Shown: piece by piece, positions 1 to 64,000 of the stretch
Position numbering within the stretch: position 1 is the first letter of the stretch
Layout: each line of letters starts with the position of its first letter
DNA from: Escherichia coli
Lineage (GTDB): Bacteria; Pseudomonadota; Gammaproteobacteria; Enterobacterales; Enterobacteriaceae
NCBI RefSeq assembly: GCF_011045215.1
Contig: NZ_CP049201.1
Reading direction: 5' to 3' (one strand)
Length of the DNA: 64,000 bases
Position numbers and translations under genes: made by a program
The notes under the pieces: model-generated
Told to the model about the DNA's origin: nothing
What the model saw: the letters and a program-made list of their open reading frames with translations, nothing else
The model's database searches: none

Positions 1-642
1 AGGACCCAGGAGTGGGTAACGCAGGGGCTTTCCGAAGCGGGTTATGTCATTGATGCCGTTTCTGATGGCAGAGATGGGCTTTATCTTGCGCTGAAGGATG
101 ATTATGCATTGATCATTCTGGATATTATGCTTCCGGGTATGGATGGCTGGCAGATCTTACAAACGTTAAGAACAGCAAAGCAAACCCCTGTTATTTGCCT
201 TACTGCAAGGGATTCTGTCGATGACAGAGTCAGAGGGCTGGATAGTGGAGCAAATGATTATCTGGTAAAACCTTTTTCATTTTCTGAGTTGCTGGCAAGG
301 GTTCGGGCACAATTAAGGCAACATCACGCTTTGAATTCAACATTAGAAATCAGTGGCTTAAGAATGGACTCTGTAAGTCAAAGTGTGAGCAGGGACAATA
401 TCAGTATTACACTGACGCGCAAGGAGTTTCAGTTACTTTGGCTACTGGCCTCCAGAGCTGGCGAAATTATACCCAGAACGGTTATTGCGAGTGAAATTTG
501 GGGAATCAACTTTGATAGTGATACCAATACGGTGGATGTCGCCATTCGCAGGCTCCGCGCAAAAGTTGATGATCCTTTTCCTGAAAAGCTAATCGCCACA
601 ATCCGGGGGATGGGCTATTCATTCGTAGCGGTAAAAAAATAA
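1..642 (+). CDS. hprR: Two-component response regulator HprR/YedW (OmpR family), 5'-partial at window edge
   Basis: Open frame runs from position 1; receiver domain and winged-helix C-terminus; directly followed by the sensor kinase gene with overlapping stop/start. Confidence 0.85.
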   Translation, partial: RTQEWVTQGLSEAGYVIDAVSDGRDGLYLALKDDYALIILDIMLPGMDGWQILQTLRTAKQTPVICLTARDSVDDRVRGLDSGANDYLVKPFSFSELLARVRAQLRQHHALNSTLEISGLRMDSVSQSVSRDNISITLTRKEFQLLWLLASRAGEIIPRTVIASEIWGINFDSDTNTVDVAIRRLRAKVDDPFPEKLIATIRGMGYSFVAVKK

Positions 643-2000
643 TGAAAAGATTATCTATAACCGTCCGTTTAACCTTGCTTTTTATATTGCTGCTGTCTGT
701 TGCTGGCGCTGGAATTGTCTGGACTCTCTATAATGGCCTGGCAAGTGAGTTGAAATGGCGCGATGATACAACACTCATTAACCGGACAGCACAGATCAAG
801 CAGTTGTTAATTGATGGGGTAAATCCAGATACGTTACCTGTATACTTTAACCGGATGATGGATGTTAGTCAGGATATCTTGATCATTCATGGTGATGGCA
901 TCAATAAAATTGTTAACCGGACAAATGTCAGTGATGACATGTTAAATAACATACCTGCTAGTGAGACAATCAGCGCAGCTGGCATTTACAGAAGCATTAT
1001 TAATGATACTGAGATTGATGCTTTACGAATTAATATTGATGAAGTTTCGCCATCATTAACGGTTACTGTGGCTAAATTGGCTTCAGCCAGACATAACATG
1101 CTTGAACAGTATAAAATTAATAGCATTATAATTTGCATTGTCGCCATTGTACTTTGCTCAGTATTAAGTCCGCTGTTAATCAGAACGGGATTACGAGAGA
1201 TCAAAAAGTTGAGTGGTGTAACGGAAGCGCTGAATTATAACGATAGCCGGGAGCCTGTTGAGGTTAGCGCATTACCGAGAGAACTAAAACCTCTTGGGCA
1301 GGCGTTGAATAAAATGCATCATGCTTTAGTCAAAGATTTTGAGCGTCTAAGTCAATTTGCTGACGATCTCGCTCATGAACTTAGAACGCCCATTAATGCA
1401 TTACTGGGTCAGAATCAGGTTACGCTCAGTCAAACCAGAAGTATCGCTGAATATCAAAAAACAATTGCCGGTAACATTGAAGAGCTGGAAAATATTTCGC
1501 GGTTAACAGAGAACATACTGTTTCTTGCCCGGGCAGATAAAAACAATGTTTTGGTGAAACTGGACTCGCTTTCTCTCAATAAGGAAGTCGAAAATTTGTT
1601 GGATTATCTTGAATACCTTTCAGACGAGAAAGAGATTTGCTTTAAGGTCGAGTGCAATCAGCAAATCTTTGCGGATAAAATTTTACTGCAACGAATGTTA
1701 TCGAATCTTATTGTTAATGCCATTAGATATTCACCAGAAAAATCGCGTATTCATATAACCAGTTTTCTTGATACCAACGGCTATCTTAATATTGATGTCG
1801 CCAGTCCTGGAACGAAAATTCATGAGCCTGAAAAACTCTTCCGTAGATTTTGGCGGGGAGATAATTCGCGTCATTCCGTAGGTCAGGGACTTGGTCTTTC
1901 TTTAGTCAAAGCGATTGCCGAATTACATGGGGGAAGTGCTACGTATCACTATCTCAATAAGCATAATGTGTTCCGGATTATGTTACCGCAAAGAAATTAA
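642..2000 (+). CDS. hprS: Sensor histidine kinase HprS/YedV
   Basis: 452 aa; N-terminal TM segments, H-box HELRTPINAL, HATPase motifs; coupled to upstream regulator. Confidence 0.88.
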   Translation: MKRLSITVRLTLLFILLLSVAGAGIVWTLYNGLASELKWRDDTTLINRTAQIKQLLIDGVNPDTLPVYFNRMMDVSQDILIIHGDGINKIVNRTNVSDDMLNNIPASETISAAGIYRSIINDTEIDALRINIDEVSPSLTVTVAKLASARHNMLEQYKINSIIICIVAIVLCSVLSPLLIRTGLREIKKLSGVTEALNYNDSREPVEVSALPRELKPLGQALNKMHHALVKDFERLSQFADDLAHELRTPINALLGQNQVTLSQTRSIAEYQKTIAGNIEELENISRLTENILFLARADKNNVLVKLDSLSLNKEVENLLDYLEYLSDEKEICFKVECNQQIFADKILLQRMLSNLIVNAIRYSPEKSRIHITSFLDTNGYLNIDVASPGTKIHEPEKLFRRFWRGDNSRHSVGQGLGLSLVKAIAELHGGSATYHYLNKHNVFRIMLPQRN

Positions 2001-2040
2001 CATAGGGCTTCAGTACGCCATAAATCAACCATGAAAAAAC

Positions 2041-2075
2041 GCAGCCACGTCGTGAGTATTAACGTGGCTGCGATT
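2041..2075. terminator. Hairpin between convergent hprS and hchA (gcagccacg...cgtggctgc)
   Basis: Inverted repeat directly after hprS stop in a convergent intergenic region. Confidence 0.5.
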
Positions 2076-2107
2076 GATTATGCGTTTACATTCAAACGTA
2101 ACAGGGA

Positions 2108-2959
2108 TTAATCCGCATAAGCTGCCAGCATTTCCTGCGCCGCCAGTTTACCCAACGCATTCGCTGCGAAAGGACTGTCGCCGGTGAGAACTTTACGGTC
2201 CTTATGTACTCGCCCGGTGATGTCGTCATTAATAATGTTCATGCCCATTTTCTTCAGCTCTTCGCCGAAGTACCAGGTGAGATGACCCGGCATATAGCCT
2301 ATCTCTGGCGTTTGTTTGTCTGCGGCGTCTGGGAATGCGCAAATGGAATAACCATTCAGTGGGTTATCGCCGTGGCGAAGCGCCAGAAAAGCCGCCGGGC
2401 CGTGGCAAAGGGAGATAACAAAACGGTCATTTTTGATTGCCCACTGCAAAGCAGCAGCTACGTCCTGGCTTTCTGGTAAACCAATAAGTGCGCCATGACC
2501 ACCAGGAACAAAGATTGCTGCATATTCGCTATCAGCGTTGAGGCTGGCGACAACATCCGCGAGTTTCTTCGGATTGCGGAACAACGATTTATGCTGCTCA
2601 AAGAATGGCATTACTTTTTCATCTTTGTGCGGCATAGCCCAGTATTCAAACTTGGTCATCAGACCGGAAATGGTCGCCACTTCGAATTCGAAACCTGCAG
2701 CATGGAGATGATACAACGGCAGCAACGTTTCAATCGGATGGTTACCGGTCGAGAACAGTTTTCCGTTATCGGTTGGCAAATAACGTTCGTCCGCGGCGAT
2801 CACCAGAATTTTATGCTTACCGCGATACGGTTTTGGATAGTCCACGCCATCAAGATCAGAGACGGGACTGGTATATTGGCTAAGCGAATATTCTGAAGGG
2901 AAGAATGCATTATCTTCAGCAATATCGACCTGCGGATTTTTACTTGTTTGAACAGTCAT
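2108..2959 (-). CDS. hchA: Hsp31 / glyoxalase III (DJ-1/PfpI family)
   Basis: 283 aa; MTVQTSKNPQVD N-terminus and DJ-1-type catalytic Cys context; conserved position. Confidence 0.93.
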   Translation of the reverse strand: MTVQTSKNPQVDIAEDNAFFPSEYSLSQYTSPVSDLDGVDYPKPYRGKHKILVIAADERYLPTDNGKLFSTGNHPIETLLPLYHLHAAGFEFEVATISGLMTKFEYWAMPHKDEKVMPFFEQHKSLFRNPKKLADVVASLNADSEYAAIFVPGGHGALIGLPESQDVAAALQWAIKNDRFVISLCHGPAAFLALRHGDNPLNGYSICAFPDAADKQTPEIGYMPGHLTWYFGEELKKMGMNIINDDITGRVHKDRKVLTGDSPFAANALGKLAAQEMLAAYAD

Positions 2960-3549
2960 AGTGTATTCCTTATTGTTGCTTAGTTAGGGTAGTCACTATA
3001 TTTGCGACTGAGCTGGTCGCTATTTTTAACCAGTCTGGAAAATTGAGTCAATATATCGAAAGCGGTAGTCGGCGGGTGTAAGTATGTAATGATGATGCTG
3101 CACTGGTGTTGAATATTATTCACGCCAAATTTTCCTTATTGAGCAACGTCGTCGCAAGTGGCCTCAATGATTTTAGACCATTATCAAAGGTACGGGGCGG
3201 CGGGGAGAGATTTAGTGCTGTGAAATATTGTGGTACTGATGAATATTTATATCGCGGATTGGTAGAGAAAAGATTATTTCATGCACTATTTTTGCAAATA
3301 TTTCTATATGGGAAGCGTGTTTGTTACGGATTAATTCATAAAGAAATGCATTTGGGTGTTGGTTTGAAGAGTCGCTGGTTGATGTTATTGTGCCAGGAGG
3401 GGCAGGGTAAGGTGCTGTATCGATATGCATTGGCAATTGCGTGTGCCGCAGATGGAGATGAAATGCCAATAAAAAAGCCTGAATTCGATGAGGGACGAAC
3501 TCAGGCTAGTGTTTAGTTTTACAGTAACACGCCGCAGCACGTTGGCTGA

Positions 3550-4713
3550 TTAGAACTGGTAGACTAAGCCCACACCAACAACGTCATCTGTTGCGATGCC
3601 ATTGTTGTCATAGAAATCGTCATCTTTATCCAACAAGTTTATTTTATAGTCAACATATGTTGAGAAGTTCTTATTGAAATAGTAGGTCGCTCCAATTTCA
3701 ACATAGTTGACCAGATCCTGATCAACATACTCTTGATGACCATTGTTGTTATAGTCGTTACCGCCGAGGTCTTTGCCTTTTGAATAAACATATGCAAGAG
3801 ATGGGCGCAGACCAAAATCGAACTGATACTGTGCTACAGCTTCAACGTTCTGGGTTTTATTTGCGATACCCACATTACCATATGGTGTCATATTGCGGGT
3901 TTCAGCATACATCATTGCAAGATAAACATTGTTGGCGTCGTATTTTGCACCAAATGTCCATGCTTCAGCTGTATCACCACCAGCAAATTTGCTGTATTCA
4001 TTGTAGTGATACCCGCCAAGAGCTACTTGAGAATTGGTACGGTCAGAGTTTGAGTAAGCGGCACCTAAGCTCAAACCGAAGTCAAAGTCATATGAAGTGG
4101 AAAGACCAAAACCATCACCGTTCTGGAAGCGAACGTCTTCGTGACCATTTTTAGTACCTTCTTGATCTTCTCCTGCATTGCTGCCTTCGTTGTTACCTTG
4201 ATACTGCAATGCAAAGTTCAGACCTTCCACCAGACCGAAGAAATCACTATTGCGGTAAGTAGCTACCCCATTTGCACGGCCTGCCATGAAGTTATCAGTC
4301 CAGGTATAGGAGTCGCCGCCGAATACAGGAAGCATATCTGTCCAGGCTTCAACGTCGTAAATCACACCATAGTTACGACCATAGTCAAAGGAGCCCATCT
4401 CGCCGAACTTCAGACCTGCAAAAGCAAGTTTGACATAAGTATTATCAGAACCTTCAGTGTCGCTAGCCTTTGTTTTGGTCAGTGCTTGACCATAACCAGT
4501 TAACTGATCTGTAATTTGGGTCTCACCTTTGAAGCCTAACTCGATGATAGTTTCATCGCCGTCATCGCCAGGGTTATCGGAAAAAGTATGACGAGCATCA
4601 ACTTTTCCGTACAGATCCAGTTTATTGCCATTTTTATTATAAATTTCAGCCGCATTTGCTGCGCCAGCAACTAATAACGCCGGGACCAGCATTGCCAGAA
4701 CTTTTCTTTTCAT
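3550..4713 (-). CDS. OmpC/OmpF-family outer membrane porin (yedS-like), apparently intact
   Basis: Start taken at internal ATG 4713 ([21 protein letters not shown] signal peptide); 387 aa; C-terminal ...VGLVYQF; AT-rich promoter region upstream. Confidence 0.85.
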
Positions 4714-5279
4714 TATGTATTCCCTTGTGATTATAATCTTCATGAATATATCAATAAGTGCCGTTATCCAAAAAAAAAGCACATTTGGATACTATTCTAT
4801 GAAGTTCATTTTATTTTAAAGATTACATGTAACAAATGTATTTAAAAGATTTCAAAATGCTTCTAATCTATTTAATATAATTCAGAATTATGAATTCTAA
4901 ATATAAACATTCATGAAAATTATAAATGTATATCAATATATTATGAGTTGAATGGAAAGATAGGGAGTATCAATGATTGTTGCGCCAAACGGCAGGCGTG
5001 ATCACGCGCACATTAATGAAGGTATAAAAAAAGCCGGCATCATGCCGGCCCAAAAAATATAAACAAGACGATAAAAGGCTAATAACGGGGTTATCATGAC
5101 ACAGAAATCAAAAAAGGTATAATTGTATTCAGTGCTAATATATTGTTTGGGTGAATTAATAAAACTATTACCAAGGATATAAATAAATCTTTATTGCTGT
5201 TTTTCCAGTAATTATTGCCGTTGCGCAAAATTTATCTATTTGTTCAAAAAATGATTGAGTCTCGACTGGCTCATCCAAT

Positions 5280-5645
5280 GTGGAAAAATGTGACTTTTAT
5301 CACATAATAGTACTAAGTCTGAATTTTCCGGGTTATCTCAAAATGGAATACGGTTCGACAAAGATGGAAGAGAGACTCTCTCGCAGCCCTGGCGGCAAAT
5401 TGGCTTTGTGGGCTTTCTATACATGGTGTGGCTATTTCGTCTGGGCAATGGCGCGTTACATCTGGGTGATGAGCCGGATCCCCGATGCCCCCGTGTCGGG
5501 ATTTGAAAGCGATTTAGGCTCTACCGCGGGAAAGTGGTTAGGGGCACTGGTCGGATTTTTATTTATGGCTCTGGTCGGGGCATTGTTAGGCAGCATTGCC
5601 TGGTACACCCGACCTCGTCCCGCACGTAGCAGACGCTATGAATAA
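5280..5645 (+). CDS. yedR: Small inner membrane protein (YedR-like)
   Basis: 121 aa ORF with two hydrophobic segments in the conserved position before yedJ; start codon uncertain. Confidence 0.6.
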   Translation: MEKCDFYHIIVLSLNFPGYLKMEYGSTKMEERLSRSPGGKLALWAFYTWCGYFVWAMARYIWVMSRIPDAPVSGFESDLGSTAGKWLGALVGFLFMALVGALLGSIAWYTRPRPARSRRYE

Positions 5646-5684
5646 AAACTGCTAAGGTGGCGACTCTTTGGCAACGGAGCGCGT

Positions 5685-6380
5685 ATGGACTTACAACACT
5701 GGCAGGCACAGTTCGAAAACTGGTTGAAAAACCATCATCAGCACCAGGACGCGGCCCATGACGTGTGTCATTTTCGCCGCGTCTGGGCTACGGCACAGAA
5801 GCTGGCGGCAGATGACGATGTCGATATGCTGGTGATTTTAACCGCCTGTTATTTTCACGATATTGTGAGCCTGGCGAAAAATCATCCGCAAAGGCAGCGT
5901 TCTTCAATCCTGGCGGCAGAAGAGACGCGTCGCCTGCTCCGTGAAGAGTTCGAGCAATTTCCGGCGGAGAAAATCGAGGCCGTTTGTCATGCCATTGCCG
6001 CTCACAGTTTCAGCGCGCAAATCGCCCCCTTAACAACGGAAGCTAAAATCGTCCAGGATGCGGATCGGCTGGAAGCCCTGGGGGCGATTGGCCTGGCGCG
6101 CGTGTTTGCCGTTTCAGGGGCATTGGGCGTGGCGCTGTTTGATGGTGAAGATCCGTTCGCACAGCATCGCCCGCTTGATGATAAACGCTACGCGCTGGAT
6201 CATTTCCAGACTAAGTTGCTGAAGCTACCGCAAACCATGCAAACCGCAAGAGGCAAGCAGCTGGCGCAGCACAACGCGCATTTTTTAGTCGAGTTTATGG
6301 CGAAGCTCAGTGCCGAACTGGCGGGGGAGAATGAAGGTGTCGATCACAAGGTGATAGATGCGTTTTCACCCGCGGGATAA
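5685..6380 (+). CDS. yedJ: HD-domain phosphohydrolase YedJ
   Basis: 231 aa; HD motif (CYFHDI); conserved position upstream of dcm. Confidence 0.88.
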
Positions 6381-6446
6381 GCGCGTGGCCCTAAATGGCT
6401 GTAATTATGTTAACCTGTCGGCCATCTCAGATGGCCGGTTAAATCT

Positions 6447-7865
6447 ATGCAGGAAAATATATCAGTAACCGATTCATACAGCACCGGGAATGCCGCACAG
6501 GCAATGCTGGAGAAACTGCTGCAAATTTATGATGTTAAAACGCTGGTGGCGCAGCTTAATGGTGTGGGTGAGAATCACTGGAGCGCGGCAATTTTAAAAC
6601 GTGCGCTGGCGAATGACTCGGCATGGCACCGTTTAAGTGAGAAAGAGTTCGCCCATCTGCAAACGTTGTTACCCAAACCACCGGCACATCATCCGCATTA
6701 TGCGTTTCGCTTTATCGATCTATTTGCCGGAATTGGCGGCATCCGTCGCGGTTTTGAATCGATTGGCGGACAATGCGTGTTTACCAGCGAATGGAACAAA
6801 CATGCGGTACGCACTTATAAAGCCAACCATTATTGCGATCCGGCGACGCATCATTTTAATGAAGATATCCGCGATATCACCCTCAGCCATAAAGAAGGCG
6901 TGAGTGATGAGGCGGTGGCGGAACATATTCGTCAACACATTCCTGAACACGATGTTTTACTGGCCGGTTTCCCTTGTCAGCCATTTTCGCTGGCTGGCGT
7001 ATCGAAAAAGAACTCGCTCGGGCGGGCGCACGGTTTTGCCTGCGATACTCAGGGCACGCTGTTCTTTGATGTGGTGCGCATTATCGACGCGCGTCGTCCG
7101 GCGATGTTTGTGCTCGAAAACGTCAAAAACCTGAAAAGCCACGACCAGGGTAAAACGTTCCGCATCATCATGCAGACGCTGGACGAACTGGGCTATGACG
7201 TGGCTGATGCAGAAGATAACGGGCCGGACGATCCGAAAATCATCGATGGTAAACATTTTCTGCCGCAGCACCGTGAACGCATCGTGCTGGTGGGTTTTCG
7301 TCGCGATCTTAATCTGAAAGCCGATTTTACTCTGCGTGATATCAGCGAATGTTTCCCTGCACAGCGAGTGACGCTGGCGCAGCTGTTGGACCCGATGGTC
7401 GAGGCGAAATATATCCTGACGCCGGTGCTGTGGAAGTACCTCTATCGATATGCGAAAAAACATCAGGCGCGCGGTAACGGCTTCGGTTATGGAATGGTTT
7501 ATCCGAACAATCCGCAAAGCGTCACGCGTACGCTGTCTGCGCGTTATTACAAAGATGGCGCGGAAATTTTAATCGATCGCGGCTGGGATATGGCCAAAGG
7601 TGAGAAAGACTTTGACGATCCGCTGAATCAGCAACATCGTCCACGTCGGTTAACGCCTCGGGAATGCGCGCGCTTAATGGGTTTTGAAGCGCCGGGAGAA
7701 GCGAAATTCCGCATTCCGGTTTCGGACACTCAGGCCTATCGCCAGTTCGGTAACTCGGTGGTCGTGCCGGTCTTTGCCGCGGTGGCAAAACTGCTTGAGC
7801 CAAAAATCAAACAGGCGGTGGCGTTGCGTCAGCAAGAGGCACAACATGGCCGACGTTCACGATAA
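6447..7865 (+). CDS. dcm: DNA cytosine-5 methyltransferase Dcm (CCWGG)
   Basis: 472 aa; FAGIGG SAM motif, PCQ catalytic motif, ENV motif. Confidence 0.95.
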
Positions 7866-8316
7866 GGCCACTCGCAGCAAAAATATGCGCGCGATTGCCA
7901 CGCGTGATACGGCGATTGAGAAGCGCCTCGCCAGTCTGTTAACCGGGCAGGGCCTGGCGTTTCGCGTTCAGGACGCCAGTCTGCCCGGTCGCCCGGATTT
8001 TGTCGTTGATGAATATCGCTGCGTGATATTTACCCATGGCTGCTTCTGGCATCATCATCACTGCTATCTGTTTAAAGTGCCTGCGACTCGAACCGAGTTC
8101 TGGCTGGAGAAGATAGGTAAAAATGTTGAACGCGATCGCCGCGATATCAGTCGTTTGCAGGAACTCGGCTGGCGCGTACTGATTGTCTGGGAGTGTGCAT
8201 TACGTGGGCGCGAGAAGCTGACGGATGAAGCGCTTACCGAGCGTCTGGAAGAGTGGATCTGCGGCGAAGGTGCCAGCGCGCAGATCGACACGCAGGGGAT
8301 TCATTTACTCGCTTGA
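7846..8316 (+). CDS. vsr: Very-short-patch repair endonuclease Vsr
   Basis: Start at ATG 7846 ([17 protein letters not shown]...), 156 aa; overlaps the 3' end of dcm in another frame, the classical dcm-vsr arrangement. Confidence 0.93.
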
Positions 8317-9225
8317 TGCGTCCTGAATCACTGGCGCAACTACGGGTTTTGCCGGGAAGAGATATTTTCCCAACGTGACCAGTACCACCGCGAAGACAAT
8401 TACGCCGAGCGCCAGCCATTCAATCTTCGACAGCGTTTCTCCGCCCAGTCCCGTACCCAGCAAGACCGCGACCACCGGGTTAACGTAGGCGTAGCTGGTG
8501 GCGAGAGCCGGACTGACGTTGCGGATTAAATACATATAAGCGTTAATGGCGATAATCGAACCAAACAGCGCCAGATAGCCGACCGCAAGGAAGCCTGAAA
8601 GGGAAGGGAGTGCCGTCAGTTTTTCACCTGCAATCATCGACGCGATCATTAACACCACGCCTGCCGCCAGCATCTCAATCGCACCCGCCATCATCCCTAC
8701 AGGTAAGGTAATGCGCGAGCCATAAACCGAGCCAAACGCCCAGCTAATCGAGCCGATTAAAATCAGAATCGCGCCCCACGGATTGCCGCTTAAATTTCCA
8801 CCGCTATTGAGCATGATGATTCCGGCAAGCCCAATGGCGATACCCACCCATTCCAGTTTGCGCGTTTTAATGCCAAACAGGCGGCTGAAGCACAGGGTAA
8901 AGAGGGGCACGGTTGCAACCACAACGGCGGCGATGCCGGAAGGAACATTTTGATGCTCGGCAACCGTCACCATGCCATTACCGACAGCCAGCAATAACAG
9001 GCCAATCACCGCGGCATTGAGCAGCGGACGTAGCGGGGGGAGTTTGTGTCCGCGCAGTAGCAAAAATGCCAGCAATAAAATACCGGCTGCCAGGAATCGA
9101 ACGCCCGCCATCATTAACGGAGGCCAGCTTTCCACGCCAATCCGAATGACAAAATAGGTTGAGCCCCAAATGATATACAACGCAAACAGCGCGCCAAAAA
9201 GCGGTAACAACTGGCGGAAACGCAT
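8305..9225 (-). CDS. yedA: EamA/DMT-family inner membrane transporter YedA
   Basis: 306 aa, ~10 TM segments, duplicated EamA domains. Confidence 0.88.
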   Translation of the reverse strand: MRFRQLLPLFGALFALYIIWGSTYFVIRIGVESWPPLMMAGVRFLAAGILLLAFLLLRGHKLPPLRPLLNAAVIGLLLLAVGNGMVTVAEHQNVPSGIAAVVVATVPLFTLCFSRLFGIKTRKLEWVGIAIGLAGIIMLNSGGNLSGNPWGAILILIGSISWAFGSVYGSRITLPVGMMAGAIEMLAAGVVLMIASMIAGEKLTALPSLSGFLAVGYLALFGSIIAINAYMYLIRNVSPALATSYAYVNPVVAVLLGTGLGGETLSKIEWLALGVIVFAVVLVTLGKYLFPAKPVVAPVIQDASSE

Positions 9226-9397
9226 AATCCCTCACGGTGGAAATAAAAAGGTGGTTCATAGTAAACGTGAAAATCATTCTGCTGGCGAGAGATATAATTG
9301 CACTTGATTGTTAAAAAAATGTTGACCTGTGAAGCAAGTATCAGAGCTGCCGTTTTTGCTTCATACTTACACCCTTCAACAATAAAAATGAGAGGGA

Positions 9398-10315
9398 ATG
9401 CTTTTGGCCGGGAGTAGTTTACTGACGTTGCTCGATGATATCGCCACACTGCTGGACGATATCTCCGTGATGGGCAAACTGGCGGCGAAGAAAACCGCCG
9501 GTGTATTAGGGGATGACTTATCGCTCAATGCGCAACAAGTTTCAGGCGTGCGGGCCAACCGGGAACTTCCCGTGGTCTGGGGCGTGGCGAAAGGATCGCT
9601 GATTAATAAAGTGATTCTGGTGCCGCTGGCGCTGATCATCAGTGCGTTTATCCCGTGGGCGATTACGCCTCTGTTGATGATTGGTGGCGCGTTTCTCTGC
9701 TTTGAAGGAGTAGAGAAAGTGCTGCATATGCTGGAGGCGCGTAAACATAAAGAAGATCCGGCGCAGAGCCAGCAGCGTCTGGAGAAGCTGGCGGCGCAGG
9801 ATCCGCTGAAGTTTGAAAAGGACAAAATAAAAGGGGCGATTCGTACCGATTTTATATTGTCTGCCGAAATCGTCGCCATCACGCTGGGGATTGTGGCCGA
9901 AGCGCCGTTGCTTAATCAGGTGCTGGTGCTTTCAGGCATCGCGCTGGTAGTGACCGTGGGCGTCTACGGTCTGGTAGGGGTTATCGTTAAGATTGATGAC
10001 CTGGGGTATTGGCTGGCGGAAAAATCCAGCGCGCTGATGCAGGCATTAGGTAAAGGGTTATTGATCATTGCGCCCTGGCTGATGAAAGCGTTATCGATTG
10101 TCGGCACGCTGGCGATGTTCCTCGTCGGCGGTGGGATTGTGGTACATGGAATTGCGCCGCTGCATCACGCCATTGAACATTTCGCCGGGCAGCAAAGTGC
10201 AGTGGTGGCGATGATATTACCGACTGTTTTAAATCTGATTCTTGGATTTATCATCGGCGGCATCGTGGTGCTGGGAGTGAAAGCCGTAGCGAAAATACGC
10301 GGTCAGGCACATTAA
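9398..10315 (+). CDS. yedI: DUF808 inner membrane protein YedI
   Basis: 305 aa polytopic membrane protein in conserved position. Confidence 0.85.
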
Positions 10316-10393
10316 TACTCGCACAGGCTATTATGCAAAATTCGCCATCTTCAACTAAGGTGAACAAGTTTCACTCGAAAAAAGGAGGCGAGT

Positions 10394-10576
10394 ATGAGCT
10401 TTATGGTTAGCGAGGAAGTTACGGTTAAAGAGGGCGGCCCGCGGATGATTGTCACTGGATACTCCAGCGGTATGGTTGAGTGTCGTTGGTATGACGGTTA
10501 CGGGGTCAAGCGGGAAGCTTTTCATGAAACCGAGCTTGTTCCGGGGGAGGGGAGTCGTTCTGCGGAAGAAGTTTGA
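10394..10576 (+). CDS. yodC: Small protein YodC
   Basis: 60 aa; GGAGG RBS upstream; palindromic hairpin downstream (10596-10628). Confidence 0.8.
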   Translation: MSFMVSEEVTVKEGGPRMIVTGYSSGMVECRWYDGYGVKREAFHETELVPGEGSRSAEEV

Positions 10577-10746
10577 AAGGGTATCATTAACACCAGGCCG
10601 GATCACATCCGGCCTGGTGTGCCAATGCCTGCAATGAATGATAGTCGCGTCTTATCATGCCACCATTATAAAATTATCGCTGTTTTGCGGTACGCTATCG
10701 CCAGGTTATGCCAGAATCATAAAAAAGCAGGTTGGGAGTCGTCAGG

Positions 10747-13261
<2,515 letters not shown>

Positions 13262-13440
13262 TTACCAGGATGATTCTCAAAACAGCACAAATAATCAAAG
13301 ATGATTTTTTCGGGAGCGATCCCGTTGACGCCAGAGCCACCAAGGGGTGACGCACGTCACATTTCTATTCATAAGTAGCGTTAATCATTCATATCGCGAA
13401 TATTTTCTTGTCAGCGAAAAAAATTGCGGATAAGGTGATG

Positions 13441-13527
13441 AACACATCAGATTTCCTGGTGTAACGAATTTTTTAAGTGCTTCTTGCTTAAGCAAGTTTC
13501 ATCCCGCCCCCCTCAGGGTCGGGATTT
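13441..13527 (+). ncRNA. dsrA: DsrA small regulatory RNA (Hfq-dependent; rpoS activator / hns repressor)
   Basis: Sequence AACACATCAGATTTCCTGGTGTAACGAATTTTTTAAGTGCTTCTTGCTTAAGCAAGTTTC... matches DsrA as I recall it; ends in GC-rich hairpin plus T-run; lies between yedP and yodD. Confidence 0.85.
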
Positions 13528-13540
13528 TTTTATTGTGCAT

Positions 13541-13771
13541 TCAACGATTCACTTCAGAGACGCTGAAGTCATGAATATCCAGTTCGAAGGCATCCGCCAA
13601 TTCACGCCATGTATGATATTCACGTCCATCGACGCTAACGTGTTCAGAATCGTTCTGGCTGCGATGAACTATTTCATTGATCGCCGCCAGCAGGGCATCG
13701 ACATCGACGCTGACCTCACGTTTTGCGGTATCGCTGTACTCTTTTGCGGTTTTCATCATCTTTCCTCGCAA
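13541..13771 (-). CDS. yodD: Stress-induced small protein YodD
   Basis: 76 aa ORF in conserved position; true start may be an internal Met. Confidence 0.75.
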   Translation of the reverse strand: MRGKMMKTAKEYSDTAKREVSVDVDALLAAINEIVHRSQNDSEHVSVDGREYHTWRELADAFELDIHDFSVSEVNR

Positions 13772-13828
13772 CCGTTACTCTGTTGTTGCCGCCAGTCGTT
13801 AAGTCCGCCTGGCATCTCTTAAGTATAG

Positions 13829-14107
<279 letters not shown>

Positions 14108-14150
14108 TCTTATTCAGCCTGACTGGTGGGAAACCACCAGTCAGAATGTG

Positions 14151-14774
14151 TTAGCGCATGTTGACAAAAATACCATTAGTCACATTATCCGTCAGTCGGA
14201 CGACATGGTAGATAACCTGTTTATTATGCGTTTTGATCTTACGTTTAATATTACCTTTATGCGATGAAACGGTCTTGGCTTTGATATTCATTTGGTCAGA
14301 GATTTGAATGGTTCCCTGACCTGCCATCCACATTCGCAACATACTCGATTCGGTTCGGCTCAATGATAACGTCGGCATATTTAAAAAAGAGGTTATCGTT
14401 GTCTCTTTTTTCAGAATATCGCCAAGGATATCGTCGAGAGATTCCGGTTTAATCGATTTAGAACTTATCAATAAATTTTTTCTGACCAATAGATATTCAT
14501 CAAAATGAACATTGGCAATTGCCATAAAAACGATAAATAACGTATTGGGATGTTGATTAATGATGTGCTTGATGTGCTGACTGTTAGAAGCATCATGGAT
14601 GAAACAGTCCTCATTAATAAACACCACTGAAGGGCGCTGTGAATCACAAGCTATGGCAAGGTCATCAACGGTTTCAATGTCGTTGATTTCTCTTTTTTTA
14701 ACCCCTCTACTCAACAGATACCCGGTTAAACCTAGTCGGGTGTAACTACATAAATCCATAATAATCGTTGACAT
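14151..14774 (-). CDS. rcsA: Capsule synthesis co-activator RcsA (LuxR-type HTH)
   Basis: 207 aa with C-terminal LuxR/FixJ HTH; AT-rich upstream region. Confidence 0.92.
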
Positions 14775-15063
14775 GGCATACCCTCACTCAATGCGTAACG
14801 ATAATTCCCCTTACCTGAATATTTCATCATGACTAAACGGAACAACATGGGTCACCTAATGCGCCACTCTCGCGATTTTTCAGGCGGACTTACTATCCCG
14901 TAAAGTGTTGTATAATTTGCCTGGAATTGTCTTAAAGTAAAGTAAATGTTGCGATATGTGAGTGAGCTTAAAACAAATATTTCGCCACAGGAGTACCCTG
15001 GAAGATGTTCGCAGGTATTATTTTTCGGATAATCCTTAGGATAACATGATAAACGTTACGGAA

Positions 15064-15849
15064 TTATATTAATGGCAATTCACTAATAATATCAGCCAGC
15101 AAATTAAAAATTTCACTGAATAAATGTTCGCAAAAAGGCGCAATTAACGGCATTAATGCCGCCATTAAAGAGATACCGACAGTCAGAGTTAATGGAAATC
15201 CAATAACAAAAATGGATAATTGCGGGGCCATACGATTCAGTAAACCTAATGCCAGATTCAGGGTCAGCAGCAGAGTAATGAGCGGTAACGCCAGCATCAG
15301 CCCGTTAAGGAAAATCAAACTCCCCGCTTTGGTGAGTGCCAGAAACGCATTGCTGTTCAACGGTTTGCCACCAATTGGCAGGGTGTGAAAGGTATCGACC
15401 AGCAGTGAAATCAACCATAAATGACCGTTAAATGTCAGGAACAGCAGTAACGCCAGCATATCCATGATACGCGCTAAAACGGGCATATTGAGATGGCTGG
15501 CTGGATCGACAAAAGTCGCAAATGACAGCCCCATTTGCAGACCGATAATTTCGCCAGCGGTTCGCACAGCGGCAAAGGCAAATTGCATGGTAAAACCAAG
15601 CGCAACGCCGATCAGGATCTGCTGCACGGCCAGCCACAGAGCAAAGAACGAAAAAACAGGAACATCGTTGGCAGGTAATGATGGGGCAATAGCGAACGTG
15701 ATCATCATTGCCAGACCCAGTTTTACCCGTTTCGGCACGCTGCGTTCGCTCAGAATTGGCGCGGTAGAAATGAGCGCCAGCACGCGCAGTAACGGCCAGA
15801 AGTAGAGGCTTAACCAGGAAAGCCATTGATCGCTTGTCACCTGCATCAT
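15064..15849 (-). CDS. fliR: Flagellar export apparatus protein FliR
   Basis: 261 aa polytopic membrane protein, last gene of fliL operon. Confidence 0.93.
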
Positions 15850-15857
15850 TGTACGGG

Positions 15858-16127
15858 CTACCCGATGATATACGGCAGGTTAGTGAACAAGGTGCGGACG
15901 TAATCCAGCAACAGATTGAGCATCCACGGTCCGGCAATAATAATGGCAATAAATACGGCGATGATTTTTGGTATAAACGACAGCGTCATTTCGTTGATCT
16001 GTGTGGCGGCCTGCAAAATACTGATGATAAGGCCCGTGACCAGCGCCACCAGCAACAGCGGGGCAGCTAGTGCCAGCGCGACTTTCATCGCTTCAGTCCC
16101 CATCATCATGACCGATTCAGGTGTCAT
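15858..16127 (-). CDS. fliQ: Flagellar export apparatus protein FliQ
   Basis: 89 aa, two TM segments. Confidence 0.93.
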
Positions 16128-16136
16128 TTTGCCTCT

Positions 16137-16874
16137 CTAGCTGTAAAAGCTCTGCGCCAGCGAACCGACCAGCAATTGCCAACCATCCACCAGTACAAAC
16201 AGCATCAGTTTAAAGGGCAGAGCAATGGTGGCGGGGGGGACCATCATCATCCCCAATGCCATCAACACGCTGGCAATCACCAGGTCGATAATCAAAAAAG
16301 GGATGAAAATCGTGAAGCCTATCTGAAATGCAGTTTTCAACTCGCTGGTCACGTAGGCCGGGAGCAAAATGCGCATCGGCACGGCTTCAGGTCCCTGCAA
16401 CGGGCCGGTATTCGCCAGTCTGGCAAACAACCCTAAATCCGCCTCACGGGTCTGACGCAGCATAAACTCACGCAGCGGCTGCGCCCCTTTTTCCAGCGCC
16501 TCCTGCATTGATATTTTCTCTTCGCTGAATGGCTGGTACGCATCGACATAAATTTTATCGATCACCGGCGACATAATAAAAAAGGTCAAAAACAGCGCCA
16601 GTCCCAGCAATACCTGGTTAGGTGGCGCGGAGGGCGTTCCCAGCGCGTTACGCAATAAACCAAAAACAATAATGATGCGGGTGAAACTGGTCATCATTAG
16701 TAAAATTGCCGGAATAAACGTCAACGAGGTGATGAACACCAGCGTCTGCACCGGGAGCGACCAGCTTTGTCCACCGCCAGGCAGCGGCTGGCTGGTGATA
16801 CCCGGCAGTTGCGCGAAGGCGAGGGGCGTAACCAGACAGAGAAGGACAGGTGCGACAGACAACAAACGACGCAT
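16137..16874 (-). CDS. fliP: Flagellar export apparatus protein FliP
   Basis: 245 aa with signal peptide and conserved FliP core. Confidence 0.93.
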
Positions 16875-17242
16875 CAGGATCTCCCGCTACGCTTAAGCAA
16901 GTTTTTCATGACCGACTGAAAATCGGTCTGCGGTATCTCTTCCGTTGGTGCTGAAGGGGGAAGTTTATGCAGCAGATTGATTTGCCCTGCGGTAACGCCG
17001 AGCACCAGCCGTGCATCTTCCACATCGACCACCACGACCCGTTCACGCGCGCCCAGCGAAGTACTGGCACTAATTTTCAGACCGTTAACGCCAGTGCGTT
17101 TAGGGGCAAATCCCAGCCGTTTTACCAGCCAGGCAGCAGCGAGGATCAGGGCAATAATGGCGATGAGTGCGCTGCTCACCTGCAGCAGTGGCGCAGCAGA
17201 AACCGGCGCGGAAGATTGCACAGTAGCGTGGTTATTCATCAC
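16874..17242 (-). CDS. fliO: Flagellar protein FliO
   Basis: 122 aa, single TM; between fliN and fliP. Confidence 0.88.
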
Positions 17243-17655
17243 TAACGGCTCAGGCGGCGCATTCGCTCAGACGGAGTAATGATATCGGTGATCCGCACGC
17301 CATATTTATCGGCAACGACCACCACTTCGCCCTGGGCAATTAAATAACCGTTGATCAGAATATCCAGTGGTTCGCCCGCCAGACCGTCCAGCGCCACGAC
17401 GGACCCTTGCGTCAGACGCAACAGCTCTTTGATGGTCATCCGCGTACGGCCCAGCTCGACGGTCAGCTTGACCGGAATATCCATTATCAGGTCGATATCC
17501 TGCAACGTTCCGCTGACATCACCACCGCCAAATTGCTGGAACACCGCGTCGGCAGCGCTTTTGCTGCTGGTTGATTTTTGTTCGCTCAACGCTTCAGCCC
17601 ACAGATCGTCCATTGCGCCGTTGTTGTCATCGGCCGGATTATTCATGTCACTCAT
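17242..17655 (-). CDS. fliN: Flagellar motor switch protein FliN
   Basis: 137 aa, SpoA domain. Confidence 0.93.
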   Translation of the reverse strand: MSDMNNPADDNNGAMDDLWAEALSEQKSTSSKSAADAVFQQFGGGDVSGTLQDIDLIMDIPVKLTVELGRTRMTIKELLRLTQGSVVALDGLAGEPLDILINGYLIAQGEVVVVADKYGVRITDIITPSERMRRLSR

Positions 17656-18656
17656 TTGGGCTGTTCCTCGTTCAGAGAATTTAAAATCGGGTTAATCAAA
17701 TGTTCTATCCGTAACGCATACTGACCGTTGAGAGTGCCGTACTGACTGGTCAGCACCGGGACGCCGTCAACATGGGCGATGATGCGATCGGGTTTTTCTA
17801 TCGGCAGGACGTCGCCGGGTTTCAGTTTTAAAATCTGCGACAGGCGTAGCGAGATATCGGCAAAGTTGGCGACCAGCTCCAGCTGTGAATGCTGCACCTG
17901 GCGCACCAGGTTATCGCGCCAGTTCTGATCTTCATTACGCGAGTTTTCCAGCGGCGGGTTAACCAACAATTCCCGTAGCGGCTCGATCATGCTGAATGGC
18001 AGACAGATATTAAATTCGCCGGTCAGGTTGCCAATCTCCACATGGAACGGCGTGTTAACCACAATGTCGTTCGGCGAGGTGGTGATATTGGTAAATTTCA
18101 CCTGCATTTCCGAACGCACGTACTCAACTTCCAGCGGATTAATCGCCTTCCAGGCGTCGCTATAGCCTTCAAGCGCCAGCTTTAACATGCGGTTGATGAC
18201 GCGCTGTTCGGTATGGGTAAACTCGCGACCTTCCACTTTGGTCGGGAAGCGTCCATCGCCGCCAAACAGGTTATCCACGGCGATAAACACCAGACTCGGT
18301 GAAAACACCACCAGCCCTGTGCCGCGCAGCGGTTTCAGATGGATAAGGTTCAGGTTGGTCGGCACCGGCAGGTTGCGGGCAAATTCATGGTACGGCTGAA
18401 TGCGGATGGCCCCGACGGTTATATCCGGGCTACGACGCAGCAGGTTGAACAGCCCCATACGAAAATGGCGGGCAAAGCGCTCATTAATGATTTCCAGCGC
18501 CTGCAAACGTTCGCGCACAACCCGTCGTTGGGTATTCGGATCGTACGGACGAATGTCACTTTCGCCGCTAACACTGGCTGTCGGTTCGTCTTTGACTTCG
18601 CTGTCACCATTCAACAGCGCATCAATTTCAGCTTGAGAAAGAATACTATCGCCCAT
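17652..18656 (-). CDS. fliM: Flagellar motor switch protein FliM
   Basis: Start at ATG 18656 (MGDSILSQAEIDALL), 334 aa; upstream extension in ORF track is not coding. Confidence 0.93.
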   Translation of the reverse strand: MGDSILSQAEIDALLNGDSEVKDEPTASVSGESDIRPYDPNTQRRVVRERLQALEIINERFARHFRMGLFNLLRRSPDITVGAIRIQPYHEFARNLPVPTNLNLIHLKPLRGTGLVVFSPSLVFIAVDNLFGGDGRFPTKVEGREFTHTEQRVINRMLKLALEGYSDAWKAINPLEVEYVRSEMQVKFTNITTSPNDIVVNTPFHVEIGNLTGEFNICLPFSMIEPLRELLVNPPLENSRNEDQNWRDNLVRQVQHSQLELVANFADISLRLSQILKLKPGDVLPIEKPDRIIAHVDGVPVLTSQYGTLNGQYALRIEHLINPILNSLNEEQPK

Positions 18657-18660
18657 GTCG

Positions 18661-19125
18661 TTATCGCAGAATAAAAGCGGTATACAGCACGTCGGTGACA
18701 TCCTGTTTCGGTTGCCCGGCAACAAGCGGGGTGGAAAGCGTGGTTTTAATCTCGGCAATCAGGTTTTTCTTGCCTTCTTCTGTCGCCAGTACGGCAGCAT
18801 CCTGACGCGAAAACAGTAACAGCAAACGGCTACGGACTTCCGGCAAATACTCACTCAGCCGCGAGCGGGTAGCTTCATCTTTCAGGCGCAGGGTTATGCC
18901 GATATAAAGTACGCGATCTGCATCGCCCAGATTGACCGTAAAGGTATCCAGCGCATAGAAGACCGGGGAGGGCACGACGCGTTGCTGCGCTTTGTCGTCA
19001 GCGGCAACCTGATGCGAATGCCAGTAGCTGTAACCTGCGCTGGCACAGGCCGCGAGGGTAATGAATACCAGAATCGGGATCCAAAGCGATCGCTTGCTTT
19101 TCTTGCTTATCGCGTAATCAGTCAT
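18661..19125 (-). CDS. fliL: Flagellar basal-body-associated protein FliL
   Basis: 154 aa, single TM. Confidence 0.92.
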
Positions 19126-19229
19126 GTGTTGCGGTCTTCCTGTGTCGCTACTGCTTATCGGCTAATTATCCTGCGTCTTGAGCGCAACAAAGCGGGGAAA
19201 AGACGCGGATTACGGTGCTACCTCTGACG

Positions 19230-20357
19230 TTAGGCGAAAATATCAACGCCGCTGTTGCCTGTTACGCGCCCTTGTATAGAGACGGGAACCGGAAGCGTAT
19301 CGTCGTCTTCCCCCGCCAGAGGTTCATGGTTTACTGTGCGTTGGCTTTGCTGTTGTTGGGAAGCGGCCTGCTGCTGACCACTAAAGCTTTCGCCACTGAT
19401 GTTGCTTTGCCCTAACTGAATGCCACTTTCGGCCAGCTGCGTACGCAGTACCGGAAGCGCTGCTTCCAGCGCGGCGCGTACATGCTGATGCGGTGAAACC
19501 ATCTGGATTTGTGCCTGGTTATCATCCACTTTGAGAGAGATTTGCACTTCACCTAAATCCTGCGGGTGCAGACGCAACTCTGCACTTTGTTGCCCCTGGC
19601 GGGTGAATAGCGAAATATGCTGGCTTAATGATTGTTGCCATTCGTGAGAACCCAGCGGTGCACTCAAAACAGGCGCGGCGACGGTGGGCAGTGGCTGTGT
19701 CTGGTGTGGAGTAATTAGCGGGCTGGCGGCAGCGGTCACCGGTGACGGTGTGCTGATGACTTCCGCTTTACTCTGGGCTTCTGCTACCAGCGGTGTTAAT
19801 GGCTGAGCTGGCGTGCCGGGGGCATCATCAGGCTGTGCTGTTGTGAGTTGCGCAGAAGTCAGTTTTGTGAAGAGCGTTGGTTTCTCTGCCGGTAACACGG
19901 TTGACGGCACATTAGTCACTTTGGGCGTATTGTCAAAACCCGGCAACATCGCAAAAAGGGCGCTCAGGCTTGCGGTGACGTCTTCATTCAGATCATCCGC
20001 TTTTTCGTCTTTTGTCGTATTTTTGTCAGCCACCGCAGCCAACGTCATCGTCTGAGCGGTGGTTAACGGTGTTGATGTGGATTGTTCGTCGTTGATGACA
20101 GGCAGTGTTTCATCCACGGGGATCAGTAAATCCGCTTGTTGCGCGTCGGCAAGAATATCGCTGATCAGCGGCTCGCCTTTTGTCGTGGGCTTATCTGTTG
20201 CCACCAGCAACTGGGGGGCCGCTTTGTCGGTAGTTGTCTCGCCTGCTAATGCTTCGCTCAACAACGCGAGAAAATCTTGTGCAGCATCGCTGGCTTTGCC
20301 GCCAGGCAATGTGGTGGTGTCAACGTCGGCGGTAATTAAGGGCGCTAAGCGAATCAT
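19230..20357 (-). CDS. fliK: Flagellar hook-length control protein FliK
   Basis: 375 aa, Pro/Gln/Thr-rich central region. Confidence 0.92.
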
Positions 20358-20797
20358 TCAGGTTTCCTCATGGCGGCGCGCTGGGCGAACTCATCCATCT
20401 TTTTCTGATCGAGGCGGTTTTCTGCAAGCAGTGCCGCCGTGGATTGCCGTTCCTGCAGTGTCTGCCAGGCCTGCAAACGTTGTTTCTTTTCTCGCCAGCT
20501 GTTCAGGGCAATGTCAACTTTCTGCGTCCACTGATTAAGTTGCTGGCGATGCTGAGTAATGGCTTTTTCCAGCGTCTGGATAAACTGCTGATAGTTGATC
20601 CAGCGGTTGCTGGTCATCCCGGCACTCATATCGCTGTTGAGGTTATTGCGATATTCATTCTGATAATCGATCAGCATTTTGAGCTGTTCTTCCGCCTGCT
20701 GACACCCGCGACGCATTTCACCCAGCTGGCGCGCGGCATCCTCTACCTCTTTTTCTGCCAGATCTTTCAGGGTCGCCAGCGCGCCATGTTCTGCCAT
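20354..20797 (-). CDS. fliJ: Flagellar export chaperone FliJ
   Basis: 147 aa coiled-coil protein. Confidence 0.92.
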
Positions 20798-20815
20798 CTG
20801 CCGTTATCTCCTGGG

Positions 20816-22188
20816 TTATGACACTGTCGGGAAAATACGCTCCAGCCCCTGGAGAGACGCTTCCCAGTCCGCGCGTTCAAAAATGCCTTGTTGCAAATAG
20901 CCCTCCAGCTGCGGCCACAGGGCGATGGCTTTGTCGAGCATCGGATCGCTGCCTTTGGCATACGCGCCGACGCTAACCAGATCGCGGTTACGCTGAAAAC
21001 TCGACAACAGCTGTTTGAAGGTGCGCACTCGCGCGTAATGTTGCTCACTGATCAACGCCGTCATTGCGCGGCTGATCGACGCTTCAATATCGATAGCCGG
21101 ATAGTGCCCGGCTTCCGCCAGTCGGCGAGACAGCACAATGTGACCGTCGAGGATTGCCCGCGCAGAGTCGGCAATGGGGTCCTGCTGGTCATCGCCTTCA
21201 GTGAGCACGGTATAAAATGCAGTAATCGATCCGCCGCCGCTAATGCCATTTCCGGCACGCTCGACCAGTGCCGGTAATTTGGCAAACACCGACGGGGGAT
21301 AACCTTTAGTGGCGGGTGGTTCGCCAATCGCCAGCGCAATTTCACGCTGGGCCATCGCGTAGCGGGTGAGGGAGTCCATAATCAGCAACACATGCTGACC
21401 ACGATCGCGAAAATCTTCGGCAATGCGCGTGGCATAGGCGGCACCCTGCATTCGCAGGAGAGGAGAAACATCCGCCGGAGCGGCAATCACCACGGAGCGT
21501 GCACGCCCTTCGGCACCGAGGATATTCTCAATAAAATCTTTTACTTCGCGTCCGCGTTCACCAATCAAACCCACGACAATGACATCGGCGCGGGTGTAAC
21601 GTGCCATCATCCCCAGCAGCACACTTTTACCAACGCCGGACCCGGCAAACAGTCCCATACGCTGCCCACGCCCAACGGTAAGCAGGGCATTGATTGGGCG
21701 CACGCCGGTGTCCAGCACATGTTCAATCGGTGTACGTTGCAACGGGTTAAATGGCGGGGTAATCAGCGCACCGGTTTCCGTCGTATCGGGGGAGGGCAGG
21801 CCATCGAGCGGCTTACCGCTGCCGTCCAGAACGCGACCTAATAACGCCGGACCGAGCGGCAACTGCTTGCCGCTTTGCAGTCCTTCAGCCGAAATGTTTT
21901 TGGCATAAACCCGCGCGCCGGGCAGGACACCTTCGACTTCCTCCAGCGGCATTAAAAACAGCCGTTGACCGTTAAAGCCAACGACTTCGCTTTCTACTTC
22001 GTGCGTTTCGCTGCCGTTCTGGCGTTCAATGACACAGGTTGCGCCGAGCGGCAATTGTAATCCGGTGGCTTCCAGCACCAGCCCGGTAGCGCGGGTTAAT
22101 CGCCCATAGCGACGTACCGCAGGCAACTGCGCCATTTTGGCTTCAAAGTTATCCAGCGTGGTTAGCCAGCGAGTCAGGCGCGTGGTCA

Positions 22189-22189
<1 letters not shown>
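20816..22189 (-). CDS. fliI: Flagellum-specific ATPase FliI
   Basis: 457 aa; Walker A GSGVGKS; F1-ATPase-like. Confidence 0.95.
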
Positions 22190-25514
<3,325 letters not shown>

Positions 25515-25728
25515 CGCGCACCTCGTGGCTGATTATGGACGGCGTTATTGGCAAAGTGGAACAAGACTCACTCCCGGGTCAGCAAACTCGAAAAATTGAC
25601 GCTCCCATTATTTGTGCTTTCGTTTTTTTCTATCCGCCAATAAACCCGTTTTTTTGTTGTTATTTAGCGCCTTTGTCTTATTGACTTACTGGTAGGCTTT
25701 GCTACCAGAAATTATCCGGGAGACGAGA

Positions 25729-26043
25729 ATGTCAGCGATACAGGGGATTGAAGGGGTTATCAGCCAGTTACAGGCTACGGCGATGAGTGCGCGTGCGCAG
25801 GAATCACTGCCGCAACCGACCATTAGTTTTGCCGGGCAGCTGCACGCCGCGCTCGATCGCATTAGTGATACACAAACAGCTGCCCGCACGCAGGCAGAAA
25901 AATTCACTCTCGGTGAACCCGGCGTGGCGTTAAACGATGTGATGACCGATATGCAAAAAGCCTCAGTTTCTATGCAAATGGGGATTCAGGTGCGTAATAA
26001 GCTGGTGGCGGCGTATCAGGAAGTGATGAGCATGCAGGTGTAG
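25729..26043 (+). CDS. fliE: Flagellar hook-basal body protein FliE
   Basis: Start at ATG 25729 ([10 protein letters not shown]), 104 aa; divergent from fliF. Confidence 0.93.
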
Positions 26044-26376
26044 GTTTTGTAACCTGTTGGTAATTACTTCCAATCTCACCGCTTGGGGCATGGATGGGGC
26101 AAACTCACTCAATTTCTGGTTTAAAATGGATACCTGATCCTGAACGTTTTCTGCCATCCACGATCCGTAAACGCGATAACATGTTTTGTCTTCGCTTTGC
26201 TCATAGGAAGAGTGAACTCTTTTGTTAGCCTGGGGTTCCTTCTGATCATTATTGTTCCTGCCTTTATCTCTTGCCACGCCAGAGCCCCCTGGATACACAT
26301 ACACCAGGATGAAAACGGTGAGTTGTGTTCAAACTGTAGTACAATTCTCTCCAGTATGAACAGGAAAGAATATGCT

Positions 26377-26709
26377 ATGAACCCTTATATTTATCTTGGT
26401 GGCGCAATACTTGCAGAGGTCATTGGTACAACCTTAATGAAGTTTTCAGAGGGGTTTACACGGTTATGGCCCTCTGTTGGCACAATTATTTGCTATTGTG
26501 CATCATTTTGGTTATTAGCTCAGACACTGGCTTATATACCTACAGGGATTGCTTATGCTATCTGGTCAGGAGTCGGTATCGTTCTGATTAGTTTGCTTTC
26601 CTGGGGATTTTTTGGCCAACGACTGGACCTGCCAGCCATCATAGGCATGATGTTGATTTGTGCCGGTGTGTTAGTCATTAACTTGTTGTCACGAAGCGCA
26701 CCGCATTAA
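26377..26709 (+). CDS. emrE: Small multidrug resistance (SMR) efflux protein EmrE
   Basis: 110 aa (MNPYIYLGGAILAEVIGTTLMKFSEGF...), conserved Glu14 context; AGGAAAG RBS; upstream part of ORF-track entry not coding. Confidence 0.9.
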   Translation: MNPYIYLGGAILAEVIGTTLMKFSEGFTRLWPSVGTIICYCASFWLLAQTLAYIPTGIAYAIWSGVGIVLISLLSWGFFGQRLDLPAIIGMMLICAGVLVINLLSRSAPH

Positions 26710-26877
26710 AAAATAATCATCCTTGAGATAACAGGAATCTGATTTGTGCATATTATGGCTAATGTTCGGGGCAACTTTATAATTATGATTGCATTTGCGC
26801 GATCATTGCGCCTTTATGCATAATGAGATCAATGCACATCAAATAAAATAACGATAGGTCACAACAAAGAGGTTTTT

Positions 26878-27429
26878 ATGAAAAAACTTATCGTTTCAAG
26901 TGTATTGGCATTCATAACATTTTCTGCGCAGGCCGCAGCATTTCAGGTCACTAGTAATGAAATAAAAACAGGAGAGCAACTTACAACGTCTCATGTATTT
27001 TCTGGATTTGGGTGTGAGGGGGGTAATACATCGCCCTCATTAACCTGGTCTGGTGCTCCAGAAGGCACCAAAAGCTTTGCCGTAACTGTGTATGATCCAG
27101 ATGCGCCTACAGGCAGCGGATGGTGGCACTGGACTGTTGCTAATATTCCAGCAACGGTAACATATTTGCCCGCTGATGCAGGAAGACGTGATGGTACAAA
27201 ACTTCCGACTGGTGCTGTCCAAGGCCGAAATGATTTTGGCTATGCGGGATTTGGTGGAGCATGTCCTCCCAAAGGAGATAAACCCCATCATTACCAGTTT
27301 AAAATATGGGCTCTAAAAACTGATAAGATTCCTGTGGATTCTAATTCCAGCGGAGCGTTAGTTGGTTATATGCTTAATGCCAATAAAATTGCAACCGCTG
27401 AGATAATACCCGTTTATGAGGTAAAGTAG
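26878..27429 (+). CDS. Periplasmic PEBP/YbhB-YbcL family protein (YbcL-like)
   Basis: 183 aa with signal peptide; PEBP-like motifs (DPDAP, HYQF); in K-12 the homolog sits in DLP12 next to emrE. Confidence 0.8.
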   Translation: MKKLIVSSVLAFITFSAQAAAFQVTSNEIKTGEQLTTSHVFSGFGCEGGNTSPSLTWSGAPEGTKSFAVTVYDPDAPTGSGWWHWTVANIPATVTYLPADAGRRDGTKLPTGAVQGRNDFGYAGFGGACPPKGDKPHHYQFKIWALKTDKIPVDSNSSGALVGYMLNANKIATAEIIPVYEVK

Positions 27430-27438
27430 GATAAGAGT

Positions 27439-28236
27439 ATGCTGGCAAAAGATAGGACTAACCTAAAGATTGAAGAAATACGGATGCATAAACATCATGA
27501 GATTCACAGGGTTAAGCCTCTTATGCCAGCTTTATGTCGTATCCGTCAGGGAAAAAAAGTTATCAATTGGGAGACGCATAGTCTAACTGTTGATAATAAT
27601 CAGATAATATTATTTCCCTGTGGATATGAATTTTATATTGCGAATTACCCAGAAGCAGGTCTTTATCTTGCAGAAATGCTTTATTATCCCATTGATCTAA
27701 TTGAAAAGTTCCAAAATCTTTATGCGATAACCGATCAAATTCGTAACACGACAGGTTTCTGCTTACCTCAGAATCCCGAGTTAATATATTGTTGGGAGCA
27801 ACTAAAAACATCTATTTCCCGAGGCTTCTCAACGCAAATTCAGGAACACTTAGCAATGGGCGTTCTACTTTCATTAGGAGCACATCATGTTAATTGTTTA
27901 CTTTTATCAGATAGTAAACAATCATTAACAAGTCGTTGTTATAACCTAATGCTATCCGAACCTGGAACAAAATGGACAGCAAACAAGGTAGCGAGATATC
28001 TCTACATTTCTGTTTCCACATTGCATCGCCGTCTGGCAAGCGAGGGAGTAAGTTTTCAAAGTATATTGGACGACGTGAGGTTAAATAATGCGTTGTCTGC
28101 TATACAAACGACAGTAAAACCCATCAGCGAGATTGCCAGGGAAAATGGTTACAAGTGTCCTTCTCGTTTTACTGAAAGGTTCCATAATCGTTTTAAGATA
28201 ACACCAAGAGAGCTAAGAAAAGCGTCCAGAGAGTAA
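27439..28236 (+). CDS. AraC-family transcriptional regulator (YbcM-like)
   Basis: C-terminal AraC-type HTH; true start may be internal ATG at 27484. Confidence 0.78.
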
Positions 28237-29363
28237 AAGTATTTTATGAAGGAGCAACAGCATCGATTTTTATTTTGGAAAATAAATACGGCATACTCAA
28301 CCTATTGGAGCCTGAACAATCCGGTGACTTCTGCGCTAATCGGGGACGTTTATAAGCACATATAATTGATACTATCTTCCTCCATCACAATTTCAGAAAT
28401 GCACGTGTGATTTTTTTGCATCCGGCGTTTGGACTATGTGGAGTTCAAGAGTGGGAAAGTTACAAGAGGTTGAGGGGATAATTAAAGGGATGCTTATGAC
28501 ATTAGATATCCGGATAGGTACGGATATCGTTGTTATTAAATCTAGTTTATACGTTAAGATGCAGCTACAGCAGAAATTGCCACTGTTAATTTTTTCATCG
28601 TGAGCCCTTTTATTTTAACTATTATTTAAAAATGATGTCACTGCACTACAAATATTCATCCAATCAATGAGATTATTTCAAGATGTAAGTTTTAGTTTCT
28701 CATTTAAATTGTGAAGTAGATCCCTATCTTTATCTGAACTGTTTCTATTGCACACAATGCATGACTATTTTGTGAACGAATATAAATTTGGTAGTTAAAT
28801 TATATTAAAGGTTGTTATTTATGATTGACTCATGATTTATTTATTTAATTTAAATAGCCTAGAAATAACCATGGAAATTATTTGCATGATGTTTGTTTAG
28901 ATTTATTAATGTAATTGAGGTGGTTTTATTTAATACGCAATATAGCGCCGCTTGATATTAGTTCTATTTTTTTTGCGTAAGATAGATGAGACAAACTGAG
29001 ACGCATAATGGTTTGCAAGGCTCTAATACTTTGATGTTGAGGATGTGATGGGGCATGTACGGGGCATAGTACAATGATGTCCATGCTGGTGTAGATAATC
29101 TCCAGGCTTATCCGGTGCGCCGTAAAACCCCGTCCTTCAGGGCAGGGATATAAGGCGCGGTTTTCCACCTAACCAGGTGTTTGCTGTTGTTCAATGTATT
29201 GGCGCACCTCCGCAGCTACTGGCAAAATAGCCAGCACTCCACAAAACGCCTTTGTAGTAATACCTGACTGCAATATCTGGTCGATCTCGTCGCAGTAACC
29301 TACCCGATACGCCTTTGAGGCTGTTTACCAGACTGGATATCGCCAGTTTGGGAGGATAGTTAA

Positions 29364-29579
29364 TTAACAAACGTGATCTGGTTCGCCATCCATTTCAACC
29401 AGTTCAGCTTCAAAATCAGCACATACCTTTGAAAAGTAAGTGCGTAGTTTTTCTGTCGCGTCATGGTCAAAAATCTGGCGTCGGTATCTGGTGACAAAGA
29501 CCAGGTGAACATGCATCAGGAAAACACAATGCCTTCCACGCCGGATATCGGTTTCTTTTTTCACAGACCAAAGTATCAT
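29364..29579 (-). pseudogene. tnpA: IS200/IS605 Y1 transposase TnpA fragment (3'-truncated just before the HuH motif)
   Basis: 71 aa: ...HVHLVFVTRYRRQ... ends ...GEPDHVC-stop where HuH (HVHLL) is expected; full TnpA is ~140-150 aa. Confidence 0.65.
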
Positions 29580-29586
29580 TTGGCCT

Positions 29587-30795
29587 GTGAAACGACTACA
29601 GGCATTTAAATTCCAGTTAAGACCCGGTGGTCAACAGGAGCGTGAAATGAGGCGCTTCGCAGGCGCATGTCGTTTCGTTTTCAATCGTGCTCTGGCACGT
29701 CAGAATGAGAATCATGAGGCCGGTAATAAATACATCCCTTACGGGAAAATGGCTTCCTGGCTGGTTGAGTGGAAAAATGCCACTGAAACGCAATGGCTTA
29801 AAGATGCCCCGTCACAGCCATTGCAACAGTCACTGAAAGACCTTGAGCGGGCTTACAAAAACTTCTTCCGGAAGCGGGCTGCTTTTCCCCGATTCAAAAA
29901 GCGGGGACAGAATGATGCATTCCGCTACCCGCAGGGCGTTAAGCTCGATCAGGAAAACAGTCGTATTTTTCTGCCGAAACTTGGCTGGATGCGCTACCGG
30001 AATAGCCGTCAGGTCACGGGTGTTGTGAAAAATGTCACTGTCAGCCAGTCCTGCGGTAAGTGGTACATCAGTATTCAGACTGAAAATGAAGTATCAACTC
30101 CGGTTCACCCTTCAGCATTAATGGTCGGACTGGATGCTGGCGTGGCTAAACTCGCCACGCTGTCAGATGGCACAGTCTTTGGGCCTGTAAACAGTTTTCA
30201 GAAAAACCAGAAGACGCTGGCGAGACTTCAGCGACAGTTAAGCCGCAAGGTCAAATTCAGCAACAACTGGCAGAAGCAGAAACGCAAAATACAGCGACTG
30301 CATTCCTGTATCGCAAATATCCGCAGGGACTACCTTCACAAAGTCACAACGACCGTCAGCAAAAACCACGCAATGATAGTCATTGAGGATTTGAAGGTCA
30401 GCAACATGTCAAAGTCAGCAGCGGGTACGGTCAGCCAGCCGGGGCGCAATGTCCGGGCAAAATCAGGTTTAAACCGTTCGATACTGGATCAGAGCTGGTA
30501 TGAAATGCGCCGCCAGCTTGAGTACAAGCAGCTCTGGCGTGGCGGTCAGGTGCTTGCTGTTCCGCCAGCGTACACAAGCCAGCGTTGCGCGTGCTGTGGT
30601 CATACAGCGAAAGAAAATCGCCTGTCACAAAGTAAATTCAGATGCCAGGCATGTGGATATACAGCGAACGCTGATGTAAATGGCGCTCGTAACATTTTAG
30701 CGGCGGGGCACGCCGTTCTTGCCTGTGGAGAGATGGTGCAGTCAGGCCGCCCGTTGAAGCAGGAACCCACCGAAATGATTCAGGCGACAGCCTGA
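29587..30795 (+). CDS. tnpB: TnpB (OrfB_IS605; RuvC-like RNA-guided endonuclease family)
   Basis: 402 aa; RuvC-I GLDAGV, Ruv[10 protein letters not shown], Zn-ribbon CxxC...CxxC (QRCACCGH...RCQACGY), Ruv[14 protein letters not shown]. Confidence 0.9.
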
Positions 30796-30846
30796 ACGTA
30801 GCAGGGATCCTCGTCCTTCAGAGCGTGGAGGATGTCAACAAACAGG

Positions 30847-31506
30847 TTAAATTAACTCCGCGCCCTGGTTTTTGACATTACCTACCGCGCGCGATACCGG
30901 GTGCCAGGTGAACTGGTTTGCTGGCACACATCCACTGGTAGCAATTTCTGAGGCTTCTTTACCGCCAACCTCTTGCCGCATCCATTCCCGTGCAGCTTCT
31001 GGCGACAGAACCAGCGGGCGGCGGTCATGAATATCTACCAGACCTTGATCTGCCGCCGCAGTGACGATCAAAAATCCTTCGGCTTCGTCACCACGCTCAA
31101 ATGGTGTGCTTCCTATCGCGGCCATAAAAACAGGTTTTCCGTCAGTACGATAGATAAAATAAGGCTGCTTTTTGTCGCCTTCTTTTTTCCACTCAAACCA
31201 GCCATCGGCAAAACAGATTGCCCGACCGTGTTGCCAGAGCGGTTTAAACATGCGACTGGTTGCGGCAGTTTCTACGCGGGCGTTAATCAGCGGCGGTTTA
31301 TCCCACCATCCGGGAGCATATCCCCAGAAAACCGGATCCAGATGAAGGTGTTCATCACGTTCACTGAGCAGAAGAACTTTGGTTCCCGGCGCGACGTTGT
31401 ATCTGCCAATGGGTTCGGGATCGTAGGGAATATCGCGTTCAATATCTTCCGCGAGAAGCGCAAGGTAATCTTCACGCGTTTGGGATTGGGCAAAGCGTCC
31501 ACACAT
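30847..31506 (-). CDS. yedK: SOS-response-associated peptidase (SRAP) YedK, abasic-site processing protein
   Basis: 219 aa starting MCGRFAQ (catalytic Cys2). Confidence 0.9.
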   Translation of the reverse strand: MCGRFAQSQTREDYLALLAEDIERDIPYDPEPIGRYNVAPGTKVLLLSERDEHLHLDPVFWGYAPGWWDKPPLINARVETAATSRMFKPLWQHGRAICFADGWFEWKKEGDKKQPYFIYRTDGKPVFMAAIGSTPFERGDEAEGFLIVTAAADQGLVDIHDRRPLVLSPEAAREWMRQEVGGKEASEIATSGCVPANQFTWHPVSRAVGNVKNQGAELI

Positions 31507-31612
31507 AGAAACCTCCTGAGATCATACTGAAAAGAATAGGAGAGGGGGCGGGTAAAATCTATGTGTCAGAGGCAACGATGTTCCCGCTGTGGGCCACAGC
31601 GGGAATGAGGGA

Positions 31613-31846
31613 TTACTTCTGAATTAAATAACGAATGGTCGGCCCGTCTTGCTGAATATCCAGCACCGTATAGCCGTGATTACGCGCATCCAGTGGAATA
31701 TTATTGATCGACTGTGGACAGTCGCTCACCACTTCCAGGATCTCACCTTTTTTTAACTGCGGCATCGCCTCAAGGGTTGCGACTGCCGGATAAGGGCAGG
31801 GTTCACCCACCATATCAAGACGGTAATCAGGAATGATATTTTTCAT
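31613..31846 (-). CDS. yedF: TusA-like sulfurtransferase YedF
   Basis: 77 aa with CPxP motif (EPCPYP). Confidence 0.9.
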   Translation of the reverse strand: MKNIIPDYRLDMVGEPCPYPAVATLEAMPQLKKGEILEVVSDCPQSINNIPLDARNHGYTVLDIQQDGPTIRYLIQK

Positions 31847-33048
31847 GCGATCTCCTTAGCAGTCTGCGGTGCCGCACGGCGGAAGAAGCGTTTTTCCCAG
31901 CCGATAATCAACATCAGCGCAGTAAACAACAGCAAATATGTCACCAGCAGGCCACCCATCGGGCCAAAGGTTTTCAGCAGGTTTATTTTGTCCCAGTCGG
32001 TGGCCAGCGCTGGAGCGAAATCATCCCAGTAATACGCCAGAATCGTTGAGCCGATCACATTGCCCAGACCGACCCACCAGTAGTGCACCTGGCCTTCTAC
32101 CGCGCGGTACATCCAGCCGGTTTCGCAGCCGCCAGCCAGCACGATGCCAAAACCAAACAGTAAACCACCAATTACCGCGTTTGGTCCCGCCCACATGATT
32201 TTGGGTTCAACGCCTAACTGTACGTAACTGAAGATCCCGATGGCACTCACCGCCATACCGATAATGATTGCTTTCGCCATATGAGTACGTCCGGTGATCC
32301 ACATATCGCGGAACGCCGAAGTAAAGCAGATTTGCGCACGTTCAATCAGTAAACCAAAGCCGACGCCAAACAGCATTGCCAGCCCCAGTTTGGGTTGGTT
32401 CATCGCCGTGAGCAGCGCCCAGCCCAGCATGCCGAAAAAGACCAGCATCCCGAGACGAAAACGACGTCGCGCCTGATCCGGTTTTTGCGTCAGCGGTGAG
32501 GCGGCAGAAACTTTCTGCATTTTCACGGGAATACGGAAGATGGGCAGCAGGGTAAAGCGCGCGCCAAACCATGAACCAATGGCAGTGGCGATGGCAAAGA
32601 ACCAGGCATGCAGCGAGAACTGAGGAATACCGGTAAAGAACGCCGCCAGGTTACAGCCCATTGCCAGACGCGCGCCAAAACCGGCGATAATGCCGCCAAT
32701 GATGGCCTGCATAATGCGGATACGGCTGCGCGGCATTCGCAGTTTGACATTGTTGGCCCACAGCGCTGCGGCAAAGCAGCCGCCAAACATACCGAGGATC
32801 ATCATCCCGTCGATGCGGGTTAATGGCGATCCTTCCAGATGGATAATTTTAAAGTAACCCCACTCTTCAGCATGGACGCCGAACAGTTGCAGGAGCTGGC
32901 CGCCCCAACGGGTAAATTCACCCGTGACAGCCCAAAAGGTGCCAGTAATGCCAAAATAGTAAGTGGAGAGAATACCCGCCGCGATGACCGCGGGGATGGG
33001 CGCCCAGAATTTAATCAACCAGGCGTGTTTGAATTGCTGCCATGACAT
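31843..33048 (-). CDS. yedE: YedE/YeeE-family inner membrane transporter (selenium/sulfur compound uptake)
   Basis: 401 aa polytopic membrane protein overlapping yedF start. Confidence 0.9.
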   Translation of the reverse strand: MSWQQFKHAWLIKFWAPIPAVIAAGILSTYYFGITGTFWAVTGEFTRWGGQLLQLFGVHAEEWGYFKIIHLEGSPLTRIDGMMILGMFGGCFAAALWANNVKLRMPRSRIRIMQAIIGGIIAGFGARLAMGCNLAAFFTGIPQFSLHAWFFAIATAIGSWFGARFTLLPIFRIPVKMQKVSAASPLTQKPDQARRRFRLGMLVFFGMLGWALLTAMNQPKLGLAMLFGVGFGLLIERAQICFTSAFRDMWITGRTHMAKAIIIGMAVSAIGIFSYVQLGVEPKIMWAGPNAVIGGLLFGFGIVLAGGCETGWMYRAVEGQVHYWWVGLGNVIGSTILAYYWDDFAPALATDWDKINLLKTFGPMGGLLVTYLLLFTALMLIIGWEKRFFRRAAPQTAKEIA

Positions 33049-33231
33049 GAATGTAGCCTCTGAACTCAGAAGGTTTGAAACAAGAGTCGCGAATCATACA
33101 CCATGCAAATTTATTTTCGGGGTAATAATTCACAAAAATAATAGTTAGATCAAATTTCTCTCTGAACCTGGAAAGGCTGGCGACATCAGGGCTTTAATGC
33201 CACAATCCTCTTTTCTTCTCATGCAGGACGA

Positions 33232-33648
33232 ATGATGAAAAAACTCGCAATTGCAGGCGCGCTCATGTTGCTGGCGGGCTGTGCCGAAGTCGAAAACTAT
33301 AACAATGTCGTGAAAACCCCCGCGCCGGACTGGCTGGCGGGCTACTGGCAGACCAAAGGGCCGCAACGTGCGCTGGTCAGCCCGGAAGCGATAGGCAGCC
33401 TGATTGTCACTAAAGAGGGCGATACCCTGGATTGCCGTCAGTGGCAGCGGGTGATTGCTGTGCCGGGCAAGTTGACATTGATGTCTGATGATCTCACTAA
33501 CGTTACCGTAAAACGTGAGCTGTACGAGGTTGAGCGTGACGGTAACACCATTGAGTACGATGGTATGACGATGGAGCGTGTGGATCGCCCGACGGCAGAG
33601 TGTGCCGCCGCGCTGGATAAAGCGCCGTTACCGACGCCACTGCCGTAA
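33232..33648 (+). CDS. yedD: Lipoprotein YedD
   Basis: 138 aa; lipobox LLAGC. Confidence 0.85.
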   Translation: MMKKLAIAGALMLLAGCAEVENYNNVVKTPAPDWLAGYWQTKGPQRALVSPEAIGSLIVTKEGDTLDCRQWQRVIAVPGKLTLMSDDLTNVTVKRELYEVERDGNTIEYDGMTMERVDRPTAECAAALDKAPLPTPLP

Positions 33649-33651
33649 TGA

Positions 33652-33672
33652 AATCTCCCCGGCTTGCTGCCG
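33652..33672. terminator. Hairpin between convergent yedD and amyA (ccccggc..gccgggg)
   Basis: Inverted repeat immediately after yedD stop. Confidence 0.45.
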
Positions 33673-33681
33673 GGGATGAAT

Positions 33682-35169
33682 TTAAATCACCTCTTCGATA
33701 ACCCACACGCTAACGCTGCCGCCGTTGCAAAAGAAGGTCGCTTCGCCGTTTTCGTCGGTTACTACACTCTCTTGCCGGTTCCCAAGAAAATCACGCCAGG
33801 TTTTATTGCCGTAATTCTCTCCCAGATGAATGGTTTTTTCGCCATCATCCCCGTTCGACATGACCACCACGCAGCCGGGATATTCGTCAGTGCCACTGCG
33901 GCTAAAGGCAATGCAGTTCGGATGGTCGAAAAATAACGTCTGTACACCGTGGGCGAAACGCTGACGGGCGAGAATTAACTCATCAAGCTGTTCGATTATT
34001 GGCATATCTATCGGATAGGTTTGCCCGTCACCACCGACATCTTCGTAATGCGCACCGTAGAGGTCCGGATAGAATACCGAAGGAACGCCATTTTCCCGCA
34101 ACAAAATTAAGGCGTACGCCAGCGGTTTAAACCACGGTTCGACCGGCGCTTCGAGGGCTTGCAACGGTTGGGTGTCATGGTTGGCAACGAGGGTTACGGC
34201 GTGAAAAGGATCGGCTTCCACCAGCGTCCCAGTGAAAATCTGCGTCATGTCGTAGTCGCGTCCCATGCGCGATGCTTCATGGAATTTCATCTGCAGCGGC
34301 GCATCAAACAGCATGGTTTTGCCTTCCACCTGATCAATATACGTTTGCAGTTTATCGACTTCATGCGACCAGTACTCTGCCACAATAAACAGCGGCTTTG
34401 GCGCAACTTCCTGTACGTGTTCGATCCACTCTTTATAAAACCACGCCGGAATATGTTTGACCGCATCAAGACGAAAACCGTCGCATTGTGTTTGTTCCAT
34501 CACCCAGCGCGCCCAGTATTTAATCTCTTCCGTCACGGCATGATTGCGGAAATCGATATTCTCACCCATCAGATAATCGAAATTACCTAATTCATCATCA
34601 ACCTGATCGTTCCAGCCTTCGCCGGTGTAGTCGTTAACAATTTTAAATATGCCATCTTCATCAGGGTTTTCGATATGGTCGATACCGCTAAAACATTTGA
34701 AATCCCAGATAAACTGTGAGTATTGCCCGGCACGGGCGGGGAAGGTGTAACGCGTCCAGCCTTCGCACTCAATGATTTCTTCATCAATTTGCGTACGGTC
34801 GTCAGCATTTACACGCTGCACGCGAATAGCTTCTTTTTCATCCGCGCCCATTTTGTGGTTGACTACCACGTCCAACAGCACCGCAATGTCATTACGTTTC
34901 AGGGCGTCAATGGCGGCCAGCAGTTGTACTTTATCGCCATATTTAGTAGGGATGCTGCCTTTCTGATCAAACTCACCTAAATCAAATAAATCATAGGAGT
35001 CGTAGCCGACCGAATACCCGCCCGATGCGCCTTTATAGGCGGGCGGCAACCAGACCATATTGATACCAATATCATTAAAACCGTCGGCGCGCTCGGCCAG
35101 TTCAGGCCAGAGCTTACCGCCTTCCGGGTAATACCAGTGAAAACATTGTAACAGCGTGGGATTACGCAT
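33682..35169 (-). CDS. amyA: Cytoplasmic alpha-amylase AmyA (GH13)
   Basis: 495 aa; GH13 conserved regions ([12 protein letters not shown]). Confidence 0.93.
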
Positions 35170-35246
35170 TCTTCGACTCCATTCAAGGGGAACATTAGAA
35201 GCGTAGCCGTAATCGGATTATTCGCGAGCCATCGACTCATTCAGAT

Positions 35247-35612
35247 TCAAAAGAGGTTATCCTGCGGAGCCAGCACAAAGCCGCCCTGATCGCCATAGGC
35301 ACTTAACACCGATTTTTGCACCGATGACTGACCGACCAGTTTCGCCAGTTCATCCATCCGAATCTGTAATAACTGCTTTACCTTGCTTTCGTTGTCGAGA
35401 ATCAGGCGCAGCATCGGGCGGAGCTGCTCCTGCATCGTGGTGGACGGGTCTATTTCTTCAGTCAGATGTGCAATCTCCTGCACCGCATTCACATACGCCA
35501 TTTCGCTGGCGATGAGTTCGTCCCATTGTTCTTCCGTTGCCAGGCGTAACATGAGCTGGCTTTTTTCGACGAGTTGTTGCCAGGCGAAATACAAATGCGG
35601 TGCATGGTTCAT
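35247..35612 (-). CDS. fliT: Flagellar chaperone / FlhDC anti-activator FliT
   Basis: 121 aa, last gene of fliDST. Confidence 0.9.
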
Positions 35613-36022
35613 CAGACTGGGTCCTGAATCAAAGAAGGGGAGAGTAACGACTCTTTCCAGGCATCGGCAATATTGCGCATTAATGCTTCCACTTCTTCGA
35701 CTGCGGAGACATCGTTGCGTAAATTGGCTTGCAGCAAGCGCCTGACCATATAGCTATAAAGAGCAATCAAGTTTTGGGTTAATTCGTCTTTGCTCTCTTC
35801 ATCAAGACTCACCCGCAGTCCGTTCTCAATGATGTTGATCGCTTTTGACAAAGAGACGCCTTTGCCTTGCTGATTGTTGTCCTGCATAAACAGGCGCGCT
35901 CTAACCAGTGCGCTCAGCACTCCATCAAATAGCATGGTGACCAGCTGCTGCTGGCTGGCGCTCATTACGGCGCTTTCGACGCCAATTTGTGCATAGGCCT
36001 GGGTGCCTTTTGCCGCGTACAT
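35612..36022 (-). CDS. fliS: Flagellin-specific chaperone FliS
   Basis: 136 aa. Confidence 0.92.
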
Positions 36023-36046
36023 GACCTGTCTCCCGATGAATAATGA

Positions 36047-37453
36047 TTACTTGGAATTACTGTTGTTTTCGAACTGCTGCGTTAAGTAGCTGCTTGTGCT
36101 GTTTAACGAGGTCATTAAAACGTCCAGTTGGGTAAATTGTTCTTTGTAGCGCGCGACCTGCGCATCAATGCGATCGCTGGCGGCGTTGTAGTCTTTAGTT
36201 AATTTATTCAGGGTCTTACTAACGCCATCGGTAGCGGCTTTAATAATGCCCGTTGTCGAAAGCCAACTGGTCAGGTTGCTGCCGATGGTGGTCGTGATGC
36301 CGGTTTTTTTACCATCGCCAACAATCAATGCACCTACGCCGCTGGCATCTTTTTTCAGTGCAGCGGTGAGTTTGTCGGCATCCAGTTCCAGTTTGCCATC
36401 GCTGGGATCGGTCGTGATATCAATCTGCGCCAACGTTTTATAGCTGGAAGAACTGACGGTATTACTCAGCATCGATTTCAACTGCGTCTGAATCGTCCGC
36501 AGCGTGGAGTCGCCGAGCAGTGCGCCATTGCTAGAACTCTGGCTATCAGCTCCTGCATCTACGGCGGTGTATTTGGTCAGGCTGCTGAAGGTATCTATTA
36601 GCGAGTTATAGGCATTCACCCAGTCTTTAATCGCCGTTTGCGCTTTGGAGGTGTCCTGAGTGATGGTCAGCGTCTGGTTGCCCGTGGTGACATCGTTCAG
36701 GTTCAGGGTGATGTTTTCCAGCGCGTCGCTGATGGTGTTGCTGCTGTTCTCAATGGCGACGTTGTTGACCGTCAGCTGCGCATTCTGGGCGGCGACCGAG
36801 ACTTCCATGCCGTTGCTGCTGGCACTGGCGTCATAGCCCATAAAACTTTGTAGCGCATCATCACCGCTGACCGAGAGTGTCATCGCATTGTCAAGGCCGG
36901 TGTCATTTGATGTGACTGACAGACGATATTCACCGTTACCCACGTTAATGATGCTCGCACTTACGCCCGCTTTTGCGTTGTTGATGGCATCACGGATCCC
37001 GCTTAACGACGAGTTAGCCGCGCTGATATCAATGGTAATCGGATCTTTGTCGCCGCCTTGTTGAATGGTGAGTTTACTGTCGCTGGTGGCGATCGCCGTT
37101 TTCGTCTCGTCTCTGGTGGTGCGCGTGGTCAGGGTTTGCGCCTGCGCCAGATGGGTGACGCTGATGGTGTATTTCCCGGCGATAGCGTTTCCCGCAGTGG
37201 TGGCACTGAACGCGGTGGTGCTGCTGGTGGTGCTGGTGGCGGAAAAAAGATCAGCTTTAGACAATGCAGTATTGGCGGTCTGGAAAGTCGTCAGCGCGCT
37301 TTTCAGCGTACCGTAGGCGCTAAGTTTAGCGGTAAACGACGATTGCTGATTTGATATAGGGGTTAGCGTCGCTTTTTGCGCGGCGGTGAGGCTATCGAGG
37401 ATTGAACTTAAATCCAGACCTGACCCGACTCCCAGCGATGAAATACTTGCCAT
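36047..37453 (-). CDS. fliD: Flagellar filament cap protein FliD
   Basis: 468 aa. Confidence 0.93.
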   Translation of the reverse strand: MASISSLGVGSGLDLSSILDSLTAAQKATLTPISNQQSSFTAKLSAYGTLKSALTTFQTANTALSKADLFSATSTTSSTTAFSATTAGNAIAGKYTISVTHLAQAQTLTTRTTRDETKTAIATSDSKLTIQQGGDKDPITIDISAANSSLSGIRDAINNAKAGVSASIINVGNGEYRLSVTSNDTGLDNAMTLSVSGDDALQSFMGYDASASSNGMEVSVAAQNAQLTVNNVAIENSSNTISDALENITLNLNDVTTGNQTLTITQDTSKAQTAIKDWVNAYNSLIDTFSSLTKYTAVDAGADSQSSSNGALLGDSTLRTIQTQLKSMLSNTVSSSSYKTLAQIDITTDPSDGKLELDADKLTAALKKDASGVGALIVGDGKKTGITTTIGSNLTSWLSTTGIIKAATDGVSKTLNKLTKDYNAASDRIDAQVARYKEQFTQLDVLMTSLNSTSSYLTQQFENNSNSK

Positions 37454-37486
37454 GCGATTTCCTTTTATCTTTCGACACGTAAAACG

Positions 37487-37514
37487 AATACCGGGGTTAT
37501 CGGCCTGAATTGCG
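37487..37514 (-). promoter_or_regulatory. Sigma-28 (FliA) class 3 promoter of fliD
   Basis: Minus-strand reads TAAACTTT-N11-GCCGATAA, matching sigma-28 consensus TAAAGTTT-N11-GCCGATAA. Confidence 0.75.
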
Positions 37515-37615
37515 CAAAGTTTACGTTTAATTGTTTTTTTTAATAGCGGGAATAAGGGGCAGAGAAAAGAGTATTTCGGCGACTAACAAAAAATGGCTGT
37601 TTGTGAAAAAAATTC

Positions 37616-37642
37616 TAAAGGTTGTTTTACGACAGACGATAA
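37616..37642 (+). promoter_or_regulatory. Sigma-28 (FliA) class 3 promoter of fliC
   Basis: TAAAGGTT-N11-GACGATAA upstream of fliC start. Confidence 0.7.
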
Positions 37643-37718
37643 CAGGGTTGACGGCGATTGAGCCGACGGGTGGAAACCCAATACGTAATCAACGACTTGC
37701 AATATAGGATAACGAATC

Positions 37719-39536
37719 ATGGCACAAGTCATTAATACCAACAGCCTCTCGCTGATCACTCAAAATAATATCAACAAGAACCAGTCTGCGCTGTCGAGTT
37801 CTATCGAGCGTCTGTCTTCTGGCTTGCGTATTAACAGCGCGAAGGATGACGCAGCGGGTCAGGCGATTGCTAACCGTTTCACCTCTAACATTAAAGGCCT
37901 GACTCAGGCTGCACGTAACGCTAACGATGGTATCTCTCTGGCGCAGACCACTGAAGGCGCACTGTCTGAGATTAACAACAACTTACAACGTGTGCGTGAG
38001 TTGACTGTACAGGCGACCACCGGTACTAACTCTGATTCTGACCTGGCTTCTATTCAGGACGAAATCAAATCCCGTTTGTCTGAAATTGACCGCGTATCCG
38101 GGCAGACCCAGTTCAACGGCGTGAACGTATTGTCTAAAGATGGCTCCCTGAAAATTCAGGTTGGCGCAAATGATGGTCAGACTATCTCTATCGACCTGAA
38201 GAAAATTGACTCTGATACTCTGGGTTTGAATGGTTTCAACGTTAATGGTTCTGGTACCATTGCAAACAAAGCGGCCACAATCAGTGACTTGACTGCTCAG
38301 AAAGCCGTTGACAACGGTAATGGTACTTATAAAGTTACAACTAGCAACGCTGCACTTACTGCATCTCAGGCATTAAGTAAGCTGAGTGATGGCGATACTG
38401 TAGATATTGCAACCTATGCTGGTGGTACAAGTTCAACAGTTAGTTATAAATACGACGCAGATGCAGGTAACTTCAGTTATAACAATACTGCAAACAAAAC
38501 AAGTGCTGCGGCTGGAACTCTGGCAGATACTCTTCTCCCGGCAGCTGGCCAGACTAAAACCGGTACTTACAAGGCTGCTACTGGTGATGTTAACTTTAAT
38601 GTTGACGCAACTGGTAATCTGACAATTGGCGGACAGCAAGCCTACCTGACTACTGATGGTAACCTTACAACAAACAACTCCGGTGGTGCGGCTACTGCAA
38701 CTCTTAAAGAGCTGTTTACTCTTGCTGGCGATGGTAAATCTCTGGGGAACGGCGGTACTGCTACCGTTACTCTGGATAATACTACGTATAATTTCAAAGC
38801 TGCTGCGGACGTTACTGATGGTGCTGGTGTCATCGCTGCTGCTGGTGTAACTTATACAGCCACTGTTTCTAAAGATGTCATTCTGGCACAACTGCAATCT
38901 GCAAGTCAGGCAGCAGCAACCGCTACCGACGGTGATACTGTCGCAACGATCAACTATAAATCTGGTGTCATGATCGGTTCCGCTACCTTTACCAATGGTA
39001 AAGGTACTGCCGATGGTATGACTTCTGGTACAACTCCAGTCGTAGCTACAGGTGCTAAAGCTGTATATGTTGATGGCAACAATGAACTGACTTCCACTGC
39101 ATCTTACGATACGACTTACTCTGTCAACGCAGATACAGGCGCAGTAAAAGTGGTATCAGGTACTGGTACTGGTAAATTTGAAGCTGTTGCTGGTGCGGAT
39201 GCTTATGTAAGCAAAGATGGCAAATTAACGACAGAAACCACCAGTGCAGGCACTGCAACCAAAGATCCTTTGGCTGCCCTGGATGCTGCTATCAGCTCCA
39301 TCGACAAATTCCGTTCCTCCCTGGGTGCTATCCAGAACCGTCTGGATTCCGCAGTCACCAACCTGAACAACACCACTACTAACCTGTCTGAAGCGCAGTC
39401 CCGTATTCAGGACGCCGACTATGCGACCGAAGTGTCCAATATGTCGAAAGCGCAGATCATCCAGCAGGCCGGTAACTCCGTGTTGGCAAAAGCTAACCAG
39501 GTACCGCAGCAGGTTCTGTCTCTGCTGCAGGGTTAA
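37719..39536 (+). CDS. fliC: Flagellin FliC (605 aa, long variable central domain)
   Basis: Conserved N-terminus MAQVINTNSLSLITQNNINKNQSALSSSIERLSSGLRINSAKDDAAGQAIANRF and C-terminus ...QVPQQVLSLLQG; Thr/Ala/Gly-rich central region. Confidence 0.95.
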   Translation: MAQVINTNSLSLITQNNINKNQSALSSSIERLSSGLRINSAKDDAAGQAIANRFTSNIKGLTQAARNANDGISLAQTTEGALSEINNNLQRVRELTVQATTGTNSDSDLASIQDEIKSRLSEIDRVSGQTQFNGVNVLSKDGSLKIQVGANDGQTISIDLKKIDSDTLGLNGFNVNGSGTIANKAATISDLTAQKAVDNGNGTYKVTTSNAALTASQALSKLSDGDTVDIATYAGGTSSTVSYKYDADAGNFSYNNTANKTSAAAGTLADTLLPAAGQTKTGTYKAATGDVNFNVDATGNLTIGGQQAYLTTDGNLTTNNSGGAATATLKELFTLAGDGKSLGNGGTATVTLDNTTYNFKAAADVTDGAGVIAAAGVTYTATVSKDVILAQLQSASQAAATATDGDTVATINYKSGVMIGSATFTNGKGTADGMTSGTTPVVATGAKAVYVDGNNELTSTASYDTTYSVNADTGAVKVVSGTGTGKFEAVAGADAYVSKDGKLTTETTSAGTATKDPLAALDAAISSIDKFRSSLGAIQNRLDSAVTNLNNTTTNLSEAQSRIQDADYATEVSNMSKAQIIQQAGNSVLAKANQVPQQVLSLLQG

Positions 39537-39580
39537 TCGTTGTAACCTGATTAACTGAGACTGACGGCAACGCCAAATTG

Positions 39581-39678
<98 letters not shown>

Positions 39679-39710
39679 AACATGAATGGTAATTTGTCAG
39701 CAACGTGCTT

Positions 39711-39735
39711 CCCCGCCACCGGCGGGGTTTTTTCT
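39711..39735 (+). terminator. Rho-independent terminator downstream of fliC
   Basis: ccccgccaccggcgggg hairpin followed by T-run. Confidence 0.6.
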
Positions 39736-39855
39736 GCCTGGAATTTACCGGTAACCCCCAAATAACCCCTCATTTCACCCACTAATCGTCCGATTAAAAA
39801 CCCTGCAGAAACGGATAATCATGCCGATAACTCATATAACGCAGGGCTGTTTATC

Positions 39856-40575
39856 GTGAATTCACTCTATACCGCTGAAGGTGTAATGGATAAACACTCG
39901 CTGTGGCAGCGTTATGTCCCGCTGGTGCGTCACGAAGCATTGCGCCTGCAGGTTCGACTGCCCGCGAGCGTGGAACTTGACGATCTGCTACAGGCGGGCG
40001 GCATTGGGTTACTTAATGCCGTCGAACGCTATGACGCCCTACAAGGAACGGCATTTACAACTTACGCAGTGCAGCGTATCCGTGGCGCTATGCTGGATGA
40101 ACTTCGCAGCCGTGACTGGGTGCCGCGCAGCGTGCGACGCAACGCGCGTGAAGTGGCACAGGCAATAGGGCAACTGGAGCAGGAACTTGGCCGCAACGCC
40201 ACGGAAACTGAGGTAGCGGAACGTTTAGGGATCGATATTGCCGATTATCGCCAAATGTTGCTCGACACCAATAACAGCCAGCTCTTCTCCTACGATGAGT
40301 GGCGCGAAGAGCACGGCGATAGCATCGAACTGGTTACTGATGATCATCAGCGAGAAAACCCGCTACAACAACTGCTGGACAGTAATCTGCGCCAGCGGGT
40401 GATGGAAGCTATCGAAACGTTGCCGGAGCGCGAAAAACTGGTATTAACCCTCTATTACCAGGAAGAGCTGAATCTCAAAGAGATTGGTGCAGTGCTGGAG
40501 GTCGGGGAATCGCGGGTCAGTCAGTTACACAGCCAGGCTATTAAACGGTTACGCACTAAACTGGGTAAGTTATAA
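39856..40575 (+). CDS. fliA: Flagellar sigma factor sigma-28 FliA
   Basis: 239 aa; sigma-70 regions 2 and 4. Confidence 0.95.
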   Translation: MNSLYTAEGVMDKHSLWQRYVPLVRHEALRLQVRLPASVELDDLLQAGGIGLLNAVERYDALQGTAFTTYAVQRIRGAMLDELRSRDWVPRSVRRNAREVAQAIGQLEQELGRNATETEVAERLGIDIADYRQMLLDTNNSQLFSYDEWREEHGDSIELVTDDHQRENPLQQLLDSNLRQRVMEAIETLPEREKLVLTLYYQEELNLKEIGAVLEVGESRVSQLHSQAIKRLRTKLGKL

Positions 40576-40620
40576 CGTCAGTAAATGCCGCACTTTAACT
40601 TTGACTACCAGGAGTTCTTA

Positions 40621-41172
40621 ATGATGGTGCAGCACCTGAAAAGACGGCCATTAAGCCGCTATCTTAAAGACTTTAAACACAGCCAGACCCATTGCGCGCA
40701 TTGCCGTAAATTACTCGATCGCATTACCTTAGTTCGCGACGGCAAAATAGTGAATAAAATCGAGATTTCCCGCCTGGACACGCTGCTTGATGAAAATGGC
40801 TGGCAAACGGAACAAAAATCATGGGCGGCATTGTGCCGATTTTGCGGTGATTTACATTGCAAAACGCAGAGTGATTTTTTCGATATTATCGGCTTTAAGC
40901 AATTTCTTTTTGAGCAAACTGAAATGAGCCCAGGTACGGTGCGTGAATATGTCGTTCGTCTGCGCCGTTTGGGGAATCATCTACACGAGCAAAATATTTC
41001 CCTCGATCAGCTGCAGGACGGTTTCCTTGATGAAATCCTCGCCCCGTGGCTGCCCACCACCAGCACCAACAATTACCGCATCGCATTACGGAAGTATCAA
41101 CACTATCAGCGCCAAACCTGTACCGGACTTGTGCAGAAATCCTCCAGCCAGCCTGCTTCTGATATATATTAA
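40621..41172 (+). CDS. fliZ: Regulator FliZ
   Basis: Start at ATG 40621 (MMVQHLKRRPLSRYLKDF), 183 aa. Confidence 0.9.
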   Translation: MMVQHLKRRPLSRYLKDFKHSQTHCAHCRKLLDRITLVRDGKIVNKIEISRLDTLLDENGWQTEQKSWAALCRFCGDLHCKTQSDFFDIIGFKQFLFEQTEMSPGTVREYVVRLRRLGNHLHEQNISLDQLQDGFLDEILAPWLPTTSTNNYRIALRKYQHYQRQTCTGLVQKSSSQPASDIY

Positions 41173-41259
41173 ATAAGAATAAGATGTAGCGGAGTTGTTT
41201 TTGTGTTTACAAACAATGGCTCTACACTGCAAACAGACATAACAACATTCGGGGTGAAT

Positions 41260-43151
<1,892 letters not shown>

Positions 43152-43165
43152 CTCCGGGAACGCTC

Positions 43166-43834
43166 ATGCAAGAAAGTATACAACTGGTTATTGATTCCTT
43201 GCCGTTCCTGCTGAAAGGGGCTGGGTATACGCTGCAACTCAGTATCGGCGGCATGTTTTTTGGCTTACTGCTCGGGTTTATTCTCGCGCTGATGCGCCTG
43301 TCGCCAATCTGGCCCGTGCGCTGGCTGGCGCGTTTTTATATCTCTATTTTTCGTGGTACACCGCTCATCGCACAACTGTTTATGATCTATTACGGCCTGC
43401 CGCAGTTTGGTATCGAATTAGATCCCATTCCGTCAGCAATGATTGGTCTGTCGCTCAACACTGCCGCCTATGCCGCCGAAACACTGCGCGCCGCCATTTC
43501 TTCTATTGATAAAGGTCAGTGGGAAGCAGCTGCCAGTATTGGTATGACGCCGTGGCAGACCATGCGTCGCGCGATTTTGCCACAGGCGGCGCGGGTGGCG
43601 TTGCCGCCGCTGTCGAACAGCTTTATCAGCCTGGTAAAAGATACGTCGCTGGCCGCGACAATCCAGGTGCCGGAGCTGTTCCGTCAGGCGCAGTTGATTA
43701 CCTCGCGCACGCTAGAGGTGTTCACCATGTACCTGGCGGCTTCGCTCATCTACTGGATCATGGCGACAGTATTATCGACGTTGCAGAACCATTTTGAGAA
43801 TCAACTTAATCGCCAGGAGAGAGAACCAAAATGA
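43166..43834 (+). CDS. tcyL: Cystine ABC transporter permease TcyL (YecS)
   Basis: 222 aa; polar amino-acid ABC permease. Confidence 0.9.
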   Translation: MQESIQLVIDSLPFLLKGAGYTLQLSIGGMFFGLLLGFILALMRLSPIWPVRWLARFYISIFRGTPLIAQLFMIYYGLPQFGIELDPIPSAMIGLSLNTAAYAAETLRAAISSIDKGQWEAAASIGMTPWQTMRRAILPQAARVALPPLSNSFISLVKDTSLAATIQVPELFRQAQLITSRTLEVFTMYLAASLIYWIMATVLSTLQNHFENQLNRQEREPK

Positions 43835-44583
43835 GTGCCATTGAAGTTAAGAACCTGGTGAAAAAATTTCACGGTCAGACGGTGCTGCACGGTATCGACC
43901 TTGAGGTAAAGCCTGGCGAAGTGGTGGCAATTATCGGTCCGAGTGGTTCCGGCAAAACCACGTTGCTACGCAGCATAAATCTGCTGGAACAACCCGAAGC
44001 GGGAACGATCACCGTTGGCGATATCACTATTGATACTGCACGTTCATTAAGTCAGCAAAAATCGCTGATTCGCCAGTTGCGTCAGCACGTCGGGTTTGTC
44101 TTCCAGAACTTTAATTTGTTTCCGCATCGTACGGTGCTGGAAAACATTATTGAAGGGCCGGTGATCGTCAAAGGCGAACCGAAAGAAGAGGCCACGGCGC
44201 GCGCTCGCGAGCTACTGGCGAAAGTTGGGCTGGCCGGTAAAGAAACCAGCTATCCACGTCGTTTGTCTGGCGGTCAACAGCAACGTGTTGCGATTGCACG
44301 TGCGCTGGCAATGCGTCCTGAGGTGATTTTGTTTGACGAGCCAACGTCGGCGCTGGATCCAGAGCTGGTGGGCGAAGTCCTGAACACCATCCGTCAGCTG
44401 GCGCAGGAAAAGCGCACGATGGTGATTGTGACGCACGAAATGAGCTTTGCCCGGGATGTTGCGGACCGGGCGATCTTTATGGACCAGGGGCGGATAGTCG
44501 AGCAGGGGGCCGCAAAAGCGTTATTTGCCGATCCCGAGCAGCCTCGCACCCGCCAGTTCCTCGAGAAGTTTCTGCTGCAATAA
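43831..44583 (+). CDS. tcyN: Cystine ABC transporter ATP-binding protein TcyN (YecC)
   Basis: 250 aa; Walker A GPSGSGKTT, signature LSGGQQQRVAIARAL, Walker B ILFDEPTSALD. Confidence 0.93.
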   Translation: MSAIEVKNLVKKFHGQTVLHGIDLEVKPGEVVAIIGPSGSGKTTLLRSINLLEQPEAGTITVGDITIDTARSLSQQKSLIRQLRQHVGFVFQNFNLFPHRTVLENIIEGPVIVKGEPKEEATARARELLAKVGLAGKETSYPRRLSGGQQQRVAIARALAMRPEVILFDEPTSALDPELVGEVLNTIRQLAQEKRTMVIVTHEMSFARDVADRAIFMDQGRIVEQGAAKALFADPEQPRTRQFLEKFLLQ

Positions 44584-44589
44584 TAAGAA

Positions 44590-44626
44590 AAAATCAGCCC
44601 CGACGATTCGACAGTCGGGGCGGAAC
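44590..44626 (+). terminator. Rho-independent terminator after tcyN
   Basis: ccccgacgattcgacagtcgggg hairpin. Confidence 0.55.
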
Positions 44627-44812
44627 GCCATTTCAAGCCTGATAAAACTGCTTAACAAATCAGCATAACTCATTAATAACATAAGAGAATGTGATGGCTT
44701 GCAAAAGTAATTCATTGCCTGAATAATATAAATTATATATAAATCTTATTTATGTGATAGTTTGAATTATCATTATAAATGATACTCACTCTCAGGGGCG
44801 TTGCGGTTTACT

Positions 44813-45535
44813 ATGCAGGATACGGATTTTTTCAGCTGGCGTCGCACGATGCTGTTGCGTTTTCAGAGGATGGAGGCCGCAGAAGAGGTCTACCATGAAA
44901 TAGAGCTTCAGGCTCAGCTGCTGGAGTACGATTACTATTCGTTATGTGTTCGCCACCCGGTACCATTCACTCGACCTAAAGTGGCTTTCTACACCAATTA
45001 CCCTGAGGCGTGGGTTAGTTATTATCAGGCAAAAAACTTTCTCGCAATTGATCCGGTACTGAACCCTGAAAACTTTAGTCAGGGCCATCTAATGTGGAAT
45101 GATGACTTATTCAACGAAGCACAGCCGTTATGGGAAGCCGCGCGCGCACATGGTTTACGCCGCGGTGTCACTCAGTATTTAATGCTGCCAAACCGGGCGC
45201 TGGGCTTTTTGTCCTTTTCCCGTTGCAGCGCGCGCGAAATACCCATTCTTAGTGATGAACTGCAATTAAAAATGCAGTTACTGGTGCGCGAAAGTCTGAT
45301 GGCTCTGATGCGTTTAAATGATGAAATAGTGATGACGCCAGAGATGAATTTCAGCAAGCGCGAAAAAGAAATTCTGAGGTGGACGGCGGAAGGGAAGACA
45401 TCAGCAGAGATAGCGATGATTTTGTCAATCTCTGAGAATACGGTCAATTTCCACCAGAAAAACATGCAGAAAAAAATTAATGCACCAAATAAGACCCAGG
45501 TTGCCTGTTACGCGGCCGCTACTGGCTTAATTTGA
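44813..45535 (+). CDS. sdiA: LuxR-family quorum-sensing regulator SdiA
   Basis: Start at ATG 44813 (MQDTDFFSWRRTMLLRFQRM), 240 aa; C-terminal LuxR HTH. Confidence 0.93.
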   Translation: MQDTDFFSWRRTMLLRFQRMEAAEEVYHEIELQAQLLEYDYYSLCVRHPVPFTRPKVAFYTNYPEAWVSYYQAKNFLAIDPVLNPENFSQGHLMWNDDLFNEAQPLWEAARAHGLRRGVTQYLMLPNRALGFLSFSRCSAREIPILSDELQLKMQLLVRESLMALMRLNDEIVMTPEMNFSKREKEILRWTAEGKTSAEIAMILSISENTVNFHQKNMQKKINAPNKTQVACYAAATGLI

Positions 45536-45564
45536 TCTCTTTTCTGTCCTGCGTGCCAGATGCA

Positions 45565-45600
45565 AAAACCGGCTGAAAGGCACGCTATCAGCCGGTTTTA
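45565..45600. terminator. Bidirectional hairpin terminator between sdiA and yecF
   Basis: aaaaccggctga...tcagccggtttt palindrome between convergent genes. Confidence 0.65.
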
Positions 45601-45602
45601 TA

Positions 45603-45827
45603 TTACTGACGGTAGGCTTGTTTAATTTGCTTAACCGTTTTGGAAAATACTGCAGCCTGGGTTTCGTCTTCGATCAGCGCAAGCTGTTTTTCCATCTTTA
45701 ACATCACGCGGCCCGCGTCAGCTTGTCCCATCGCCTGCAGCATCAGCGTCAGCATCGCTTTCAGGCAGGAGACTTCATTTGCCAGTTCTTGATTATTCTC
45801 GGCAGTAGAAAAATCAGGCGTACTCAT
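45603..45827 (-). CDS. yecF: Small protein YecF
   Basis: 74 aa; conserved position. Confidence 0.85.
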
Positions 45828-46285
45828 TTATTTTCCTCGTCATGTTGCAATGAAAATTTGCGGTGAAAAATGTTAAGGCGGCGGAGTATACCATAAGCTT
45901 TGCTAAAAATAGCAGTGGTTGTTTTTTGAGCGTGTCGTCAACGGTGCTATTAAATGCGTTAATATAATGACCAATAAATATTTTTATCATGAATGTTTTT
46001 TGCCCGTATTGTTCGGGTTAATTAATGTTACATATTCAGCGGGCTGATTTTCATTTTTGCTGAATAAAGGTAATTTTTGTCACATTTCGTCGCAGGGCTT
46101 ACTGTGAAACGATCCGGTAAGCCGTTGGTGACGGGCGTGACCATAACTGTGGACAATCGAATTGACAAAAACGAGAGAAAAATCGAATACCCACCATTTT
46201 TAACGTTTCAAAGTTGCAATAAAAACCGCTAATATACGAATGACTAACTATCAGTAGCGTTATCCCTATTTCTGGAGATATTCCT

Positions 46286-46942
46286 TTGATCAACGTTCTA
46301 CTTGTTGATGACCACGAACTGGTGCGCGCAGGGATACGACGCATTCTGGAAGATATAAAGGGTATAAAAGTCGTCGGTGAGGCATCGTGCGGTGAAGACG
46401 CCGTTAAGTGGTGCCGGGCAAATGCCGTTGACGTGGTGCTAATGGACATGAGTATGCCGGGCATTGGCGGTCTTGAGGCGACGCGTAAAATCGCGCGTTC
46501 CACAGCTGATGTAAAAATCATCATGCTTACCGTCCATACAGAAAACCCTTTACCAGCGAAAGTCATGCAGGCCGGTGCTGCGGGCTACCTCAGCAAAGGC
46601 GCGGCTCCGCAGGAAGTCGTGAGTGCGATCCGTTCTGTCTATTCTGGGCAGCGTTACATTGCTTCTGACATCGCTCAACAAATGGCATTAAGCCAGATCG
46701 AACCAGAAAAAACAGAAAGCCCATTTGCCAGTTTGTCTGAACGTGAATTGCAGATTATGCTGATGATCACCAAGGGCCAGAAGGTCAATGAGATCTCAGA
46801 ACAGCTCAATCTCAGTCCGAAAACGGTGAACAGCTACCGCTATCGTATGTTCAGCAAACTAAACATTCATGGCGATGTTGAGCTGACTCACCTGGCAATT
46901 CGCCATGGTCTGTGTAATGCGGAGACATTATCAAGTCAGTGA
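46286..46942 (+). CDS. uvrY: Response regulator UvrY (BarA partner; LuxR/FixJ family)
   Basis: 218 aa ([19 protein letters not shown]...); apparent TTG start preceded by GGAGAT. Confidence 0.92.
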
Positions 46943-48771
46943 GTGATCAGTTTGACGCAAAAGCGTTTTTAAAAACCGTAACCAGCCAGCCTGGCGTTTA
47001 TCGCATGTACGATGCTGGTGGTACGGTTATCTATGTCGGCAAAGCGAAAGACCTGAAAAAACGGCTTTCCAGCTATTTCCGTAGCAACCTCGCTTCGCGC
47101 AAAACCGAAGCGCTGGTCGCCCAGATCCAGCAAATTGATGTAACGGTTACTCATACAGAAACCGAAGCGCTGTTGCTGGAACACAACTACATCAAACTCT
47201 ATCAGCCGCGTTACAACGTTTTGCTACGCGATGATAAATCATATCCTTTTATCTTCCTGAGTGGCGATACCCACCCGCGTCTGGCGATGCATCGTGGTGC
47301 AAAGCATGCCAAAGGTGAATATTTCGGCCCGTTCCCGAATGGCTATGCCGTACGTGAAACACTGGCGCTACTGCAAAAGATTTTCCCCATTCGCCAGTGC
47401 GAAAATAGTGTTTATCGCAATCGCTCGCGTCCATGTCTGCAATATCAGATAGGGCGCTGTCTGGGACCGTGCGTTGAAGGACTGGTGAGTGAAGAAGAAT
47501 ACGCTCAGCAGGTCGAGTATGTGCGCCTGTTTTTGTCTGGCAAAGATGATCAGGTGCTTACGCAACTGATTAGCCGTATGGAAACTGCCAGTCAGAATCT
47601 GGAGTTTGAAGAAGCGGCACGTATTCGCGACCAAATTCAGGCGGTGCGACGCGTCACCGAAAAACAGTTTGTTTCCAATACCGGCGACGACCTTGACGTT
47701 ATTGGTGTGGCGTTCGATGCGGGCATGGCTTGTGTCCACGTATTGTTCATTCGTCAGGGCAAAGTGCTTGGCAGCCGCAGCTATTTCCCGAAAGTGCCTG
47801 GCGGTACGGAACTGAGCGAGGTGGTGGAAACCTTCGTAGGACAGTTCTATTTACAAGGCAGCCAGATGCGCACCTTACCGGGTGAGATCCTGCTCGATTT
47901 TAATCTTAGCGATAAAACGCTGCTCGCCGATTCCCTTTCAGAACTGGCGGGACGCAAGATTAATGTTCAAACCAAACCTCGCGGCGATAGGGCGCGTTAT
48001 CTGAAACTCGCGCGCACCAATGCGGCGACGGCCTTAACCAGCAAACTTTCGCAGCAATCTACCGTTCACCAGCGGCTTACAGCACTTGCCAGCGTGTTGA
48101 AATTGCCGGAAGTGAAGCGGATGGAGTGCTTTGACATCAGCCATACCATGGGTGAACAAACCGTCGCTTCCTGTGTGGTGTTTGATGCTAACGGCCCGCT
48201 GCGTGCGGAGTATCGGCGCTATAACATTACTGGCATCACGCCGGGCGATGATTATGCGGCGATGAATCAGGTGCTGCGTCGGCGTTATGGTAAAGCCATC
48301 GACGACAGTAAGATCCCGGATGTGATACTTATCGACGGCGGCAAAGGCCAGCTTGTGCAGGCGAAAAATGTCTTCGCCGAACTGGATGTCTCATGGGATA
48401 AAAATCATCCGCTGCTACTTGGCGTTGCCAAAGGAGCAGATCGTAAGGCTGGGCTGGAAACGCTGTTCTTTGAGCCGGAAGGTGAGGGATTCAGTTTGCC
48501 GCCAGATTCTCCCGCGCTGCATGTTATCCAGCATATTCGCGATGAATCACATGATCACGCGATTGGCGGGCACCGTAAAAAACGGGCGAAGGTCAAAAAT
48601 ACCAGTTCCCTGGAAACCATTGAAGGCGTCGGGCCAAAACGCCGGCAAATGTTGTTGAAATATATGGGCGGTTTGCAAGGTTTACGTAACGCCAGCGTCG
48701 AGGAAATTGCAAAAGTGCCGGGTATTTCGCAAGGTCTGGCAGAAAAGATCTTCTGGTCGTTGAAACATTGA
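46939..48771 (+). CDS. uvrC: Excinuclease ABC subunit C UvrC
   Basis: 610 aa; GIY-YIG N-terminal domain, C-terminal HhH; start overlaps uvrY stop. Confidence 0.95.
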
Positions 48772-48827
48772 TGTCTCTGTAGCAACATAGGGGTAATCTT
48801 ACTGACAACAGATAGTTACCCGTCATT

Positions 48828-49376
48828 ATGCAATTTAATATCCCTACGTTGCTTACACTGTTCCGTGTCATCCTTATCCCATTCTTTGTATTGGTCTTTT
48901 ATCTGCCTGTCACCTGGTCGCCGTTTGCCGCCGCGCTCATTTTCTGCGTCGCGGCGGTGACTGACTGGTTCGATGGTTTTCTGGCACGCCGCTGGAACCA
49001 GAGTACCCGGTTTGGTGCTTTCCTTGACCCTGTAGCAGATAAAGTTCTCGTGGCTATCGCCATGGTGCTGGTAACCGAGCATTACCACAGCTGGTGGGTG
49101 ACCTTACCGGCGGCAACGATGATCGCCCGTGAAATTATTATTTCTGCGCTACGCGAATGGATGGCGGAGTTGGGTAAACGCAGTAGCGTGGCTGTCTCCT
49201 GGATTGGGAAAGTGAAAACCACTGCCCAGATGGTGGCGTTGGCATGGCTGCTGTGGCGTCCGAACATTTGGGTTGAGTACGCCGGTATTGCACTTTTCTT
49301 TGTGGCTGCGGTACTGACTCTGTGGTCAATGTTGCAATATTTGAGCGCTGCGCGTGCAGATTTGCTTGATCAGTGA
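48828..49376 (+). CDS. pgsA: CDP-diacylglycerol--glycerol-3-phosphate 3-phosphatidyltransferase PgsA
   Basis: 182 aa; CDP-alcohol phosphatidyltransferase motif (DWFDGFLAR...). Confidence 0.93.
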
Positions 49377-49527
49377 TCGTTTCGGCGCAATTTTCAGCAA
49401 ACGATCAAAAGTGGTGAAAAATATCGTTGACTCATCGCGCCAGGTAAGTAGAATGCAACGCATCGAACGGCGGCACTGATTGCCAGACGATAATAAAATC
49501 AAGTGATTAACTGATTGCTTGATGAAT

Positions 49528-49603
<76 letters not shown>

Positions 49604-49656
49604 GTTTAAAAGGCATCGGCGTCAGCGGATGTCTGGCTGAAAGGCCTGAAGAATTT

Positions 49657-49730
49657 GGCGCGTTAACAAAGCGGTTATGTAGCGGATTGCAAATCCGTCT
49701 AGTCCGGTTCGACTCCGGAACGCGCCTCCA
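49657..49730 (+). tRNA. cysT: tRNA-Cys (anticodon GCA)
   Basis: GGCGCGTTAACAAAGCGG...GATTGCAAATCC...CGCGCCTCCA. Confidence 0.92.
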
Positions 49731-49742
49731 CTTTCTTCCCGA

Positions 49743-49829
49743 GCCCGGATGGTGGAATCGGTAGACACAAGGGATTTAAAATCCCTCGGCGTTCGCGCTG
49801 TGCGGGTTCAAGTCCCGCTCCGGGTACCA
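49743..49829 (+). tRNA. leuZ: tRNA-Leu (anticodon TAA), long variable arm
   Basis: GCCCGGATGGTGGAATCGGTAGACACAAGGGATTTAAAATCCC...CCGGGTACCA. Confidence 0.92.
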
Positions 49830-49865
49830 TGGGAAAGATAAGAATAAAATCAAAGCAATAAGCAG

Positions 49866-49897
49866 TGTCGTGAAACCACCTTCGGGTGGTTTTTTTG
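49866..49897 (+). terminator. Rho-independent terminator of the tRNA operon
   Basis: aaaccaccttcgggtggttttttt. Confidence 0.7.
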
Positions 49898-49998
49898 TAT
49901 TTGTATTTTGAGCAATGGCGGTAGAGTGGCGGTGGTGTGGCGATATGCAGAAACAACAATGGTAGTGCACGTGCTGTTTAAGCTCTAAGGATGAAGCA

Positions 49999-50190
49999 GA
50001 ATTCTCCTGCAGCTCCTCCGTATTTCGCATAGTGAACCAAGACTTCGGTTAAACAAAATTTTTCTGGGATTTTTCCACTCGACTTCATTTTTCCTCCAGT
50101 CATCCACCAAAGGTACCTGCGCTAATCTATCTTTTTTAATCTGACAACATCCTGAGAAAAGGCAAATTCGTCAGATTTACTGTTTTTTCT
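49999..50190 (-). repeat. Degenerate hok/sok-like element lacking the hok ORF (paralogous to 50860-51230)
   Basis: Direct, ~70-75% similar blocks (ctccgtatttcgcatagtgaacc / cttcggttaaaca / ccaaaggtacctgcgctaatctatc / aggcaaattcgtcagatt) shared with the hok locus flanks; the ~120 bp carrying the hok CDS is absent. Confidence 0.55.
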
Positions 50191-50370
50191 ACTGCTTCGA
50201 ATGCCGATGTCTGCAGTACTGATAAGAGCTCTATCTCTTTGATATAGATCTTTTATTTGATGAATTGCTCGACATATTATCGTTATGACACCTTCTTGTT
50301 AAAGGTGTTGTACTCCACATCTCGATTTTATGATGTGGGTTATGATTGGTTAGTAATAGAGTGTATCGGT

Positions 50371-50652
50371 ATGCGATGTGGTTTATTAATGGCAATCTGC
50401 TTTTGTTTGGTATCTTTTAGTGGGTATGCAGCAACAGGAAAGTCTGATGTTCAGATCAAGAAAGAAATAATTAAAGAATCCATTGAATCATATCCAGGCA
50501 ATTGTGCGTGTCCTTATAATCATGCAAGGAATGGTAGTAGGTGTGGTGGACGCAGTGCATATAGCCGTACTGGAGGGTATGATGTGGTATGTTATGAGAG
50601 TGATGTTACTGATGAAATGATCCGGCAATGGAAGCAGGAGAATGCTGATTAA
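50371..50652 (+). CDS. Hypothetical small secreted Cys-rich protein
   Basis: ORF 50257..50652; likely start at ATG 50371 (MRCGLLMAICFCLVSFSGYAA signal-like N-terminus), ~70-aa mature part with four Cys; AT-rich; strong terminator downstream; family not recognised. Confidence 0.5.
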   Translation: MRCGLLMAICFCLVSFSGYAATGKSDVQIKKEIIKESIESYPGNCACPYNHARNGSRCGGRSAYSRTGGYDVVCYESDVTDEMIRQWKQENAD

Positions 50653-50730
50653 TTACTTTTGACTGGTTTGTTTTGCGAGCATTATGTGTGTTGTTAACGG
50701 TACCCTAGCTAAGTGAGAGTTCCAAAATAA

Positions 50731-50762
50731 AACCCGCAGTTTTTACGCTGCGGGTTTTATTG
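50731..50762 (+). terminator. Rho-independent terminator
   Basis: aaaacccgcagtttttacgctgcgggttttattgttt. Confidence 0.75.
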
Positions 50763-50843
50763 TTTCTGTCGATGGGATAGGGTGCCACTTCGGCCAGCCT
50801 TGGCAACCGATTGACGGGGGATTACTCCCCCGTCGCGGTTTCC

Positions 50844-50984
50844 TTACTGCTTACACTGTAAGAACGCCGCAAACTCCGCTCCCCAGAAGCTCATCCGTAT
50901 TTCACACAGCGAACCGTGCAGCATCCAGATGATGAGGATTACCGTCACGCAGAACGTGATGGCCGTAAGCGATTTTTGCGACAT
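50844..50984 (-). CDS. hok: Hok/Gef-family type I toxin (46 aa), below the ORF-track length cutoff
   Basis: Minus-strand translation MSQKSLTAITFCVTVILIIWMLHGSLCEIRMSFWGAEFAAFLQCKQ: single TM helix plus the Hok signature SLCEIR and AAFL tail (HokA-like). Confidence 0.8.
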   Translation of the reverse strand: MSQKSLTAITFCVTVILIIWMLHGSLCEIRMSFWGAEFAAFLQCKQ

Positions 50985-51165
50985 AGCGCTTGCTCCTTTT
51001 TAGGGGAGGCGCTAACCTATCACTTGCTAAGGTTAGATGGTTAGGGCCTCGGTTAAACAGGGATGTTTTCCGGGGCCTTTCCACATCTGGCCTTCGGGCA
51101 TACCCTCCGACCATCAGCCGAAAGGCACCCGCGCGTAATCTATCGTTTTTTTGTTGCTTCGGCAA
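50902..51165 (-). other. mok-like overlapping reading frame / hok mRNA leader; sok antisense RNA expected on + strand within ~51040-51120
   Basis: 87-codon frame overlapping the hok start in another frame, the arrangement of mok in hok/sok loci; sok position inferred, not demonstrated. Confidence 0.45.
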
Positions 51166-51174
51166 TTCTGCTCG

Positions 51175-51435
51175 TTAATTCTGAGGTAAAGGCAAACTCA
51201 TCTGATTGTTTCCCCTGTGTGACGTTGGCAGTTCATGCCACGGGATACCTTCTGAAGATCGAACGCCTGAGGTGTGTTTCGATGTGAATTTATGGAAAGC
51301 TTCCAGTGTTGAGAAGCATACGCCGCATTCCAGGTTGTTACACTGGTAATACTTTTGTCGGACGGTGTTTGAATCATTTTCCGGACGACTTGTGCGGATA
51401 CGGGCAGATGCGCCACAAAGCGGACAACGGAACAT
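51175..51435 (-). CDS. ogr: Ogr/Delta-family zinc-finger late transcription activator
   Basis: MFRCPLCG...ARIRTSR...YYQCNNLECG Cys4 pattern typical of P2 Ogr; AGGGAGG RBS. Confidence 0.85.
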   Translation of the reverse strand: MFRCPLCGASARIRTSRPENDSNTVRQKYYQCNNLECGVCFSTLEAFHKFTSKHTSGVRSSEGIPWHELPTSHRGNNQMSLPLPQN

Positions 51436-51611
51436 AGCAACCTCCCTTTAGGTGGTGCTATTCTAAATTTCATCAATGCAGATTCCAACTCCTTCCCACT
51501 TTAAGCGAAGGATGGTGATAAAGTCAGAAGATGTTAGATGAAATCTAAACGGGCGATAAGTTTTCCAATATTTGAATAACAACGTGGCAGGATTTTTGTT
51601 TATCAATTATC

Positions 51612-51629
51612 TTACACTTTTAAGTGTAA
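51612..51629. promoter_or_regulatory. Perfect palindrome TTACACTTTTAAGTGTAA (candidate operator) upstream of the cargo gene
   Basis: 8-bp inverted arms around a 2-bp centre, ~25-40 bp upstream of the cargo ORF start. Confidence 0.4.
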
Positions 51630-51654
51630 TAAATTTGTTAGTGATGACAATATT

Positions 51655-53077
51655 GTGAGAGGAGATTATCAATTGAAGATGGCAAAAAATAACAATGATA
51701 AAATGCGGGCAAAGTATAGGCCGTTCATAAATATATGGGAACATCTTCCTTCTGAGTTCAATGAACTCATCAAGACGTTAATGGTGCTGATACGGCAAGG
51801 GGAAAATGTGGGAGCTCAGCAAAGGGAGCTTGATTCCATCGAAAACTTCAAACACCTGTTAAGTGGATGGAAGCGGGCGCAAAGGATCATAGCTGATGAA
51901 CTCATTATCAGGCTTTCTCAAATCAAGGATCTGGAGTTAGAAAAGAATTGTGCCCATTCAAAAAAGGACTATGAAACAAAGAAGAAGTGTATACGCAATA
52001 TTGAAAGGACTAGACTAGAAATTAGGATTTTACGTAGGTGCATTGATTCAATTGTATGGGCGATATTCCGCAATGAACACTCGTCTATAAGACGTTTACC
52101 TATAAATAGAAATACTGACAATCTGACAATATTTAATATACATGATTCAATGGTGGTAGCAGATGAAATCAATGCTGATCCGATGGCTATAGCTGTTATC
52201 ACTGATATTACTACGTTTGTACATACTGGTGATTTACTTGCGTTAATACCTCAGCAAGGCATAACTTTAATTGAAATAAAAAGTGGTAAGAAAAATATAG
52301 AGTTTTCAAAGGCGGCTATGTTCTCAGTGCAAAGTAAATGTCTTCATTTTGATGAGATTTATAGAAAAGACCTTGATAAAAATGACTTGAAACACTATGA
52401 CAGAGCTAAGCGTCAACTTAAAAGAGCTCAAAATGTGATAGATGTCATTGAGACTGGTAAGGGATTTGATAACTTTTTTCAGTCTCAAGTAACAATTCAT
52501 GACAGAGATTTTTGTCCCGATTTTTATACAGATAAGATTATTGAGCTTTGGTATGAGATATATAACGGTAAAACTTGGGCGATTACTGACATTAATGATT
52601 GTTTATTCCTTGGGGCATATATTAATTCTAATATGGGTTTTTGCGGTTTTAATGGATGGATGGAGGTATCTAGAATATCGGGGAGAGTGGTTTAATATTC
52701 TTGATAGCTTTTCAGATGCTTTATCACGTCCATTTTTTAGTTTGAACCTACCTGATAAATTGCTTCTGGATATCATTAATGGCAATCTAATTGTTGTGCT
52801 GTGTTTCGATCATCGTCGTTTCGTAGAAAGAGCAAATAAAAAATACCCCGGGATTTATGAGTTATTGGATTTTCCATCTCCGAAGATTAATCCTATGAGT
52901 ATGCTTTCCATCAATGGGAAGGGGGTAGTTTCTAGTGTTGATGGACAGAGTGTTTTTATTGGAAATGGTTACGAAACTCGGATTATTTTTGATCAGCAAT
53001 ATCCAGATAGTCTGATTAAGTGGTCATACCATATGAGTGATCTCAAAAAAATATTGATAAAAAAAAGCGTAAAATGA
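51655..53077 (+). pseudogene. AT-rich prophage cargo gene of unknown family, apparently frameshifted (~470 aa if merged); PD-(D/E)xK-like motif
   Basis: ORFs 51655..52695 (frame 1) and 52499..53077 (frame 2) overlap; both have protein-like sequence outside the overlap; frame switch needed near the G-run at 52678-52690; motif VITDI...TGDLLAL...LIEIKSGKK. Confidence 0.55.
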
Positions 53078-53272
53078 AAAAGGAAACGCAAAGAAAAATA
53101 AAAGAGAAAAGAAAACGTAGCAGAAAACAATGCTTAAACTAACACATCTAATGCTTTAATTTGCTTTACTGTTACAATGTCCGCTTACTGGTACAGGGCG
53201 GACTGCCATATTAGATTTGGTTCTATCTCGTAAGAGTGGCCGTTCAGGTCTGCACTAATACATCTGAATGGT

Positions 53273-54382
53273 TCACTCTGTTTCTGCTATCCATTCCGGG
53301 ATTTTTGCTTCAAGCTCAAGCTGCGTGGTAAAGCCGCTGTTATCAATGGTGTGCTCGGCTTTTGCAATAATCCAGTCCTGATTATCAATCTCGCTTTTAA
53401 ATCCTGTTACCGTGCCATGCATTTCGGGGTAGAGTTCTGCGCGTCCGCGTGCCAGTGTGATGGAGAATGATGCGGCTCCGCGTTGTAGTTGTTGCCACTT
53501 TGCCGCCGCTGCGCGTCTTGCTGCCTGCTCGTTCTGATAAGTCTTGCGTAACACAAACACATTGCCTTCCGCGCCTTCCATATAATCACCTTCACGGCTG
53601 CTGCTTTTCTCTTTTTTCGGTTTTGGCGGTTTGCGGCGTTTCACGCTGACTTTTTTCTTTTTCCCGTAATTAAGATCAAGCCAGTAAGCGCGTACCCCCG
53701 TATACGCCTCGCGGTCAGCAATGCGGAACTGATGGCGATCGCCGCTGCTGCGTGTGATGGCGAACGAGGGCAACGGCTGGCCCTGTGCGTTCACGCCACC
53801 GCCGGGCATGATGAATAACAGATTACCGCTTTTTACCGTGGTGATTGCGCCCAGCATTTCCGCCATGCGCGTAAGGAAGGACATGTCACTTTCTTCGGTC
53901 TGGTCGGCGTGGTCGATTTCGATATCCATCAGCATTTCGCTGATTTGCGGTTTCAGACCGTACCGATGAGCGATGGCGGATACCACACGCTCAACGGTCA
54001 CATCATGCCAGGACATCTCACGTTTAACGTTAAATTCATCCCGAAAATCTGCGCTTCTGGCTGAAACAGTCAGCCTGTCCGGCGGTCCTTCGTGTGCGAT
54101 TTCATCAACAATGTAAGAGCCTTTTTCTGTCAGCGGTTCGCCTTTCCAGCCAATGAGAACCGTCAGGCGCGCGCCCCGTGGCGGTAGCCGCAACTGACCA
54201 TCCGCATCATCCAGCGTGATGGTGAGCTGGTCTGCCTCAAATCCCCGGTTGTCGGTCAGCGACAGGCTCATCAGGCGCTCTGCCACGCCGGACAGCGTTT
54301 TACCCTCCGCGAGAATATCAAAATCCGGCATTTTTACGGGGTCTGTGCCCTGACTGAGCAATTGCATGGTGGTGTCGGTCAT
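53273..54382 (-). CDS. P2 gpD-like tail protein (late control gene D homolog)
   Basis: Start at ATG 54382 (MTDTTMQLLSQ...) with GGGAGGG RBS; 369 aa; gpD-like. Confidence 0.8.
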   Translation of the reverse strand: MTDTTMQLLSQGTDPVKMPDFDILAEGKTLSGVAERLMSLSLTDNRGFEADQLTITLDDADGQLRLPPRGARLTVLIGWKGEPLTEKGSYIVDEIAHEGPPDRLTVSARSADFRDEFNVKREMSWHDVTVERVVSAIAHRYGLKPQISEMLMDIEIDHADQTEESDMSFLTRMAEMLGAITTVKSGNLLFIMPGGGVNAQGQPLPSFAITRSSGDRHQFRIADREAYTGVRAYWLDLNYGKKKKVSVKRRKPPKPKKEKSSSREGDYMEGAEGNVFVLRKTYQNEQAARRAAAAKWQQLQRGAASFSITLARGRAELYPEMHGTVTGFKSEIDNQDWIIAKAEHTIDNSGFTTQLELEAKIPEWIAETE

Positions 54383-54539
54383 CTGTTCCCTCCCTGTGCG
54401 GCATGGTCGCATGTGCGTGCGGAGGGGGTTACTGCTTTTTGTTGTCGCCGGGTCGGGAGAACGGCGCAGGGGTGAGATTACGCGCGTGGTGGGTGATGAT
54501 TGTTGCCGAATCATTTAACGGATACAAGGGGCTGAAGCT

Positions 54540-55724
54540 ATGAGTGAAACTCGTTTTCATGGTGCCCGTGTTACGGAAAATACCGACCTGGTAACAGCGA
54601 TTAACGATGTTGATTCCAGCGTTATCGGTATCGTGGCAACGGCGGATGATGCGGACGCGAAGCTGTTCCCGCTGAACAAGCCCACACTGCTGACCCGCGT
54701 CAATGACGTGCTGGGAAAATGCGGGACAACGGGGACGCTTTATCGTGCGCTTAAGGCCATCGCAGACCAGGTGAGCACAAAGGTGATCGTCGTTCGCGTG
54801 GCTGAACACAAAGAAGAAGACGGAAAAACGCAGGATCAACTGGTTATCGGTGGTTCTGAATCTGACGGCAGCTATACGGGGATGTATGCGCTGCTTGTTG
54901 CAGAGCAGGATGAAAGCATCGGATACCGTCCGCGTATTCTGGCCGCGCCGGAGCTGGACACGGAGGCGGTAACAAAATCCCTGTGCGTGATTGCGGGTAA
55001 ACTGCGCGCGTTTGTGTATGCCTCATGTCACGGCTGTAACACGATGGCTGAGGCGATTACCTACCGCCAGAAATTCAACGAACGTGAGGTGATGCTCTTA
55101 TGGCCGGACTTCATCGCCTACAACCCGAAAAGTGGCAAAAACGAAACGTTCCCCGCGCCTGCCTATGCGTGCGGCCTTCGTGCGTACATTGACCATGAGC
55201 AGGGATGGCACAAATCACTGTCCAACGTTCCGGTTAAAAATGTGCTGGGGATGTCGAGGCATGTGTTCTGGTCGTTGCAGGCCGAAGACAGCGATGCCAA
55301 CAGCCTCAACAACAAAGAAATCACGACCATTATTCGTCGCAACGGGTTCCGCTTCTGGGGCAACCGCACACCGGAAACGAACGCCTACATCTTTGAGGTG
55401 TATACCCGAACCGCACAGGTGCTGGCTGATTCAATTGCGGAAGCGCAGTTTGAAACCATCGACAGTCCATTAACACCCGCGAACGTGAAGGATGTTATCA
55501 GTGCCATCAGGGCAAAACTGGATTCGCTGGTTACTGCCGGGAAACTGATAGGCGCGGAGTGCTGGTATGACGTGGTGGATAACAGCACCACGGATTTACG
55601 TCAGGGACGTGTGCGTATTCGCTACAAATATACGCCCGTTCCGCCACTGGAAGACATGGAGCTTTACCAGACGTTTACTGATGAATACTTTGAACCCGCA
55701 TTTGCGGTGCTGGGAGGTGCCTGA
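54540..55724 (+). CDS. P2 FI-like contractile tail sheath protein
   Basis: 394 aa; blocks shared with P2 FI (FPLNKP, LRAF, WPDF, EQGWHK.LSNV, IRRNGFRFWGNRT, YTPVPPLE). Confidence 0.9.
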   Translation: MSETRFHGARVTENTDLVTAINDVDSSVIGIVATADDADAKLFPLNKPTLLTRVNDVLGKCGTTGTLYRALKAIADQVSTKVIVVRVAEHKEEDGKTQDQLVIGGSESDGSYTGMYALLVAEQDESIGYRPRILAAPELDTEAVTKSLCVIAGKLRAFVYASCHGCNTMAEAITYRQKFNEREVMLLWPDFIAYNPKSGKNETFPAPAYACGLRAYIDHEQGWHKSLSNVPVKNVLGMSRHVFWSLQAEDSDANSLNNKEITTIIRRNGFRFWGNRTPETNAYIFEVYTRTAQVLADSIAEAQFETIDSPLTPANVKDVISAIRAKLDSLVTAGKLIGAECWYDVVDNSTTDLRQGRVRIRYKYTPVPPLEDMELYQTFTDEYFEPAFAVLGGA

Positions 55725-56236
55725 TGGCTGTGCCAAAACATCTTCGCTTTTTTACGCTGTTTGTGGATGGTGAAAACGAAGTGGGTAAGGTGACGTCCGT
55801 CACTCTGCCTAAGCTGACGCGCAAAACCGACAGCTACCGGGGTGGCGGCATGATGGGTGCGGTAAGTATTGATCTCGGTCTGGACGACTCCGCGCTTGAT
55901 GCGAGCTTTGTCATGGGGGGCGCAGTTCGTGAGCTGTTCCTTAAGTATGGCGGCACGATTGACGGCACGCTGCTGCGTTTTGCGGGTGAATACTACACCG
56001 ATGCAGAAAGCGACCTGTATGAAGTCGAAATGCGCGGACGTGTGACGGAAATTGATATGGGGGAAGCCAAACAGGGCGAAGCCACATCACACACTTACGC
56101 CATTAAAAACACCTACTACAAGCTGAGTGTTAACGATCGCCCGTTGTGGGAGATTGACCTGCTGAACTTCATTTACCGGAAGGACGGCAAGGACATTGTG
56201 CCCGATCGCATCCGTTCCGCGCTTGGGCTTGGCTGA
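55724..56236 (+). CDS. P2 FII-like tail tube protein
   Basis: 170 aa directly after sheath gene. Confidence 0.85.
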   Translation: MAVPKHLRFFTLFVDGENEVGKVTSVTLPKLTRKTDSYRGGGMMGAVSIDLGLDDSALDASFVMGGAVRELFLKYGGTIDGTLLRFAGEYYTDAESDLYEVEMRGRVTEIDMGEAKQGEATSHTYAIKNTYYKLSVNDRPLWEIDLLNFIYRKDGKDIVPDRIRSALGLG

Positions 56237-56290
56237 TAAGTAATATGCAGGCGGCGCAGTGCGTCGCCTCTGACTGAAAGGAGTTTCCTG

Positions 56291-56656
56291 ATGAAAGAGA
56301 CGAAAAACATCGATACCGAAAACACGGTAGTTACTGACACTGTGAAAGAAACCAGTGAGCGTGGCGTAAAACTTACCCAACCAATTGAGCGAGGCGGCGA
56401 AAAAATCACGTATGTGGAGATCACCGGGGCTATTGAGCAGGCTGGATCTCTGCGAGATTTGTCGCTGTCTGATGTGCTGAATCTGAAAGCGGAATCCATG
56501 TTTACGCTGCTGTCACGCGTGACATCACCGCGACTGGATGAAGTGACGATCAAAAAAATGGCATCCCGTGACTTTATTCAGTTATGTGTGGTTGCCGTAA
56601 ATTTTTTGAGCGGTGCGGACTCTGGCGGGAAGAACGAACAGGCGACGGAAGCCTGA
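56291..56656 (+). CDS. P2 gpE-like tail assembly chaperone (E; E+E' by -1 frameshift)
   Basis: 121 aa; followed by overlapping E' frame 56584..56820. Confidence 0.8.
   Translation: MKETKNIDTENTVVTDTVKETSERGVKLTQPIERGGEKITYVEITGAIEQAGSLRDLSLSDVLNLKAESMFTLLSRVTSPRLDEVTIKKMASRDFIQLCVVAVNFLSGADSGGKNEQATEA
56602..56608 (+). promoter_or_regulatory. Programmed -1 ribosomal frameshift slippery site (T TTT TTG) for E+E' fusion
   Basis: Heptamer TTTTTTG inside gpE where the E' frame (56584..56820) opens; conserved recoding in P2-like tail chaperones. Confidence 0.7.
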
Positions 56657-56770
56657 TCACGGTTGTGTGCTTTGAGCACATAGAAGACTTTGTGGCGGAT
56701 ATTGCCGCCATTTTTAACTGGTCGCCCGCCGAAATCTTCATGATGACGCCCGGCGAAGTGGTTAGCTGGC

Positions 56771-59614
56771 GTGAGCGGGCGGCACTTCGCAGCGGGAATG
56801 CAGACAATGAAGACTCTTGATATCCGGGTCGCTTTCAGCGCCGTTGACAGGCTGACCCGGCCTGCCGAAAACGCCCGCCGCCTGATGGGGCAGTTTGGTG
56901 ACTCCATCCAGCGAACGCAGGGGGCGATCAAAAATCTCGAGCGTCAGGCGCGTTCATTTGAGCGCGCCCGTGACGCTGTCAGTAAAGCGGATGCTGGCAT
57001 ATTGAAAGCACGACGCCAGCTTAACGCCCTTAATCAGTTACAACGCACGGGTACAGTGCTCAGCGAAAAACAACAAAAGCTGATGCAGCAGTTAAGCACC
57101 CGGCTTGAACGCCTGAATGAATCGCGCACACGTGAAATTCAGAAAATGCGGGAGCTTGGCGGAGAGCTGAAACGCCACGGCATTTCCCTGACAGGCAGCG
57201 ATAACACCATCCAGCAGGCCATCAGACGCACCGAACAGTACAACAACCAGCTTGAACGCGAACGGCAGGCGCTTGCGCGTGTAACGCGGGCGCGTGAGCG
57301 GTATTCGCGCGCGCAGGAAACCGCGGGAAAACTGAAAACAGGTGGTGCGCTGGCAATTGGTGCGGCAGCGGCTGGCGGCTATGCTGCCGGGCGTTTTTTG
57401 CAGCCTGCGATCGGGTTCGGCAAAGAGATGTCCCGCGTTCAGGCACTGACGCGAATCGACAAAAACAGCCCGCAGTTTAAGGCGCTGCGTGAGCAGGCGT
57501 TAAAACTTGGCTCTGAAACACAGTTTACTGCGAGTGATGCCGCCAGTGGGCAGAGCTTTCTGGCAATGGCTGGTTTTACTCCGCAGTCCATTCAGGCCGC
57601 ATTGCCCGGTGTTCTTAATATGGCGCTGGCAGGTGGCGTCGAACTCGGCGAGACGGCTGATATAGGCTCCAATATCCTCACACAGTTCAACCTGACAGCC
57701 GATCAAATGGGCCGTGTTGGCGATACGCTGACAGCAGCATTCACCCGGACCAATACTGATTTACGCGCGCTGGGCGAAACCATGAAGTATACCGGTCCGG
57801 TTGCCGCAAAACTTGGTATCAGTCTTGAAGAAGCGGCAGCCATGGCCGGGATGCTTGCCAATAATGGTCTTCGTGGAAGCGATGCTGGTACGGCCATTCG
57901 CGCAAGTCTGTCCCGCCTTGCATCACCGCCAAAAGCTGCGGCTGATGCGCTGAAAGAGCTGGGGGTGTCAGTTGCTGACGCCAGAGGCAAAATGCGCCCG
58001 ATGGAGGATGTGCAGCTTGATCTCTACAAGGCGACACAAAAATACGCACAGGTGGACCAGGTTTCCTTCTTCAAGGACATCGCCGGAGAAGAGGCGTTCG
58101 TTGGTTTGCAGACGCTTGTTGCGGCGTCTGGTTCAGGAGAGCTGCAAAAACTGACCAGAGAATTGCAGGGGGCAAGGGGAGAGGCCGATCGCGTTGCAAA
58201 AGTAATGGCCGATAATCTTGATGGGGACCTGAAAAATCTCGACAGCGCATGGGAAGGTCTTCGTATTCGCATCAGTGATCTGGTTGACGGTCCGCTGCGT
58301 TCTGTCACGCAGTGGCTCACGCGGGGGCTTGAAAAAATCACCTCGCTGGCGCAGGCCCATCCGGTACTGACGCGCCAGCTACTGATAGCAGGCGGTGCGT
58401 TGCTGGCAATGACTGTAACGATTGGCTCGTTGTCGCTGGTTATTGGGGGGCTTTACGGGAAGCTGGCTACCTTGCGTCTTGGTTTTGACATTCTTACCCG
58501 GTCAATGAATGTCGTCAGGGTGTTGCCTGCGCTGTGGGGAATGGTGACGGGTTCCGTTTCTTTACTGGGAGGCGCTATCGGGGCGCTGTTCAGTCCGGTT
58601 GGTCTTATCGTGGCTGCGCTTGCCGGAGCTGCCGTTCTTATCTGGAAATACTGGGATCCCATCAGGGCATTTTTTGCAGGGGTGTTCAGCGGGATTATGG
58701 AAAGGCTGACCCCGTTGCGCGAAACCTTTGAACGGTTTGGTCCTGTTTTTGACGCAATCGGAAGCGGGATCAGCCAGGTGTTTAACTGGTTTAAATTGCT
58801 GCTGTCACCGATGGAGTCCAGCAAGGAAACGCTGGATAAATGCACCAGTGCTGGCGAGGTATTCGGTAACGTTCTTGGTGGCGCGTTACAGCTTGTTCTG
58901 ACGCCTGCAAAAATGCTGCTGGATACGCTGGCGTGGATACTTGAAAAACTCGGTGTGCTTCCGGATGAGGCGGAAAGGGCGCGTAAGAAAATCGAAGACG
59001 CACAGCGTGCGGCCATTCTTCAGGACAAGGTTGCCTTGCTTCAGGGGGATCTGGCGAAAATCAATCCGCCGAAGCCTGTGGAAAATGGCAATGGCACCGG
59101 AGGTGATAAACCCAAAGACAACAAACCGCTCACAGACAGCAATACCGGGACGCTACGCAGACTCAGCAAAATTGCTGATAACACAGGTAAGCTGGTTGAT
59201 GAGACGAAAAAACGCATTGGCCCCGGCGATATTGTCTTTAAGAACCTGCCCCGCGCACTTGCTGTTCGTGGGGAGTGGCAGGAGCGGAAGATTGCGCAGG
59301 TCAGTAAGCCTGCCCCCGCAATTAATATCACACCTGTGGTCCCGGCTCCGCTGCCTCCGACGCTGGTCCCTGTTGTTGCGGCCAGCTCCCGCCCGGTGGC
59401 GGAGTCCATACGATCTCCAGTGGCATCAGTTCCTGCAACTTCCCGTAACCGGGAGCCTGTTGCCTCCGGATTTGGCGGTGAAATTCATGTTCATCTGCAT
59501 AACGTTGTTACGCAGAATCCCCGCGAACTGGCGAAACTGGTCGGCGAAATGGTCAGTGCAGAAATGGAACGGCGCGCCCGTGCCAGGCGTGGCAGTTTTT
59601 ACGATAAAGATTGA
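56771..59614 (+). CDS. P2 gpT-like tail tape measure protein
   Basis: 947 aa, coiled-coil N-terminal part and hydrophobic Gly-rich central segments. Confidence 0.88.
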   Translation: MSGRHFAAGMQTMKTLDIRVAFSAVDRLTRPAENARRLMGQFGDSIQRTQGAIKNLERQARSFERARDAVSKADAGILKARRQLNALNQLQRTGTVLSEKQQKLMQQLSTRLERLNESRTREIQKMRELGGELKRHGISLTGSDNTIQQAIRRTEQYNNQLERERQALARVTRARERYSRAQETAGKLKTGGALAIGAAAAGGYAAGRFLQPAIGFGKEMSRVQALTRIDKNSPQFKALREQALKLGSETQFTASDAASGQSFLAMAGFTPQSIQAALPGVLNMALAGGVELGETADIGSNILTQFNLTADQMGRVGDTLTAAFTRTNTDLRALGETMKYTGPVAAKLGISLEEAAAMAGMLANNGLRGSDAGTAIRASLSRLASPPKAAADALKELGVSVADARGKMRPMEDVQLDLYKATQKYAQVDQVSFFKDIAGEEAFVGLQTLVAASGSGELQKLTRELQGARGEADRVAKVMADNLDGDLKNLDSAWEGLRIRISDLVDGPLRSVTQWLTRGLEKITSLAQAHPVLTRQLLIAGGALLAMTVTIGSLSLVIGGLYGKLATLRLGFDILTRSMNVVRVLPALWGMVTGSVSLLGGAIGALFSPVGLIVAALAGAAVLIWKYWDPIRAFFAGVFSGIMERLTPLRETFERFGPVFDAIGSGISQVFNWFKLLLSPMESSKETLDKCTSAGEVFGNVLGGALQLVLTPAKMLLDTLAWILEKLGVLPDEAERARKKIEDAQRAAILQDKVALLQGDLAKINPPKPVENGNGTGGDKPKDNKPLTDSNTGTLRRLSKIADNTGKLVDETKKRIGPGDIVFKNLPRALAVRGEWQERKIAQVSKPAPAINITPVVPAPLPPTLVPVVAASSRPVAESIRSPVASVPATSRNREPVASGFGGEIHVHLHNVVTQNPRELAKLVGEMVSAEMERRARARRGSFYDKD

Positions 59615-59620
59615 GGAGTC

Positions 59621-60115
59621 ATGGCCATGATGATGATCTATGGCATGTTTGTTTTTGAGCTGCGCACACTGCCACATCAGCAGTTACAGCAAAACAAAAG
59701 CTGGCGGCATGTGAAAAATGAACGCGTTAACCGTTCAGCAAGCTGGCAGTATATCGGTGCAGGTGATGATCGCATCGTTCTTTCCGGCGTGCTTTATCCT
59801 GAAATTACAGGTGGTGAAGTGTCGCTGTCGCTGCTGACCACGCAGGCATATACAGGGCGGCCCTGGCCTCTGATTGATGGTGTCGGGCAGATTTACGGCA
59901 TGTATGTCCTGACCGGAACGAATACGACCCGCTCCGAGTTTGATCGCTACGGTAAGGCGAAAAAAATAGAATTTTCACTGACCCTTGAACGCTGTGATGA
60001 GGATTTGCGGGAGCGCCTGCAATCCTCATCGTTCAGCGATATGCTGTCCGGCTTCAAAGATAAGGTGACATCATCCCTTAACAGCGCGGCCAGTTCAGTT
60101 AAAGGACTGTTCTGA
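59621..60115 (+). CDS. P2 gpU-like tail protein
   Basis: 164 aa directly after tape measure gene. Confidence 0.8.
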   Translation: MAMMMIYGMFVFELRTLPHQQLQQNKSWRHVKNERVNRSASWQYIGAGDDRIVLSGVLYPEITGGEVSLSLLTTQAYTGRPWPLIDGVGQIYGMYVLTGTNTTRSEFDRYGKAKKIEFSLTLERCDEDLRERLQSSSFSDMLSGFKDKVTSSLNSAASSVKGLF

Positions 60116-60211
60116 TTTTACATTGCCGCCGATACCCTCATATTGGGTAATGGGCGGCTTGTTGTTATATAATATATCGTAGGTCCTGATAAAACTGTTG
60201 AGGTTTCTACT

Positions 60212-61450
60212 TTATAAAGAATTGCTACTTTCTAATTCTGGGTTTCTGGATCTATTTTTACAACCTAAATCCGAGTGGTAATTCGGTATATCGTTTGTCA
60301 AATCTTGTTTGATAGCATTAATTAAGATCATTATGTCGAATTTATGCATATCGTCGCCCCCTTCAGACCTTAGATGTTCGGATGTGGTGAGTTGAGTCGC
60401 TAATTTGCTGTTTGGCCCCCACACAATATTGTTTTCGAATTTTCCTTCATGCATTCTGTTATTATATATACAGTATTGTCTAATGTTTAATCCACTGGCT
60501 AAATGTACAATAGCAGTATCTACAGTTATAACAAAATCAGCATGGCGAACCAATGCAAATGAACATCCGGCATCAGAAAATGGAGATAGAGACACATTAT
60601 CCAATCCATTGTGATTAATCTGTTCTCCCATATTAAAAACTATTGTGTGATATCCCTTAAGGTTATTAAGGTAAGCTAGTACTTTGTTTATCTGTTCATC
60701 AGATAATGTTCTGCTATTCTGAGAACCATAAGGGTTAAATATAACTAATTTTTTGTTTTTCTTCCTGAATTCATTTGCAACAATATTTGCTGGTTCATAT
60801 ATTTTGTTGTCAAAATTAAGCGCTGCAGCATAATTATTATTTTTTATCTTTAGTAAAGATAAAACTTTTTTCATTCTTTCAGATGTGTGAATGGAACGAT
60901 TATCGATTATATTTGTATCAAAAATAGTTACGGCAGGATGATTAAAACAGATAGAGTGTTTAGGTCTAAGTAAATGTAGTGTTTGCAATCTGGTTATCGC
61001 TGTGTTATCAAAATTTGAGAAGTCAACAACAAGATCTACATTCAGTTTTTTTATCTTTGCTTTTAGTTCGTTAAATTTATTTTTCTCGTAAGATATAAAG
61101 GCATCCACGCCAACAATATCAGTAAAGAGGAATGATACTCTTGAAGGTGCTATCACATATACCACCATACCGGATTTTTGAAGTTGTTTAATAAACCCTG
61201 AGGTAACGATGCCGTCACCAATGGCTTGCATGTGCATGAAAATGCACACTGTTTTATAACTATCCGGCTGTAATGATGTTTTCCTTCTGTATCGCATTTT
61301 TAGAAATGCCAGTCTGGCCTTCGTCTTTATCTTTTTTGTTTTAATATTTCGCTCTCTGTTAAGCTGTTTTAATGATGAAATAACATTCATAATGGTACCC
61401 TGAAAATCCAAATCACACATGTCATCCGAAATGAGCAGGATACTATACAA
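60212..61450 (-). CDS. Glycosyltransferase family 9 (ADP-heptose:LPS heptosyltransferase-like) cargo gene, AT-rich
   Basis: 412 aa; GT9-like N-terminal motif CIFMHMQAIGDGIVTSGFIKQL and C-terminal HADFVITVDTAIVHLASGLNIRQYCIY; sits between tail-fibre-assembly G and tail genes (Z/fun position); start may be internal. Confidence 0.7.
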   Translation of the reverse strand: MYSILLISDDMCDLDFQGTIMNVISSLKQLNRERNIKTKKIKTKARLAFLKMRYRRKTSLQPDSYKTVCIFMHMQAIGDGIVTSGFIKQLQKSGMVVYVIAPSRVSFLFTDIVGVDAFISYEKNKFNELKAKIKKLNVDLVVDFSNFDNTAITRLQTLHLLRPKHSICFNHPAVTIFDTNIIDNRSIHTSERMKKVLSLLKIKNNNYAAALNFDNKIYEPANIVANEFRKKNKKLVIFNPYGSQNSRTLSDEQINKVLAYLNNLKGYHTIVFNMGEQINHNGLDNVSLSPFSDAGCSFALVRHADFVITVDTAIVHLASGLNIRQYCIYNNRMHEGKFENNIVWGPNSKLATQLTTSEHLRSEGGDDMHKFDIMILINAIKQDLTNDIPNYHSDLGCKNRSRNPELESSNSL

Positions 61451-61484
61451 AAAACTGGACTACAATGGTTTGAAATGAAAGCCT

Positions 61485-62084
61485 TTATGCTTGTTTACTC
61501 CTTGATTCCACTGGGGAAGCAGGCCACTCAATATCCGGTGCTCTTGATGTATCAACACGGTTCAGCAGCACTCGATACTTCTTCCATGCCACCAGTAACG
61601 ATGTTTCTTCCTCTGTTGCAATATTCAAATCTACGGCATCTTGAAGTGGCGAAATATGCTCACTGGCTACCTGCATGAGGCTGTTTTTTGTTTCTTCCGC
61701 CTCCCGTATCCGGAACACTTTTTCTGCTTCTGCATCTTTCACCCACGTTGTGCCGTTCCACTTCTGAAACTCCCCTTCCGGGGATAACCAGGTGACATTT
61801 TCCGGTAATGGACCGAGTTCAGAAATAAATAACGCGCCCCCTGATGCCACGTCATAAACCGTTTTACCACGATGATCTTCAACGAGATGCCAGGACGTCT
61901 TATCACTGTTGAAAATAGCCACGAAGCCAGCTGGAATATCTGGCGGAGAAATATCAGTACTATTTGCAGGTAGACCTGTATGAGGTGGAATGTATGCATC
62001 ACCTTCACCAATAAATTCATTGGTTCCGACCAGCAGATTATAAATTTTTATGGTTCGTGGTTGTTCACTCATTCTGAATGCCAT
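61485..62084 (-). CDS. Tail fibre assembly protein (P2 gpG/Tfa-like)
   Basis: 199 aa; start overlaps stop of tail fibre gene. Confidence 0.85.
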
Positions 62085-63259
62085 TATGCAAGCCTCACAA
62101 TATAGTTAAATGCGATGTTTTTTACGGTGTTTTCCGCGTTGCCATAAGCGGCAATGGTAATGGTGTGTGTGTGCGAACCAATAGCGAGCGTATGTGTATG
62201 CGCACCTATTGCTACTGTGTGAGTATGAGCTCCTGCGCTTAATACGCGATTACTTGCTGTCTTGCTTGTGTTAGTTGCATGCATTCCACCACCGGTACCG
62301 GGAGTTTCTGCGTATGCTGAAGTATTGTTGTAAGCAAAGTTGTGTGTATGTGCTCCGGTGTTATTTGTGGATTTAGTTCCGTAATCAAACGACGATGTGG
62401 TTTTCGTCCCCAAATCCGTACTGGATGCGCTGGCGCTGTGGGTGTGCGATTTAATGCCGTCCTGTTCCTGAGACAATACGGCTCGACCACTGGCTGGTTT
62501 GCCCTTAATCGTCCAGCCACGCATATCAGGGATCACGCCTGACGGATAAGCGGCTGCAAGTTTCGGGTATGCAGATTTGTCAAAAGTCTGCCCCTGCATC
62601 AGGGCATAACCAGACGGAACGGTATCTGATGGCCACGGGATTGGTGCGCCAGGCGGATAAAACTGCTCTGATGGCGTATAGAGTGAATAAACTGTACCGT
62701 CCGTTAACCCTTCCGGCTTATTAGCAGAATATGCTGGTGACGTATGAATCGTCACGCTGGCATTACTGGTATAATCCCATTGAATATTTACACCAGTCGC
62801 ATAATTTCCGATTGCAACGTAAATATCGTAAGTATCACCAGATGTATTGACCCAGGCAAAATTTGTAAACCCTGTCGATGTGCGCTGCCATAAAGCACCA
62901 GTAATCCCCTTCGGATTACCATTACCTGCACGCAAAACAAGTTCAGATATACCTGCCTGTTGAGGTGAACCGACGTTATATCCAGCCCCACCAATCAACG
63001 TAATTGAAACAACAGAACTCGCCTGCGGCATGGTTACCGTTGCTAATTTGAACCAACCAGCACCACCGCTAAATGACATAGTTGTTGAGTTAAGCGTACC
63101 AATATCTTTCGGTGTCAGTGTTATATCCGCTGAAAGCGCCTTACCATTCACCTTACGGGCAGAAGGTACGGTCTGGCAAGAGCCGCCCGGCAAACGTCCT
63201 GGCATCAGTCTGCGCTTTACTTTAAGCGCAATGTATTGCTCGGTTGCTACATCCCGCAC
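62084..63259 (-). CDS. Tail fibre protein, C-terminal part of gpH-like protein (5'-truncated, fused at a deletion junction)
   Basis: C-terminal repeats [30 protein letters not shown] typical of enterobacterial phage tail fibres; N-terminal ~35 aa of the ORF is antisense read-through of the portal fragment. Confidence 0.7.
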
Positions 63260-64000
63260 CCGCTGCTTTCCCGGCAGGATTTCTCGGCGCTGGCGCTGGA
63301 CTGGTTTGTGTTCGGTAACGCATTCCTTGAGCTTCGGAGCAATATGCTCGGCGAACCACTTAAATTACGGCACGCACTGGCGAAATACATGCGACGCGGA
63401 AGCGATCTTGAATCATGGTGGTATGTGCAGGATGGCAAGGACGCGTTTCAGTTTCGCCCTGGCAAAGTGTGCCACCTGATGAATCCGGACATTAACCAGG
63501 AAATTTACGGCATGCCGGAATATCTTGGAGCATTACTCTCGGCCAGCCTGTCTCATTCGGCGGACATGTTCAGAAAACTGTATTACGACAACGGATCCCA
63601 CGCCGGGTGCATCATCTACATCGGTGCAGCGCAGGTAAACCGCGAAAGCATGGACTCCCTGAAAGAAACGTTACAGGGTGCGCGTGGTGGTGGTGCGTTT
63701 AAAAACGTGCTCATCCACGCGCCCAACGGGGGCAAAGAGGGGGTGCAAATTTTGCCGTTCCAGCAGATCACCGCAAAGGATGAGTTCATGAATGTTAAGG
63801 CGGCATCCCGTGATGATGTGCTGGCTGCGCACCGCGTTCCGCCGCAACTGATGGGGGCGATGCCGGGCGAAAAAAGTGCGTTTGGTGATGTGGAGAAGGC
63901 CGCGCGGGTTTACGCAATTAACGAGCTGATGCCCGTCATGGAGGCTATGAAGCACATCAATGACTGGCTTGGCGAAGAGGTGATCCGCTTTAACCCTTAC
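63248..64000 (+). pseudogene. Portal protein (P2 gpQ-like) fragment, 5'-truncated, runs off window end
   Basis: Frame-2 translation open to window end: ...[15 protein letters not shown]...FMNVKAASRDDVLAAHRVPPQLMGAMPGEKSAFGDVEKAARVYAINELMPVMEAM...; portal-like RVPPQLMG motif; not in ORF track because it has no stop in window. Confidence 0.65.

What the first reader, a model, noticed from the sequence alone, without database searches (positions are those of the whole stretch)
56584..56820. Conserved E/E' -1 frameshift module retained in the prophage remnant
The slippery heptamer TTTTTTG (56602-56608) lies inside gpE where the overlapping E' frame opens, as in P2 and analogous to lambda G/GT. 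Together with the intact sheath, tube and tape-measure genes this shows the tail module is under purifying selection despite the loss of head genes, which hints at tailocin-like or other domesticated use.
Basis: partly seen in the sequence, partly recalled or inferred. Interest (0 to 1): 0.3.

Follow-up and report, generated by a model that had tools for sequence, protein, structure and literature searches.

The report
P2-type tail chaperone frameshift, ordinary
This is the well-known ribosomal frameshift signal that P2-like phages use to make two versions of a tail-assembly helper protein; it sits in a recently gutted prophage that cannot build a tail by itself, so it is ordinary and not evidence of a domesticated weapon.

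Summary
TTTTTTG lies at 56602-56608 in the phase T_TTT_TTG of gene E (56291-56656). The -1 frame is open from 56572 to 56820. The predicted 176-aa fusion aligns end to end with P2 E+E' (BLASTP 3e-25), and the slip-site residues Phe-Leu fall in the same alignment column. The -1-frame part carries Pfam PF06528 (Phage_P2_GpE). The heptamer alone is at chance frequency (31 copies, 23 expected). Homology, gene position and coding constraint in the -1 frame make the case.

The element is a P88-like (Peduoviridae) prophage beside tRNA-Leu. D, FI, FII, E/E', T and U are intact. An internal deletion of about 11 kb fuses the tail-fibre gene to the portal gene at 63165-63169. It removes the baseplate genes (V, W, J, I), tail-completion genes (R, S), X, the lysis genes and the head genes.

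The tailocin and purifying-selection inference is not supported. A tail cannot assemble without a baseplate. The truncated, dead portal fragment shows 18-22 synonymous and 0 nonsynonymous differences from relatives, so low dN/dS reflects history before the deletion. The joint was found in none of 5426 complete E. coli genomes.

Verdict: already known, low interest.

The parts
50844..50984 (-). hok/gef-family toxin gene at the left end of the prophage
   Evidence: Pfam PF01848, E = 3.7e-07. Relatives have the same gene next to ogr.
51175..51435 (-). ogr/delta-type zinc-finger late-gene activator
   Evidence: Pfam PF04606, E = 4.8e-14.
51679..53077 (+). Cargo gene of unknown function, frameshifted here by an extra G near 52689
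   Evidence: 99.6% identical to a 465-aa ORF of E. coli CT265 but split into two ORFs. No Pfam or PHROG hit.
53273..54382 (-). gpD (baseplate hub), intact
   Evidence: Pfam PF05954. tblastn with P88 D, aa 1-366, 96% identity. No stops or indels against 7 relatives.
54540..55724 (+). FI, tail sheath, intact
   Evidence: Pfam sheath domains. 99.5% aa identity to P88. dN/dS 0-0.10.
55724..56236 (+). FII, tail tube, intact
   Evidence: Pfam PF04985, E = 7.5e-47. 100% aa identity to P88.
56291..56656 (+). E, tail assembly chaperone, zero-frame product of 121 aa
   Evidence: PHROG 103, E = 1.9e-32. Aligns with P2 gpE. 100% nt identity to the prophage record 500465-2.
56599..56608 (+). Slippery run AAATTTTTTG: overlapping in-phase heptamers A_AAT_TTT and T_TTT_TTG
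   Evidence: The P2 site TTTTTTG is annotated as the -1 shift site in NC_001895.
56608..56820 (+). E' : the -1-frame extension (70 codons) read after the slip; the fusion E+E' is 176 aa
   Evidence: Pfam PF06528, E = 2.6e-12. PHROG 1756, E = 8e-39, from fusion residue 103. Between alleles, the -1 frame shows 6 synonymous and 4 nonsynonymous changes, against 1 and 7 in the zero frame.
56807..59614 (+). T, tape-measure protein, intact (935 aa); its start overlaps the end of E' by 14 nt
   Evidence: Pfam PF10145, E = 5.7e-55. Same length as in P88, no indels, dN/dS 0.14-0.21.
59621..60115 (+). U, tail protein, intact
   Evidence: Pfam PF06995. 100% aa identity to P88.
60212..61450 (-). Family-9 glycosyltransferase cargo gene (moron)
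   Evidence: Pfam PF01075. PHROG 36326, E = 1e-241. It occupies the slot of the P88 invertase and alternative-fibre segment.
61485..62084 (-). Tail fibre assembly protein
   Evidence: Pfam PF02413, E = 3.9e-44.
62084..63169 (-). C-terminal part of the tail-fibre gene; the N-terminal ~340 codons are deleted
   Evidence: Pfam Collar and fibre repeat. Homology to the CT265 fibre ends at 63169, 1026 nt short of that gene's start.
63165..63169 (.). Deletion joint fibre::portal, with GGTAC microhomology
   Evidence: Not found as one piece in 5426 E. coli genomes, GTDB representatives or metagenomes.
63165..64000 (+). Portal gene fragment lacking its first ~61 codons; it runs off the end of the window
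   Evidence: tblastn with P88 portal, aa 62-339, 100% aa identity. 18 synonymous and 0 nonsynonymous differences.

Best explanation
The finding is the canonical tail-assembly-chaperone recoding cassette of P2-like myophages. It lies in a P88-like (Xuanwuvirus/Gemsvirus-type, Peduoviridae) prophage inserted beside tRNA-Leu(taa), downstream of pgsA.

**How it works.** Ribosomes start at the E ATG (56291).
- Most ribosomes end at the TGA at 56654-56656 and produce the 121-aa gpE.
- A minority slip back one base on AAATTTTTTG (56599-56608) and continue in the -1 frame to 56820. This produces a 176-aa E+E' whose last 70 residues carry the conserved GpE domain.

By analogy with lambda G/GT and P2 E/E+E', the shared E part coats the tape-measure protein T. 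The E' domain brings in the tube protein FII. Neither product ends up in the virion.

**State of the surrounding element.** The cassette sits in a prophage disabled by one internal deletion of about 11 kb. The deletion fuses the fibre gene to the portal gene and removes the baseplate, tail-completion, lysis and head genes. The tail genes are intact because the deletion is recent and because they come from a gene pool shared with active prophages. They are not intact because the host has domesticated them.

**Shown versus inferred.** Sequence anatomy, homology, phase, -1-frame coding constraint, the deletion map and the substitution counts are shown. Actual slippage, its efficiency, the chaperone roles and the age of the deletion are inferred.
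For: **Frames and phase**
- E frame, heptamer phase and -1 open stretch.

**Homology**
- The -1 frame matches PF06528 at 2.6e-12.
- PHROG 103 covers fusion residues 6-107 and PHROG 1756 covers residues 103-174.
- BLASTP of the fusion against P2 E+E' gives 3e-25 and spans the junction.
- In the 10-phage alignment, the slip-site residues F-L fall in one column.

**P2 reference**
- The P2 record annotates the E+E' join and the shift site at 19685, immediately after its TTTTTTG.
- The literature states that P2 shifts -1 at TTTTTTG to give 91-aa E and 142-aa E+E', and that the arrangement is conserved between the tube and tape-measure genes (PMC3091744).
- Roles and the 30:1 ratio of lambda G/GT: PMC5009743.

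**Conservation**
- In-phase TTTTTTG occurs in P2, L-413C, SEN5, Kp4860-2, YenM06.16-2 and RSA1. Variant heptamers occur in the other phages examined.
- Between the two E. coli alleles, the 48-nt overlap after the slip site has 6 synonymous and 4 nonsynonymous codon changes in the -1 frame, against 1 and 7 in the zero frame.
- There is no downstream stimulatory structure, as in P2 (z = +1.19, +0.61; P2 -0.01; PMC3091744).

**Element identity and deletion**
- The tail module is 94.6% identical to phage P88 and 97.7% to the prophage record 500465-2.
- Deletion map.
- Dead-portal control.
- The joint is unique in the collections searched.
Against: - No experiment here shows that the fusion protein is made in this strain.
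- The E part reaches Pfam Phage_TAC_7 only below threshold (E = 0.0054).
- RefSeq/PGAP annotates the E' region of relatives as a separate 156-nt 'GpE family' gene, not as a frameshift product.
- A related allele lacks TTTTTTG (TTTTATG). It is therefore not settled which of the two overlapping heptamers does the work in this clade.
- The window ends at 64000, so the right-hand part of the prophage and the rest of the genome are unseen.
- The tail arm is present in about 320 more E. coli genomes than the baseplate or head modules. This leaves some room for preferential retention.
Confidence: 0.9

Rival explanations
1. Domesticated tail module or tailocin: the host keeps sheath, tube, chaperones, tape measure, U and D under selection to make phage-tail-like killing particles.
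For: - All seven tail-arm reading frames are intact, with dN/dS of about 0-0.3 wherever it can be estimated, against 7 relatives.
- The head genes are missing.
- The tail arm occurs in 1456 E. coli genomes, against about 1100 for the head or baseplate modules.
- P2-like tailocins do exist elsewhere (dickeyocin P2D1, PMC10719855; an ST131 tailocin, PMC9205054).
Against: - No V, W, J, I, R, S, X, holin or endolysin is present anywhere in the 64-kb window, and the fibre lacks its N-terminal part.
- The characterised P2-like tailocin contains baseplate and fibre proteins.
- A dead portal fragment shows the same 'purifying' signature, 0 nonsynonymous out of 18-22 differences.
- The joint is unique to this sequence.
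- In the population, the baseplate is lost as often as the head.
Confidence: 0.03
2. E' is a separate small gene translated from its own start (GTG 56665, as PGAP annotates in relatives, or ATG 56584), with no frameshifting.
For: RefSeq annotation of relatives lists a 156-nt 'GpE family phage tail protein' CDS. An ATG exists at 56584 in the -1 frame.
Against: - Coding constraint in the -1 frame extends upstream of GTG 56665 to the slip site.
- PHROG 1756 and the P2 alignment match from residue 103, around the slip site.
- The stretch 56650-56664 (agcctgatcacggtt) holds no Shine-Dalgarno-like motif ahead of 56665.
- The -1 frame is closed until 56572, just before the heptamer.
- The P2 product was shown to be a fusion (PMC3091744 citing Christie 2002).
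Confidence: 0.04
3. The tail arm persists passively or semi-usefully. Central deletions that purge the lysis cassette are favoured and spare both prophage ends. The arm may also be stabilised by the adjacent hok toxin and cargo genes, or it may serve as spare parts or recombination stock for co-resident P2-like phages.
For: - All four remnants examined (window, AR_0128, ET791, P15-25) have independent deletions that include the lysis genes.
- Both arms are more widespread than the centre: 1456 genomes (tail arm) and 1756 (early arm), against 1090-1112 for the centre.
- hok and cargo genes flank the arm.
- Each tail gene has a different nearest relative, which indicates recombination with other prophages.
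Against: - The counts come from megablast with different queries and were not cross-tabulated by genome or corrected for clonality.
- The early arm may be shared with other phage genera.
- There is no functional evidence for hok activity or for complementation.
Confidence: 0.4

Closest known systems
Bacteriophage P2 E / E+E' programmed -1 frameshift in the FETUD operon (Christie et al. 2002; annotated in NC_001895)
   Same: - The position is the same, between tube gene FII and tape-measure gene T.
- The heptamer T_TTT_TTG is the same, encodes Phe-Leu in the zero frame and falls in the same alignment column.
- The -1 extension ends overlapping the T start.
- The E' domain PF06528 is present.
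- There is no downstream RNA structure.

   Different: - Only 31% aa identity.
- E is 121 aa rather than 91 aa, and the fusion is 176 aa rather than 142 aa.
- The slip site is 45 nt rather than 18 nt upstream of the E stop.
- A 10-residue insertion follows the slip site.
- An extra overlapping heptamer, A_AAT_TTT, is present.
- Gene D is divergently transcribed upstream of FI instead of following U.
Escherichia phage P88 and related Xuanwuvirus/Gemsvirus prophages of E. coli
   Same: - 94.6-97.7% nt identity over FI-FII-E-E'-T-U.
- The slippery run is identical.
- The order hok-ogr-D | FI-FII-E-T-U is the same.

   Different: - The window's element lacks about 11 kb, from the N-terminal part of H to the N-terminal part of Q.
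- It carries a GT9 glycosyltransferase instead of the invertase segment.
- It has a frameshifted cargo gene between ogr and D.

Lambda G/GT and the conserved tail-chaperone frameshift of long-tailed phages (Xu, Hendrix, Duda 2004)
   Same: Same logic: two products with a shared N-terminus from overlapping ORFs between the major tail gene and the tape-measure gene, made in a fixed ratio by a -1 slip.
   Different: No detectable sequence similarity was tested or expected. Lambda uses G_GGA_AAG and a non-contractile tail.
P2-like R-type tailocins (dickeyocin P2D1, pyocin R2-like ST131 tailocin)
   Same: Sheath, tube and hub genes of P2 ancestry, with head genes absent.
   Different: Those clusters keep baseplate, spike, complete fibres and lysis genes, and they are conserved loci. 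Here all of these are missing and the joint is unique.

Membership tests
P2-type E/E+E' tail-chaperone -1 frameshift cassette | Located between the tail tube gene and the tape-measure gene | tested here: met
   FII 55724-56236, E 56291-56656, T 56807-59614.
P2-type E/E+E' tail-chaperone -1 frameshift cassette | A second ORF in the -1 frame overlaps the 3' end of E and extends to the start of T | tested here: met
   The -1 frame is open 56572-56820. It overlaps E by 85 nt and T by 14 nt.
P2-type E/E+E' tail-chaperone -1 frameshift cassette | An in-phase X_XXY_YYZ slippery heptamer inside the overlap | tested here: met
   T_TTT_TTG at 56602-56608 and A_AAT_TTT at 56599-56605.
P2-type E/E+E' tail-chaperone -1 frameshift cassette | Both halves are homologous to P2 gpE and its E' extension | tested here: met
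   BLASTP 3e-25 across the junction. PF06528 at 2.6e-12. PHROG 103 and 1756. Pfam Phage_TAC_7 for the E half is below threshold.
P2-type E/E+E' tail-chaperone -1 frameshift cassette | The -1 frame is under coding constraint from the slip site onward | tested here: met
   6 synonymous and 4 nonsynonymous changes in the -1 frame, against 1 and 7 in the zero frame, between two alleles over 56608-56655. The sample is small.
P2-type E/E+E' tail-chaperone -1 frameshift cassette | The fusion protein is actually produced and is required for tail assembly | not testable with these tools
   Needs protein detection and genetics. Known for P2 only, from the literature.
R-type tailocin / domesticated contractile tail | Sheath, tube, tape measure, chaperones and hub are present and intact | tested here: met
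R-type tailocin / domesticated contractile tail | Baseplate and spike genes (V, W, J, I homologues) are present | tested here: not met
   No tblastn hit (E <= 1e-5) in the whole window. They lie inside the deleted segment. The rest of the genome is unseen.
R-type tailocin / domesticated contractile tail | A complete receptor-binding fibre and tail-completion proteins (R, S) | tested here: not met
   The fibre is truncated at 63169. There is no R or S hit.
R-type tailocin / domesticated contractile tail | A lysis cassette for release | tested here: not met
   No holin, endolysin or LysB hit in the window.
R-type tailocin / domesticated contractile tail | The element is conserved at a fixed locus across lineages, with selection demonstrable after head loss | tested here: not met
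   The joint is absent from 5426 E. coli genomes, GTDB representatives and metagenomes. The dead-portal control shows the dN/dS signal predates the deletion.
P88-like (Xuanwuvirus-type) Peduoviridae prophage | Nucleotide-level similarity and gene order of the late region | tested here: met
   94.6% identity over 5.6 kb to P88. The hok-ogr-D|FI-FII-E-T-U order is shared.
P88-like (Xuanwuvirus-type) Peduoviridae prophage | A complete set of virion and lysis genes (viable phage) | tested here: not met
   19 of 27 P88 late-region proteins have no hit in the window.

The most novel reading that the evidence does not exclude
The D-FI-FII-E/E'-T-U arm of P88-like prophages is preferentially kept in E. 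coli after the centre of the prophage is lost. About 320 more complete genomes carry it than carry the matching baseplate or head modules. The reason would be that it is useful without a baseplate of its own, for example as a parts supply or recombination reservoir for co-resident P2-like phages or satellites. A smaller novelty is that this clade may shift on A_AAT_TTT rather than on P2's T_TTT_TTG, since a sister allele has lost the latter.
Probability: 0.06. Interest if true: 0.4.

Novelty: already known. Interest (0 to 1): 0.08.

Why it matters
It matters little beyond annotation. The E+E' fusion should be annotated as a programmed -1 frameshift product in P88-like prophages. Current RefSeq records split it into two 'tail protein' genes.

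The case is also a useful caution. Intact reading frames and low dN/dS in a prophage remnant do not show domestication, because a truncated and certainly dead gene in the same remnant gives the same signal. If the population-level excess of tail arms over baseplate and head modules proved real after proper cross-tabulation, it would bear on how prophages decay (purging of lysis genes) rather than on tailocins.

Tried and rejected
1. **Downstream stimulatory RNA.** Folding of 56609-56668, 56613-56650 and 56609-56700 gave z = +1.19, +0.61 and -1.41. P2 gave -0.01. There is no structure at the usual spacing. The 9-bp hairpin at about 56663-56683 is 55 nt away and lies in conserved coding sequence.
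2. **Heptamer significance.** At chance frequency. The ORF-pattern scan also finds ordinary overlapping neighbouring genes.
3. **gpD truncated in relatives.** This idea came from the 801-nt PGAP calls and was rejected. All relatives have full-length D without stops.
4. **Fibre breakpoint as the invertase crossover site.** Rejected. The P88 gix-like site is elsewhere and unlike the joint.
5. **IS-mediated deletion.** The IS3 in strain A8 is at a different position, window-equivalent 62664.
6. **Source or spread of the joint.** An exact 37-mer was searched in GTDB representatives and in metagenomes, with 0 hits in each. No E. coli genome spans it.
7. **A widespread sister remnant for a post-deletion selection test.** The AR_0128-type joints occur in only 15 genomes, too few and too clonal to use.
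8. **Solved structures.** No meaningful PDB match for the fusion.
9. **Christie et al. 2002 (PMC135442).** Not held. It is cited through PMC3091744 and the P2 record.
10. **Promoter and terminator scan of the tail operon.** Nothing above background that bears on the finding.
Full report
**1. The observation**

- Gene E runs from ATG 56291 (preceded by AAGGAG) to TGA 56654-56656 and encodes 121 aa.
- Its codons across the site read GTA AAT TTT TTG AGC. TTTTTTG at 56602-56608 is therefore in the frameshift-competent phase T_TTT_TTG.
- The -1 frame is closed until 56572, opens 30 nt before the heptamer, and stays open to TGA 56818-56820. That is 164 nt beyond the E stop and 14 nt into the tape-measure gene T, whose ATG is at 56807.
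- The finding's left coordinate, 56584, is merely the first ATG in that open stretch.
- A second in-phase heptamer, A_AAT_TTT (56599-56605), overlaps the first. The slippery run is AAATTTTTTG.

**2. Is it more than chance?**

The heptamer alone is not.
- There are 31 copies in the window, against 23.4 +/- 4.7 in shuffles.
- A mechanical scan finds an in-phase heptamer plus a long -1 extension in 4 of 106 ORFs. The other three ORFs are ordinary overlapping neighbours or a spurious antisense ORF.

Homology and context make the case.
- The -1-frame ORF matches Pfam PF06528 (Phage_P2_GpE) at 2.6e-12.
- In the conceptual fusion of 106 + 70 = 176 aa, PHROG 103 covers residues 6-107 and PHROG 1756 covers residues 103-174. 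The second profile therefore starts around the slip site.
- BLASTP of the fusion against P2 E+E' gives 3e-25 in one alignment that runs through the junction.
- In a ten-phage alignment, the Phe-Leu encoded by the heptamer falls in the same column as P2's GFL.
- The P2 reference record annotates E+E' as a two-piece CDS with the shift site at 19685, the base after its TTTTTTG.
- In-phase TTTTTTG is also found at the aligned position in L-413C, SEN5, Kp4860-2, YenM06.16-2 and RSA1. ST79 has TTTTTTT, and a Mannheimia phage has GGGAAAG.

**3. Which frame is read after the slip site?**

E. coli prophages carry two alleles of this cassette, about 88% identical. I compared them over the 48-nt overlap downstream of the slip site.
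- The -1 frame has 6 synonymous and 4 nonsynonymous codon changes.
- The zero frame has 1 synonymous and 7 nonsynonymous changes.

This supports translation of the -1 frame from the slip site. It argues against the separate 156-nt 'GpE family' gene starting at GTG 56665 that RefSeq annotates in relatives.

There is no stimulatory RNA structure at the usual spacing (z = +1.19 and +0.61; P2 -0.01). This agrees with what is reported for P2 and its Burkholderia relatives (PMC3091744).

**4. Mechanism**

Steps inferred from P2 and lambda (PMC3091744; PMC5009743):
- Most ribosomes make gpE.
- A minority slip -1 and make E+E'.
- The shared E part binds the tape-measure protein.
- The E' domain recruits the tube protein.
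- Both products leave the finished tail.

The anatomy and homology are shown here. The slippage itself and its ratio are not.

**5. What the element is**

- The window is an E. coli-type chromosome carrying the fli operons, sdiA, uvrY, uvrC, pgsA and tRNA Gly/Cys/Leu at 49528-49829.
- From about 50700 to the end of the window it carries DNA of a P88-like Peduoviridae prophage. The tail module is 94.6% identical to phage P88 and 97.7% identical to the prophage record 500465-2.
- The gene order is: hok, ogr, a cargo gene, D (opposite strand), FI, FII, E/E', T, U, a GT9 glycosyltransferase, a fibre-assembly gene, then the C-terminal part of the fibre gene.
- At 63165-63169 the fibre gene is joined to the portal gene at about its nucleotide 182. 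The two parents share the 5 nt GGTAC at the joint.
- tblastn with all 27 P88 late-region proteins finds D, FI, FII, E, T, U, a weak tfa match and portal aa 62-339.
- It finds nothing for I, J, W, V, S, R, LysB, endolysin, holin, X, L, M, N, O, P, the invertase or the P88 fibre.

The head genes are indeed lost. So are the baseplate, the tail-completion proteins, the lysis cassette and the part of the fibre that attaches to the baseplate.

**6. The purifying-selection and tailocin inference**

The tail genes are intact.
- They have the same lengths as in P88, with no stops and no frame-disrupting indels.
- Wherever the ratio is estimable, dN/dS against seven relatives is between 0 and about 0.3. 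The highest values come from E comparisons resting on one or two differences.

This does not show selection in the remnant, for four reasons.
- **Dead-gene control.** The portal fragment lacks its start and first 61 codons and is certainly non-functional. It still has 18 synonymous and 0 nonsynonymous differences from P88, 22 and 0 from P15-25, and 13 and 0 from AR_0128. The substitution pattern therefore dates from before the deletion.
- **No independent history.** E is 100% identical at the DNA level to that of 500465-2, and the E' extension is 100% identical to that of P15-25. The cassette has no independent history to analyse.
- **Unique joint.** The joint is found in none of 5426 complete E. 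coli genomes, nor as an exact 37-mer in the GTDB species representatives or the metagenome collection.
- **Missing parts.** Characterised P2-like tailocins contain baseplate and fibre proteins (PMC10719855; PMC9205054). A cluster without V, W, J, I, R and S cannot nucleate a tail.

**7. Population context**

| Module (megablast, 5426 complete E. coli genomes) | Genomes with a match | At >=80% cover |
|---|---|---|
| Tail arm | 1456 | 1362 |
| Baseplate + R/S block of P88 | 1090 | 1038 |
| Head block L-M-N-O | 1112 | 1042 |
| Early arm ParM/rep | 1756 | 186 |

- Where present in sampled relatives, the baseplate and head are at least 89% identical to P88. The shortfall is therefore probably real loss and not divergence.
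- The baseplate is lost as often as the head. This is the opposite of what tailocin-type selection predicts.
- Both arms outnumber the centre.
- The four remnants I examined (this window; AR_0128 and ET791 at ihfA-btuC; P15-25 at serS) carry deletions with different end points, and each deletion removes the lysis cassette.
- The simplest reading is that central deletions disarm the prophage and spare its ends. These counts are not cross-tabulated by genome or corrected for clonality, so this remains a hypothesis.

**8. Comparison with known systems and verdict**

- The feature meets every sequence-level criterion of the P2-type E/E+E' cassette.
- It fails the parts-list criteria of a tailocin.
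- Differences from P2 are quantitative. Identity is 31%, E is longer, the slip site is 45 nt rather than 18 nt before the E stop, a 10-residue insertion follows the site, and an extra overlapping heptamer is present.
- The mechanism has been known since 2002-2004, and the host element is a common E. coli prophage type.
- Novelty: already known. Interest: low.
Its identification of the module is right. Its inference of selection and tailocin-like use is not supported.

**9. Dead ends**

- No informative PDB match for the fusion.
- Christie et al. 2002 is not held.
- The promoter and terminator scan was uninformative.
- The invertase-site and IS explanations for the recurrent fibre breakpoint were rejected.
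- The AR_0128-type remnant is too rare (15 genomes) to test post-deletion selection.

Noticed in passing
L005 724-730 (phage 503458); L002 ~15600 (E. coli CT265); window 56599-56608: A sister allele of the cassette reads GTAAATTTTATGAGC. P2's T_TTT_TTG is destroyed there, and only the in-phase A_AAT_TTT, 3 nt upstream, remains. The window carries both heptamers overlapping. The working slip site in this clade may therefore not be the P2 one.
   Followed up: partly
window 51679-53077 (+): A cargo gene of unknown function lies between ogr and D. It is 99.6% identical to a 465-aa ORF in E. coli CT265 but has an extra G near 52689 that splits it into 346-aa and 192-aa ORFs. It has no Pfam or PHROG hit. 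The ogr|D slot holds different genes in different relatives and none in P88, so it looks like a variable cargo hotspot.
   Followed up: partly
window 60212-61450 (-): A family-9 glycosyltransferase (heptosyltransferase-like) gene sits between U and the fibre-assembly gene, where P88 has its DNA invertase and alternative fibre segment. It is probably a moron affecting the cell surface.
   Followed up: no
window 63165-63169; L015 16066-16070; L003 15067: Deletion breakpoints in the fibre gene fall within 3 nt of each other in three elements with different right-hand partners: portal nt ~182, the fibre's own start codon, and portal further in. These elements sit at two different chromosomal loci. 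GGTAC microhomology explains two of the three. The site is not the invertase site or an IS end.
   Followed up: partly
E. coli complete genomes: P88-like tail arm in 1456 genomes, baseplate block in 1090, head block in 1112, early arm in 1756. The centre of these prophages, which includes the lysis cassette, is lost more often than either end.
   Followed up: partly
L002, L003, L015, L016, L017 (RefSeq annotation of relatives): PGAP calls gpD as an 801-nt 'VgrG/Pvc8 family' CDS plus a spurious pseudo-fragment, although the full 1110-1242-nt frame is open in every relative. It also splits E+E' into two unrelated 'tail protein' genes. These are systematic annotation errors for this prophage type.
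   Followed up: yes
L014 (NC_049343, 'Escherichia phage 500465-2'): This 'complete phage genome' record includes host genes (fabB, mnmC, flk, yfcJ) and fragmented portal and terminase CDSs. It is a predicted prophage region and not a demonstrated phage.
   Followed up: no

Follow-up and report, generated by a model that had tools for sequence, protein, structure and literature searches.

Many coliphages and tailocins use the LPS core as their receptor, and the O-antigen is attached to it. In classical O-antigen conversion, by GtrABC glucosylation or by O-acetyltransferases, a temperate phage changes the LPS that is used as a receptor. There is ample documentation of such conversion by prophages in the case of O-antigens, but far less in that of the core. 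The heptosyltransferases WaaC, WaaF, WaaQ and WaaU act on the lipid A-core, and TibC and AAH are autotransporter heptosyltransferases.

The P2 cargo hotspot that Rousset et al. examined (PMC9122126) is the old/tin locus; glycosyltransferases are mentioned neither there nor in the other P2-hotspot papers that we found. Glycosyltransferase genes do occur in the hypervariable fibre region of P2-like xenorhabdicin tailocin loci, where LPS editing has been proposed to spare the producer (PMC13280938). WaaU attaches HepIV to GlcIII, the site of O-antigen attachment (PMC13293308). Here, we describe a prophage gene that RefSeq names 'glycosyltransferase family 9 protein', and for which we found no study of the protein in the literature. 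This family-level annotation is already known, as is LPS-modifying prophage cargo as a kind. The affinity of the protein with WaaU, the boundaries of the cassette that carries it, its recurrent position after tail-fibre assembly genes and the defective state of its host prophage are new.

The window, i.e. the whole 64,000-nt stretch of Escherichia coli DNA that was analysed (contig NZ_CP049201.1), contains a P2-like prophage in which the preliminary description had pointed out a 412-aa AT-rich ORF. We found this ORF on the minus strand at 60212-61450, where it is read from a TTG codon, and all three motifs quoted for it are present in its translation. However, the true start is likely to be an ATG at 61390. 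RefSeq copies of the gene, which are 99% identical, start there and encode 392 residues, and the homologues in 30 of 30 clusters begin at the position aligned with that ATG. Thus, 60212-61390 is the likely gene, hereafter the GT9 gene (Table 1). The GC content is 0.29-0.36 over 60200-61400 compared with 0.50-0.59 in the tail genes, and 0.33 for the coding sequence itself compared with 0.547 for FI-T. A length of 1.2 kb in such AT-rich DNA, together with the existence of 30 homologue clusters, excludes a chance ORF.

Table 1. Features of the GT9 locus and of its host prophage (positions in the window)
Feature	Coordinates	Strand	Basis or remark
tRNA-Leu(UAA)	49743..49829	+	Prophage left end (hok, ogr) starts just downstream
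Tail gene D	53273..54370	-	Strand shared with G, H and ogr; 48% identical to P2 gpD, residues 15-384
Sheath FI, tube FII, E/E' and tape-measure T genes	54540..59614	+	With U, block inverted relative to P2
Tail gene U, convergent with the GT9 gene	59621..60115	+	phrog_76; 46% identical to P2 gpU
Interrupted GC-rich hairpin GCCGCC..TACCC/GGGTA..GGCGGC (60125-60158), then TTGTTGTT	60125..60168	+	Sequence and fold
Acquired AT-rich cassette, ~1.37 kb	60152..61519		Homology breakpoints and GC trough
GT9 (WaaU-like) glycosyltransferase CDS, 392 aa	60212..61390	-	Start, fold, WaaU homology, catalytic motifs
Spacer between G stop and GT9 start, 94 nt	61391..61484	-	Weak AGGG ribosome-binding site
Tail-fibre assembly gene (P2 G/Tfa), tfaQ-like, directly upstream of the GT9 gene	61485..62084	-	phrog_105
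C-terminal portion of tail-fibre gene H, cut short by the deletion	62084..63169	-	Annotation and sibling comparison
Deletion junction (~11.4 kb) fusing H' to portal gene Q'	63165..63169		Comparison with intact sibling map

The assignment to GT9 had been proposed from motifs, with structure prediction and profile searches suggested as checks. The AlphaFold (AF2) model, built from 31 sequences, has a pLDDT of 89.3 and a pTM of 0.85, with a disordered C-terminal tail of 25 residues (pLDDT below 50). Its best matches among solved structures are all GT9 enzymes, namely the Veillonella protein 3tov (5e-14), WaaC (6dfe, 2h1h and 2gt1; 3e-12) and WaaF (1psw; 1e-11), with TM scores of 0.6-0.65. The top 50 matches in AFDB50 belong to the GT9/LPS heptosyltransferase family in Enterobacterales and Orbales, with TM scores of up to 0.88, and BFVD yielded only remote GT9 folds.

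The WaaC residues that serve as the catalytic base (Asp13) and as phosphate and heptose ligands (10.1101/2021.06.16.448588) could be traced in the GT9 gene product by multiple alignment. G12/D13 of WaaC correspond to G58/D59, H139/R143 to H168/R172, D261/T262 to D291/T292 and H266 to H296, while K192 is replaced by R227, which keeps a basic residue at this position in the form of an Arg. D59, H168, R227, D291, T292 and H296 are invariant in the 31-sequence alignment and R172 is near-invariant. The G58-D59 pair, invariant in 31/31 sequences, is aligned with the GD motif of WaaC, WaaF, WaaQ and WaaU. E222 and M242 of WaaC are without a conserved counterpart, and the loops concerned align poorly.

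The profile searches gave a fainter signal. Pfam PF01075 (Glyco_transf_9) matched marginally and in the C-terminal half only (i-Evalue 1.9e-4, 21.3 bits), the NCBIfam models RfaQ and HepI scored 22 bits (cut-off 467) and 19 bits (cut-off 185), respectively, and a profile of the family run against the PDB retrieved WaaC at E 0.044. The protein falls in PHROG 36326, a family without assigned function. No defence family of PADLOC-DB matched it at E<=1, and PADLOC gave no defence match for two other cargo genes or for the acetyltransferase-like gene that occupies the same slot in a sibling prophage (see below). The predicted fold, closest to solved GT9 structures, and the conserved catalytic and donor-site residues thus support the assignment of the protein as a GT9-type GT-B glycosyltransferase, in agreement with its RefSeq name.

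Within GT9, the motifs had initially been aligned with WaaC, WaaF and WaaQ, and here our result differs. By sequence comparison, no characterised protein is closer to the GT9 gene product than WaaU of K-12 (formerly RfaK; ADP-heptose:LPS heptosyltransferase IV, b3623). It scored 99.4% in hhalign (E 1.4e-21) over 305 columns that include the basic N-terminal helix, compared with 92% for WaaQ, 87% for WaaC and 19% for WaaF, and BLASTP aligned it with the GT9 protein at 23% identity over 334 aa (E 7e-17). The two proteins have in common the basic N-terminal helix, the LGD motif, an Arg at or next to the column of WaaC K192, the V(D)T(A)xVH donor motif and the (I/L)(V/I)W(G/S)PN motif. The heptosyltransferases I-III (WaaC, WaaF and WaaQ) share the GT-B fold, the catalytic Asp and the heptose- and phosphate-binding residues, but they are much more distant.

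At 23% identity, the GT9 gene is nevertheless not an orthologue of the WaaU gene, and the donor and acceptor are not transferable from WaaU with confidence. The genetic context differs as well, a prophage cassette as opposed to the waa operon, and the GT9 protein has the disordered C-terminal tail. The Kdo2-lipid A-binding residues of WaaC (R60, R63, K98 and R120) are not conserved in the GT9 protein, which makes an inner-core role unlikely. WaaK, the outer-core GlcNAc transferase of R2 and Salmonella, was also considered as a relative, using the sequence from an R2 waa locus, and was rejected (hhalign 0.3% against the family, BLASTP against WaaU E 0.7). Since WaaK is unrelated, the principal argument for UDP-GlcNAc as the donor falls away, which leaves heptose as the likeliest one. 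The WaaU-like branch comprises 108 clusters (50% identity) at E<=1e-30 among 1.84 billion representatives, and the immediate family consists of 30 clusters at 90% identity.

The genetic neighbourhood departs from that of P2. The GT9 gene had been placed between G and the sheath and tube genes; it does follow G, but on its other side it adjoins the 3' end of U, and a distance of 4-5 kb separates it from the sheath and tube genes (54540-56236), which are at the opposite end of the FI-FII-E-T-U block. In this prophage, FI-FII-E-T-U are on the plus strand and H, G, D and ogr on the minus strand. In contrast, all these tail genes are co-oriented in the P2 record, where fun(Z) is antisense, with the V-operon terminator on one side and the promoter of FI on the other. 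The far flank of the GT9 gene is U rather than FI, since the FI-U block has the opposite orientation to that in P2. This inverted arrangement is also present in intact-looking sibling prophages. The idea that the gene sits exactly where P2 carries Z/fun is hence correct as regards the slot 3' of G but not the orientation, as the GT9 gene is on the strand of G.

The prophage of the window is defective, as an ~11.4-kb deletion took I, J, W, V, S, R, the lysis genes, X, L, M, N, O and P, and with them the baseplate, lysis, head and terminase functions. The deletion was called from the correspondence of window positions 63165-64000 with positions 40973-41808 of locus L012. A second cargo gene of the prophage, which codes for 465 aa and is located between ogr and D, carries a frameshift. 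The GT9 gene of this decayed prophage is itself intact and encodes all of the catalytic residues. The position of the prophage left end makes the tRNA-Leu(UAA) gene the likely integration site.

A sibling prophage of E. coli G12, 97% identical, is devoid of the GT9 gene, and its homology with the window stops at 60151 and resumes inside G. On the right-hand side, the match to widespread tfaQ-like genes resumes at ~61519. These two breakpoints delimit a cassette of ~60152-61519 that replaced the last ~11 codons of G; it contains the GT9 gene, two short spacers and the new 3' end of the fibre-assembly gene. In G12, the slot 3' of G holds a gene resembling hexapeptide-repeat sugar O-acetyltransferases, in line with the variable cargo that had been attributed to this slot. 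The GT9 gene is thus located immediately 3' of G, its composition is foreign and the content of its slot differs among sibling prophages. The 3' end of G has 81% DNA identity to a Providencia prophage, and from this conservation it is a plausible recombination anchor. Co-inheritance of the GT9 gene with a special fibre or chaperone allele was also considered and was rejected, the tfa gene being of an ordinary tfaQ-like type found ~90% identical in >4000 genomes. Specific to the cassette are only the spacer and the last ~35 nt of tfa, which makes any tie to one given receptor-binding protein weak.

The gene is present in 48 of 5426 complete E. coli genomes and is always chromosomal. We identified three integration sites for the prophages that carry it, between ihfA and btuC, in the flk region and at tRNA-Leu, the latter being that of the window. 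Strain M19 carries the gene in an intact-looking prophage, and other carriers have decayed in different ways.

With moderate confidence, we favour the view that the GT9 gene product transfers a sugar, most probably heptose, onto the LPS outer core, giving rise to an altered core glycoform. The protein would be a cytoplasmic GT-B enzyme that belongs to the WaaU (heptosyltransferase IV) branch of CAZy family GT9, probably held at the inner membrane by its basic N-terminal helix of ~33 residues. The sugar, most probably L-glycero-D-manno-heptose from ADP-heptose, would be transferred to a hexose of the outer core during core assembly on lipid A, which would alter the core glycoform of the host. 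The 1.37-kb low-GC cassette would have arrived by recombination, probably from a Providencia- or Serratia-like source, anchored in the tail-fibre assembly gene at its conserved 3' end. Recombination at this end would explain why relatives are found at the same place in unrelated prophages.

The genomic context of the relatives, which are 47-54% identical overall in waa-core and O-antigen clusters, bears on the nature of the acceptor. A Serratia homologue (54% identical) is embedded in a waa cluster in the order WaaL-WaaQ-WaaG-WaaP-WaaB-WaaO-WaaJ-[homologue]-WaaA-CoaD. It thus adjoins waaA, after the outer-core hexosyltransferase genes, whereas the K-12 WaaU gene is at the other end, beside waaL. 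Relatives in Gilliamella and Vibrio are likewise located among core transferase genes. Other relatives (46-47% identical), including that of the Citrobacter locus L014, are found at O-antigen loci, between asmA and galF or between galF and wzx, which we counted against the core reading. They raise an alternative, namely that an enzyme of the same class acts on another acceptor, the O-antigen, ECA or another undecaprenyl-linked surface glycan, and the pairing of the relative with a GT2 in one Providencia prophage points in the same direction. However, WaaU, to which it is closest among characterised paralogues, works on the core, the characterised GT9 enzymes that we compared act on the lipid A-core, and the Serratia, Gilliamella and Vibrio relatives are in core clusters; we therefore consider another acceptor unlikely.

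Relatives are also found in other phage contexts. In Providencia E217-like and Mu-like prophages, the gene directly before the relative codes for the fibre-assembly (Caudo_TAP) protein or the fibre. The post-fibre position occurs in at least three further, unrelated prophage backbones. Another copy follows a gene for a Gp10_C-domain protein in a phage packaging module, near which we identified no tail genes. In one Providencia copy, the spacer contains a clean terminator followed by TTGCGC-18-TATAAT, and with its own terminator and promoter that copy is a classic moron. The GC content of the family is 27-33% in most hosts examined and ~41% at two loci (L007 and L014). A search of deposited phage genomes gave no nucleotide match to the GT9 gene, and the only protein matches there are from two Campylobacter phages, at 23% identity.

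Expression signals are less obvious in E. coli than in Providencia. We found neither a sigma-70 consensus promoter nor a terminator in the spacer between G and the GT9 gene, and a consensus scan detected no sigma-70-like promoter on the GT9 strand for 2.6 kb upstream. On the other side of the gene, the hairpin and the following TTGTTGTT look like an intrinsic terminator of the converging FI-U transcript, judging from the sequence, and no U-tract follows this hairpin on the minus strand. In intact prophages, transcription of the H-G late operon would continue into the GT9 gene. The prophage of the window has lost the late promoter region, which is located upstream of V.

These features suggest a second alternative, that the gene is a silent passenger, intact but not expressed in a defective prophage and devoid of a current phenotype, probably as AT-rich DNA silenced by H-NS. 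The absence of a promoter-like site upstream, the loss of the late-operon promoter region, the frameshift in another cargo gene of the same prophage and the ongoing erosion of some other copies by IS elements are all in its favour. Nevertheless, the reading frame and the catalytic residues are intact here and in 47 of the 48 E. coli genomes, and the gene outlasts the structural genes in three independently decayed prophages, which is the pattern expected of retained cargo. Moreover, consensus scans overlook many real promoters. We thus also regard a silent gene as improbable, to about the same degree as another acceptor.

Heptosylation of the adjacent tail fibre, or of another protein in the manner of TibC and AAH, is very improbable: the gene and its relatives recurrently adjoin fibre or fibre-chaperone genes, in the same orientation, in four prophage backbones, and the terminator-less gap after G in E. 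coli might make the enzyme a late protein produced with the fibre, but the TibC fold match (4rap, E 5e-6, TM 0.47) is far behind those of WaaC and WaaF (1e-11 to 1e-14, TM 0.6-0.65), ~50% identical relatives reside in waa and O-antigen clusters without a nearby fibre gene, and a terminator and a promoter separate the Providencia gene from the fibre operon. Membership in the BAHT (TibC/AAH) family was rejected on the same structural comparison and on the neighbours, which are tail genes with no autotransporter.

We return to outer-core modification, the reading that we favour. That a prophage re-decorates the host surface through an LPS core sugar is plausible, and its plausible consequences are receptor masking, tailocin self-resistance and altered O-antigen ligation. 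The donor sugar, the acceptor, expression and the effects on adsorption, tailocin sensitivity and O-antigen ligation are what we infer. Overall, we propose a well-supported refinement of the annotation, together with a testable hypothesis on function.

If the enzyme adds a WaaU-like side branch, the core type could change while the waa locus remains unchanged, through one mobile gene that ~1% of the complete E. coli genomes carry. This gene could also confound in-silico core typing and alter sensitivity to phage therapy or tailocins as well as O-antigen ligation. The recurrent position after fibre-assembly genes suggests a simple recombination route for surface-glycan genes into phages. One may even imagine a portable receptor-editing cassette that travels on conserved tfa 3' ends between LPS biosynthesis loci and unrelated contractile-tail prophages of the P2-like, Mu-like or E217-like kinds, caps the outer core and is retained by the host after prophage decay, which we consider rather unlikely. 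In that case, both the lysogen and the debris left after lysis would no longer bind core-specific fibres.

Compared with the cargo genes of P2, fun(Z), old and tin, the GT9 gene is similar in its foreign composition, and it shares with fun(Z) the slot 3' of G. In contrast, fun(Z) is flanked by the FI promoter and antisense to G, neither of which is true of the GT9 gene, and there is no sequence similarity between the GT9 protein and P2 Fun(Z). The xenorhabdicin loci are similar in that a glycosyltransferase gene lies beside fibre genes in a P2-type contractile-tail element. [quoted passage not shown] The Gtr systems of O-antigen conversion work in the periplasm with a bactoprenol-linked sugar and require three genes, whereas the GT9 protein is predicted to be a single cytoplasmic GT-B enzyme that uses a nucleotide sugar. 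Unlike in O-antigen conversion, it most likely acts on the core. If receptor editing by this gene proved true, it would represent a core-level counterpart of O-antigen seroconversion, carried out by one cytoplasmic enzyme.

The slot downstream of the tail-fibre assembly gene G (tfa), occupied in the window by the GT9 gene (WaaU-like family-9 glycosyltransferase), has other contents in the sibling prophage of E. coli G12. The G12 protein resembles EpsC, WcaB and CysE, with scores under every curated cut-off, and it may be another surface-glycan-modifying cargo of this slot. At the ends of Providencia-type prophages, a GT2 glycosyltransferase and a PF00884 protein are candidate envelope-modifying functions beside the tfa-GT9 pair (see table).

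Features of the prophage and of related loci
Feature	Location	Strand or orientation	Remarks
Second variable cargo slot	window 51679-53076		between ogr and D
FI-FII-E-T-U block	window 54540-60115	inverted with respect to H, G, D and ogr	compared with P2 record AF063097
GT9 gene, mechanical ORF	window 60212-61450		TTG start, 412 aa
Rfam RF02111 (IS009) match	window 61543-61741	-	full-length, 187.7 bits; inside tfa
Deletion junction	window 63165-63169		truncated H fused to internal part of portal gene Q
Hexapeptide-repeat acetyltransferase gene, 181 aa	L012 (E. coli G12) 27314-27859	opposite to GT9 gene	in place of GT9 gene
GT9 copy, NCTC11121	L049 16097-17116		annotated 339 aa
GT2 glycosyltransferase gene	L003 11144-12118	converging on GT9 gene	Providencia-type prophage end
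Sulfatase-family (PF00884) protein gene, 505 aa	L052 1371-2888		near tfa-GT9 pair; Providencia-type prophage end
Distant relatives in Campylobacter phages	MG065691.1 142249-143205; MG065686.1 30918-31874		both records unannotated

Among 50,697 deposited phage genomes, the only matches to the GT9 protein were found in the Campylobacter phages A11a and A18a (174 kb each), which encode a distant relative whose alignment covers 81% of the protein at 22.8% identity. The start-site annotation of the GT9 gene is inconsistent across sources. RefSeq starts the gene at M21 of the mechanical ORF, yielding 392 residues, and the PHROG 36326 profile starts at M72, with which the first beta-strand of the protein would be lost. 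The NCTC11121 copy, shorter as annotated, adjoins an IS2 insertion.

The Rfam match in tfa ends ~25 nt from the boundary of the AT-rich cassette carrying the GT9 gene; it may simply correspond to conserved tfa coding sequence. The ogr-D slot of the window harbours a 465-aa gene with a frameshift near 52655-52689, the G12 version being intact, and its product has no match in Pfam, NCBIfam or PADLOC. In sibling prophages, the same slot codes for a PIN-domain protein or for a ComF-family protein together with a hypothetical protein.

The prophage of the window cannot make virions, because ~11.4 kb are missing at the junction between the tail-fibre gene H and Q, namely I, J, W, V, S, R, the lysis genes, X, L, M, N, O and P. 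The inverted FI-U gene order is a trait of the lineage and not damage to this copy, since the intact-looking prophages of E. coli G12 and M19 share it. As a result of the inversion, the F and H-G operons of this P2-like lineage are convergent, and D is kept apart from U.
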